Positions 1 to 64,000 of a DNA stretch of 64,000 nucleotides are shown one piece after another. Below the pieces are notes generated by a model. The model ran no database searches and was not told the origin of the DNA. It saw only the letters and a list, made by a program, of their open reading frames with translations. Location: NCBI GenBank assembly GCA_009914755.4, contig CP068257.2:17728001-17792000 (forward strand), given 5' to 3'. The stretch is from the human T2T-CHM13v2.0 reference genome, Homo sapiens. The first letter of the stretch is position 1, and every line of letters begins with the position of its first letter. The translations under genes and the position numbers were made by a program.

Positions 1-3000
1 ATAAATCACTGTAAATACATATAAACTGTAAATCTACCTATGTAAATATGGTTAAAATTTTACTTACTGTATAGAAGAAAAAAGTTTGTGCTTTGTTAAG
101 AATATATATTTCTATTGATGGCAGCAGTTTAAAACTACTAGGAATACAATCTACATCCGTGTGCACAAATTTACTGATTTGTTAAATTCATATTAAATCC
201 AATGTTTTGCAGGAAATTGTTACAGTATAAAAACTAAAGATTTAAAGAAATTTGATTTTAAATATGAGTTCACAAGATATACTTCTCTCACTCTGTGCTC
301 CAGACTCTTTCTCATTATTAAATGAAATGTTAAAGGAAAAGTGCTATATTTTAAAAACACATAAGAGATAATAGAATAACAGCTCAAGAGAATCTTAGGA
401 AATCTTTTGAAACATGTTAAATTTTTATTTATTTTTAAAGTTAGAGAAGGACAAAACAATAAATCTAACGCAGTTGTGTTGTAAGGAAAATAATATATTT
501 GCACTACAGGTGCATTTGCAAATTATGTCAATTCTTATGAATATTCTGCCATTGCAAGAATCTAGGATTTTGGTAAATAGTTTGAATATACATACATTAT
601 TGCATTTCATACGTTGATCAATACGGAAAAAATAAAAAATTATATTGCTAAATCATCTCATCAGTAAAGAATTAAAACTCTTCATTTACTCATCACCTTC
701 TATGTATAGCAGTGAAGTTTTAAATTTACCAATCCTATTAACTTAATGTTTTATGCAACAGTTCCTTCAACATCTGAATTTTCCACTCACCAGTTTGGAT
801 CCCATATTTCATAATTCTGAGACTTTACATAACAGTACAACTATCTTGTCACAAATCACTCTTTTAATGATGCAGGCTTGAAAAATCCCAATTCATGTCC
901 ACAGCAGGGCAGATAAATGTGGGTGAATAAAATCTAAAAACTTGTTGAGTAGCCTTATTTTGAATCTAGAAATTATAACACCAATTATGCCCCTGCTAAT
1001 TGATTGGCATCAACTATTCTTGTTAATTTTACTGTATTTCTGCAAGCCCATTTACCCTTCCATTCCCCTATACGCTCCTCTTTCCTTTTCAAATGCCTCC
1101 ACCTTGAGCCTTGTTCTCAACTGATGATTGTACTTCCTGTTTGACCAACAAGATGTAAAAGAATAACAAAAAAATTGTGAATGACCCCACCAACCCTTTA
1201 CTATCACAGATTTGTTTGTTGATTTACCCTCATTTCTCAGGATTCAAACATTGGAGCATAACACGGAGCCATCTTCAGTCTTCATCCCTTCCAATGTTTC
1301 TTGGGTAGATTATTTTAAGTATCATTTGGATGCTAGTTTCTCCTCAATTTTATAAGCTGCCTAGCTTTCCTCCTTAACTGAAGACATATGCATCAAGTGC
1401 CTTTTCAAAAAGTCCCCTTGGACATCTAATAGGTTTCTCAAGCTTTACCTGTTCAAAATGAAAGTCCTAATTTTTTTTCTCACAGTAACCAACTCCTTTG
1501 GCATTCTTCTTCTTGGTAAATTACACTTGCATTCAGTCAGTTACTTAAGCTGTAGTAGAAACTGGCCATCTGACTAAACCATTTCCTCTTGCAGAAAATA
1601 CACCACAATTTCCACCGTGGTAACTGAGACCATGTTACTAATTCTAGCCACTAGAATGTGTACAGGAGTGATGTGTATCACTGTAAGTCCTAGCCTGTAA
1701 ATAAACACTACTTGCAGTCCTCCTTATTCCTTTCTGCTCTTGTGGCTGGGATGGAGATCATCCTAGGTCAAACTTGGAAGCCACATGCAGAAAAGGAAGA
1801 GCCATAATATAGAAAGAGGTGGGACTCCTCATTCTCTGCTTGAATGAGGTTTTCCTGACCAAGAAAATACAGAGCAGATTAATATGTGTGCAAGAAATGT
1901 ACAAATGTTATGTCCTTGATATTGCTAGAATTTGTTTCAGAAAATAGAATCATCATGCATCTCAAATATATTGAACCATCATAATTCTTTGTATTGCATC
2001 TTCATTTATTAATTATATTCATAATTCAGCCATTTTTACAACTTCTCTGTTGTAAGAGATCATCCTGTTCTGACTGTTATGACTCAATAGGATTACTCCA
2101 ATTCTGCAGAAATACTTTTCTTGAAAACACATTTACATCCTTTCTCCTATTATAATTTTGTTTTGAAATGATTCTGTTAAAACTTGCCAGATAATGTCAC
2201 ACTCCTGCTCAAAATTATACAGTGAATTCTCTTCTCAAAATAAGCAACATAGATTTATATGAAATTTCTCTCCCTCACTACCACTGTGACCTTCTCTTCC
2301 ACTGTTTTATTCCTCACACTCTGCTGAAATTCTATGACCACTTCTAGATCTTCTGATTTACTCAATGTAGTCACTCATTTGTGTCTTTATTTCACTTAAT
2401 CCTTCTGCTTGGAAGGCTTTTCCGCAAGATATATGAAAAGCTTTCTTATCCCATTCATTCAGCACCTACTCAAAGTTTGGAGGGTTAGAATATAACAATG
2501 CATTTATATCTCTTATTTTAGTAATTTCTATTTTGTGGCATATGAGCTGTTTTCACTTTTTATGGTTTTATAAACAATGCATGTCCATGAGCATATGTGA
2601 ATGCCTTTCAATATAGCATTTACCAAAGTTTACATGTATTGTCCTATAGTTTAATTGCAGAGTGATGAGATATGAGATGGTTATAATATGCCAGACAATC
2701 CAAAATGATAGTACCAATTCTTATTCCCAGCAGATGAGAATTCCAAAATTCAAACTATTTACAAAAACCTAGACTGATCCATTTTTATTTTTTTAACTTT
2801 TGCATTTTTTCTTATAATCTAATGAATGTGGTCTTAAGTATCAGTTCCCTGGTCATTAAAACATTTGGAAAAGTTTTTATACATTTATGGACCATTTATG
2901 TGATCTGTTTTGTCACGTCTGTTCCAATTTTTAGCTTATTTTATTCTTGTGGTATTCTATCTATTCTATCAACTGTATGAGTTTCTTTTGTTAGTAGTTA

Positions 3001-3299
3001 TTTATGTGGTATAATAGTTGGATATATTTTCCCTCAAGTTGTAGTTGGTCTTTTAAATTTTGCTGTCTCTTTATGTAACACATGTTAAGATGTTAATAAT
3101 CATAAATACTTAGTTTATCAATTATTGTATTTTTGTACTTTTCATTTTTTGTGTTCTAATGCATTCTTTTTCTTTTTGATCTGAAGGGCTTATTACATTT
3201 ATTGGCATACAATTTTAAAGTATCATTTATCTTTAAAATATCTGCAGCAACTTTAAATGCGCCTTTTTTCCACTACTGATGTTTAAAAATATTTTCCAT

Positions 3300-4455
3300 T
3301 ATCTCTTAAATGTAAATCCCAAATCTATACAAAACCTTAAAGAAAACCTACAAAATGCCACTCTAGACATAGATTCTGGGAAAGATTTTGTGATGAAGAT
3401 GCCAAAAGAAATTGCAAACATAAACAAAATTGGGACCTAATTAAACTAACGGACTTCTGCACAGCAAAAGAAACTATCAAGGGAGTAAAAATCCTACAAA
3501 TTAGGGAAAATATTTGCAAACTATGCACCTGATAAAGTCTAATATCCACAAACTATAGGAAACATAAATTAACAAGCAAGAATTAAACATTAAAAATATT
3601 AAAATGCCCATTAAACATAGAAAAGAACATGAACAGACACTTTTCAAAAGAAGACATACAAGTGGCCAACAAGCATATGAAAAAAATTCTCAGTATCACT
3701 AATCATTACATAAATGCAAATCAATACCACAAGGTACCATCTCACACCAGCAGAATGGTTATTATTAAAAACTCAAAAAATAACAGATGCTGGCGTGGCT
3801 GTAGATAAAATGAAATGCTTATTTGCTGTTGGTGGGAAGGTAAGTTAGTTCATTCACGGTGGAAAGCAGTTTGGAGATTTCTCAAAGAAATTAAAAACAG
3901 AACTACCACTTGACTCAGCAAGATAATTACTGGGTATATACCCAAAGTAATATAATTTGTTCTGCCACAAAGACACATGTGCACGTATATTTATTGCAGC
4001 GCTATTCACAATAACGAAGACCTGGAATCAATCTAGATGCCCATCAATGGTGGACTGGATAAAGAAACTGTGGCACATATACACCATGGAATGCTACAGA
4101 GCAATAAAAAGGAACAAAATCATGTTCTTTTCAGCAACATGGATGCAGTTGGAGGTCATTATCCAGAGCAAATTAATGCAGGAAGAGAAAACCAAATACT
4201 GTGTATTCTCCCTTATAAGGGGGAGCTAAACATTGAGTACACATGCACATTAAGAAGGTAACAGTAGACACTGGGCCATACATAAGTGTGGAGGGTGGGA
4301 GGAGGGTGAGGAATGAAAAACTACTATCAGGTACTGTGTTCATTAGCTGGATGATGGAATAATATGAACACCAAACCCCATGACACACAATTTACTAATG
4401 TAACAAACCTGTAACAAACCTGCACATGTACCTCCTGAACCTAAAATAAAAGTTG
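3300..4455 (+). mobile_element. L1 3-prime portion (ORF2 C-terminus plus 3'UTR) of an older primate L1 (L1PB/L1PA-old-like). The 5-prime boundary is approximate.
   Basis: The translation contains L1 ORF2 C-terminal motifs (HFSKEDI..., [29 protein letters not shown]...). The segment ends with the characteristic L1 3'UTR tail 'gtaacaaacctgcacatgtacctcctgaacctaaaataaaagtt'. Track ORFs 3957-4229 and 4037-4261 are translations of this fragment. Confidence 0.8.
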
Positions 4456-4566
4456 GTAGGGGAAAGAAAAAGAACACTTTCCATTGTGTCTTGTCTGCAC
4501 AGTTTCTCTTAAGAAGTCAGCCATCAGTGAAAACACATATTTTCTCTTAGCTATTTTTATGATTAA

Positions 4567-4890
<324 letters not shown>

Positions 4891-4923
4891 AAAACTTTGA
4901 TTTTCATTAATTTTTTGTTTCTT

Positions 4924-4983
4924 TGACAGGGTCTCATTCTGCTGCTCAGGCTGGAGTGCAGTGGTGCAATCTTGGCTCACTGA
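4924..4983 (-). mobile_element. 5-prime-truncated Alu fragment: only the last ~60 bp of the right arm plus a T-rich tail remnant.
   Basis: gacagggtctcattctgctgctcaggctggagtgcagtggtgcaatcttggctcactg matches the reverse complement of the Alu 3-prime end. It is preceded by ttttttgtttc. There is no Alu sequence beyond position 4983. Confidence 0.7.
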
Positions 4984-7407
4984 AAACTCTTTGAGAAAAT
5001 TTAAGTGTTTTTTTTTTTAAATAATTCATTCTATAGTATGTTTACTGACCCTGAATCAATTGTTTTTCTCATCTATTACCTTTTTGAATGCTCTTTCATC
5101 ATTATCTGTTTTTTTTCTATTATATTTTTTCTCTTGCTTCTTTAGGTTGGGAAATTTTTAGCTTGTTAATTTATATTTTTTATGTGCCCACTTACAGTTA
5201 ATTCTATACACTAGCTAATTTCAGATATTGTATTTTTCCATTCTATAATATGGCTTAAATTTCTGGAAAAATTCTCCTTTCTTTTGTCTATTTTAGCCAC
5301 TAGTCATTATCTATATTTTCACCATATTTGGCACAGTTATAGTCAGTTTTTTCTTGCTATTCCAATTTCTTGACAATTTTCACAGCTCCTAGTATTATTT
5401 TTCTCAAAATTTTCTGTCATATTTTGGTCTATTTGAGTTTCTAGTAATTTTATGGAACTCTAAATTTTATACTGTAGAGACTTTAAATATTTTCTTTCAC
5501 TAGAAAAGGCTATTTTTTTCCTCTGTCATGCAGATAGAGTGAGAGTATGATCATTTCTCTCCAAACATGGATATAGTTGGATCAGTACTAGACTAAAATT
5601 TGAGGAATACTTGGTATACTCTGCTTCATTCCTATTGCTTAAGCATAGGCTTCTGGGCTTTTGATTGAGAGAGGTTATCTGATGTTTGCAAGCTCATCCC
5701 TGAAAGACTACAGAACATCATTGCTATCCTTTGATATTTTTCTAGTTGATATGTCTAATCTCTTAAGCCAGTGCAGAATAAATATTGGCATATATCTGTA
5801 GGTGAAACCACTGCTTTATTCCTTGAGCACAATGGAGGAAATTTTACTCCACCTTTAGAAAGGCTCTTTCTAGGTCTTTAGCCTCTGAGCAGTCCCAAGA
5901 TTCAGAAAATATTTTCTGGTGATATCTAGGCATGTGGATGATGCTCCTCAAGTTGTAACATTTTGATTATTTAAAAAGCATCATTGCTTTTTGTTTTTTC
6001 CTTCCTCCAGCATAGTTTGTCTGCTGTGGTAAGCCCAATTCTATGGCCAATTCTAGGAGTGGAAAAGTCACCCAGCTTCATAAGGAAAACAAAAACAACA
6101 TTGGTGAGCATCAGCTTAACTCTAACAGTTCTAACCTCTTGAGTAAGATATAAAATTCTAAAATCTATTAATATCTAGTGAAATCTCTAGCAATTCAGCT
6201 ATATTAGATAGATACACATTATTATTAGCTTCATATCAGTTTAGCTCAGGATTTTACACCAAATGAGGTGGCACTAATTTTGTTGAAAATACGTGTTTTT
6301 AGAGTTCACTTATTTTGATATTTGTGAATAAGTGGCTTTGGATCTGCTAGTATTCCACTAATTTTCTGATTAACAAAAAATAGTAAAGTACTTTAATCTC
6401 ACTCACCCCTTGTTAATGCATATAGTATTTTTTTGCTGTATGTTTTAATTTCAATTTATTTTTAATATCAAAATCATTATTAGTGTCATTTAAAAATCAT
6501 TACATCATCCTGTATATTTTTTTCTATTATTTATTCTTCAATCTGACCTTCCATATGAAATAATTTTATTTTTTAAATGTTATGTATTTATTTATTTAAT
6601 TCATTTCTATTTAATGAGATTTTGCTAAGAGAAAATTATTCCTGTTTTCCTTTGGTAAAAATGTCTAGCTAATATTCTTAAGATATATTTGCACTGGGTA
6701 CAGAATTCTAGCTAGACATTTATGTAATTTTATTACAGAAGAAAAAATTCCATTTTTCTAATTTTATTTTTGTTTTGAAATATTAGTATAATTTATCATT
6801 AAAGGTAAATTATTGTTTCCTTTTTCACACTTTTATATTCTTCTTTATATTCTTTCTAAAACTTAATATAGGCTTTAGGTTTTCTAAAATTTTACCTTAC
6901 ATGTTTTACTTTGATTACCCTGATCAGGATTTATAGGTATTCTTATGTATTTGAATTGAAATTTTTAAACATTCTTCATCATTTTTTTCTTCTAATGATG
7001 CCTCTGTCTCATTTTCCCACTCTTTCGTAAGTCCAGGTAGACTTGTTATGATTTCTTACAATTTGTCATTCCTTATAAGATCACCTTCATATTTTTCATT
7101 TACTTTTCTCTTGAAAATAATGTATATTGTATTCAATTTTATCTCTCATTTCTCTAATTACCTCATTAATTTATCTATTTTGTTTTGAGTTTTTAATTTG
7201 TATTGTATCAAGTTAAAATACACATAGAGCAAACATACAAATCTGAAGTTTATAATTAAATGAGTTGAAGGAAATATGTTCACCTATGTATCCACAATCG
7301 TAATTAAGATACAGAAAATTTCTCTTACCTGAAAATACACTTATGTCCTTGTCAGTCATTTCCTACACCCTATAAACAAACACAATTTTGCATTTTTTTG
7401 ACTATAG

Positions 7408-7790
7408 GCTGTCTTAGTACATTCAGCCTTATATAACAATGTATCATAAACTGGATGGATTATAAACAACATAAATATATGTCTCACAATTCTTGAGGCT
7501 GGAAATTCTAAGATCAAGGCACTGACAAACTGGGTGATGATGAGGGCTCACTTCCTGGTTCACAGACAGCCATCTTTTCACTGCATCTTCACATGTCAGA
7601 AAGGGTGAGAGATCTCCCTGAGCTCTCTTCTTAAAAGGGCACTGATCACGTTCATAAGGACTCTGCTGTCAGGCTAACTATCCCCCAAAGTCCCCTCTAG
7701 CTAATAAAATCACCTTAAAGGTTAGGAATTCAAAGTATGAATTTTGGGGTGATACAAACATTCAGACCATAGTGATTAGTTTGATTTCTA
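7408..7790 (-). mobile_element. Solo LTR of an ancient ERVL-MaLR (MLT1-like), reverse orientation.
   Basis: The reverse complement matches the MaLR LTR consensus as I remember it (…ctggaaattctaagatcaaggcactgacaaactgggtgatgatgagggctcacttcctggttcacagacagccatcttt… ; …ggaattcaaagtatgaattttggggtgatacaaacattcagaccatag). The same family recurs at 16430, 19390 and 31200. Confidence 0.6.
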
Positions 7791-7878
7791 AATTATATAG
7801 TAAGTTGCTTAATTTTAATTTTTTTTTTTAGTATACTTAATTAATAAATACAGGAAGAGTTAGAGAAATGCTCTTTGG

Positions 7879-8207
<329 letters not shown>

Positions 8208-8372
8208 AATGCTCTTTGGCTAAATTCATTTTGTCATTTACCTCAACTATTGTATTTTTATTATAACATATTTCTCACGTGTAGTATCTCAATTGGCTTT
8301 CCTTTACAAATCCCTTTGTGCTTTACATTATTTATATATCTTGGAATGCTTTAAGTTATGATGACTTTCTAT

Positions 8373-9891
<1,519 letters not shown>

Positions 9892-10520
9892 TAATGTTCC
9901 TCAAATAAGTCATCTTACCGTGGAGTTATTAACTGGTAATATGCAGAGCCTTTGAGACCCACCCAACCACAAGCCTGGTGCCAATTGTATTAACTAGTAA
10001 GAGAACATCACAAGCAATATTTTAACTATTTTTTCAGGTCCTTGCCCCTATTTTGATTTTGCAGACTTAGATTATGAAGAAGAAGCCAGCAGTCCATGTT
10101 ACTTTGCCATATTGTAAGAAACTATATAAATCATATTTATGGAGCAAATTGTATGCTACATACTGTGGTAAATAATAAGTCAGATATGATTCCTATAAAT
10201 CTGTTGTATTTCCAACTCTTGATGAAACAGTAGGTGACTATGATAACTAGTAAAGAAAGGAGAAGAAATTTCATCTTCAAAATTTCTGTAGGGTATATAA
10301 TCCCTTAAGTAAGTATGACAACAGGTTATAAAAATTTCTAAGTCTTCAATAACCTCAACTACAGAAAGGGATCTTTTCAATCTAAACTATCTAAGAATAT
10401 ATGATATCCATTTCACTACTTCAGTAGTGAAATTATTTACTACAGAATGAGTAATTATGGTTACAAATTTGAAATAATATGTGTTATCAGGGTTTCTATT
10501 TCTACATGGAGCTTATTTAT

Positions 10521-10640
10521 TTTTTAGAGACAGGGTTTCACTATTTGCTCAGGCTGGCCTCAAACTCCTGAGCTCAAGTTACCCTCCCATCTCAGCCTCT
10601 CCAGTACCTGAGATTACAGACATGCATCACTGTGCTAGCT
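10521..10640 (-). mobile_element. Free Alu-monomer-like element (FLAM-like), reverse orientation.
   Basis: tttttagagacagggtttcactatttgctcaggctggcctcaaactcctgagctcaag...attacagacatgcatcactgtgc matches the reverse complement of an Alu left monomer only. No right arm is present. Confidence 0.55.
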
Positions 10641-12099
10641 GTGTGAACTTTTAAAGTACCTTTAGATCAACTATATTATATTGAGTAACACTAGTGAATT
10701 ATATGTGGCAAAACACTTCATTTGAAATAGTTATCTTTACTAATATAAAAAAACTTGCTATACTACAAACGTGGAAAAAAGTCAATAAATGGCACCATAA
10801 CATTAGGACAGATACATATCTCTATTTTCTGTGTTTCAAAATACATTTTTTAACTATGTTCCTTACTAGTTTAGAGTTACTGAAAATTCAAATCTGGCCT
10901 CCAAAAATCCTAACGGTTACTTATATGTTTAAGTTTCATAGCACTGTCCAGTTTATTTCATGGTTTGCATTGTTCCAAATTTAGATATAATTTCTGTATT
11001 ATTTTTATATGAAATTGGAAGTATTCAAGCAGTAACACACTTTATAAGGAAGTATCCCTGAGAGAATTTCACTGATTGTGTTTTAATAAGATGAGATATA
11101 CTAAGATTTCAGTTCCATATTATTGTCTTGTTGTAGAAACTGTCCTTATTCAGTGATGCAGAAAACATTTAGTTTCCTCTTAAATTCATAGATTCCTATT
11201 GAGATACAAATGAATTGGATCTGGCCTTAGAGTTTTAATATTCATATTTTAATTTTTTATGAATGTGCTTTTCCCCTACTAATCTCTTCTTTTCAGCACA
11301 CACTTTTATTAATACTAAGTAACAACTTTTGTCTTACTAGCATCCATACTTGCTAACGACAGATAGATTAGCATAGAAAATCACTAATAAAAAAACTTAA
11401 TAAAAGAGTTCTCAAAGTATATGACTTAGAAACTCACTAAAAAGTGTTTAAAAAGTGAGATGCCCTTAGCTGGCCAGGGCAGTTGGGGTCGGGGGGTGCA
11501 GAAATGTAGAAAACTCTGTGTTAAAGTTAAGTAGATTTTTCTCCACAAGAAAGACAAAATATCCTAACTTGCTAACGGGTATTGAAAATATACAGTTGAA
11601 AACACAGTATTTCACATTTTCTAAACAAATTTGCAATACCTCATATTACTAACTCCAGTTCCTGTTTTGAAGAATGCTAATATAATGGCAAAACAAATCA
11701 GAAAAGTGTGGTTTTTCACTAAAAATAGGGAAAATAGTAAAGGCACTTAAATATACTGACATATTGTAATACAAATATCAAACACTTTCTATTAAGTGAT
11801 ATGGACAGCATATAGGAGGACATAATTCTAACATCCCTTGTATCATTAGTTAAGAAAGGAATCTTGGACAGGACTTAAAAGAGATGAACCCTCGGAAATA
11901 TAATAAATGTAATAATTGTACTAGATTAATTTTTTCCTAGTCTTCTTTTTGTATGTGTGTTTAAGAACTCTATAGAAATAGTGTTAAAATAAAGATCCCT
12001 CAAGGGCTATCTTTTCACATCTTAGTTAAGAATATCTGGGTAAGCTTCCAGCAACTGTACTTTTAAGTTATTAGGTATCTGGGGATTCTCGTGCCCAAC

Positions 12100-13300
12100 A
12101 ATGTTTGAAAATCAATTGTCTAAAAAATCAAGAGTAGAATAACTATAGCCTGCAGGCCAAATCTAGCCTACAGCCTGTTTTAATATGTTTACCAAGCAAA
12201 GAATGATTTTTACACTGTTTTGATATGTAAAAAATAAAAGAGAAGAGAAAAATATGTAATAGACACCATATGTAGCCCACACAGCCTAAAATATCTACTT
12301 TATGGTCATTTATTTTAAAGGGTTGGTGATCTCTGGCTTAGACATGATTTTTAGTAACAGTTTCACTGAAATATAATTTTCATACTATACAATTTACTAG
12401 TTTAAATGTATATCCTGGTGGTGTTTAGTATATCACCCAAATGTACAATCATCAATATCAGATTATAGAATATGTTCTTAACGCTAAAAAATACAAACCC
12501 ATACTTACGAGGAGTCACTCTTGATCTCTCCCCTTCTCTTGACCCAGACCCTGGAAACCACTAATCAACTTTCTGTTCCTATAGAATTACCTAGTATGAA
12601 CATTTTATATAAATAGAATGATGCAATATGTAAACTTACGTGACTGGCTTCTTTCACTTGGCATGATGTTTTCAAGGTTCTTTCATGGTGTAGAATGTAT
12701 TTCATTCCTTTTTTGCTGGATGATTTTCTATTGCATGAGTATGATACCTCTTGTCTCTCCAGTAATTACTTCAGGGACATTTGTTTTTGTTCAAGTTTCT
12801 GGCTGTTATGAATAGTATAGCTATAAACATTCATGTATTAATTTGTGTTTGGGCATATGTTTATTTTGGGATATATATTCAAATCCCATTGCCTATTCAA
12901 GTCTTTTGCATATTCTTAAACTACATTTAAATTTTTTTTGCATTGTTCTTAATATATTACTTGTATATTCTGGATTCAAGTCTCCTATCAAATATATCAT
13001 TTGCAAATATTTTCTTGCACTGTATGGTCTGTTTCTTTTCACTTTATTGATGTTCTCTGCAACATAAAACTTTTAATTTTAATTGATTTTTTTGTCAATT
13101 GTGTTTGTTTAATTTTCGGTGACAAAGTTTTACTCTCATATTTTCTTCTAAGAGTTTCATAGTTTTAGCTCTTATATTTAGGTCTATGATTCATTTGGAA
13201 TTAATTTTTGTTTACAGTATGAAGTAAGGATCTCGCGTCATTCTTTTGCATGAGGATATCCAGTTTTTCTGGTACTATTTGTAGTCTAGAGCATTTTTTG
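12100..13300 (-). mobile_element. 3-prime portion of an old L1 (L1PB/L1MA-like), reverse orientation. Boundaries are approximate.
   Basis: Between 12370 and 12660 the reverse complement matches the old-L1 3'UTR as I remember it (…aagaagccagtcacgtaagtttacatattgcatcattctatttatataaaatgttcatactaggtaattctatag…; …cactttaaa…gaattatat…cag at the minus-strand 3-prime end near 12366). Upstream, 12660-13300 reads as antisense L1 ORF2 C-terminal sequence. Confidence 0.5.
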
Positions 13301-16300
13301 CTACCATCTGATGCTTTTATGTGACATATATTTATGTTACACATTAAAAGCTTTGTATATTAACATATCTTCTTATCTGACGTAAGTTACAGTCTTTAGG
13401 TATGTTTGTGTATTTCATAATAATTGGGGCAGAAATATCATATTATTAAGCTACAATTATAATGCAAAATGTAATGTTTCCCATAACAAACTAGTTTGAA
13501 TGTTTCTCTGCTGTGTCTAGTCTAAACAAAAACAAACATGTCTAATATAGAACACATCAAAGCTACTGCATTTATATATGCCAACGTTATACGGGACAGT
13601 AGGAAAGACAACATGTGTGGCACCTGCTGTGCATGTATTAAGCACAAACTTCAACTTTTCTCAGTTTAATTAATATGATTTTAAAGCAAATAAAAAGGTG
13701 GACATATTATCCTGGAGGAAAAGAAACAGTACTTGATGTGAGCTATTTTATTGTTGCCATGTTCTTATTTTTTTCTTTTGACTCCTACCAAGTATTTTGA
13801 TATGTTTCTACTGCAGATCACTTTTACCTGTTTGAAATGTCCTGTTACTGCTGTGGTTCATTAGTGAGTTTATATTCTACAATAACTTATACTTATTGTC
13901 TTGTCCTAGATTAATTCAATAGAGTTTGAGTTTATTATGGAATACAACCACATCATAGCACCAAGCTTTGTGGACTGGATTGTAGCTGATACAAAAGGAA
14001 TGTAAGAGTATTTTATTTGATGTTTAGTAGCATGTCTTATATTATTTTTCTACATGTTGGGGGTTTTCATGGTTTGTTCCAAATTTATAAAAGGATTTCT
14101 AAAACCCCATTGTCTGAAGTTGTTAGTTTCTGAAAGAAAATATGTAAAGTATTTCACTGAATGTTAATTTGCTACAATTTTTATACTAAAATCACTCTCA
14201 TTTATGTGTTAAAAATTATTACAACTTAGCAATTCCATTTTTATATGCCATGACAACAAGGATTAAATAAATCTAATGCTTCTCAAAACAACCTAATGAG
14301 GTATTAAATGGACTTATTATAGTGAGCAAAAATGTAATATGTCAAAGGTCGCAGAGTAAAAAGGTAAATGTAGTTGTGAACGAAAACTGTCAATTTCCAA
14401 AGTCTCAGCTGCTGCACCAGAAAATGATGGTGAAAGTAAAATCCAACTTTATTTAAACAGAGAGAATGAATTTGTTTTGCAGGCAATCCAGCAAGCCAGC
14501 GAGGGTTTTAAAAGCCTTTTTTTCTGTTTTAGTTTCCAATCTCTAATAGAATACACATTTATACTTTAACTTAATTATAAGCTTCAATGTTATTGGAGCA
14601 TGATTTCTCCATGATCACTGTAAATATGTTTAAGTGATAGAATATAATTAATGCCAGAATTTGTTATCACTTGAGGTACGCACCAGATAAAAGCTGTAAG
14701 AGAGGAACAGAGCCAGAACCTGAGTTCAGAAACAATGTCTTGGGAATTATTACTTAGGTTTTCATACATACCAAAGCAGCTACAAGAAACATAAAAGAAC
14801 TGAGGAACAGGGCCCCTCTATCGTTGATGTCTGGTCAAATATTATTAGTGTAATTTGAAATTCTAAAATTATACAATGGATAGAAGGAGAGGAAAATTAA
14901 TGAAAGGCCATTTAAAAACGAAAAATTAAAATAAATGATGAAACTAAAGATAAATTCACTTCTCATGCTTTGCCTTGTGTCAGTCAAAGCAATTGCAAAA
15001 CATTTGAATAGAATGAATATCACTCCTGAAAATTTTCAAGTACCACAAAAAGATAATATTCTTTCTGAAACCCATTTTAAAGTCATTACTCTTAGCACAG
15101 GTTGCTGTGCTGTATTTTATTCCTGTTTCTATTCATCAGCTATAGAAATGCTGAGGTAGATTTATATAGATAGATTCATATACTTTGAGACCTTAAGATC
15201 TCGCAATTCTCTATTGATACTTAATTAATTTCTTCCATGGTTTTGTTGCTCAAAATCTGCTATGCACATTTTATCTGTACTAGGGCAGTGACATCATTTC
15301 TATTACAGATACTTAAAAGGAATAACTTAGGAAGGGATTTCTGTATACTCACTGTCATTATCTCAATTGCTAAATCTGTCTCTCATAGGGATTTTGAAAT
15401 GTTTCAAATGATTTGCTTTAGAAAATTGAGGCACTTAAATGAAAAAAAAGTACACTATTTTAAAAGTACTCTACAATCTATGATTAATGAGGTAAAAACT
15501 GACTTCATCTGACACAAAATCAAGGCATGATATCGATCCCAAACGTGAGATCATCTATGGGTATAATTTGTGTCCTTTTTGTGATAATGACATGAGATGT
15601 GCATGTGTGTGTGAGAGAGAGAGAACAAAAAGAGAAAATCACTTTGAAAATTTTGTTCGCATAACTTTTTAGAGCTCAATATTTCATTTCTTCCTAAACA
15701 TTAGTTTGGTTCTACTCAAAGTATAAAATATCACATGCTTTGAAACACAAAATGTAAACTAACTTGGAATCATAGGCAATAATCACTCTGATTGATCAAA
15801 TCCATTTTCAGAATCAGCAAATGGCAAGAATAAGTGTCATCTTTCCCAAGAAAAAAACTTCTACTCTTCTGTATTTATCTTTTTCTCAGATCAGCTATAC
15901 ATGCCAAATAGATACTTATCTGTATCAAGATGATAAAAATAGCAGAATTATCACTTCTGCTTTTCTTCAGTGATTAACTAAAGGAGCTATTGATAATGCC
16001 ATTCCCATTCAGGCATCATTAAGAGGTCGCCTTTCTCTATGCTATTCAATGTTTGATCTAGTCAAATAATTTCAATATTTTCTATTAAAGTTTCCTTCTG
16101 AATAATGGCATTAAAATTGAGGAAATTATTTCATAGAGATTTATAAAATGAGTCTAAGCCTTTTAAATTAAATTTCAAGAAAATAAAACAATTAAAATTT
16201 GCTTTATTTGCACAAGTCTCAGCACGTTGAAAAATAAAATTCATAATAATAACAAATTTGGATGCCTTACTTTACTTTCACAAAATAAAATCAGTGTTTC

Positions 16301-16429
16301 CAATATTTTAAAATTAATTTAGAGAGTAGTAATTTGTGGACATAAAACTCCTAATGTAGAATTAATTAGGGTCCCTCCACATGACCTTCAGAAAAATGTG
16401 TCCCATTCATAAAGGCTGAGACACAATGC

Positions 16430-16735
16430 TATGGCTTGAATGTTTCCCCTCCAAAATTCAGGTGTTGCCATTGTGACTGTATTAAGAAGTGAGACCTTGA
16501 AGACGTGAGGAAGCCATGAGGGGTCCTCCCTCATGAATGGGATTAGGCATCCTTAAAAAGGGACTTGACTGAGGGAGTTGGTCTTTCTCTCTCCCACCTA
16601 CTGCCAGGTGAGGATACAGTAAGAAGGCCCACACCAGATGCAGGCACCTTGATCTTAGATTTCCAGATCCCTGTGCGAATGGCATGTTGGGAGTTTAATA
16701 AAAATCCCTATCACTTCAGTGTTGGTGTTTATCGA
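16430..16735 (+). mobile_element. Solo LTR of an ancient ERVL-MaLR (MLT1-like), forward orientation.
   Basis: cccctccaaaattcaggtgttg… gtcctccctcatgaatgggattaggcatccttaaaaagggacttgactgagg… ctactgccaggtgaggatacagtaagaaggcccacaccagatgcaggcaccttgatcttagatttccagatccctgtgcgaatg follows the MLT1-type LTR layout. Confidence 0.55.
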
Positions 16736-17040
16736 AAAGAAAATATTTAAAATTTGGAACATGCCAGAGTGTGAGGGACATTTAAAAACTGTAAGCTGTA
16801 TTTGCATTTAAGAACATAAATATTCTGAAACCACAACAGGTCTCTCAACAACAATGTTTTATGATTAAAACCATGATTTGAGAACATATCCAGCTATTTT
16901 AAGAGAAAATAACTGGAAATAAATAATGCTTGGAAACAGAAGAGACCAACCATACTATTGCATAAGATTCTTGGAGCTACCATGGTGTTAAAAAAAAAAT
17001 GTAATACACTTGAAAGATACCTTCAGGGACAGTGATTTTT

Positions 17041-17160
17041 AGCCAGGTACTGTGGATTTTGCTTGTAATCTCAGCTACTCCAGAGGTAGGAGCAAGCTCT
17101 TGAGCCTGGGAGTTTGAGACCAGCCTGGGAAACACATTGAGATCCCCATCTAAAGTAGTG
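17041..17160 (+). mobile_element. Alu right-monomer-like (FRAM-like) fragment.
   Basis: gccaggtactgtggattttgcttgtaatctcagctactccagaggtaggagcaagctcttgagcctgggagtttgagaccagcctgggaaacacattgagatccccatct resembles an Alu/7SL-derived monomer. It is followed by an A/T-rich tract. Confidence 0.4.
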
Positions 17161-19389
17161 ATAATCATAATAATCATAAAATAATAATAATTTTTGTGGT
17201 AATAAAGATAGAAACTGAAAGAGAAATGGCAGCAAGTACTTCTTTAATATGTGTTTTAATATTACAGCACATGATAATATCAGGTATGCATAACGTTCAG
17301 CTTAAAACAATAGAAATTAAACAATTAAAATGTCCCATTTGTAGTTAAAGAGTGAACTGTACTTCAGGTAATAAAGCACAAATGAGGTAGGTAATTTAGG
17401 AGTAATTCTCAATAAAAATAAACATCCAAACAAATATAAATAAGACTATTTGGAAATTAGAATTCACAGAATGCAGTAGAAGAAAAAGAAAGAGGCAGTC
17501 ATTTTGGAAAAAAGATAGAGAAATGGTTGTCATGAATGTGGCTGTCAAACATCAATGAAATCAAAACAAAATTGTTACCAGCAATATCGAATGCTTCAGA
17601 GTAAACCTAGAATGAGAACAAATAAAATTGGAAAACACACTGTTCAAGTAGAATGAGCCAAAAATTTAGGGGTGAAGCCAGGAGAAAGTGGAGTCATGGA
17701 ATTTCTTACATGAGATATTTTCAAGACGACAACACTGATCAGAAAAACTTAAGCTTAGTTAGATTAAAGGTGGTTTGGGATCATAAAAAAGTAGGTAATC
17801 AGATCAGCAATCAAAATAATTATTTTCAGAATCACCAACTGATCACTAACCACATACATAATACTGTTCTTATGATATGACATCTCTTCCCTTGCTTGGG
17901 AATCTTCATGTGGATTAAAAGGAGCTAGGGCTCATGTGGAAGAGATTGGCTTCAGGTTCTGAAAACAAAAATTCTCAACACTTGCAGTCAGTCACTGAGG
18001 ATGGACAGTCATTTTTAAGGGGAGAAATTTCCTTATTTGGAATTGTTTACTCTTTTCTAAGTAGGTAAATTTCCCTGGCTTTGATTTTTTTTCAAGTACA
18101 TTATTACTCTGTAAACTACTCAAATGCCATTTTCAGAAGTCCAACATTTTCAAATCAAGAAAAAATTATCTACTGAATTTGGTTTTGGTAATAAGTAAAT
18201 GAGTGCATTACTTTTAAAAATATGTGAATAATAATACATATTCATTTTAAAAACTCATGAAAATGAAAGAAAAAAAATCAGCACAATTGATCATTTTCTG
18301 AATTGAAACACACCCTTTAGGCCAATCTTTCTCGCTCTCTCATGTTGGCTCTTCCTCACATCCTGACCTCATAACACCCAACTGCTCTAAGGGACAGCCC
18401 ACCAACCTCTCCCGTTTCTATGTATTTTCACTCTATTGATGTTTTATCACATTTAGTGACTTTATGTATTCTGCCTACATTGGTGATTCTCAAGCTTTCT
18501 CTACTGCTCTGACATCTCCATTGTATACCACTAATATATCTCATTGTGTATTCAATATCCATTTTAATAAATAATAGCTAACTCAGCATGTCCAAAAGTC
18601 AGCTCCTAATCCTTCTCCCAACAAGTTCTTCTCTTACCATAGTGCTCCCTACCTCAGTTAATCAAAAGCCAGTTTTGCCAGGGTCTTAGACCAGACATAT
18701 TAGAGTCATCATTGACTCCATTCTCTCCCACCGCATATGCCATCTCTCCATAAATACTAGGGATATTTTTACAGAATCTCCCCACCTTTCGCCTCTTCAA
18801 CTGCCTCCAGGCTGCTGCTAGCTCCCGTTATCTCTTTCCTATATCACACAATTACCTTACAGCTGATCTCTCCTTTTTTCTTTTTCTCCTTCAATTATTC
18901 TGACCCCAGCATCCACAGTGAGCCCTTAAAGTGGAAATCATTCTTTTTCTTTTAACCCTCTGCCACAATCAAACTCACAGTCAAAACCAAAATGTTTAAA
19001 CTGATTTGCCTCCTCTCCATTCCTGGAACTCATACACCACTACTCTTTCTATCACTCATGTTATTTTAGTCACACTGGCCTTGGAATAGATTCTTGAATA
19101 TGCCAGCTGCATTCCTATATCAAGGCTTTCACCAGCTGCAAATTTTCTGGGAACCCTCCTCAAAATATTCATGTAGGCTTCCCCCTAACTCCTGCACCAT
19201 TCTTTGCTCTAATTGAACTCTGTACTTGACCGCTCCCCATACTCATTACTCTCTATACCTTTTTTTTTCCTGCTTTCTTTTTTCTCCATAGTACTTACTC
19301 ACATCTATCTGTGTTTTACTTATTTGCTTTCTTTCAGTAGGTGGTATGGTTTTCTCTCTTCCATTAGAATGTAAGGTCTATAGGGTGTA

Positions 19390-19985
19390 CTAGTGTTGTG
19401 TCACTGCTATAACAAATTACCACAAAATTATCAACTTAAAACACCACACATTTATTATGCCCGTTTTTGCAGGTCAGAAGTCCAGGGGTAGCATAGATCT
19501 GCTGGGTCTTCTTCTTAGGGTCTAATAAGGCGGAAATCAAGGTGCCAGCAAGGTTGCCGTTCTTTCTGGAGACTCTAGATATGAACCTGCTTTCAGACAC
19601 ATTCAAGCTGTGGGAAGATTTCAGTTGCATGCAGTTGTCAGACCAAGGGTTCTTTTCCTTTAATTTCCTGAATCACAACCACTTTCATCTTCAATGCCAG
19701 CTTGGTGGCTTGAGTTCTTCTTATGTTTTAAATCTTTCAGACCTCTTCTTCTGCCTCACGTCTACCACTTCCAGCTGGAGGATATTCTCTTCTTTTGGGT
19801 TCATGTTTGGGCCCACCCTGGTAGTCCAGAATTGTGTCTCTATTTTAAGTTCTACAACCCTCATTATATCTCTGAAGTCCATTTTGCCATGTAATATAAC
19901 ATATTCTGAATCTCCAGGGATTACAATTTAGACATGGTTCCTTTTAGGTGTGTGTGTGGTGCGGGGGGTACGTTATCCTGCCTAC
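19390..19985 (-). mobile_element. Solo LTR of an ancient ERVL-MaLR (MLT1-like), reverse orientation.
   Basis: …ctgctataacaaattaccacaaaattatcaacttaaaacaccacacatttatt…gcaggtcagaagtccaggg…aaatcaaggtgccagcaaggttgccgttctttctggagactctag… through …ccagggattacaatttagacatgg follows the antisense MLT1-type LTR layout. Track ORF 19542-19931 is a translation of this LTR. Confidence 0.6.
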
Positions 19986-22976
19986 CACTAAGGTTATGAA
20001 TTTGTGAGCATGTGCATATATATTTTTTCACAATCCTTGGCTCAGATTCAGCGCACATTAATATGTGCTTTATACATTTTAAATAGCCAACTTTTAATGA
20101 ATCCTCAGTTTAACATGGAAATAGCAATGTAATATATTCTAGTAGTGTTTAAAATAATGTTGCCAATTAAAGAGCTATATTGTTTCTAACATATGCCCAA
20201 ATATCTTAGATTCCTTTTAGTCCTATTATTTGTCTTAGAAGCTTCAAGAAATATAACCAAATTTAATACTTGGCATTGTTACTACAAAATGTATAATCTA
20301 CTTAATGGCATAAAGGAAGGTCAGAAATCACTATGAAATAATAAGTAATATGATATGTCATGAAAATATTTATGCCTATTGAAAATTATGAAAGTATATA
20401 GTGACAATGGTAGAAAGAATCAGAAAAATTTTTGAAAAGAAATGGGACTTGAAGAATTCAAATAATTTCAATTATATGTTATGCCTGTGGAAGAAACCAT
20501 AAATAAAATATGACAAAGGTATAGATGTAAGAAAGCATAGGGCCTATTTAAATGAGAACAAACAGAGTATGTAGATTTTCCTGGAAATAAATGTTATAAA
20601 GGGGGACAGAAAGAAATAAGCCAGGACACAATGGCATTAATAACTTCAATTCATTAAGCATAATGAAGAACCATGGACACAAAGTTCCAGTGGGTGCACC
20701 CAGAAAATAAACAAATACAAAAATATATAACCTATCAGTTGGTGGCAAACGTTGTAGAAAACTAAAGCCTGGAAGGAAAGATTGAGTATGTAAGGAAGGT
20801 ATATTTCAGATAACATATTTTAAGGACATATCTGAAAAAAATGTGAAAGATGGATCTATGCTGATCTCTGAGGGAATAATCTTCTAAGAGAAGAAAGAGA
20901 ATACGCAATGATCTGCTGTAGGATGGGCCAAGAGCAAGTTTAATTTATTTTAGAAACAGAAAGAAGGCCCCTATATCAGTATCAGAAAGAGTATGTGTGG
21001 GGAAGAAGAGTGGTAGCAGATGTAGTTATAAAGGGATTTACAGCCTCACTGGAGAGGGCCTTGACTGAAAGAGTGAAGAATTCTGACTAGATTCAATGGA
21101 TTGACGCTGAAAACCTCCAGAGTTTCATGGAAATAATTTGGAGTTTGTTTGTTTTGTCTTTTTAAAAGACGGCCCTGGAAATAATACATAGTGTGAAGCC
21201 GAGCTGGAGGAGATTAAGGGTGAAAGACTTGTTACAGGGCTATTGCAATAATCTGGTGGGGAAGCAGAATATTTGTACTTGCAGATGTGGTGATTGTGTT
21301 GAAGCCAAACAGGGCATGAGATGCTGTAAAAGAACAATGGAGGGGAGACAGAGGAGAAAAAAAAGGAATAGAATTTGATATAGAATTGCCAAACTTAAGT
21401 AAATGAAAGTTAGGAAGGAAAAATCATTCGGGGGGGATAAAATATATTTCAATTAAAAATTATTTTATGTGTCACTGTTTGGATGTTGTATACAACTGCA
21501 CTTATAGGATGCCTCAGATTCTCCAGGTCTTGCCTGTATCTAGAGTTTTCTTGACTTGATTCACCCAGCAGCAGCTACAACAACCAACTCACTGTGCTTC
21601 TGATGTTTTGGCACCTGCAAAGTCCTACCAACCGAGGCTGTTGAATCACATCTTGAGCTCCTCCTCCTCAAGAAAACTCCATTTTGACATAAGAATTTTA
21701 TTTGTCTCCTACTCTCTGGTTAAGTGAATTAAGAAGCAAATGAACTAATCACTACCCTAATTTCATGTCACAAATGATTTAAAGAATTTATGTAGAAAGA
21801 ATAAAAATGAATGCATGAAGAGCAAAACAAGGCACAAAGCACAGATTGGAATAGGAGTTACACACCTGAAGAGACAGAGAGGGAGATAAAGACACCATGG
21901 CTGAGTCACATGTTTGAATCTTAGCTTACTGGCAACCTAAATAAAAAGGTTAACAAAAGCAGTAATAAAATAAATAATGTCCTTGCTTATAGAGTAAGAA
22001 CATTGTATTCCTCTGGGGGACACTAAGCTTTCCTGGAATAACTTCTGATTTGTTTTTCTTTTGTGCACATTACATCAGCGACAATCTATGACATAAAACA
22101 CAATGGCCTCAACCATATTTCCTCAACAAATGTAATTGTGGGTTTTAAAACCTGATTTTGACAGGTCCTTTGAAGAAAGATGAGACTATGACACTGAAGT
22201 GAAACTCAGATAAATTTGGGGAATGGATGACAAGGAATGCAAGAAAATAATCCACACTTTTTTCCAGTAGAAATTTCAAATAAAATTACAAATAGCAAGC
22301 AAGTTTACAGCTTTCCAATGCTTAGCTTATTCTTCTCTATCTCTAGTGGAATAGATGTACAATTATGGAATCATATGTCTTTGTTATTGGTGGTTTGGAC
22401 ATGAAGTTTTGGTCTATTTTTTTTTTCTTTTGGGGGATTGGTGAGGACACCAGGGAACTCACAAATCTTTGACAACCATTATATTCCTTAATATGCAGGG
22501 CAACACTTCTCAGTCACTACTGCCTCCACACTGGTGAATTTGTCCTGACCCAACATTGACAGGCCTCCTTGTTCTAAAACACTTTAAAATCTATTCCTAG
22601 AAATATTATCTATAGATATAATAACTATGTATAGAAAAAAATACATGTAAAGATATATAGATATAAGAACTAATATCTAAGATTACAAACTCACTTATCA
22701 ATGGCTACAATTATTCTTTTTTCCTGCTCTGCAATTTTTTTCTTTTGGATTCACTTTTGCTGACATACAACACTCGGTAGTTCTTCCACTGAAGGCTGTG
22801 GATAGTAACATTTCATTCTGTTTGTATGTTAAGGTTGATTTTAAGTAATATACTTTTTATCATTCTCATGTTTTTAATGCTTTCTTGTTATTAATATAAG
22901 TTAGTATTATGACCACACATCTAGAACTGAATGTAACATATTTTATTTATTTTTAACTTAATTAATAGTATTATTA

Positions 22977-23255
22977 TTTTAGAGACAAGCTTTCGCTTTG
23001 TCACTCAGCCAGGAGTGCAGTGGCATTATCACAGTCCACTGCAGCCTCAAACTCCTAGGCTCAAATGATTCTCTCACTTCAGCATCCTGAGTAGCTGGGA
23101 TTACAGGGGTGTGCCACCCTGCCTGGCTAATTTTTTTGTAGCGATGAGGTCTCACTATGTTGCCCAGTCTGGTCTTTAACTCCTGGCTTCAAGCAATCCT
23201 CCTGCCTCAGCCTCCCAAAGTTGTGGGATTATAGGCTTAAGCCACCGTGACTGTT
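22977..23255 (-). mobile_element. Old, diverged Alu (AluJ-like), reverse orientation.
   Basis: ttttagagacaagctttcgctttgtcactcagccaggagtgcagtggcattatcacagtccactgcagcctcaaactcctaggctcaaatgattctc…ctgggattacaggggtgtgccaccctgcctggc…cccaaagttgtgggattataggcttaagccaccgtgactg shows many substitutions relative to young Alu consensus sequences. Confidence 0.8.
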
Positions 23256-25554
23256 CTGAATTTATAATCTTAATTTGAGAATGCGTGTCTTTTCTGGGAC
23301 CCCTTTTTCAGACCAGTTTTAATTTTTATTTACTAGCAAATCAAATCAGAATGGTCTCTGAACCATATATCCAGCAAGTTAGTAGTTAAGCTCCCAATCT
23401 TTCTTATTTCAGAAGAAGTTAAATTTTGATTTTCCATTCAGATATATTTTCTTTTTTGTCTATCATTACAATGTATTTCGAGATGGGGGTGAGGTTGAAG
23501 GCATTAACTCAAAAAATTCATTTTGAATGATAAATGCATTAGTAATATGGCTAATTTTCTTGTAAATGCACAAAAGTGATTTTGAGTAAAAGAGCTCAAT
23601 ATTTACTTTTGGAAATGTTTCATCATTTTTTTCAATATTAACAATGATATTTTAAATGGTTAAAAATAAACATATTTTAAGGTAAAAATTATGAATGCAA
23701 ATACGTTGGGGAAACATATTTCATCAGGGGAAAGGATTTGCCATCATGGAGTTCCACTCAGTATTAATGCCAAGGCAGTCCCTTCTCCACTGCTTTTGAT
23801 CTTCTGTGTATCAGGTAGCTAAGCATTTAATTTGGATTAAATTAAGTGTAAAGATTTGAGTGACTAGGTTATTAAAAATACATGTCTAGTTACAGCATTT
23901 CAGATGGGTTTCAGTCAATTTCTGGGGCACTGACAGACATTATTCTGTTAAAAAATTTAGAATCAAATTATAGAAAGCCATTGATGGAAGACACGCAGCC
24001 GGCAGCGAACATGGCTTGTAATGATAGGCCATTATTATACTTGAGGGCACTGGTCAGACAAAGTGTTTATAATGTTTCTAGGTGTAGTTTTCTTGTCTCT
24101 GGCTTCAAATTCTAAAGCAGACCGACACCTAAAGAGTCCATCATTTCTTTCCCTGAAACCAGAAAGTCTAGCTCATTTTATATTTTATTTACAATTCTAC
24201 TTTTGTAACATTAAACTGAATGCTTGTTTCTTTCAGTTCATCCCTTTTAATTCTCAGCAGTTTCTCTTGCAAGTCAAAACCTAAATGGCAGTTTTTATTT
24301 CTCCTTTAGGTTCCAGATTTAATGATCCTTCTCCAGGTAATGTAAGCATCACTGACTGATTTGCTCTAACTCCAGGGTTCATATATTTCCCATCATGCCA
24401 TGCTCCCTTCTTCTTGTCTAGCCCTGTATTGAATCAGGAAAAGGTTACCTACAAGCTACATGGTTTGGAAAATAAGAAAGTTTAATATTTCAAGTTACTG
24501 TCTCTCTTCACAATTAATTTGAATATATATAAAAACGTACTCATAACATGCAGTCTCTAAATGATATAGAAATATATGGACAATCGTGTTTTTATATACT
24601 CTCATTCTTCCAGCAAGATGAAACTTTCATTGGTTCCTTTTAGACTGAAATTCTGGAAATAGCATAAGTATGCATTTTAGGAACAATGAAGCAAATTTCA
24701 AAAATCAAAGGAAGAGTGCTCTTACATAATCATTTAACTCATCATTCTGGTGAGTAGGACTACAACTAAAACACAGATATGAAACATTTTTTTCTTTAAA
24801 ATTAGATCAAATGCATCAGCATTTTTGCAGATTCAGCACAGATGTTAGCATTTCCCAGACTTAGCTTATGAGACACATACAGCTATTTTACAGTCTGGAG
24901 GGTTTCCAATATTACTACTTACCTAAATGACATTTGAGGTGGTGGCACTTAATGAGGTACACGTAATATAGTACTTAACTCATGACATCTACCAGGCAGA
25001 AAATACTTTATTAGCTGATCCTGTTCTATGAATATAAATTGATTTTTCCTCATGGTTAGGAAAATTGGCTCTTCAGCTACACTTCAGGATAGAGTTAACT
25101 GGGTCCATCTAGCAAATTAGAGTAGGTTTCCTTGCATAAATGACGGCATAAATGGGAAAGGGTACTTAAGTCCAGTGATCTTTGTCCCTAGGCATCATGT
25201 TTATCGATTGCCCTACATTCAGGTCAGGAAGAAAGGTCTTACCTTACAGTTTGTAGAGACCCTGGAGTTTAATCACTATGCTACAAAGCATTAGGTAATT
25301 CTATTTTGTTCAATAAATGAATTCTTTAAATGTCAGGGTTTTAGCAGACTAGGACCTTGAAAAAGTCTATTTTCTTTCATGTTCCTTGTTTCTGAATCAC
25401 ACTGTCTTTGATTCAGAAATACAAATACGTTTTAGTTATTGTTACAGTAACTGATATTGTTGAGTATATGGCGAAGGCCTAGGGCTATGTCATTGAAAAT
25501 GAAGTAGGTCAAGGAAGCATGGGGCTGCTCCTATTTTTTAAAATTAAAAAAAAA

Positions 25555-25685
25555 CTTCCAAAAAAGGAAGATAGATAGAAGTAGAGGTAAAGAGACAGAC
25601 ATTGAGAGAGACAGAAAAAAGAGACAAAGGAGGAGGGTAGAGATGAGAAGGGAAAAGAGAGAAAGAAGTATTGAATACAAATAGT
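25555..25685. repeat. Polypurine (GA-rich) low-complexity tract, ~130 bp, >90% purine on the plus strand.
   Basis: Read directly: aaaggaagatagatagaagtagaggtaaagagacagacattgagagagacagaaaaaagagacaaaggaggagggtagagatgagaagggaaaagagagaaagaag. Confidence 0.9.
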
Positions 25686-25992
25686 AAAAATTTTGTAATT
25701 CAAGCTTAATAATAATGGGTCTTCAGAAAAGGGGAATTTTCATCTAGGTATAGTAAAGAGGAAATGCTAATAGAGGAAATATGACTTGAGTCCAGTTTTA
25801 AGGATATATAGAATTGACTTAATTGGAGAGCAAAGATAAAGTGCTTCCAATTTGGTAAAGAGAATAAGTAAACTTGCTGAGGTAGAAAAAAAAATTAATT
25901 TGTAAGTAACAGAAATGAAAGCTACTTGAATGAATGATGTGGAAGCCAGTATGAGACACAGCACTACTAGGAAATACTTTTTAAAATTATTT

Positions 25993-26120
25993 TAAATTCG
26001 TTAGAGACAGGGGTCACTATGTTTGCCCAGGCTGGACTTGAACTCCTGGGCTCAAGTGATTCTTCTGCCTCAATCTTCCAAGTAGCTGGGACTCTAGGCA
26101 TCCTACTGCAGCCAGCTCAG
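25993..26120 (-). mobile_element. Alu-monomer-like fragment, reverse orientation.
   Basis: gttagagacaggggtcactatgtttgcccaggctggacttgaactcctgggctcaagtgattcttctgcctcaatcttccaagtagctgggactctaggcatc. Confidence 0.5.
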
Positions 26121-26718
26121 ATGTGCTATTTGTCAACTATGTTATATATTTTTACTTTCATATTTACTTTTAATTTCATATTTGAAGCTTTACAAAGAAA
26201 ATTTAAACTTTTGTAATCAGTATAGTGAAGAAAATCTAGATATCATATGGAATAAATTGAAGATAAGGCAATTTTTGTGAAAGTTAAAATTATATTTATT
26301 CCCTTTTTCTGTGAAATAATTTTTAGTTACAATACTGATAGTTTTTCTGGAAATATAAGATTAAGAAGAAATATAAAACTTGGTATTAACATGTGAAGGA
26401 CTGTAATGAAAAAAATTATGTTGTTATGGATGATGCCAAAGGGAAAAATCAAAACAACTGGATAGGAATTACACGTAATTTGGTTTCCAGTAAAAATAAT
26501 AAATAACATAGAGTGAAACATTAGAAATGGCATTATAATAAGGACATAGTATCCCATTACTGAATATATTCAATACAATATGCATGCTCCTTAGACAATG
26601 GGTGCTGTAGATGGTATCATACGTTATTTTGTATAACATCTAGGGTTGTTACTCTAAAAATGTACTATCATGTAAATAAATACACTAGGCCAGGTAAATT
26701 CAAATTATAGAAGTCTTG

Positions 26719-27084
<366 letters not shown>

Positions 27085-30000
27085 CTATTTCACAACAAGA
27101 TAGATACAATGTGTTTGGAGTTATTAAGGGACTGTTACTCTAGAAGTGATATAAGAAATTTAAAAAAAATTTATTTTGGGAATTCTTATTAAAGTCTTCT
27201 GAAAGATGCATAGATTATATAACTTTGGCATGGGGTATCTTTCTTTAGAGCTTGGGAGGAAGTCAAAAGAGGAGTCATTAAGGAAAAAATTTATTATTTG
27301 ATATTAATAACATGATTTTGTTCAATATTTATTTTTAGGTCTAAAAATGTCATGAAGCCAAATATGTATCATTTTTTCTGATTTTAAAAACATATTTTTC
27401 AGGATTTTTTTAATAACATTCTTTCTGGTTACTTTCAGTTGTTTAAAAAATGGAGGAGTAGAGAATGAATTCATAGAAATGTGGACACAGACACACTGGG
27501 TCATACTTAAGAGGCATTTCAATCAGAAAACATTAGTCTGCATGTAGTAGAAAATGCAAGTTCAAGTGGTTTAAACAATGACAACATTCATTGTCACATA
27601 TAACAAGAAGCTCTAGAATATTTATATTATTCAGTCTACTAATTAGGCATTTTGTCAACATCATGCTATCATCAGAAGAGCTTTTCATCTTTCTAGTGTC
27701 TTATGCTTAGTGCATTGGTTTGATCTTCAGGCTATTTTCCTTAATGTTTGCAACATGCCACATCAAGACATAATTTCTGGGATAAGAAAAAGATTATATG
27801 TTCCTGTGTTTTTTAAGTGGTGGGAGACATTTTAAGAAGACATACCACCCCCAGCGGACCTCCATCACATATCACATGTCAGAAAATGATAACAAGTCCA
27901 TCTCATAAGCATGTACCTTCAAGGGAACAAGACCACCATATAACTGACTTAAAAAATTAGGATTTCCTATGAATCACATGCATGTGATGTATATACCGGA
28001 ACAAGTTCAGGCTTTGCCAGTAAGAAAGAAAGAAAATGGCTGTCATCCTGCCAGTATGAAAGAAAGAGAGAATGGCTATAATATCAAAAATATACGATGA
28101 CAATTCATCTCTAACTGATGAGCAAATTGCATATTTTTTCCATTCTATTTCTGCAAATAGTTTCTTGCTGAGCCAAAACTCTTGAAATAAAATGTAAGTA
28201 TTATGAAACAGAAAAACGCTTAAACTACTTACTGCTATAATCAAAGCAATTTGCCTTGGGAAATGAAAACTAAAAACGAACACAATGTAATATGCTCATG
28301 ATTTTGCCTTTTTAAGAAATGTCAGCTACAGGGAAATTCCATGAGTCAGTAAGTATCTGCATAGATGAAAATGTACACAAACCACACATGTGCACATATG
28401 TACACATATATACACACATACAAAGGTTTGTGAACATTTAATTACCAAACAATTAGCCAACTGTTTGGCTTACCTGTTTATATTCAGCACTGGGGCCATC
28501 AGGACAAAAAAAGTGCTTCCAGTTAAATGCATGTTAGGTGTACCACAGCTAGTGCTTACCTGTGCAATTTATACTTTCTTACTTATAGAATCTGGATAAA
28601 AACTGGCAAAACTGGATAAAAGATTTCTTGTTCATTAAGGATTCTGATATGGTGAATCTGTAAAGGAAATTATAAGTTTACTTGGCCCTTATTTCATGTG
28701 TGTTTCAGTGTGGCCTAAGTGATGGATTTTGAGCACTGTGCATGTATGTTTGTTGTTCATTTTTCTTTTAGGTTTGTAATGCTCATTAGCAAATGTAATT
28801 ATGTCACTTCCAATGACAAATTACAGCACAATTTTGTTTAAGTTGAATTCCTCACTTTGATTACTGCAAGTTGACCTATTGCTGCCTTTCCCACCACATG
28901 CAAATACCCTTTCATTATAATGTTAGAATTAAAACAATTTCACAATTTTATTTTGTACTAGTATATGAAAAGCTTAATTAAATTAATTGTTATTTTGTGT
29001 GTGTATGTGTATGTGTGTTTTCAAGTTCTTGACTGTGAATTTATCACAGATCACCAAAGTGTTTTCACCTTTTTAAAAATTTTCAGTATGTTACTATGAT
29101 AATGATATTCACAACGGTAACCAAATGGTATGGAAAGTTTTAAAGTATTAAAAAGTAATTATATATAATTAAATTCTATTTACTAGAGTAGTTAAGTATT
29201 AAACATTTTTCAATCAAATTATTTTTTAAAATGTGAATACCAGGTACCCAGTATAGATCCAGTTAGTGGAGCATGAAGCTTATATACTTTGGGGATGACT
29301 TATTTAAGAAATAAAGATATAAAATTGTAAAATTAAACTTTTAGTAAATATAATACTTATTTAAAATAAGAAATGAATACCACATCAAATGATTACAATG
29401 ATTCCAGCAGAAATGCTAGCATAGAAATGCCTTCTGACTGCAACCTACTTCCCTTCTCACGTAGAATACTGTGTAGCTCCTACAGGACTGACCAAGTAAG
29501 AAACACTGAAACTAACTTCATTTGTTTGTGTATCCTCCTCTGAAAGTAAGCCGAAAATAATCGGTATCTTTGATTTAAAAACAAATACTACCCTCTCTCC
29601 ATTAAGGATAAATCGGAATTTGCTATATATTCAAGTGGAAATGTATTTCAACATAAAATCTAAGGCAATATATAAAAAGTATCTGGCTTCAAATTAATTA
29701 ATTTGTTACTGATACATTTCTCTCAACCTAGCTTTTTTGTTTGCACTTAATGAATTCTACAGTTCTTTCGATTTTTACATTGCTAGAATTACCATTTAAA
29801 ATATAATTAAACACATATTTATTCTCTAATTCTTGTCTCAGTGTATTATCGGCTATTCCAATTGAATATTCAATAAATATTAAAGAATAATATATTATTC
29901 AATAGTAGCTTCAGATTTTATTCCACAAGGGCTATTATCATAAAAATAATACAAAGGCTGAAAATAAATAAATAGGCTGAAAAGGGCTGTTATCTCTAAG

Positions 30001-31199
30001 GCCAAGGACTGGAATACTCATGTGAAATAAAATTTCTCCATAAAGGTTAAATGAGAAACTTTTTTATTTTCTCTTATTTTTGAAGAAATTTTAGATAATA
30101 TAGGTACAATTTAATTTTGAATGTAATTAGAATATGTAAAAATTCTTGAACCCATGCTATAAATATTCTTAAAGTCTGCTAAGATAGATATATATTAAAT
30201 GTGGATATTTATGACAAAATACTTATGACAATTCTTGAAAGGCAGGACTCTGTAAGACCTTGTGCAATTACATTTTGAGAAATGTTTATTTTTAATAAAC
30301 TCAATAAACTGCAGTGCTATATTATTACTGCAACCATGTCAGATTTAGTGTGCCAATAATCAAGAAGCAGTCAAACAAACCTATGCAAACCTTTAGTGTT
30401 TAGTTTTTAAAGAATTTTAAGCATTCTAATCATCGTAGTGGAACAACTACAACTTGGTTAAGATTTCTTCCACCTACAGTATTTTGTTTAAGTTTTGAAA
30501 TAAAAATGAAGGGCCACAATTATATTTTAAATATTTAGAGGCTGAGAACTCGGCTCCTATTCCCACACCTTATTGGATTTTACTATTCTGTAAAATGTAA
30601 TAGAAATATAAAGACATGGTTCATTATATACTCAAGACTGTAGTTGTACACGTCACATAAAAATACTTAACTATTAATAACCACATTTGATTTACGAAAA
30701 TAAATTTTAAAGTTTTTTATTTGATTATAAAGGCAATAATTCTGGAAATATTTGTAAGAATATATCAAAGAAGAAAAACTGGTCAGTTTTTAAATTCTCA
30801 CCGTGTACTAAATTTGAGATTGCCCATATACATCTAGACTGTATTTTCATAGTGATGTAATGAATAGCAGATATTATATGAGTACATATTACAGGCAGAA
30901 AAAGTTAAGGAGATCCCATTCTTCTGTGGAGTACAAATAATGTTCTCATGCAATAATTTTGCCCCAAAATGAACTACTCTGGTGCCATATTTACATTTAA
31001 TTAATGTGTTTTATGTCTAACTTCTCAACTTCTTGCTGAACAATAAAATAATGTAAATAAAATGATTTTATATATGTGCTATAATTATGAAAAAATAGCT
31101 ATTGCATTTTCCATGTGTATGAAAATCTTGGAGGTTCTAGATATAAAGAACAGAAACAAATAATATTTTGTTGTGTTTTTGTAAGTTTCTGTTTTCATT

Positions 31200-31600
31200 T
31201 GCTAGGGCTGCCATAAAAAGTACCACAAAGAGAGTGGCTTCGAGAACTGAAATGTAATGTCTTACAGCTCTGGAGGCTAGAAGTCTGAAATCAAGGCATT
31301 AGCAAGGTTGGTTGTTTCTGAGGGCTATAAAGGAAGGTCTGTTCCAGGCCCGTTGGCTTGTATATGGTTGTGTTCCTGGTCTCTGTTCACATAGTTTTTC
31401 CTCTATGATGCATGTCTATATCTAAATCACCACTATTTATAAGGACACTAGTCATATTGGTTTAGGGTCCAAACTAATGACCTTATTTTCACTTGATTCC
31501 CTTTATAAATATCCTGTCTCCAATAGGTTACATTCTGGAGACTAGGACTCCAATATACCTTTTTTTGAGAGGACACAATTCAACCCATTAATGGTTCCCC
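31200..31600 (-). mobile_element. Solo LTR of an ancient ERVL-MaLR (MLT1-like), reverse orientation.
   Basis: gctgccataaaaagtaccacaaagagagtggcttcgagaactgaaatgtaatgtcttacagctctggaggctagaagtctgaaatcaaggcattagcaaggttggttgtttctgagggc… parallels the LTR at 19390-19985. Confidence 0.55.
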
Positions 31601-32421
31601 TTGCCTGAATACAATACAAAATAGCTAAATATTTATACTATGAAATATGTGTATGTGTAGTGAAACATACAATTTCTCGTAACAGTTATTTTAGATATTT
31701 TAACATATCGGTGAGTGCACATAAATGCATATGTACACACATACACGCACACATACATGTCATTAACTTATACACCTGACCATGTGTTAGTTGAATTAAT
31801 CAAAGGCATGTCAAGAACACATAGTTTATGAAAAGAATAAGCTAAATCATCCAGTGAAATGAGTGCTATGCAGAAGTTCAAAGTATCACAGAAATGAACA
31901 CTACATTAGAATAAGACAGGCAAATAGATTTCAGTGGAAATCTTCCAGTTTTAGGAATTATATTATATTAAAAAATAATCCCGAAAAATCTAAAATCTAT
32001 TAGACTTATTGCTGTAGGTGATTTTTTAAAGTTTTACCACACTGAACTTGGCTCATATATACACTAGAATTTTAGAAATATAAAACAGTATTATATCTGA
32101 TCTGTTCAATTCATCTATATTATATGCCATATGATTTTAATAACATTATTTCAAAGGCATTTCAGGTAAAGCCAGTTTTGAATTAATTTATAATTCTTTG
32201 ACTCACAAATCAAAGAATAAAATACTCTTCTCTATTTCTTCAAAGGTAGAAAAAAACTGAATGTCTGTAGAAGATGGGGCAATCTGAAGTTATTTTATTT
32301 GGAACATTATGATATAATATAATTTTCATGGAAAATATGAGATGCATGACCTAAATAAAAATATGGTTTACAATTGTTCATTGGCATACACAGACACATA
32401 TTTAAGAATTATACCATCTTT

Positions 32422-32720
32422 GGCCTGCTGCGGTGGCTCATGCCTGTAATCCCAGCACCTTGGGAGGATGAGGCGGGCAGATCACCTGAGGTCGGGAGTT
32501 CGAGACCAGCCTGACCAACATGGAGAAACCCTGTCTCTACTAAAAATACAAAATTAGCTGGGCATGGTGGTGCATGCCTGTAATCCCAGCTACTCAGGAA
32601 GGCTGAGGTAGGAGAATTGCTGGAACCCGGGAGGCGGAGGTTGCGGTGAGTGCAGACCGCACCATTGCACTCCAGCCTGGGCCACAAGAGTGAAACTCTG
32701 TCTCAAAAAAAAAAAAAAAA
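32422..32720 (+). mobile_element. Alu (AluS-like), forward orientation, with an 18-bp target-site duplication.
   Basis: ggcctgctgcggtggctcatgcctgtaatcccagcaccttgggagg… ccgggaggcggaggttgcggtgagtgcagaccgcaccattgcactccagcctgggcc, followed by poly(A). aagaattataccatcttt (32404-32421) matches aagaattataccattttt (32721-32738). Confidence 0.9.
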
Positions 32721-33728
32721 AAGAATTATACCATTTTTATTTCCCTTTAAGGTTCATAATACTCGGATTAAAATACTAGCACTTTAATAATATACAACCT
32801 AAAATATTAATTTCCATTTATCAAAATAATTGTCAGCAATATAAATATTTTAATTGTAATTAGCTTTTATACGAACTCAATTATTTTTTCCATGAATCAG
32901 CACAATATCTTTTGTTTCTTTAAATTTCTAACTGTAGTGCCGACCTGTGAAGTCTAAGAGTTGACTTATAGACATATCCTTCCTTACTCTTGAACCATTA
33001 TATCCAGGCCTGGGTATAATTAGGCATGTGTCATTTAAAGATAAGAATAAATTCTGAGAATGCATTGTTGGGAGATTTCATTGTTGAATGCAAACATCAT
33101 AGAATGTACGTATACAAACCTAGATACCGTAGCCTACTACATACCTAGGGTATATGGTATAACTTATTACTCCTAGGTCACTAACTTGCACAGCATGTTA
33201 CTCTACTGAATACTGGAAGCAATCCTAACATGATGGCGAGTATGTGTGTATCTGAACATATCTAACATCAAAAAGGTACATTAAAAATATGGTATTATAA
33301 TTTCATGGGACCACGGCCAGATATGTGGTCCATCATTGACTGAAATGCCATTATGCAGCACTGACTACCAGCAGCCTTATTGCCAGTAGCAGACAGAACA
33401 ACCTGGGGCCCTATAATCAGGAACAGTAGTCCCAGGTTATGTTCCTCAGTCTTCAATTTAGCCACCTCTCCATTCTTTGGATGTGATCCCTCTCTTTTCA
33501 CCCAATCAGTGATTATAACCATACTGAGAGGGATACATCCCTTGAAATTAAGTGCTTGACTGACTTCTGGAAATGCAGCTATCTAGAGATTCCTACTATG
33601 ACCTCATCTCCTAAAAGGGCCCTATGGATATTAATGCCAGTCTTACTCTGAAATCAGTTTTCCTTTTTATTTTTTAATGTTTCATTTATTGTAAAAAAAT
33701 GGAAACAACCATACTTCCACTTGCCAGC

Positions 33729-33966
33729 TTTACCAAATCTCAATTTTATGAGAAATTCATGTCAAATTTTTAAAGAAATTAAATATGATAGATATATAAC
33801 TCTAATGCAATTGTATAGAACCCCACTTTCTAGAAGGGCATGTGGATTCTCAATCTCATGAGAAATTCATGTCAAATTTTCAAAGAAATTAAATATGATA
33901 GATACATAACTCTAATGCAATTGTATAGAACCCCACTTTCTAGAAGGGCGTGTTGATTCTCATTGT
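33729..33966. repeat. Tandem duplication: two adjacent copies of a 119-bp unit (33729-33847 and 33848-33966), ~95% identical.
   Basis: Read directly. tctcaattttatgagaaattcatgtcaaatttttaaagaaattaaatatgatagatatataactctaatgcaattgtatagaaccccactttctagaagggcatgtggat is immediately repeated as tctcaatctcatgagaaattcatgtcaaattttcaaagaaattaaatatgatagatacataactctaatgcaattgtatagaaccccactttctagaagggcgtgttgat. Confidence 0.95.
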
Positions 33967-34894
33967 TGCATGTCCTTAATTACGCTTGATATTGTTTATG
34001 GCTTAACATTTTGTAGCTTTGAAGAGATTGAAATGATTTTTTTTCTTTCAAAATTCCTCGCACTTTTTGAGGCTCAGTATTGCATATACTTTATTTTAGC
34101 ATTTGTATTAACTCTTCTGTAAATTGTCCAATTCATTTGTGTATCTTTCTATTGGCTTATTTTATTGCTACTGATTTGAAGTGTATTATTCTGTATATAT
34201 TTTCTAATTGGAAACTGACAATAATTTCTCCCAGTCTGTGATTTACTCATTTATATTGGCTTTCTTTTTCTTTTTGTTTTTCTAAATATTTTAATTTCAA
34301 TATAATCAAGACATTTAATAAAATATCTGGTATACTGGGTCCCAGTTAAGTTGACATATAAAATTAAACATTGCAGATCTTTACTGTGATTAATGCAATA
34401 CCAGTCCCATATTAGGAATTTATTTCATGTCCAAAGGAAAAAGTAAATAAAGATAATAACTATTAGCAGCCATATTGACAATAGCAAATATGAGCCAACT
34501 GGGGCCCTATAAGCAGGAAGAGTAGTCTTAGGTTCTTTTCCTTTATGGTTTATACTTTTGTAATCTGTCCAGAGAAATTTATTTGAATTTTGTGATAGTT
34601 TATTTTTTATCATAATTGTGGCTTAGTAGAACATTTTCTATTTCTTACTATTTTCGTGCTGTGATCATTTCTCTCTATTCATTTAAAATGACATTTCATA
34701 TGAATTGGTATTCTAATTTTGAGCTATTCTTACATTCCTGCGACATACCCGTCTTGATCATAATTTTTCAAATAGCTACAAAAAAACTATGCTTTAAAGT
34801 TATATTCAACATTGCTAATTTAATGCTTGTAAGATTAGTTTCCAGTTTACATTTTATATACTGTGATGCTCTTAGGTATTAAGGTTATGCAATT

Positions 34895-34964
34895 TAATTA
34901 ATAGCTTTACTTTTTTGTTGTTTATTGGTTAATTAGTAGCTTTATGTTTTTGTTGTTTATTGGC
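34895..34964. repeat. Small tandem duplication (~35 bp x 2): taattaatagctttacttttttgttgtttattgg / ttaattagtagctttatgtttttgttgtttattgg.
   Basis: Read directly. Confidence 0.85.
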
Positions 34965-35666
34965 CCATCCACTCTTTCAAATAGTTTATTTAATTTGGGG
35001 ATCGTTTGCTCTGAGATAGTTTAAAATTCTTTTATAAAACTTATTTTACAAAATTGTTGGTCTTGGTATTTACTTTTTTATTGTATTTCAATGACTTCAA
35101 TGGTTATTTATTTAGTTTTCTATCTCTTCTTCACCCCAATTTGGCACATTAAATTTTGCTACAATTTATATATGCACATATTTGAATTTATAAGCAAATA
35201 GTTATGTACAGTGTTCTATTATATTATATTCATCTTTAATATTAAAAACTCTTTATGTGGTCAATTTTAAAAGCTCTGTTTATTAATTATATTTATCTGT
35301 TTTTATTACACTCCACTTTTGAAATATAAAGAAACTCTACATCTTAATTAAAATGGTTCTTATTATAATCAATGTTTACTTTTTCCTTTGAACATGTAAT
35401 AAGTTCCCAAAATGGCACAATCATTGCATTAATCACTACTAGTAGAGTCCTATGATTGTCAATAGTATCTGTTAACTTGACTGAGGCACAGGATGCCCAG
35501 ATAACTGCTTATACATTATTTCCAGGTGTGCTTGTGAGAGTATTTGCTGACTAGCATTTAAATTGGTAAACTGAATAAGGCAGATAATCCTCCCTAGTGT
35601 GAATGGCCAACATATAATCTGTTGAGGGCCTTAAACAAAAATGCAGAGGAATGTTGGATTTGCATT

Positions 35667-35703
35667 TTCTCTCTCTCTTCTCTCTTCTCTCTCTCTCTCT
35701 CTC
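35667..35703. repeat. (TC)n/(GA)n dinucleotide microsatellite, imperfect.
   Basis: ttctctctctcttctctcttctctctctctctctctc. Confidence 0.95.
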
Positions 35704-35791
35704 AACTGAAATATTAATCTTACAGCTTACAGACAGCATATCATGCAACTTTTTTTGCCTCCATAACTGTGAATCCAATAGCTTATAATAA

Positions 35792-35845
35792 ATCTATGTA
35801 TCTATGTATCTATCTATGTATCTATCTATCTATCTATCTATTTAT
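35792..35845. repeat. (TATC)n/(GATA)n tetranucleotide microsatellite with interspersed TATG units.
   Basis: atctatgtatctatgtatctatctatgtatctatctatctatctatctattta. Track ORF 35769-35972 is its translation (CIYLCIYLSIYL). Confidence 0.95.
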
Positions 35846-37710
35846 AAGTGCTGTTTCTCTGGAGAACTCAAATACAAAGCCAATAGTGTTTTATGAAATA
35901 ATTATATGGAAAGATAATTGGAGTAAGCTTCAAAGTAAAATACTGGAGATGCTTTTTTATTCCAAATTATAATGATCTCAAGTATCTATGAGAAAGATTT
36001 ATTAGCTAGTGTAACTTGAAGGTACCTGAGTACGTCTGGCTTCAGTCAGCCTTTTCCAGAGGCTCATATGATGTTGTCAGAGCTCCAGCTCTGTATCTGA
36101 AATCTGATTATTTTTCATTTTCTTTCTGTTGTTATTGACCTGTCTTTAAATGCCAGCAAACATTCTCTATTTGCTAATATGTACCTGCTTGCATTCCAAG
36201 TATACAAATGATCACTGATACAAATAAGTCACTGATACACATACTGGGTTCAAAATAAACTTTTTAGAAAGATCCATAAGGATTTGTTTTTGGACAGATG
36301 TTAACAGTGAAACAAGGCTGTATCCAAAGAATTTTGGAACAAATTACCATAAAGTATCGATGGAGTGTTCTCTGATTCTCAACCATATCCATGTAGAACA
36401 ATTCTCAAAATAACAGAAATGGTTTGTGGGAAGATAAACATTTTGGAAAAACCAAGATTAAAATTGTCATGACATATAGAAAATATATAACAAGTTGAAT
36501 GATGTCATCTGCAAAAGGGACTCCACATCCACCTACATGTATAAAGAGGCTCTTGAGAGAAATCTTGAAGAATCATAGGAGTTACTCTGAGATTACAATT
36601 TATATATTGTATTTTTTGTTGGAGAAGGGATCAACACCTATGTCTGTGTGCTCATTCCTACTGTGATGAAGTTTCAAAGGGAATAGTTTCTGCAAATGTA
36701 AGGACTATAGGACAGCATGACATATTAACAAATATATATCTATTATAGCATATTAAAACTGAAACACTCAAGTTTTTGCAAGAACTTTAAGAGAAACATG
36801 TATTTTATGTCATAAAGTAAAATTTGCCAATACCACAATAGAGAGTAATGAAAGTAAAATTATTCAACAACAAGAAATTATTCCTCTTTTTTAGATTTAG
36901 ACAACAAGATGTAATCCTTCCTTTTAAGCAAAGTAGTGTGTTCTTATAAGTACATATAACTAAAATATTGGCCTTACCTCTGTTTTCTTTTTCTTTACCT
37001 TTATTTTCTTTAGTCATATAAACCTTGAAAATATTTGTTTCAAATATTCACAAACTATAGCCAAGGAATATCGAAGTTTGCTTGCATATAAACACTTTTA
37101 GCACATGTTTATGAATTATTAAATATCAGAATAAAATTTGAAAACTTTTAAAAGTTACTTGATCAAAAATTATTGAATTCAAGTTGAAATGACACATATT
37201 ATGAATGATACTAAGTACTGGTGTTATTTTACTCTATTTTCCATAATAGTGAAAGCTACATAGGGATAAGCAAAAAAGTATATTCCGTTATATGTTTAAT
37301 TATGTCTAACTAAGGACATCAGTTGATATATACTGAAAATTTACACCAGTTGATCTATCCCATTGATGTATTATAGTATAAATCATAAAATTAGACAAAG
37401 ATATCTAAAGAGTACATAATCTCTTTAAAAATTTCTTATTTCTTAATTACATTTTCTCCATATGTATTCAAACATCACACTGAGTTGGCTGATAATTTAG
37501 CTTTACAATTATGGGTTTTAAAATGACATAGAGTTTGCACTGCAATTCCAAGTGGATGAAGAGAAAATGGGAAATAAATGAATGCTTGCATTTTTAGGCC
37601 ATCATGGTAATTCTATTTAAATTGCCATACAAAGAACAGAAGTTAAACTTTTCCTAAAATTTGGGTTGGAGATGTTAAGTATTATTTGGAAAATAAATTA
37701 CACAAAACCA

Positions 37711-37781
37711 TCTCTTTCTCTCTTTCTCTCTCTCACACACACACACGTACACACACAGATGCACATACACACACACAAACT
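37711..37781. repeat. Compound (TC)n(CA)n microsatellite.
   Basis: tctctttctctctttctctctctcacacacacacacgtacacacacagatgcacatacacacacacaaac. Confidence 0.95.
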
Positions 37782-37819
37782 CCCTGTCCCCAGAATCTAT
37801 TTGTTATAACAGCACATAT

Positions 37820-38335
37820 AATATAAAGCAATGTAGTTCAGAATAGAATTTCATTTCATTATATTAAGTGAAATAAAAAGAGACACAGAAAGACACACAA
37901 AACAAATATTGCATGTTCTCACTCATCCGTGGGAGCTAAAAGGGTTATCTCACGGAACTAGAAAGTGGAATGATTGACACTTAAGGCTTAGAAGTGTGTA
38001 GTGGTGAGAGTGGAGGGTGAAGAGAGGTTGGTCAATGTGTTCAAACATACAGTTAGATAGAAGGTATAAATCCTAATGTGTGATAGCAATAATAGGGCAA
38101 ATATAGCTAGCAACAATGTATTACACATTTCAAAGTAGCTAGAAAAAATAACTTGAAATATTCCCAACACATGGAAATGAGAAATACTCGAGGTGATGAT
38201 TACTCCAAATACCCCAACTTAATTATTACACATTCTATGCATGTAACAAAATGCCACAGGTACCCAACAAATATGTCATATATTATGTATCAATTTAAAA
38301 AAGAATAAAAAACAAATGTAGTTCACATTGTACTG
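37820..38335 (+). mobile_element. L1 3-prime-terminal fragment (last ~0.5 kb, L1P-like), forward orientation.
   Basis: …aaatattgcatgttctcactcatccgtgggagctaaaagggttatctcacggaactagaaagtgg… with gtgaagagaggttgg…, …aataacttgaaatattcccaacacatg… and …aaaatgccacaggtacccaacaaatatgtcatatattatgtatcaatttaaaaaag follow the L1 3'UTR layout and end in an A-rich tail. Confidence 0.75.
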
Positions 38336-40664
38336 TAATTTTTTGTTACTTCAATTTGCAATGTTGTTTTCTGAATAGTTTATGTCTTTCTCACGTATTT
38401 CAATTCTTTTCTATTGAAATAGCGAAGACAGTTATAAGTTGATAACTTTATATCTTATCTCAGAGTGTGTATGATGAGTTCAGCATTCATTCATGAAAAT
38501 GAGCATTCCTAGTTCTCTCAAACATCAAAAAACAGTAGAAAACTAAATTCTTTTTGCATCTAATTTCTTACTAGTTCTTCTATTTACCTGTTTTTTTAGT
38601 CTAATTTCTATTTACTACAGGTGTCAAGAAGTCACAGTTTTTAGAATTTTATGATTAAAGTGAAATGTGCTATGGAATTATTTAAACTACAGCCTGAAAA
38701 TGTTTTGCTTTCTTGTGCTTCTACTTGTAATTGATGTAAATATTTCAGAATAGCTGTTTCTGTTCCTCTGCAGAGGTTACTTTCTATAGGTAGAAGAGGC
38801 AGTGGAATAAGGATACTTATAGAGACTTCATTATGCTTTATTTCTACGTCCAGCCAAGCAAATCCTCATTCAAACTTCTTTGAAGCCTGTATTCTCTTCC
38901 TTAATATTGGAGAAAGACACAGTATAATAAACTTTCTGAAAACCCAAGTTATGAGGCTCCATTAAGGCAATGAATGATAAAATTAAAAATCTCTGGCTAA
39001 TGCAAGATGGTACACGTTCTCATATACTAAATGCCCATCTAATTAAAAAATAACTGATTGCTAAACTATGAGTTATTGAGAATGAGTTCAAATATGAGAG
39101 ATCACAAAGGATTTCCAAAGTAAATAAAATTCAAAAAAAGGCATTGTTAAAGGAGTAAAATTTTGCAGATGAAGATCAGCCAAGATGGATTAACCAGGTT
39201 GAGAAACACATCGGCAAACTCCAAAAGGTAGATGGGAATATGATAAACAGAGGACAGCAAGACCTCTTCCTGGAAAAACTGGACTGTCCAATTTTGTAGG
39301 AATATTAGAAATCAAGGGCTGTTATGAGAAGTGTAGCTACTTTATGAATGATGATGAGTGGCCTTTGCACAAAATCAGTTACTATTTACAGTTTTCTCTT
39401 TTTAAAAAAACATGAGTTATTCCTATGGGATAAATAATCTTCCGTTACCTTCATATACCCAGCAAAAGCACAGTGTCTGAAGAAAAGAAGTAGCCAGTAA
39501 AAAAGCATAATGTGAGTAAATGAAGAAATGAATACAGGAATAAATAAAGAGGTGAATAAATGCACGAAATAAAGTATTTTAGAATACTTATTCTGGCAGC
39601 AGTAAAACATTTTAAATAATTTTGAAAAGTGCCTAAAGATTTGAAAAGAATATGTAAATTTAAATCGTCCTTGAATATTACACATATATAAATCAGTATC
39701 ACAAGTTCATAAAATCCATAAGAGATGCATCGCTATCATTTCTCAAATTTTAAGGTTTATAGCAGGTATATCAGAGTTCTAAGTTTATGTTAGCATTTGG
39801 CTTTCTATTGGCATCAGCATTCTAATTTTTTTAAAGTACCATTCTGAATAGATGTTTAAAATATTGACGATAATTATCAATATCATTTCTGATATTTTAA
39901 AACACCATGTTGTATAAAATCATAATGAGATGGAATGTTATACTGGACTATGAATACAATAGCACTGGGAATGATGTCATTACTAAAGACTGCTTTTTAC
40001 TTTTTATCATCCCTAAGGGAAGAAATAAAAACTGCATTTAGATTGCTTTATTTAAATCATATTAGAATATAATTATAATTTTAAAACATTGGATATGTTT
40101 TTTAAAAATTACAGAAAAGTAGAAGAAAATAATCAGTTCCTTTGTTGAACACAGTATCTATGTGAAATTAAACAAACATATAAAGTTGTGTATTCTTTCT
40201 TCAACAAGCAAAGAAAGTGGGAGAAGCTTCAAATGATGAAGACACAGAAAACAATTGATGCTGGAATTTTCTATCATTGTGTATGTTGTTTTTGTGGCTT
40301 TTTATACCAAATCATTATAAAATGAGTCAAGCATTATATACTCTACTGATTCTTCATGAGTAAGAATATACAAATAAAATTGATAGTAAAATAACTAAAT
40401 TATAACAACTTATACTTTATACATATATTTAAAAGCCATGATTATGGAAATGGTGATACATATGAACAAATTAGTCACCTCCTGAAATTTGTGTGCATTC
40501 AATGTTTATTATAATTTTTTTCTATCTTGAACAAATAAAAATTAATCCAAATATTTTCAAAAAGTGATTACAGGATTTGACTGGTGTTCATGTGAAATTT
40601 CAGAACACCTGTATATCATATGTAGGCCTTATCAAATTGAAGATATCTGTATAGACTTGTGGAT

Positions 40665-40740
40665 ACACACACACACACACACACACACATATGGTTTTAA
40701 ATTTGTGTTTTCCTACATATACATATACATATACATATAG
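40665..40740. repeat. (CA)n microsatellite (~12 units, 40665-40689), followed by (ATACAT)n-like repeats (40715-40740).
   Basis: gatacacacacacacacacacacacacat…tacatatacatatacatatacatatag. Confidence 0.95.
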
Positions 40741-41020
40741 TCCTTACTGTACCAGGAGAGGGTCTGAGAGCAGCAAAAGTCTAATAGCACTGAGTTCACC
40801 TTCTCTTGCCTCCTCTTAGCTTCCATATATCATTTTCAACTAAATAAGAGACTCCTCAGAGAAATGGCTGATTCTAAGCAAAAGTTCATAGTGATACTGG
40901 AAACACCATTTCTATCAGAAAGCCAAATGTGTTAAAAAAATTATGGGGCATGTTGAAAGGACACAGATGTCAACTTGAAAAAAGCTACCATTAGCCAAAT
41001 TTAGGATAATTTGAGCTTCA

Positions 41021-41690
<670 letters not shown>

Positions 41691-42129
41691 CCATAAGATT
41701 ATAATGGAGCATATGGAGAAAACTGATACATGGAACTTGCTATTAGCATTGCAGATCAAGTTAGGGACAATAATTGATATTAAGTAATGGTGCTTGGACA
41801 TTTAGTTTTTCATCTGAAAATATACATACATAAACTCAAATACATATACATTTTATATATAAAAATATATATTATCTAGTTTTCTGTAAGTATACTCTAT
41901 GACGTTTGCACAATAACGAAATCGCCTCATAATGCACTTCTCAGAATACAATCATGTCGATAAGCAATGAATGGCTGCATTTTATTTTAACATAAATGCA
42001 TGGACATAATACAAAAGAAGTGTTACATAGGCTTTATGTCACCTTTATCCCCAGTGACACTGCCCAGAGGCAACAAGTTTTAACTTCCCTATTTTCTTGG
42101 TTCATCTGCAGATCACTCGCATTGTTTTA

Positions 42130-42230
42130 CATATAGATACACATATATATATATACATAAATTTATTTTATATATAATGGTATTATATTATATATATGTG
42201 TGTGTGTATAGGCATATGTACATATATTCC
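42130..42230. repeat. AT-rich low-complexity region with (TA)n and (TG)n runs.
   Basis: atatagatacacatatatatatatacataaatttattttatatataatggtattatattatatatatgtgtgtgtgtatagg. Confidence 0.85.
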
Positions 42231-44027
42231 ACTTATTGGTACTTTAACTTTGGACAGTTTCAATTAACTTGAAAAAAGAGAATTAACTATTATGAAAAAT
42301 GAACAGTAAATGAACTATAAATAAACCCTATTTCTCTTTCTCAGTATTATCCCTAAGATTTTTCTCGATTCCACTATTTATTGCTTTAATCTTTTGTATA
42401 ATATATTTATACCCATTTCTCTTAGTTAATTAACTGCACAGCAGTACATGTTGGCTAAGTAAGATGAGCACATTTTAATTCGTAACCTTTTCTCCATCTC
42501 TGGTATGTTTCTCTAACTTTCAAATCCTTCTAGTTGTTTTGTTTTGGTTTTGCTTTTACCTTGACAAGCTGTATAACTTTTATGTATTAAACAAATCTTG
42601 TCCCCATGCTGTATTTATATTTTACGTTGAGACAAGAAAACAGAAATAACGTAAAATTAGTATTCATTACAGAAATGACTAGTGTACTTGGATCTGTAGA
42701 AAATAAACATATTATAATATAATCATTTTTATTCAAATATGTTCTCATATATAAATTAGGATCATTTCTAAATTTGAAGAACAGATCTTCCTGTCACATT
42801 GTTGCATTCCATATATTTCAAAATCAGTCCATATCTTTGTTTGCGTTACATTTGCACCATGATTTTTTAACATATTTTTTCCTGAAATTTCTATTTTTTC
42901 TTTCCTGTTGACAGAAGAATCATATGCCCTTACTATATTGCTAACATCCAGTTTCTTAACATCACATTAGCGATGCACAGCAACTAATAATCTATTCTTA
43001 AGGAAAGAGGGCTAATATGCTAACTCCATGGTTTTGGCAACTTGAGCCCCTTTTGTATTACTTCTCTTCTATAGTCTTAGTTAGGCTTGCATCTTGCAGT
43101 CTAATATAGTTAGTTGTACCAGCTACTATAATATCCACATTCTAGTTGTTGGAGATGGGTGTGGGAGAAGAGGGTAGGAGCCTTACCTTTCAAGTATGCC
43201 ACAAGGAAGTTGCATATATAATATAGCTTCAATAATTTCAGTGTTAACTTATTTGTTTAAACAACAGACATTATTTATATGAACACAACTTGTTGCAAAA
43301 AAGCCAATAAATATAGTTATTTGCTTATTATGTGCTAGAAGTAAAATATTATTATGAGAGAAACAAAGAAGAAACTAAGAGGAGTAATAGCAATGTCTGA
43401 GAAACATTCTATTAATCACATACAGCAATAACAATGCACCGATTCTTTTCTTCAACATGGTTTTCTCCAATCTGGGACTCCTTGTTCTTACTTAGAGCCA
43501 TGTTTCTCAAGGCTTTCCTTTCCTTATATTCCTGAATCATAAATCTCTTTCTTGAATTTGATTTTTATTTTATAGAACACATTCTTTTCTCTCTCATTTT
43601 TTGGCCTCAAAATGAATTGGTTATATTTGAAAATATCTTCCTTTTGCTCTCATGTTTTGAATAATTGCTGAGAATGCATGGATTTTGGTTAAATATCATG
43701 TTTTCACAAACATTTTTCCAAAAAATGGTGTTGCTGATGAAAAATATGGTAGAATTTCTGAGTTTTGTCCCTTGTAGACGAAATGTTACTCTAAAAATTT
43801 TTTAACTTTGTGTTCTAAATTTTCTGAAAAAGATGTATCAAAAATGCCATCCATTTTTTTATGAATCATGCTGTTTAAAATTCAGTAAGATCTTTCAATC
43901 TGAAGTTTTGGGATTTTTCCTTCACTCTGCAAACTTTTTATTGTTTTTTTGATTATTTCTTCCATGTCCCTCTTTCTCTCTTTTTCTGTAATATTTATTT
44001 AGACAAATTGCAAACTTCATAGATATT

Positions 44028-46766
<2,739 letters not shown>

Positions 46767-48045
46767 TATTCCACTGTGAAACTTTTTTTTCAAATGCTGT
46801 AAATTCCCCCCAACTCTTTGTTTCTAGAGTTTTACATCAAGCTTTTTAACTTGATATCTCATGGTAATAATACTATCTTAACTTCCAAAAATACCCTCAT
46901 ATTCTCTGATTACTTTTTTCTCAGAGTAACCTATTATTTGATAGATATTACCTTTTCGTGAATTTTTCTAAAATACTAATTAGAATTATCTAACTTGTAT
47001 TATGTCCCTGGATTATTTTAGGCTCTTCTAATGTTAGTTATCTTTTTGGTTGTTAAATTTCCTCATAGGCATACATTTCTTATTTGTGTTTTTATATTTT
47101 AAAATACGAAAACAATGGCTTGGTTGCCATAGAGGCTTGATTGGAATTGCTATTCCTTGTGAAACTCTGTTTCGGCATTTGGCCTCTTCCTTAAATGTAA
47201 GGCTCGAACTTGACTTCTGTGAAATATACTAACCTATTGGTTTTACTTCATGATATTTGGGCTGGGAGCACAGATTTATGCTTTCTCCACTGTCCGTCCT
47301 GTCTTCTCAAAATAAACGTGGCTTAATTCTAAACTGTCAATACCCACACTAGGAGTTCAATCTTACTTGGGGTCTTTAGACTGGATACACCTGCTTTAAC
47401 CTGTACACTCATGTCATTAGTGCCACTTTTTCTATTAAAATTCAGAAATTTAACTAGTCCATTCCCACTTACTGGACCTGCTGACTTCAATCATTTCCAG
47501 GGCTCAACAGGGAGGAAACAATTCTACCTCCACTGACTTGCCAAATTCCGGGTTCCTGATGGGGCTAACTAATGCTGTAATGTATCACTCACTCAATATG
47601 AGCCCAGTTGCCTTAGACCTTTAAAAAATAAGCTTTGCTCATTGTTGTCCCATTCTTCATACAAGTCTAAGAACTACTTTTGATTATTTTTGTATGCCTT
47701 AGATTTTAAGAAGGGAGGTAAATAAATATATGCTTTTAGTATTCCATGTTGAACAGTAGTGTAGGAGGTATTTTAAACTTTTGTAGATCTTAAATAATGG
47801 CATAGAAAGAAAAAGAGCATTTTTCAATATTAAAATGAGAATACAATCAATAACACTGGAAGCAGATGCTTCAAATTGTCCTTGAAACATAGTGGCATAC
47901 AATTCTTTTGGGAAGAAAATTATTTATCCAATAGGATTTTTTTCAAAAATATTTATATTGTTTAACTATCCAAAATAAAAATTTCATTAAAGCTTTGGAG
48001 GTAAATACAATTAAAATCCGAGTCATTTATTTGATTTAAGTGATT

Positions 48046-48365
48046 ACAGTCATCCTTTGATATCCATAGGGGATTGGTTTCAGGATCCCTATGGGTACCT
48101 AATCCAGGGATGCTCAAGTTCCTAATATAAAATGGTGTAGTATTTGCATGTAACTTACACATATCCTCCCATATACTTTAAATCATCTTTAGATTGCTTG
48201 TAAAACCTAATAAAATGTAAAGGCTATGTATAAGGTTGTTATATTGTAGTTTTAAAATTTATATCATTTCTTACTGTAATATTATTAATTTTTTTGAGTA
48301 TTTTTGATCCACAGTTGGTTGAATCCATGGATGTGGGACCCACTGATTGGGAGAGCCAAATGTAA
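48046..48365. mobile_element. Second copy of the unnamed ancient repeat seen at 41028-41690, in the opposite orientation.
   Basis: cataggggattggtttcaggatccctatgggtacctaatccagggatgctcaagttcctaatataaaatggtgtagtatttgcatgtaacttacacatatcctcccatatactttaaatcatctttagattgcttgtaaaacctaataaaatgtaaaggctatgtataagg…tttttgatccacagttggttgaatccatggatgtgggacccactgattgggagagccaa is the reverse complement of the layout seen at 41028-41690. Confidence 0.5.
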
Positions 48366-49936
48366 ACATTTTACTAGAAGTAAATATGAGTATTCTAAAT
48401 TTTTAAAAGCTTAAAGCTCTCAAAATAATCACATCTGTCAAATGAGTAACAGCACACATTGCTATGCAAAGCCTCAAGTCAATCACATATACGTAGCAGG
48501 TGATGGCTTACTTTAGTATGAAATGAACAAAGTTTGAAGAGCTATGGAATTGCAAAAACATGAAGTTAGATTGAGGTCTTATCTTAAATAGCTGTGTGAA
48601 CTTTAACTTGTCACTTAAACTCTAAATTTCTGTTTCTTCATCTGAAAAGTGGAATACATAAGGTTTTCTTGAAGAATTTTTAAGAGGATGACAATAAATT
48701 TTACATGTACTTCATTACTTACAGATGATAGATACTAAGTAATGTTAAAAACACACTTGCAATGCCAAAAGAAGTTACGTTATTTTTATAATTTATGTTA
48801 TATATAATATATCTAAAATTTATCTAATAAAATAGAGGACATTTACATAAAAGTATTTATAAACTGACACAAATACAAAAATCGCAGAAAATCATTTAAA
48901 AAATTAAGAAAGAATTGGTTCTCTCTGATAACACATGCAGTAAGTTTAAAGGAAAGACCAACAAGAAAATCTCATCTGAGATCTTAAATGGGGTATTTAT
49001 TATTTAAATGACTTTTCTAATTTCTTATGGTTGATATTCAGCCTTACAGTATCAAATACATGATTTTGTCAACACTGAGAATTAATTATTTTCATAGAGG
49101 AAAACTCATAAAATCAAAGCTTATAACAAATTGTAAGAAATCTAATACTAAGCTTGAATGCCAATATATTAATTTACAGTAATAATAATTGCTAGACATA
49201 TTAAAAGCCTATTGAAATTTATAAGGGACAGTCTTTCAAGGTAATTTAAAAAATGAAGAAAATCATTATTAGACAATTACATCACTTCCAAAGAGAAATC
49301 AGTCTCAATGACTAGCTGGTATACCCAAAGATTTCAACATCTCCATCAGTCTCCACATTAGGTATAATTTTGTATATGGATCTTGAAGATTCAAATATTC
49401 ATATTACTAAGGTTTTGTCCTACATATGAAAATACTTGGATCAACATCACATATTTGTCTATGTAAATTCTATGTAAAATTCTACTTAATTTTTTAAAGA
49501 ATGGGATAAAACTCCATTTTGATGGAAATTTTGTTTTTCAAGTCATATTAGTAACAAATAAGAATATTACTGAACACGTGTCATGATGAGCACTATAAAC
49601 TGAATATCACTTTAAGAGATATTTACATATCTCTATTCTGATATATTAAGGGTATGAAAAAAGATAATTTATTAATTTACTCAGTAGTTATTTACTGAGT
49701 ACCTGTCATGCACCATACCAGATGTTCCAATTATAGTGGTAGACAAGATGGATAGAATCCCTGATTCCATTATGCTTACAAACTGATGACTATATGTCAA
49801 TTCAGAATAGCATTTCTCAGTAGTGTGGAAATCTGGTAAATAGGGACAGTAAAGAGAAAACAAATGAGCATAACACTAAGAATTCTCATGTTGAACTGTC
49901 ACTACTGCATAGTGTGTGGATCCTCATTCACACTAT

Positions 49937-50241
<305 letters not shown>

Positions 50242-51526
50242 CACACTATTCTGACTAAAGCTACACTTTTACTGAAAGGTGCAGATGTCTGGGAAACGTG
50301 CATCTCTCCAACACTTATGACTATTTGACATGTCTCAAGTATTTTATAAAGTGGTTTATACGTGCTTGTCTTTTCCTTTTTACAACATATCACATTCTGC
50401 ATTTCAAATATGCACATAATGAAGCAGGATCAGAAAGAGAAAGTAACTTGCCTAATGTCACATAGCTCTTTAACTGTGAAGCCAAAAGTTTATCTCAGTG
50501 TTAAGGGCTGAATTGTGTACCCCAAAGCTCATATGTTGAAATGCTAAGCTCTGGTACCTCGGAATGCAGTTGTATTAGGAGATAGTGTTTTTAAAGAGGT
50601 AATTAAGTCAAAAGGAGATCATGAGGATGGGCCCTAATCCAACGTGACTGTGGTCCTTATAAGAAAAGGAAAGTAGGACACATAGAGAAACAGAGGTTAG
50701 AGCATGTAAAGACAAAGGGAAAATACAGCCATTTGCAAGCTAACAAGAGAGACCTCAAAATAAATTAATCCCACTGATATCTTGGTCCTGCACTTCTAGC
50801 CTCCAGAATTGTGAGGAAATAAATTTATGTTATTTAAGTTCTCCAATCTCTGGAATTTTGTTATGGCAGCCCCAGCAAACTGACATACTCAGATTGGACT
50901 GACTCCAAATAAATGGCTTATAAGCAAAATTTATGGAATTTATAAGGACTTTATAAAGAAAAAGAGATATTCTATGGATTATTAATTATTTCTCCACACA
51001 TAAAAGATATTCTATATGTCAAAAATAAAACATCATTGGGTTCCAATTCTTATATCTAAGGTATAACTTTTAAGAAAAAAAATGAGTAAAATGATACCAG
51101 AAATAAAGACATTATTAACAGGATTATCTGATGATAAGATAACAGGTATTTCTTTTTATATTTAACATATTTATTCTATATGATCTAGTATGTTTTGTCA
51201 ATTAACATTTCTTTTTAAAATACTTATTAAATACTATTTTAGGTATTTCTATTAATAATTATTGAAATCTATTACAAGAAATGAATTTGCTGGATGCTGT
51301 GAGGACAAAACAGGGGAAGAACACACAGATTTCTAAAGTATAATCCTTGTAAATGCATCCACTATGACTTGCTTCTCTAAATCATGGTTTAAAACAGTTG
51401 GTTGTTTCTTTGTTATTGATTCTTTTTTTTTATTTTTATTTTTTTACTACTGATGGTAAATCATCCACTTCTATCACAGTCAATCTTTCCTATTAGGAAA
51501 ATTCCAGAACATTCCTCTTGAAGTAT

Positions 51527-51696
<170 letters not shown>

Positions 51697-52799
51697 AATT
51701 TCTTAAGATAAGGGGTGGGGATATTATTCAAGTCCTACTGCAACGCCCAGGTAAACAGGGGAATCTAATCATTTCCCTGTTGCTATTGCCTGTTGTTCTG
51801 GAGAGTTCAAGGACTGGTTGTTACTGCTACAGTGATATTCTTGCCATGCAAACTTCTGAGGCTGAGTTACCTCTTGGTTTCCCATGTTTGAACCCCAATA
51901 ATAACATGCTTATAGTTGACATGCCCAGTTATTTTGGCTCTTCCTTAGGGTCAGGAAAAGCTCCACAGGGCAATCATAAGTCATATCCAAAACAGCCGCT
52001 GTCCCTGAGATTTGGGTGCTTATTTTGAGCCAGAGTAAAGCCGAAACTCTTCCATCTCTTCTGGTGAATACTCCTTTTGGGGCATTTGACCCTATGTTCA
52101 CTGACACTCTGCCTTTCTAGAGAGGTGTTCTGAAAACCCAGAGATATGTTCCAGTGATATGTCTTTGCAATGCCAGAATACGTTTAGCATAACCTCCCAC
52201 CTTTTCCCAAAAGCATTGACATGCCTCCTCTTCAAACATACACATAAACAAAGGAGGACCATTCCAGTCTTTCTTTACGAATCACACAATAAGCACTAAA
52301 TTGCTGCTTGATTTCTACATCAGAGAGACTAGATTTTGTAAGTAATACTTTTGAATGAAAAACTCAATCTCATTTTAGATCTTTTATTCAAAGAAGATAA
52401 ATAACGGGCCTAAAGTTAACGATTGGGGTTGAATATACATTTAAGACAGCATCCCACGCTCCAGCATGTTTCTCCCACCTCCCAATCTCCCTTTTTTTAT
52501 TTTGTGTATAATCTCATGTGCTGTTTTCATTTCATTGTAATTTTCTTCATAATTAAGAATCTATGACTTATTTCCTTTCCCTATCATTTCCTTTCTCGTA
52601 ACATAGCAAAACAATGTGGCAAAATCAGTGATTTGTTACTTAAGTAATGTAATCAGTGCTCATTTAAAAAAACAAAAAAAGAATATTTTAATCATATTTT
52701 TTCTTTATGAGTCTCTACTTGTTTGCACATATTTGTAGTAGGGAAAAAAGTTGATATAGTAAACATTATTTTCCTTCCTTTTCTTTTTCTTTATTCTAG

Positions 52800-53270
52800 C
52801 AGTTGCTCATTGAATCAACTGGTATACCGAAATTCTGTCTTTTGAGCAAAGGCATAGGTCCCAGACAGTGGAGTGGGAAGAAATATGTAGAGACAGTGTC
52901 TGGGGGAAAAGGGAAGAAAAGAAGAATATTTGTGCACTCTAACAGCAGAGACAACTCATATGCTATTTCTTTGCATCTGAATGAAGTCAACAAAACTCAT
53001 GGAAAACAGACACTGTTCTCTGAGTTCTACAAAAAAACAGAGCCTGAGGCAAAGAACCCGTATGTTAACAATTATTTGGCAAGGGGCATTGCCAGAGAAG
53101 TAAGAATGAAGAGGAAAACAAACAAGAGTGCAGTAAGGAAGGAGGAAGATAAAATACAAAGTGATGTGTTGCTAAGCTTGTGACGGCTTAGCGTCAAAAC
53201 ACAACTGTCACACTTGGAGGCATCTCCCAAGAGGCTGCTTGGAATTACTGCATTTCAGAACAGTTCACAG
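52800..53270 (+). other. Candidate exon of an unannotated transcript (possibly lncRNA). It is bounded by acceptor-like and donor-like splice contexts and contains a 126-codon open frame (52803-53183) with no ATG near its start.
   Basis: A polypyrimidine tract plus AG lies immediately upstream: ttttccttccttttctttttctttattctag|CAG. A consensus donor lies downstream: ttcacag|gtaagtg at 53270/53271. The frame runs open from the acceptor to a TGA at 53181-53183. I recognise no repeat family in the interval. Confidence 0.3.
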
Positions 53271-53647
53271 TAAGTGAAAGGGAGGGGAGGAAGATTGAGC
53301 AATTAATCTGCTGTCTCTTTCCTGTCTTCTGTCTCTGTATATGTATGGGGTATAGATAACTCTCTTGACCCCCCACAGTCACTAAGTTCTGGGTTGTGTT
53401 TTCTAGCCCTTTAAAGTAGCCATTGGTGAAATTAAAGACATCACAGGCCTATTCATGCCTGTGACCTCTCCTTAGCAGGAAGTGCACAGAGAGAAGGGGA
53501 ATGTTCTTACGCAGCGGCGAAGGCAGCAGCCACCACACTCTGAGCTTTAGAACTGTGGGTACACAGTGAGCCATTGATAGAACTGACCCAGCAAGGAAGA
53601 AAGACAAATAATGGAAGAACAGAACTATGGCAATTTTGGAAGGTACC

Positions 53648-54069
53648 TGATAACAGTTCGGATATTTTTTCCCACTCAAAGCTCATGTTGAATTGTAATT
53701 CCCAGTGCTAGAGGTGGGGGTCTGGTGGAAGGTGTTTGGGTCACGGGGGCAGATCACTCATGGCTTGGTGCTGTCTTTACAATAGTGATTTCTCTCAATA
53801 TCTGATCATTTAAAAGTGTGGAACACCTTCCCCACAATTCTCTTCCTTGCTCTTGCCCTGACCATGTAACGTGCCTTTTGTTCCCACTTCACTTTCCACC
53901 ATGATTGAAAGCTCCCTGAGGCTTCACCAAAAGCTGCAGATGCCAACACCATGCTTCCTCTGAAGCCTGCAGAACTGTGAGCCAATTAAACCTCTTTTCT
54001 TTATTAGTTACTCAGTCTCAGGTATTTCTTTACAGCAATGCAAGAATGGCCTAATACAGTATCCAGTAA
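53648..54069 (+). mobile_element. Solo LTR of the THE1/MST class (ERVL-MaLR), forward orientation.
   Basis: tgataacagttcggatattttttcccactcaaagctcatgttgaattgtaattcccagtgctagaggtgggggtctggtggaaggtgtttgggtcacgggggcagatcactcatggcttggtgctgtctttacaatagtgatt… ctgcagaactgtgagccaattaaacctcttttctttattagttactcagtctcaggtatttctttacagcaatgcaagaatggcctaatacag has the same layout as the LTRs at 44028 and 46391. Confidence 0.8.
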
Positions 54070-57000
54070 AAGGTAAACTTTTCTATTCACCTGACAGTAT
54101 AAGTCTGAGTGAGAAATTATTACCTTTTTTACACTTTAAAAATTTCCTACCTACTATAGAAAAAGGTCTTATCTAGCAATGTGCAAAACAATTATAATCA
54201 AGGGCTGTTTATAAAGGTGATAATACACATCCATACATGTTTATGCTCATAAGTTTGTTACATCATTGATATTGAGACGTGAAATGGACTCTCAGGAGTC
54301 ACAGCTCAGAAACGTCAGAGAACACCGATAAGACAGAATTTCAAAGTATTATAGTCAAAACTAAACTTAACTAAAACTGTAAGTCAGTGAAAACTAAACA
54401 AAACAACCAACCTGAAGGAATAGCAGGGGAAATAAAGAGATCAATGAAAGGTTTCTTTGATGAGATTTATTTCTCTGACTTCACGGAATACTGAGGAAAG
54501 AAACTTTGTGTACAATTATCTTTAAGGACCTTGTATGAAATTCTAAATTTCTTTTAATTGCAAACAAACAAGCAATAGCAATAAAAATAATCTCTTTTTA
54601 TAGTTATAAAATGAATAGCCTGATTGATAAAAGACACTCTTGTCTCTCTACCCTTTTCAATATCTAAAATTAGAGGAAGAGTGGCAGAGATGACGTTATG
54701 GGTTTGTCTCTCAAATGAGAAAATAATCAGAGGCCACATCAACCTAGGACTCTCAGAGACTTTTCATGGTATGGCAGTTTTCAGCCACACATTAACCCAA
54801 CTCCTCTGCCATTTCTATCCTCCCAGTCGGTCTCTGCTCTGTGTGAGACCCCCAGGTATGTGGCATGACCCTTGAAGGGTCCACAAAAAGAAATGAGGTC
54901 TAGATTAATGTCCTTTGTGGAACACAAGGTGTAGAGGTAAAATTTAAGTGGAAAGAGAAAGTAAAATTATATTTTGTGTACAATTGAGTTTGTTGACTAA
55001 TATTCTCCCTCTCACTTTAAATATATACAAACTCAGAATATTGATAACTCATCACAAATATATAAACAGAATTATATCTTTAAAGTTTGCTTCATTTAGT
55101 AAACATTATCAAAATCACTAATGATGTAAAAAGTACATTTAAGTAATATATTAAAGTGTATAGATGTGCCATGTTGTACTCATTTGTACTTTTGTTAGTA
55201 GATATCTTGGTATATATAAACTGTGATCAAAGCTATGATTACTCCCTGAAGAAGCATTTTCAGAAGAACCAATTACTTAGAAAATTTTTAAAGACTCTTG
55301 GGGTATTGCAAAATTGCCCTCCAGAAAATTCATTCCAATTTACAATCACTCTATCAATTTATTAGAGGGTTTTTTGCAATCATTCACTGTTTATTGCAAC
55401 CTCTCACTGGCAGTATCAAATGTGTAGTAAGAAAAACAAGAAATAGTATTGTTATTAATTCCTATTAATTCAGTGAACATGTCTTAACATACATGTTGGT
55501 TATCTGCATTTCTTTGTTTTAAAATTCCTGCTTATAAATGTACTTTATGGCATAAAGTAGGGAATTGATTTGGCCTACCAATATCACAGTAAATTGTGTT
55601 CATTTAGAACATTAGCTTTGTGGTCAGTCTATGCTTCCTAATGTAATGTTGATTAGCTTGGTGACATGGGTTACATTATATATCATTTTTAACCTTCAGT
55701 TTTCACATCTATAAAAATAGAAATAATAATAAATGTATATCTCCTAGTATTGTTTAATCTAAATGATGTAATACCCCCAAAGTAATTAGCATGTCACTAG
55801 TACACTGTTCATGTCGAATAAAGGTAAACTGCTATAATTACAGGAAAGATAGTTGACATATCTGCTAAAGCAAAACTTGAATTCAACACAAGTGTCTCAT
55901 TCTTTCTTTAAAAAAGCCAAAAATACTAAATCAATATTTAAAAAAATAGTATTGATGTGCCAAACTAAAATATGAACAATTTTATTTTAAAATAATCTTA
56001 CAAAATATAATTAAATTAATAAACTAATTCTTTGTCATAAGAAATAAGTGGTTTTCATGATGCAGACCTATTAGATTAAGGAAGAAACTTCAATAAGCAC
56101 ATTATGTTATATCATTGATTTTTTGTTATTATTTTCTCATGCTTGTGGCCTGTTAACTGAGAAAGTGAATAGGCCATTAAAATGTTCTAGGTTTTTAAAA
56201 TATATTTAATAAACATAGAAGGAGAAGTTGCACTTATTAGGCTGTACTTCATGTAATTCACACAGCCACAAAACAAATGGTGAGTATAAAACATGTTCTA
56301 CTGATTGCGGGCAAGACAGCCAAATAAGAAAAGCTCCAGTCTCCAGCTCCCAGCGAGACCAATGCAGAAGGCAGGTGATTTCCACATTTCCAACTAAGGT
56401 ACCCAGTTCATCTCATTAGGACTGGTTAGACAGTGGGTACAGCCCACGGAAGGCAAGCAGAAGCAGGGTGGGGCATCACCTCACCCAGGAGGTACAAGGG
56501 GTCGGGGAACTCCCTCGCCTAGCCAAGGGAAGCTGTGAGGGACTGTGCCATGAGGGATGATGCTATCTGGCCCAGATACTACATTTTTCCCACGGTCTTC
56601 ACAACCACAGAACAGGAGATTCCCTCGGGTGCCTACAACACCAAGGCCCTGGATTTCAAGCACAAAACTGGGCGGCCATTTGGGCAGACACCTAACTCGG
56701 TGTCTGCAAACTGCAGGAGTTTTTGTCATACCTCAGTGGTGCCTGGAACACCAGTGAGACAGAACCATTCACTCCTCTGGAAAGGGGGCTGAAGCCAGGG
56801 AGCCGAGTGGTCTTGCTCAGCAGATCCCACCCCCATGAGGCCCAAAAAGCTAAGATCCACTGGCGTGAAATTCTCGCTGCCAGCACATCAGTCTGAAGTC
56901 AAATTGGGATGCTTGAGCTTGGTGGGAGGAGCGGTGTCCACCAATACTGAGGCTTGCAAACGCAGTTTGCCCCTTACAATGTAAACAAAGCTGCTGGGTG

Positions 57001-57639
57001 GTTCAAACTGGGTGCAGAACCCACCGCAGTGCGGCAAAGCTGCTGTAACCAGACTGCCTCTCTAGATTCCTCCTCTCTGGGCAGGGCATCTCTGAAAAAA
57101 AGGCAGCAGCCCCAGTCAGGGGCTTATAGATAAAACTCCCATGTTTCTGGGACAGAACACCTGGGGGAAGGGCTGGCTGTGGGCACAGCTTCAGCAGACT
57201 TAAATGTTCCCGCCTGTCAGCTCTGAAGAGAGCAGCAGATCTTCCAGCACAGAGCATGAGCTCTCCTAAGGGACAGACTGTCTCCTCAAGTGGGTCCCTG
57301 ACTTCGTAACTCCTGACTGGTAGACATTTAGCAGCAGGGGTTGACAGACACCTCATACAGAAGAACTCTAGCTGGCATCTGGCAGTTGGCCCTCTGGGAT
57401 GAAGCTTCCACAGCAATCTTTGCTGTTGTGTAGCCTCGGCTGGTGATATCCAGGCAAATAAGGCCTGGAGTGGATGTCCAGCAAACTCCAGCAGACCTGC
57501 AGAAGTGGGGCCTGAGTGTTAGAAGGAAAACTAAAAAACAGAAAGCGATATCATCAACATCAACAAAATGGACGCCCACACAAAAACCCCATCTGAAGGT
57601 CACCAATATCGAAGACCAAAGGTAGATAAATCCACAAAC

Positions 57640-58668
57640 ATGAGGAAAAACCAGTGCATAAAGGCTGAAAATTCCAAAAACCAGAACACCTCTTGTTTTC
57701 CAAAGGATCACAACTTGTCACCACCAAGGGAAAAAAATTGGATGGAGAATGAATTTGACAAATTGACAGAGTAGGCTTCAGAAGGTGGTAATAACAAACT
57801 CCTCTGAGCTAAAGGAGCATGTTCTAACCCAATGCAAGAAAGCTAAGAACCTTGATAAAAGGTTACAGAAACTGCAAACTAGAATAATCAGTTTAGAGAA
57901 GAATATATATGACCTGATGGAGCTGAAAAACACAGCACAGCAAGAGAACTTCGTGAAGCATACACAATTATCAATAGCTGAATTGATCAAGTGGAAGAAA
58001 GGATATCAGAGACTGAAGATCAACTTAATGAAATAAAGCATGAAGACAAGAGTAGAGAAGAAAGAATGAAAAGGAACAAACAAAGCCTCCAAGAAATATG
58101 GGACTATGTGAAAAGGCCAAACCTACGTTTGATTGCTGTACCCGAGAGTGACGGGGAGAATGGAACCAAGTTGGAAAACACACTTCAGGATATTATCCAG
58201 GAGAAATTCCTCAGCCTAGCAGGACGGGCCAACATTCAAATTCAGGAAATACAGAGAACACCACAAAGATAATCCTTGAGAAGTGCAACCCCAAGACACA
58301 TAATCATTAGATTCACCAAAGTTGAAATGAAAGAAAAAATGTTAAGGACAGCAAGAGAGAAAGGTCAAGTTACCCACAAAGGGAAGCCCATCAGATTAAC
58401 AGCAGATCTCTCTGTAGAAACTCTACAAGCCAGAAGAGAGTAGGGGCCAATATTCAACCTTCTTAAAGAAAAGAATTTTCAACCCAGAATTTCATACCCA
58501 GCCAAACTAAGCTTCCTAAGTGAAGGAGAAATAGAATCCTTCACAGACAAGCAAATGCTGAGAGATTTTGTCACCACCAGGCCTGCCTTACAAGAGTTCC
58601 TGAAGGAAGCACTAAATATGGAAAGGAAAAACTGGTACTAGGCACTGCGAAAACATACCAAAATGTAA
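57640..58668 (+). pseudogene. L1 ORF1 remnant, disrupted by stops and frameshifts.
   Basis: An ATG sits at ~57640 in the position of the ORF1 start (atgaggaaaaaccagtgcataaag…). ORF1-homologous sequence runs to the stop context …aaaatgtaaagaccattgacac at ~58663-58668. The reading frame is split across several track ORFs. Confidence 0.7.
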
Positions 58669-58735
58669 AGACCATTGACACTATGAATAAACTGTACCAA
58701 CTAATGGGCAAAATAACCAGCTAGCATCATAACAA

Positions 58736-61700
58736 CAAAATCAAATTCACACATAACAATGATAACTTTAAATGTTAACAGGCTAAATGCCCCAATTAAA
58801 AGATACAAACTGGCAAATTGGATAAAGAGTCAAGATCCATTGGTGTGCTGTATTCAGGAGACCCAACTCACATGCAAAGACACACATAGGCTCAAAATAA
58901 AGAGATGAAAGAATATTTACCAAGCACATGGAAAGAAAAAAACAGAGGTTGCAATCCTAGTCTCTGATGAAACAGACCTTAAACCAACAAAGATCAAAGA
59001 AGACAAGGGCATTATAAAATGGTAAAGCAATCCATGAAACAAGAAGAGCTAACTATCTTAAATATATATGCACCCAATATAGGAGCACCCAGATTCATAA
59101 AGCAAGTTCTTAGAGACCTACAAAGACACTTAGACTCCCACACAATGATAGTGGAAGACTTTAACACCACACTGTCCATGTTAGACAGATGAACAAGACA
59201 GAAAATTAACAATGATATTCAGGACTCTTGAACTGAGCTCTGGACCAAGCAGACCTAATAGACATCTAAAGAACTCTCCACCCAAATCAACAGAATATAC
59301 ATTCTTCTCAGCACCACACCACATAGCACTTATTCTAAAATCAACCACATAATTGGAAGCAAAACACTCCTCAGCAAATGCAAAAGAATGGAAATCATAA
59401 CAGACAGTCTCTCAGACCACAGTGCAATCAAATTAGAACTCAGGATTAAGAAACTCACTTAAAACCACACAACCACATGGAAACTGAACAACCTGTTCCT
59501 GAATCATTACTGGGTAAATAACAAAATTAAGGCATAAGTAAATAAGTGCTTTGAAACCAGTGAGAACAAAGATACAACACACCAGAATCTCTGGGACACA
59601 GATAAAGCAGTGTTTAGAGGGAAATTTCTAGTACTAAATGCCCACATGAGAAAGCAGGAAAGATCTAAAATCGACACCTTAACATCACAATTAAAAGAAC
59701 TAGAGAAGCAAGAGTAAAGAAATTCAAAAACTAGCAGAAGACAGTAAATAACTAAAATCAGAGCAGAATTAAAGGAGATAGAGACAGGAAAAACCCTTCA
59801 AAAAATCAATGAATCCAGGAGCTGGTTTTATAAAAAGATTAACAATATAGATAGACTGCTAGCCAGACTAATGAAGAAGAAAAGAAAGAAGAATCAAATG
59901 GACACAATAAAAAATGATAAATAGGATATCACCACTGATTCCACTGAAATACACACTACCATCAGATAATATTATAAACACCTCTACACAAATAAATTAG
60001 AAAATCTAGAAGAAATGGATAAATTCCTGGACACATACACCCTCCCAAGACTAAACCAGCAAGAAGTCGAATTCCTGAATGGACCAATAACAAGTTCTGA
60101 ATTTGAGGCAGTAATTAATAGCCTACCAACCAAAAAAAGCCCAGGACCAGACAGATTCACAGCTGAATTCAATCAGAGTTACAAAGAAGAGCTGATACCA
60201 TTTCTTCTGAAACTGTTCCAAACCGTAGAAGAAGAGGGATTTCTCCCTAATGCATTTTATGAGTCCAGCATCATCCTGATACGGAAAACTGGCTGAGACA
60301 CAACAAAAAAAGAAAATTTCAGGCCAATATCCCTGATGACCTTCGATGCAAAAATCCTCATTAAAATACTGGTAAACCAAATCCAGCAGCACATTAAAAA
60401 GCTTATCCACAACTATCAAGTCGGCTTCATTCCTGGGATGCAAGCCTGGTTCAACATACACAAATCAATAAACATAATCCATCACATAAACAGAACCGAT
60501 GACAAAAACCACAAGATTATCTCAATAGATACAGAAAAGTCTTTGATAAAATTCAACACCCATTCATGCTAAAAGCACTCAATAAACTAGGTATTGATGG
60601 AATGTATCTCAAAATAATATGAACCATTTATGACAAACTCACAGCCAATATCATACTGAATGAGCAAAAACCGGAAGCATTCCCTTTGAAAACCAGCACA
60701 AGACAAGGATGCTGTCTCTCACCACTCCTATTCAACATACTATTGGAAGTTTTGGCCAGGGCAATCAGGCAAGAGAAAGAAATAAAGAGTATTTAATGAA
60801 GCAGAGAGGATGTCAAATTGTTTCTGTTTGCAGATGACATGATTATACATTTAGAAAACCCCATTGTCTCAGCCCAAAATCTCAAGCTGATAAGCAACTT
60901 CAGCAAAGTCCCAGGATACAAAAGAAATGTGCAAAAATCACAAACATCCCTATACACCAATAATAGAAAAACAGAGAGCCAAATCACGAGTGAAATCCCA
61001 TTTACAATTTCTACAGAGAATAAAATACCTAAATATACAACTCACAAGGGATGTGAAGGACCTCTTCAAGAAGAACTACAAACCACTGCTCAAGGATTTA
61101 AGAGAGGAGACAAACAAATGGAAAAACATTCCATGTTCATGGTTTGGAAGAATCAATATTGTGAAAATGGCCATACTGCCCAAAGTAATTTATAGATTTA
61201 ATGCTCTTCTCATCAAGCTACCATTGACTTTCTTCACAGAATTAGAAAAAACTACTTTAAGATTCATATGGAACCAAAAAAGAGCCCATATAACCAAGAC
61301 AATCCTAAGCAAAAAGAACAAAGTTGGAGGCATCATGCCACCTGACTTCAAACTATACCACAAGGCTATGATAACCAAAACAGCATGTTACTGGTACCAA
61401 TTACAGATATATAGACCAATGGAACAGAACAGAGGCCTCAGAAATAACACCACACATCTACAACCATCTGATTTTTGACAAAACTGACATAAACAAGCAA
61501 TGAGGAAAGGATTCCTTATTTAATAAATGGTTGGGAAAACTGGCTAGCCATATGGAGAATACTGAAACTGGACCTCTTCCTTACACCTTATACAAAAATT
61601 AACTCAAGATGGATTAACAACTTAAATGTAAGACCTAAAACCATAAAAACCCTAGAAGAAAACCTAGGCAATACCATTCAGTATATAGGCATGGGCAAGG

Positions 61701-62545
61701 CTTCATGACTAAAACATCAAAAGCATTTGCAACAAAAGCCAAAATTGACAAATGGGATCTAATTAAACGAAAGAGCTTCTGCACAGCAAAAGAAATTATC
61801 AGACTGAACAGGCACCCTACAGAATGGGGGAAAATGTTTGCAATCTATGCACTTGAGAAAGCGATAATATCCAGAATCTACAAGGAACTTAAACAAATTT
61901 ACAAGAAAAAAAGAAACAACCCCATCAAAAAGTGGGCAAAGAATATGAACAGGCACTTCTCAAAAGAAGACATTTATGAGACCAACAAACATATGAAAAA
62001 AAGCTCGTCATCACTGGTCATTAGATAAATGCAAATCAAAACCACAATGAAATACCATCTCACGCCAGTTAGAATGGCTGTCATTAAAAAGTCAGGAAAC
62101 AGCAGATGCTGGAGGGCATGTGGAGAAATATGGATGCTTTTACACTATTGGCGGCAGTGTAAATTAGTTCAACCATTGTGGAAGACAGTGTGGTGATTCC
62201 TCAATAATCTAAAACCAGAAATACCATTTGACCCAGCAATCCCATTACTGGGTATATACCCACGTAGAATAAGTCATTCTACTGTAAAGACACATGCACA
62301 CATATGTTTACTGCAGCACTGTTCACAATAGCAAAGACTTGGAACCAACTGAAATGCCCATCAATGATAGACCGGATAAAGAAAATGTGGCACATATACA
62401 CCATGGAATACTATGCAGCCCTAAAAAAGAATGAGATAATGTCCTTTGCAGGGACATGGATGAAGCTGGAAGCCATCATTCTCAGCACACTAACACAGGA
62501 ACAGAAAACCAAACACCCATGTTCTCATTCATAAGTGGGAGTTGA
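58736..62545 (+). pseudogene. L1 ORF2 (endonuclease/reverse transcriptase) remnant, with multiple frame disruptions.
   Basis: ORF2 homology runs from …aacaacaaaatcaaattcacacataacaatgataactttaaatgttaacagg… through …ttctcattcataagtgggagttga (TGA at 62543-62545). It is fragmented into many short ORFs of under 190 aa. Confidence 0.75.
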
Positions 62546-63067
62546 AAAATGAGAAGACTTGGACACAGGGAGGGTAACATCACACACCAGGGCCTGTCAG
62601 GGGGTGGGGGGCAAGGGGAGGGACAGCATTAGGAGAAATACCTAATGCAGATGATGGGTTGATGAGTACAGCAAACCACCACGGCACATGTATACCTATG
62701 TAACAAACCTGCACATTCTGCACATGTATCCCAGAACTTAAAGTATAATAAAAAATAAATGTTCTACTTTAACTCACATATTGTGTAGATCTTACTTAAG
62801 ATGGTTGGAGGCAGGGTCTCCTGGTGTTGCTTTGGTGATTCAACAATGTCATCAAGGACTCAGGCCTTTCATTCTGCCTTCTGTTACCCTTGGATATTTG
62901 TCCTTCATGATGGTAGTAGGATGACTGCATTTTCAAATCTTTTGTCCTCATGAAATATTAGTGAATGCAGGAAAGAAATGGAAAATATTAAAGAGCTTTC
63001 TTTCTTTCCCTTTAAGTCTCTCTTTTACCACTAAGGATACTGTTTTCCATAATTCCTCCTATTACCC

Positions 63068-63375
63068 TTTTTTTTTTTTTTTTTTTTGAGACGGAGTCTC
63101 GCTCTGTCGCCCAGGCCGGACTGCGGACTGCAGTGGCGCAATCTCAGCTCACTGAAAGCTCCGCTTCCCGGGTTCACGCCATTCTCCTGCCTCAGCCTCC
63201 CGAGTAGCTGGGACTACAGGCGCCCGCCACCGCGCCCGGCTAATTTTTTGTATTTTTAGTAGAGACAGGGTTTCACCTTGTTAGCCAGGATGGTCTCGAT
63301 CTCCTGACCTCATGATCCACCCGCCTCGGCCTCCCAAAGTGCTGGGATTACAGGCGTGAGCCACCGCGCCCGGCC
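63068..63375 (-). mobile_element. AluYb8, reverse orientation, with a 20-nt pure T tail (A-tail on the minus strand) and a 12-bp TSD. This is a very young insertion.
   Basis: The plus strand reads t(20)gagacggagtctcgctctgtcgcccaggccggactgcggactgcagtggcgcaatctcagctcactgaaagctccgcttcccgggttcacgcc…ttgttagccaggatggtc…gtgagccaccgcgcccggcc. This is the reverse complement of Yb8, including the GCAGTCC duplication and CCGGGAAGCGGAG. TSD: cctattaccctt (63056-63067 plus a T) and cctattaccctt (63379-63390). Confidence 0.93.
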
Positions 63376-64000
63376 TACCCTATTACCCTTTCTCTCACAT
63401 TCCCTTGCCAGTACTGGATCACATATCAACCTTTAGTCTAATAAAGGAGAATGAATTTACCATAAGGGACTTAAACTAATCATAACCCATACCCTGGGGC
63501 TATTCACATTGCTGTTTAAACAAAGCTTAGCCCCATAAGAAATGTGGGCAAGACTCTTAGGAAAGCAACCAAATACCTTCAACCAAAATAACTGTCAATA
63601 TTAAACATATGCCCTAATCATACTTCTTTATTCATTTAATTTCCATACAACCCTGTGAAAGAAACCTCAGCTTTATCTCTGGCATTCGTGTAAGTTAATC
63701 AACATGTTCAAAGTCACACAGCTAGAGATTGGTGGAGCTTGAGTTTCAATTCAGTCTGAATATTGAGCTGAAGTTCTAAATTAGGACTCTATTACTTTCC
63801 AACAGTTCGACTTTGAATTCAGACACTTCTAAAGTAACAAGAAAATAGCTCTACAATGAAGCAAAAGTATCTCAATGATAGTTTTTGGAAAATACCTCTT
63901 AAAAAAAATTTTTGCACTGAAAATTTAGCTCTCAAGAAATGTGAAGGGGGCACAGTTGATGTAATTCAGGGAAGACAGCATGAAACACAAAAAAATTAAC

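What the first reader, a model, noticed from the sequence alone, without database searches (positions are those of the whole stretch)
63056..63390. Second AluYb8, in reverse orientation, with a perfect 12-bp TSD and a 20-nt pure tail; two Yb8 copies within 64 kb
This Alu is independent of the one at 7879 because its TSD is different (CCTATTACCCTT) and its orientation is opposite. It also carries the GCAGTCC duplication and the other Yb8 diagnostics. Two Yb8 copies in one 64-kb window suggests a locus that accepts recent retrotransposition well, consistent with its AT-rich, L1-endonuclease-friendly composition. I cannot say whether the density is statistically unusual. It is also a candidate polymorphic insertion.
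Basis: partly seen in the sequence, partly recalled or inferred. Interest (0 to 1): 0.5.

Follow-up and report, generated by a model that had tools for sequence, protein, structure and literature searches.

The report
Ordinary young AluYb8 retrotransposon insertion
This is a routine, full-length copy of AluYb8, a well-known young human "jumping gene" family, with the usual marks of having been pasted in by the LINE-1 machinery; nothing about it or its neighbourhood is unusual.

Summary
The Alu is real and is an AluYb8. The body lies at 63088-63375 on the minus strand. It is 288 bp and matches the Yb8 consensus at 285 of 288 positions. Every Yb8-defining state is present, including the 7-bp GCAGTCC duplication. 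CCTATTACCCTT flanks it perfectly at 63058-63069 and 63379-63390, and occurs nowhere else in the window.

- The 20-nt T run shares 2-3 bases with the target-site duplication (TSD). The tail is therefore 17-18 nt if the TSD is 12-13 bp, not 20 plus 12.
- Three extra bases, TAC (GTA in the Alu sense), sit between the Alu 5' end and the TSD.
- The other copy, at 7878-8165, carries 174 C>G, the published Yb9 diagnostic. The window therefore holds one Yb8 and one Yb9. They share no private mutation, so they do not come from the same immediate source.

Two Yb-lineage copies in 64 kb is not evidence of a hotspot. Given one copy, a second is expected about 5% of the time, and about 59 such windows are expected genome-wide.

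I could not test whether the insertion is polymorphic or present in apes. The published prior for polymorphism is about 20%. Low interest; already known.

The parts
63058..63069 (+). Left copy of the target-site duplication, CCTATTACCCTT. In the Alu sense this is the 3' copy. Its last two T are also the first two T of the T run.
   Evidence: There are exactly two matches in the window against 0.02 expected. Sequence read.
63068..63087 (-). Poly(A) tail of the Alu, seen as a pure T run of 20 on the + strand. It leaves 17-18 nt once the bases shared with a 12-13 bp TSD are removed.
   Evidence: Homopolymer scan; sequence.
63088..63242 (-). Right Alu monomer (Alu positions 134-288). It contains the Yb8 7-bp duplication at 63118-63131. 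It also holds two private substitutions: 63155 (Alu position 221, G>T) and 63146 (position 230, C>T, at a CpG).
   Evidence: A sub-threshold Metazoa_SRP match covers 63086-63240 (-), E = 1e-13.
63243..63257 (-). A-rich linker between the two monomers (AAAAATACAAAAAAT in the Alu sense).
   Evidence: Alignment to the Yb8 consensus.
63258..63375 (-). Left Alu monomer (Alu positions 1-118). The Pol III A box (63353-63363) and B box (63292-63301) are both identical to the consensus. One private CpG substitution lies at 63267 (position 109, C>T).
   Evidence: A sub-threshold Metazoa_SRP match covers 63260-63374 (-), E = 1.7e-13.
63376..63378 (-). Three extra bases (TAC on +, GTA in the Alu sense) between the Alu 5' end and the TSD. 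They belong to neither the Alu consensus nor the duplicated target.
   Evidence: The same junction, with the filler, is present in an independent metagenome contig, L001.
63379..63390 (+). Right copy of the target-site duplication, CCTATTACCCTT. In the Alu sense this is the 5' copy.

Best explanation
This is a full-length AluYb8 SINE, a non-autonomous retrotransposon derived from 7SL RNA.

Inferred mechanism (from the family and the hallmarks here): a Pol III transcript of a Yb8 source element was inserted by LINE-1 ORF2p through target-primed reverse transcription. The + strand was nicked next to the short T stretch of ...ACCCTT(T)/CTCTC. The T-rich 3' end primed on the Alu poly(A) tail. The staggered second nick produced the 10-13 bp target-site duplication.

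Shown by the sequence: the insertion added 321 bp (63070-63390). That is 18 nt of tail, 288 bp of body, a 3-nt filler and 12 bp of TSD. It landed in AT-rich, repeat-rich DNA about 310 bp downstream of the 3' end of an L1 element. Since insertion it has acquired three substitutions, two of them CpG transitions.

Reading: it is most likely a human-lineage insertion a few million years old. It is now a passive passenger rather than an active source copy.
For: Subfamily:
- It matches the Yb8 consensus at 285/288. The Yb8 state is present at every position where Yb8 differs from AluY: 57T, 64T, 98A, 144C, 211A, 236T, 255G, 259G and the 7-bp duplication.
- I checked my recalled consensus against eight published Yb sequences. 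They differ from it only at their own subfamily markers and at scattered single-sequence assembly differences.
- It lacks the markers of Yb9 (174G), Yb8a1 (259A), Yb8b1 (260A) and Yb11 (T inserted after 200).

Family anatomy:
- Two sub-threshold Metazoa_SRP matches cover the two monomers.
- The A and B boxes are intact.

Insertion hallmarks:
- The flanking repeat is perfect and found nowhere else in the window.
- The tail is pure.
- The TSD length is within the published ranges of 5-27 bp (mean 14) and 7-22 bp.
- Only 22.5% of sequenced young Alus have an exact TTTT/AA site, so the imperfect site here is normal.

Age:
- Three substitutions give about 3.8 Myr, with a 95% interval of 0.8-11 Myr. 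This uses 0.15%/Myr for non-CpG sites and an assumed 6-fold higher rate for CpG sites.

Passive status:
- The first TTTT terminator lies 82 nt beyond the A run and the tail is no more than 20 nt. Published criteria for source candidates are a terminator within about 15 bp and a tail longer than 20 bp.
Against: - Nothing contradicts the Yb8/TPRT reading.
- The nick site is not the canonical TTTT/AA. It reads CTTT/CT, or CCTT/TC, depending on how the shared T are assigned.
- The 3-nt filler at the 5' junction is not a standard hallmark, and I did not explain it.
- Human specificity and fixation status are inferred from what is published about the family, not from this locus.
- The age interval is very wide, because it rests on three substitutions.
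Confidence: 0.95

Rival explanations
1. The insertion is still polymorphic (present or absent) in human populations. This refines the main reading rather than competing with it.
For: About 19-20% of reference Yb elements are known to be polymorphic: 499 of 2,433, and 460 known polymorphic against 1,929 not known to be polymorphic. This copy's 1.0% divergence is within the range of validated polymorphic Yb8 insertions, of which 75 of 76 are <=2% diverged. The TSD is perfect and the tail pure.
Against: Three substitutions and a tail of 18-20 nt are more typical of the older, fixed bulk of the family; polymorphic insertions average a tail of about 29 nt. The only other sequence I found for this locus also carries the filled junction (L001). 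I found no empty allele, but the searchable collections hardly cover human DNA.
Confidence: 0.18
2. The two Yb-lineage copies mark a local hotspot for recent retrotransposition, or they come from the same source element.
For: There are two young Yb-lineage elements 54.9 kb apart in a window of 34.6% GC. For a randomly chosen 64-kb window, P(>=2) is about 1.2e-3.
Against: Given one copy, a second in the same window has a probability of about 4.9%. About 59 such windows, and about 200 Yb elements with a Yb neighbour within 55 kb, are expected by chance. Those figures assume uniform placement; the known AT-rich bias of young Alus would raise them. The copies belong to different sub-lineages (Yb8 and Yb9), differ at 7 positions and share no private mutation.
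Confidence: 0.05
3. This copy is itself an active source (driver) element.
For: It is full length, the A and B boxes are intact and the tail is uninterrupted.
Against: The tail is no more than 20 nt, and the first Pol III terminator is 82 nt downstream of the tail. Published criteria are a tail >20 nt and a terminator within about 15 bp. None of its three private substitutions (109T, 221T, 230T) is a described sub-subfamily marker in the two papers I read.
Confidence: 0.04
4. An older AluY was converted to a Yb8 sequence by gene conversion, rather than inserted as a Yb8.
For: Gene conversion between Alu copies is mentioned as a source of misclassification.
Against: The Yb8 states are present along the whole element, from position 57 to 259. 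A perfect TSD, a pure tail and only 3 substitutions all argue for a young element rather than an old one that was patched.
Confidence: 0.02

Closest known systems
AluYb8 subfamily (Yb lineage of AluY; about 2,400 full-length Yb copies in the human reference)
   Same: It shares all Yb8-defining substitutions and the 7-bp duplication, is full length at 288 bp, and has a poly(A) tail and TSD. Its divergence of 1.0% is typical of the family.
   Different: It has three private substitutions (109 C>T, 221 G>T, 230 C>T) and a 3-nt GTA leader between the TSD and the Alu 5' end.
AluYb9
   Same: The backbone is identical. The neighbouring element at 7878-8165 belongs to this sub-lineage.
   Different: The element under study has C, not G, at position 174, so it is not Yb9.
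AluYb8a1 / Yb8b1 / Yb10 / Yb11 (recent Yb sub-subfamilies)
   Same: All share the Yb8 backbone.
   Different: This copy lacks 259 G>A, 260 G>A and the T insertion after position 200.
7SL (SRP) RNA, the ancestor of Alu monomers
   Same: Each monomer gives a Metazoa_SRP match covering the Alu-domain ends of the model (E about 1e-13).
   Different: The scores (56.6 and 55.8 bits) are below the Rfam gathering score of 70. The S domain is missing, as expected for an Alu.

Membership tests
Alu SINE | Dimer of two 7SL-derived monomers joined by an A-rich linker | tested here: met
   Two Metazoa_SRP matches at 63260-63374 and 63086-63240 (-). The linker AAAAATACAAAAAAT aligns to the consensus.
Alu SINE | Internal Pol III A and B boxes in the left monomer | tested here: met
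   TGGCTCACGCC at Alu position 13 and GATCGAGACC at position 75, both identical to the consensus.
Alu SINE | 3' poly(A) tail and flanking target-site duplication (LINE-1 mediated TPRT) | tested here: met
   Pure 20-nt T run on the + strand. Perfect 12-bp repeat found only at the two ends, against 0.02 expected.
Alu SINE | Insertion at an L1 endonuclease-type site (5'-TTTT/AA-3' or a variant) | tested here: inconclusive
   The site reads CTTT/CT or CCTT/TC, depending on how the shared T are assigned. It is T-rich on the priming side but lacks A after the nick. Only 22.5% of young Alus match the consensus exactly.
AluYb8 | Tandem duplication of 7 nt (GCAGTCC) near the 3' end | tested here: met
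   Exact match of GCAGTCCGCAGTCCGGCCTGGG at 63110-63131 (-).
AluYb8 | The substitutions that separate Yb8 from AluY (57, 64, 98, 144, 211, 236 and the C>G transversion; also G at 259) | tested here: met
   All are in the Yb8 state. I checked the consensus against published Yb sequences. My recalled AluY was wrong at positions 89 and 96, and I corrected it.
AluYb8 | Human-lineage origin (absent at the orthologous site in other apes) | not testable with these tools
   No ape genome is reachable. Scans of the metagenome, prokaryote-genome and viral collections gave only one human-contaminant contig, which carries the filled site.
AluYb9 | C>G at position 174 | tested here: not met
   The element at 63088-63375 has C at 174. 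The element at 7878-8165 has G. The diagnostic is defined.
AluYb8a1 / Yb10 / Yb11 | G>A at position 259, with 174G added for Yb10 and T inserted after 200 as well for Yb11 | tested here: not met
   Position 259 is G and there is no T insertion. The markers are defined, with sequences.

The most novel reading that the evidence does not exclude
The two independent young Yb-lineage insertions 55 kb apart might reflect a genuine local susceptibility to recent L1-mediated insertion, rather than chance plus the general AT-rich bias. Alternatively, the GTA leader might mark a particular source gene whose Pol III transcripts start 3 nt upstream, which would make that source traceable.
Probability: 0.05. 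Interest if true: 0.3.

Novelty: already known. Interest (0 to 1): 0.07.

Why it matters
It matters little. AluYb8 is one of the best-described active human retrotransposon families, and this copy shows the standard anatomy. If it proved polymorphic, it would be one more presence/absence marker among thousands. The useful results are corrections. The neighbouring copy is a Yb9 and not a second Yb8. The tail and TSD lengths overlap. And the apparent clustering is within chance.

Tried and rejected
Searching for an empty allele or an orthologue:
- I scanned metagenome contigs for the right flank. The one hit, L001 (OJLO01013067.1), is a chimeric contig of human contaminant reads. It matches window 63350-63725 at 100% and carries the filled 5' junction with the TAC filler. 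It shows that the filler is not an error of this window. It says nothing about allele frequency.
- Scans of genome contigs for either flank found nothing, and a scan of viral contigs for the left flank also found nothing.
- Exact look-ups of three flank ORFs in the assembly collection found nothing on record.
- I reconstructed the ORF that would cross the empty site (65 aa) and searched the 5.8-billion-protein collection. It had no hit. Non-coding human ORFs are evidently not in that collection.

Naming the locus:
- No Rfam family reached its gathering score in the 64 kb.
- The ORFs of 75 aa or more are L1 or Alu derived, or not protein-like.
- I ran no further search on this. Without genome coordinates, the published locus lists cannot be used.

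Literature:
- Carter et al. 2004 (the locus-by-locus Yb screen) and Han et al. 2005 are not held.

Errors and ideas rejected:
- My recalled AluY consensus carried the Ya5 states at positions 89 and 96. I corrected it, and the conclusion is unchanged.
- I considered whether element 1's 268 G>A was the Yb8a1/Yb10 marker. It is not. The published sequences show that marker is GTCCGGCC>GTCCAGCC at position 259.

Full report
**What is at the coordinates.** The window is AT-rich (34.6% GC) and reads like human DNA. Between 63058 and 63390 the + strand carries five parts in order:
- CCTATTACCCTT;
- a T run;
- the reverse complement of an Alu, from ...GAGACGGAGTC to ...CGCCCGGCC;
- three bases, TAC;
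- CCTATTACCCTT again.

BLAST against four Alu consensus sequences puts the body at 63088-63375 on the minus strand. It is full length at 288 bp.

**Subfamily.**
- The body matches the AluYb8 consensus at 285 of 288 positions. It matches AluY at 270/288, AluYa5 at 265/288 and AluSx at 262/290.
- Every position at which Yb8 differs from AluY is in the Yb8 state: 57T, 64T, 98A, 144C, 211A, 236T, the C>G transversion at 255, G at 259, and the 7-bp GCAGTCC duplication.
- The duplication with its context, GCAGTCCGCAGTCCGGCCTGGG, is found only twice in the window, once in each Yb element. None is expected by chance.
- I wrote the consensus sequences from memory, so I checked them. Eight published Yb8a1/Yb11 sequences (Ahmed et al. 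2013, Table S2) agree with my Yb8 consensus. The exceptions are their own markers (174, the T after 200, and 259) and scattered single-sequence assembly differences.
- My AluY consensus was wrong at positions 89 and 96, where I had written the Ya5 states. I corrected it from Konkel et al. 2015 and reran the comparison. The conclusion did not change.
- The element lacks the markers of Yb9 (174 C>G), Yb8a1 (259 G>A), Yb8b1 (260 G>A) and Yb11 (T inserted after 200). It is a plain Yb8.
- Independently of any recalled sequence, Rfam gives two sub-threshold Metazoa_SRP matches on the minus strand, one per monomer (E about 1e-13; 56.6 and 55.8 bits against a gathering score of 70). This is the expected signature of a dimeric 7SL-derived SINE.

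**Insertion hallmarks, and two corrections.**
- CCTATTACCCTT occurs exactly twice in the 64 kb, at the two ends of this Alu, against 0.02 expected. The duplication is real.
- The T run at 63068-63087 is pure and 20 nt long. Its first two T are the last two bases of the 12-bp repeat, and the right-hand copy is followed by a third T. The honest description runs from a 10-bp TSD with a 20-nt tail to a 13-bp TSD with a 17-nt tail.
- The right-hand repeat does not touch the Alu. The same junction, filler included, appears in an unrelated metagenome contig that contains human contaminant reads (L001), so it is not an error peculiar to this window.
- I did not explain the filler. From general knowledge of non-LTR retrotransposition, it could be non-templated addition at the end of the cDNA, or a source transcript that began 3 nt upstream. 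Neither was tested.
- The inferred nick site on the + strand is CTTT/CT or CCTT/TC. It is T-rich on the priming side but lacks the consensus A after the nick. This is unremarkable, because only 22.5% of 322 sequenced young Alus have an exact TTTT/AA site.
- The TSD length is inside the published ranges of 5-27 bp, mean 14, and 7-22 bp.

**Age and activity.**
- The three differences from the consensus are 109 C>T (63267) and 230 C>T (63146), both at CpG sites, and 221 G>T (63155).
- I used the 0.15%/Myr non-CpG rate from the Alu literature and an assumed six-fold higher CpG rate. The point estimate is 3.8 Myr, with a 95% Poisson interval of 0.8-11 Myr. This is compatible with the bulk of the Yb family, stated to have inserted 3-4 Myr ago. 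It is too imprecise to date this copy.
- The A and B boxes are intact. However, the tail is no more than 20 nt and the first TTTT terminator is 82 nt beyond the tail. Published criteria for likely source elements are a tail longer than 20 nt and a terminator within about 15 bp. I therefore read the copy as a passive passenger.
- None of its three private changes is a described sub-subfamily marker in the papers I read.

**The other copy, and 'two Yb8 in 64 kb'.**
- The element at 7878-8165 (+) matches Yb8 at 284/288. Its differences are 110 G>A, 174 C>G, 268 G>A and 281 T>G.
- Position 174 C>G is the ninth diagnostic mutation, the one that defines Yb9. The published Yb11 sequences, which carry the Yb9 mutation, show the same CTACTGGGGAGG. 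That copy is therefore a Yb9.
- It is not Yb10, because position 259 is G.
- The two copies differ at 7 positions and share no private mutation. They have different TSDs and opposite orientations.

**Is the density unusual?** The reference holds about 2,433 full-length Yb elements. In a genome of 3.1 Gb that gives 0.050 per 64 kb. From this:
- the chance that a random window holds two or more is 1.2e-3;
- about 59 such windows are expected genome-wide;
- given one Yb element, the chance of a second in the same window is about 4.9%;
- about 200 Yb elements are expected to have a Yb neighbour within 55 kb.

These figures assume uniform placement. The known preference of young Alus for AT-rich DNA (general knowledge) makes close pairs in a 35% GC region more likely still. 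There is no basis for calling this a hotspot.

**Polymorphism and species distribution: not tested.**
- The indirect routes failed. Flank scans of the prokaryote-genome and viral collections found nothing. Exact look-ups of three flank ORFs found nothing. A protein search with the 65-aa ORF that would span the reconstructed empty site found nothing.
- What can be said is the family prior. About 19-20% of reference Yb8/9 copies are known to be polymorphic: 499 of 2,433, and 460 known against 1,929 not known. The young Alu subfamilies, Yb among them, are described as almost entirely human-specific.
- This copy's 1.0% divergence is compatible with either status. Its short tail and three substitutions lean slightly towards the older, fixed majority.

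**Surroundings.**
- An L1 on the + strand, with broken ORF1/ORF2 reading frames, runs from roughly 57000 to its A-rich 3' end near 62757. The Alu landed about 310 bp beyond it.
- The right flank contains a MIR-like core (...GTCACACAGCTAG...) around 63700-63725. At that point the L001 contig switches to another locus.
- The window holds about ten other Alus. All are older AluS or AluY copies, 71-94% identical to their best consensus.

**Verdict.** The parts of the interpretation that would have made it interesting (a receptive locus, a shared source, a likely polymorphism) are contradicted, within chance, or untested.

Noticed in passing
window 7878-8165 (+), A run 8166-8205: The 'first Yb8' carries 174 C>G, the Yb9 diagnostic, so by diagnostic positions it is an AluYb9. 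It has a pure 40-nt A run, a 14-15 bp TSD (AGAAATGCTCTTTG[G]) and a TTTT 23 nt beyond the A run. It looks younger than the copy at 63088 and is the likelier of the two to be polymorphic. Its 268 G>A is not the Yb8a1/Yb10 marker, which is at position 259.
   Followed up: partly
window 63376-63378: A three-base filler (TAC on +, GTA in the Alu sense) lies between the Alu 5' end and the TSD. The local sequence reads TAGG-G-TAGG across the junction. Its origin is unexplained: non-templated addition, an upstream transcription start in the source, or a small slip.
   Followed up: partly
L001 (OJLO01013067.1) 1-1053: This metagenome contig is a chimera of human contaminant reads. It has a Nextera adapter at its start (AGATGTGTATAAGAGACAG). 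An unrelated segment is joined at the last 26 bp of an Alu. Window 63350-63725 follows at 100% identity, and then the contig switches to another locus inside a MIR-like core.
   Followed up: yes
window ~57000-62757 (+): A near full-length L1 with disrupted ORF1 and ORF2 reading frames ends in an A-rich 3' end near 62757, about 310 bp upstream of the Alu insertion site. Further L1 ORF2 fragments lie at 3957-4229 (+), 8588-9190 (-) and 9331-9894 (+).
   Followed up: no
window 63191-63242 (-) and 63108-63174 (+): There are sub-threshold Rfam matches to mir-1268 (69.1 bits against a gathering score of 83) and mir-3135 (34.2 against 80) inside the Alu right monomer. I read these as Alu-derived miRNA families matching Alu sequence, not as evidence of a miRNA gene here.
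   Followed up: no
window 4611-4890, 22993-23247, 26727-26996, 32422-32704, 41112-41399, 44836-45117, 49971-50241, 51547-51694: These are the other Alu copies in the window. All are older: AluS-like at 76-88% identity, and AluY-like at 91-94% (44836-45117 and 49971-50241). About ten Alus in 64 kb is a low Alu density, in keeping with the AT-rich, L1-rich setting.
   Followed up: no
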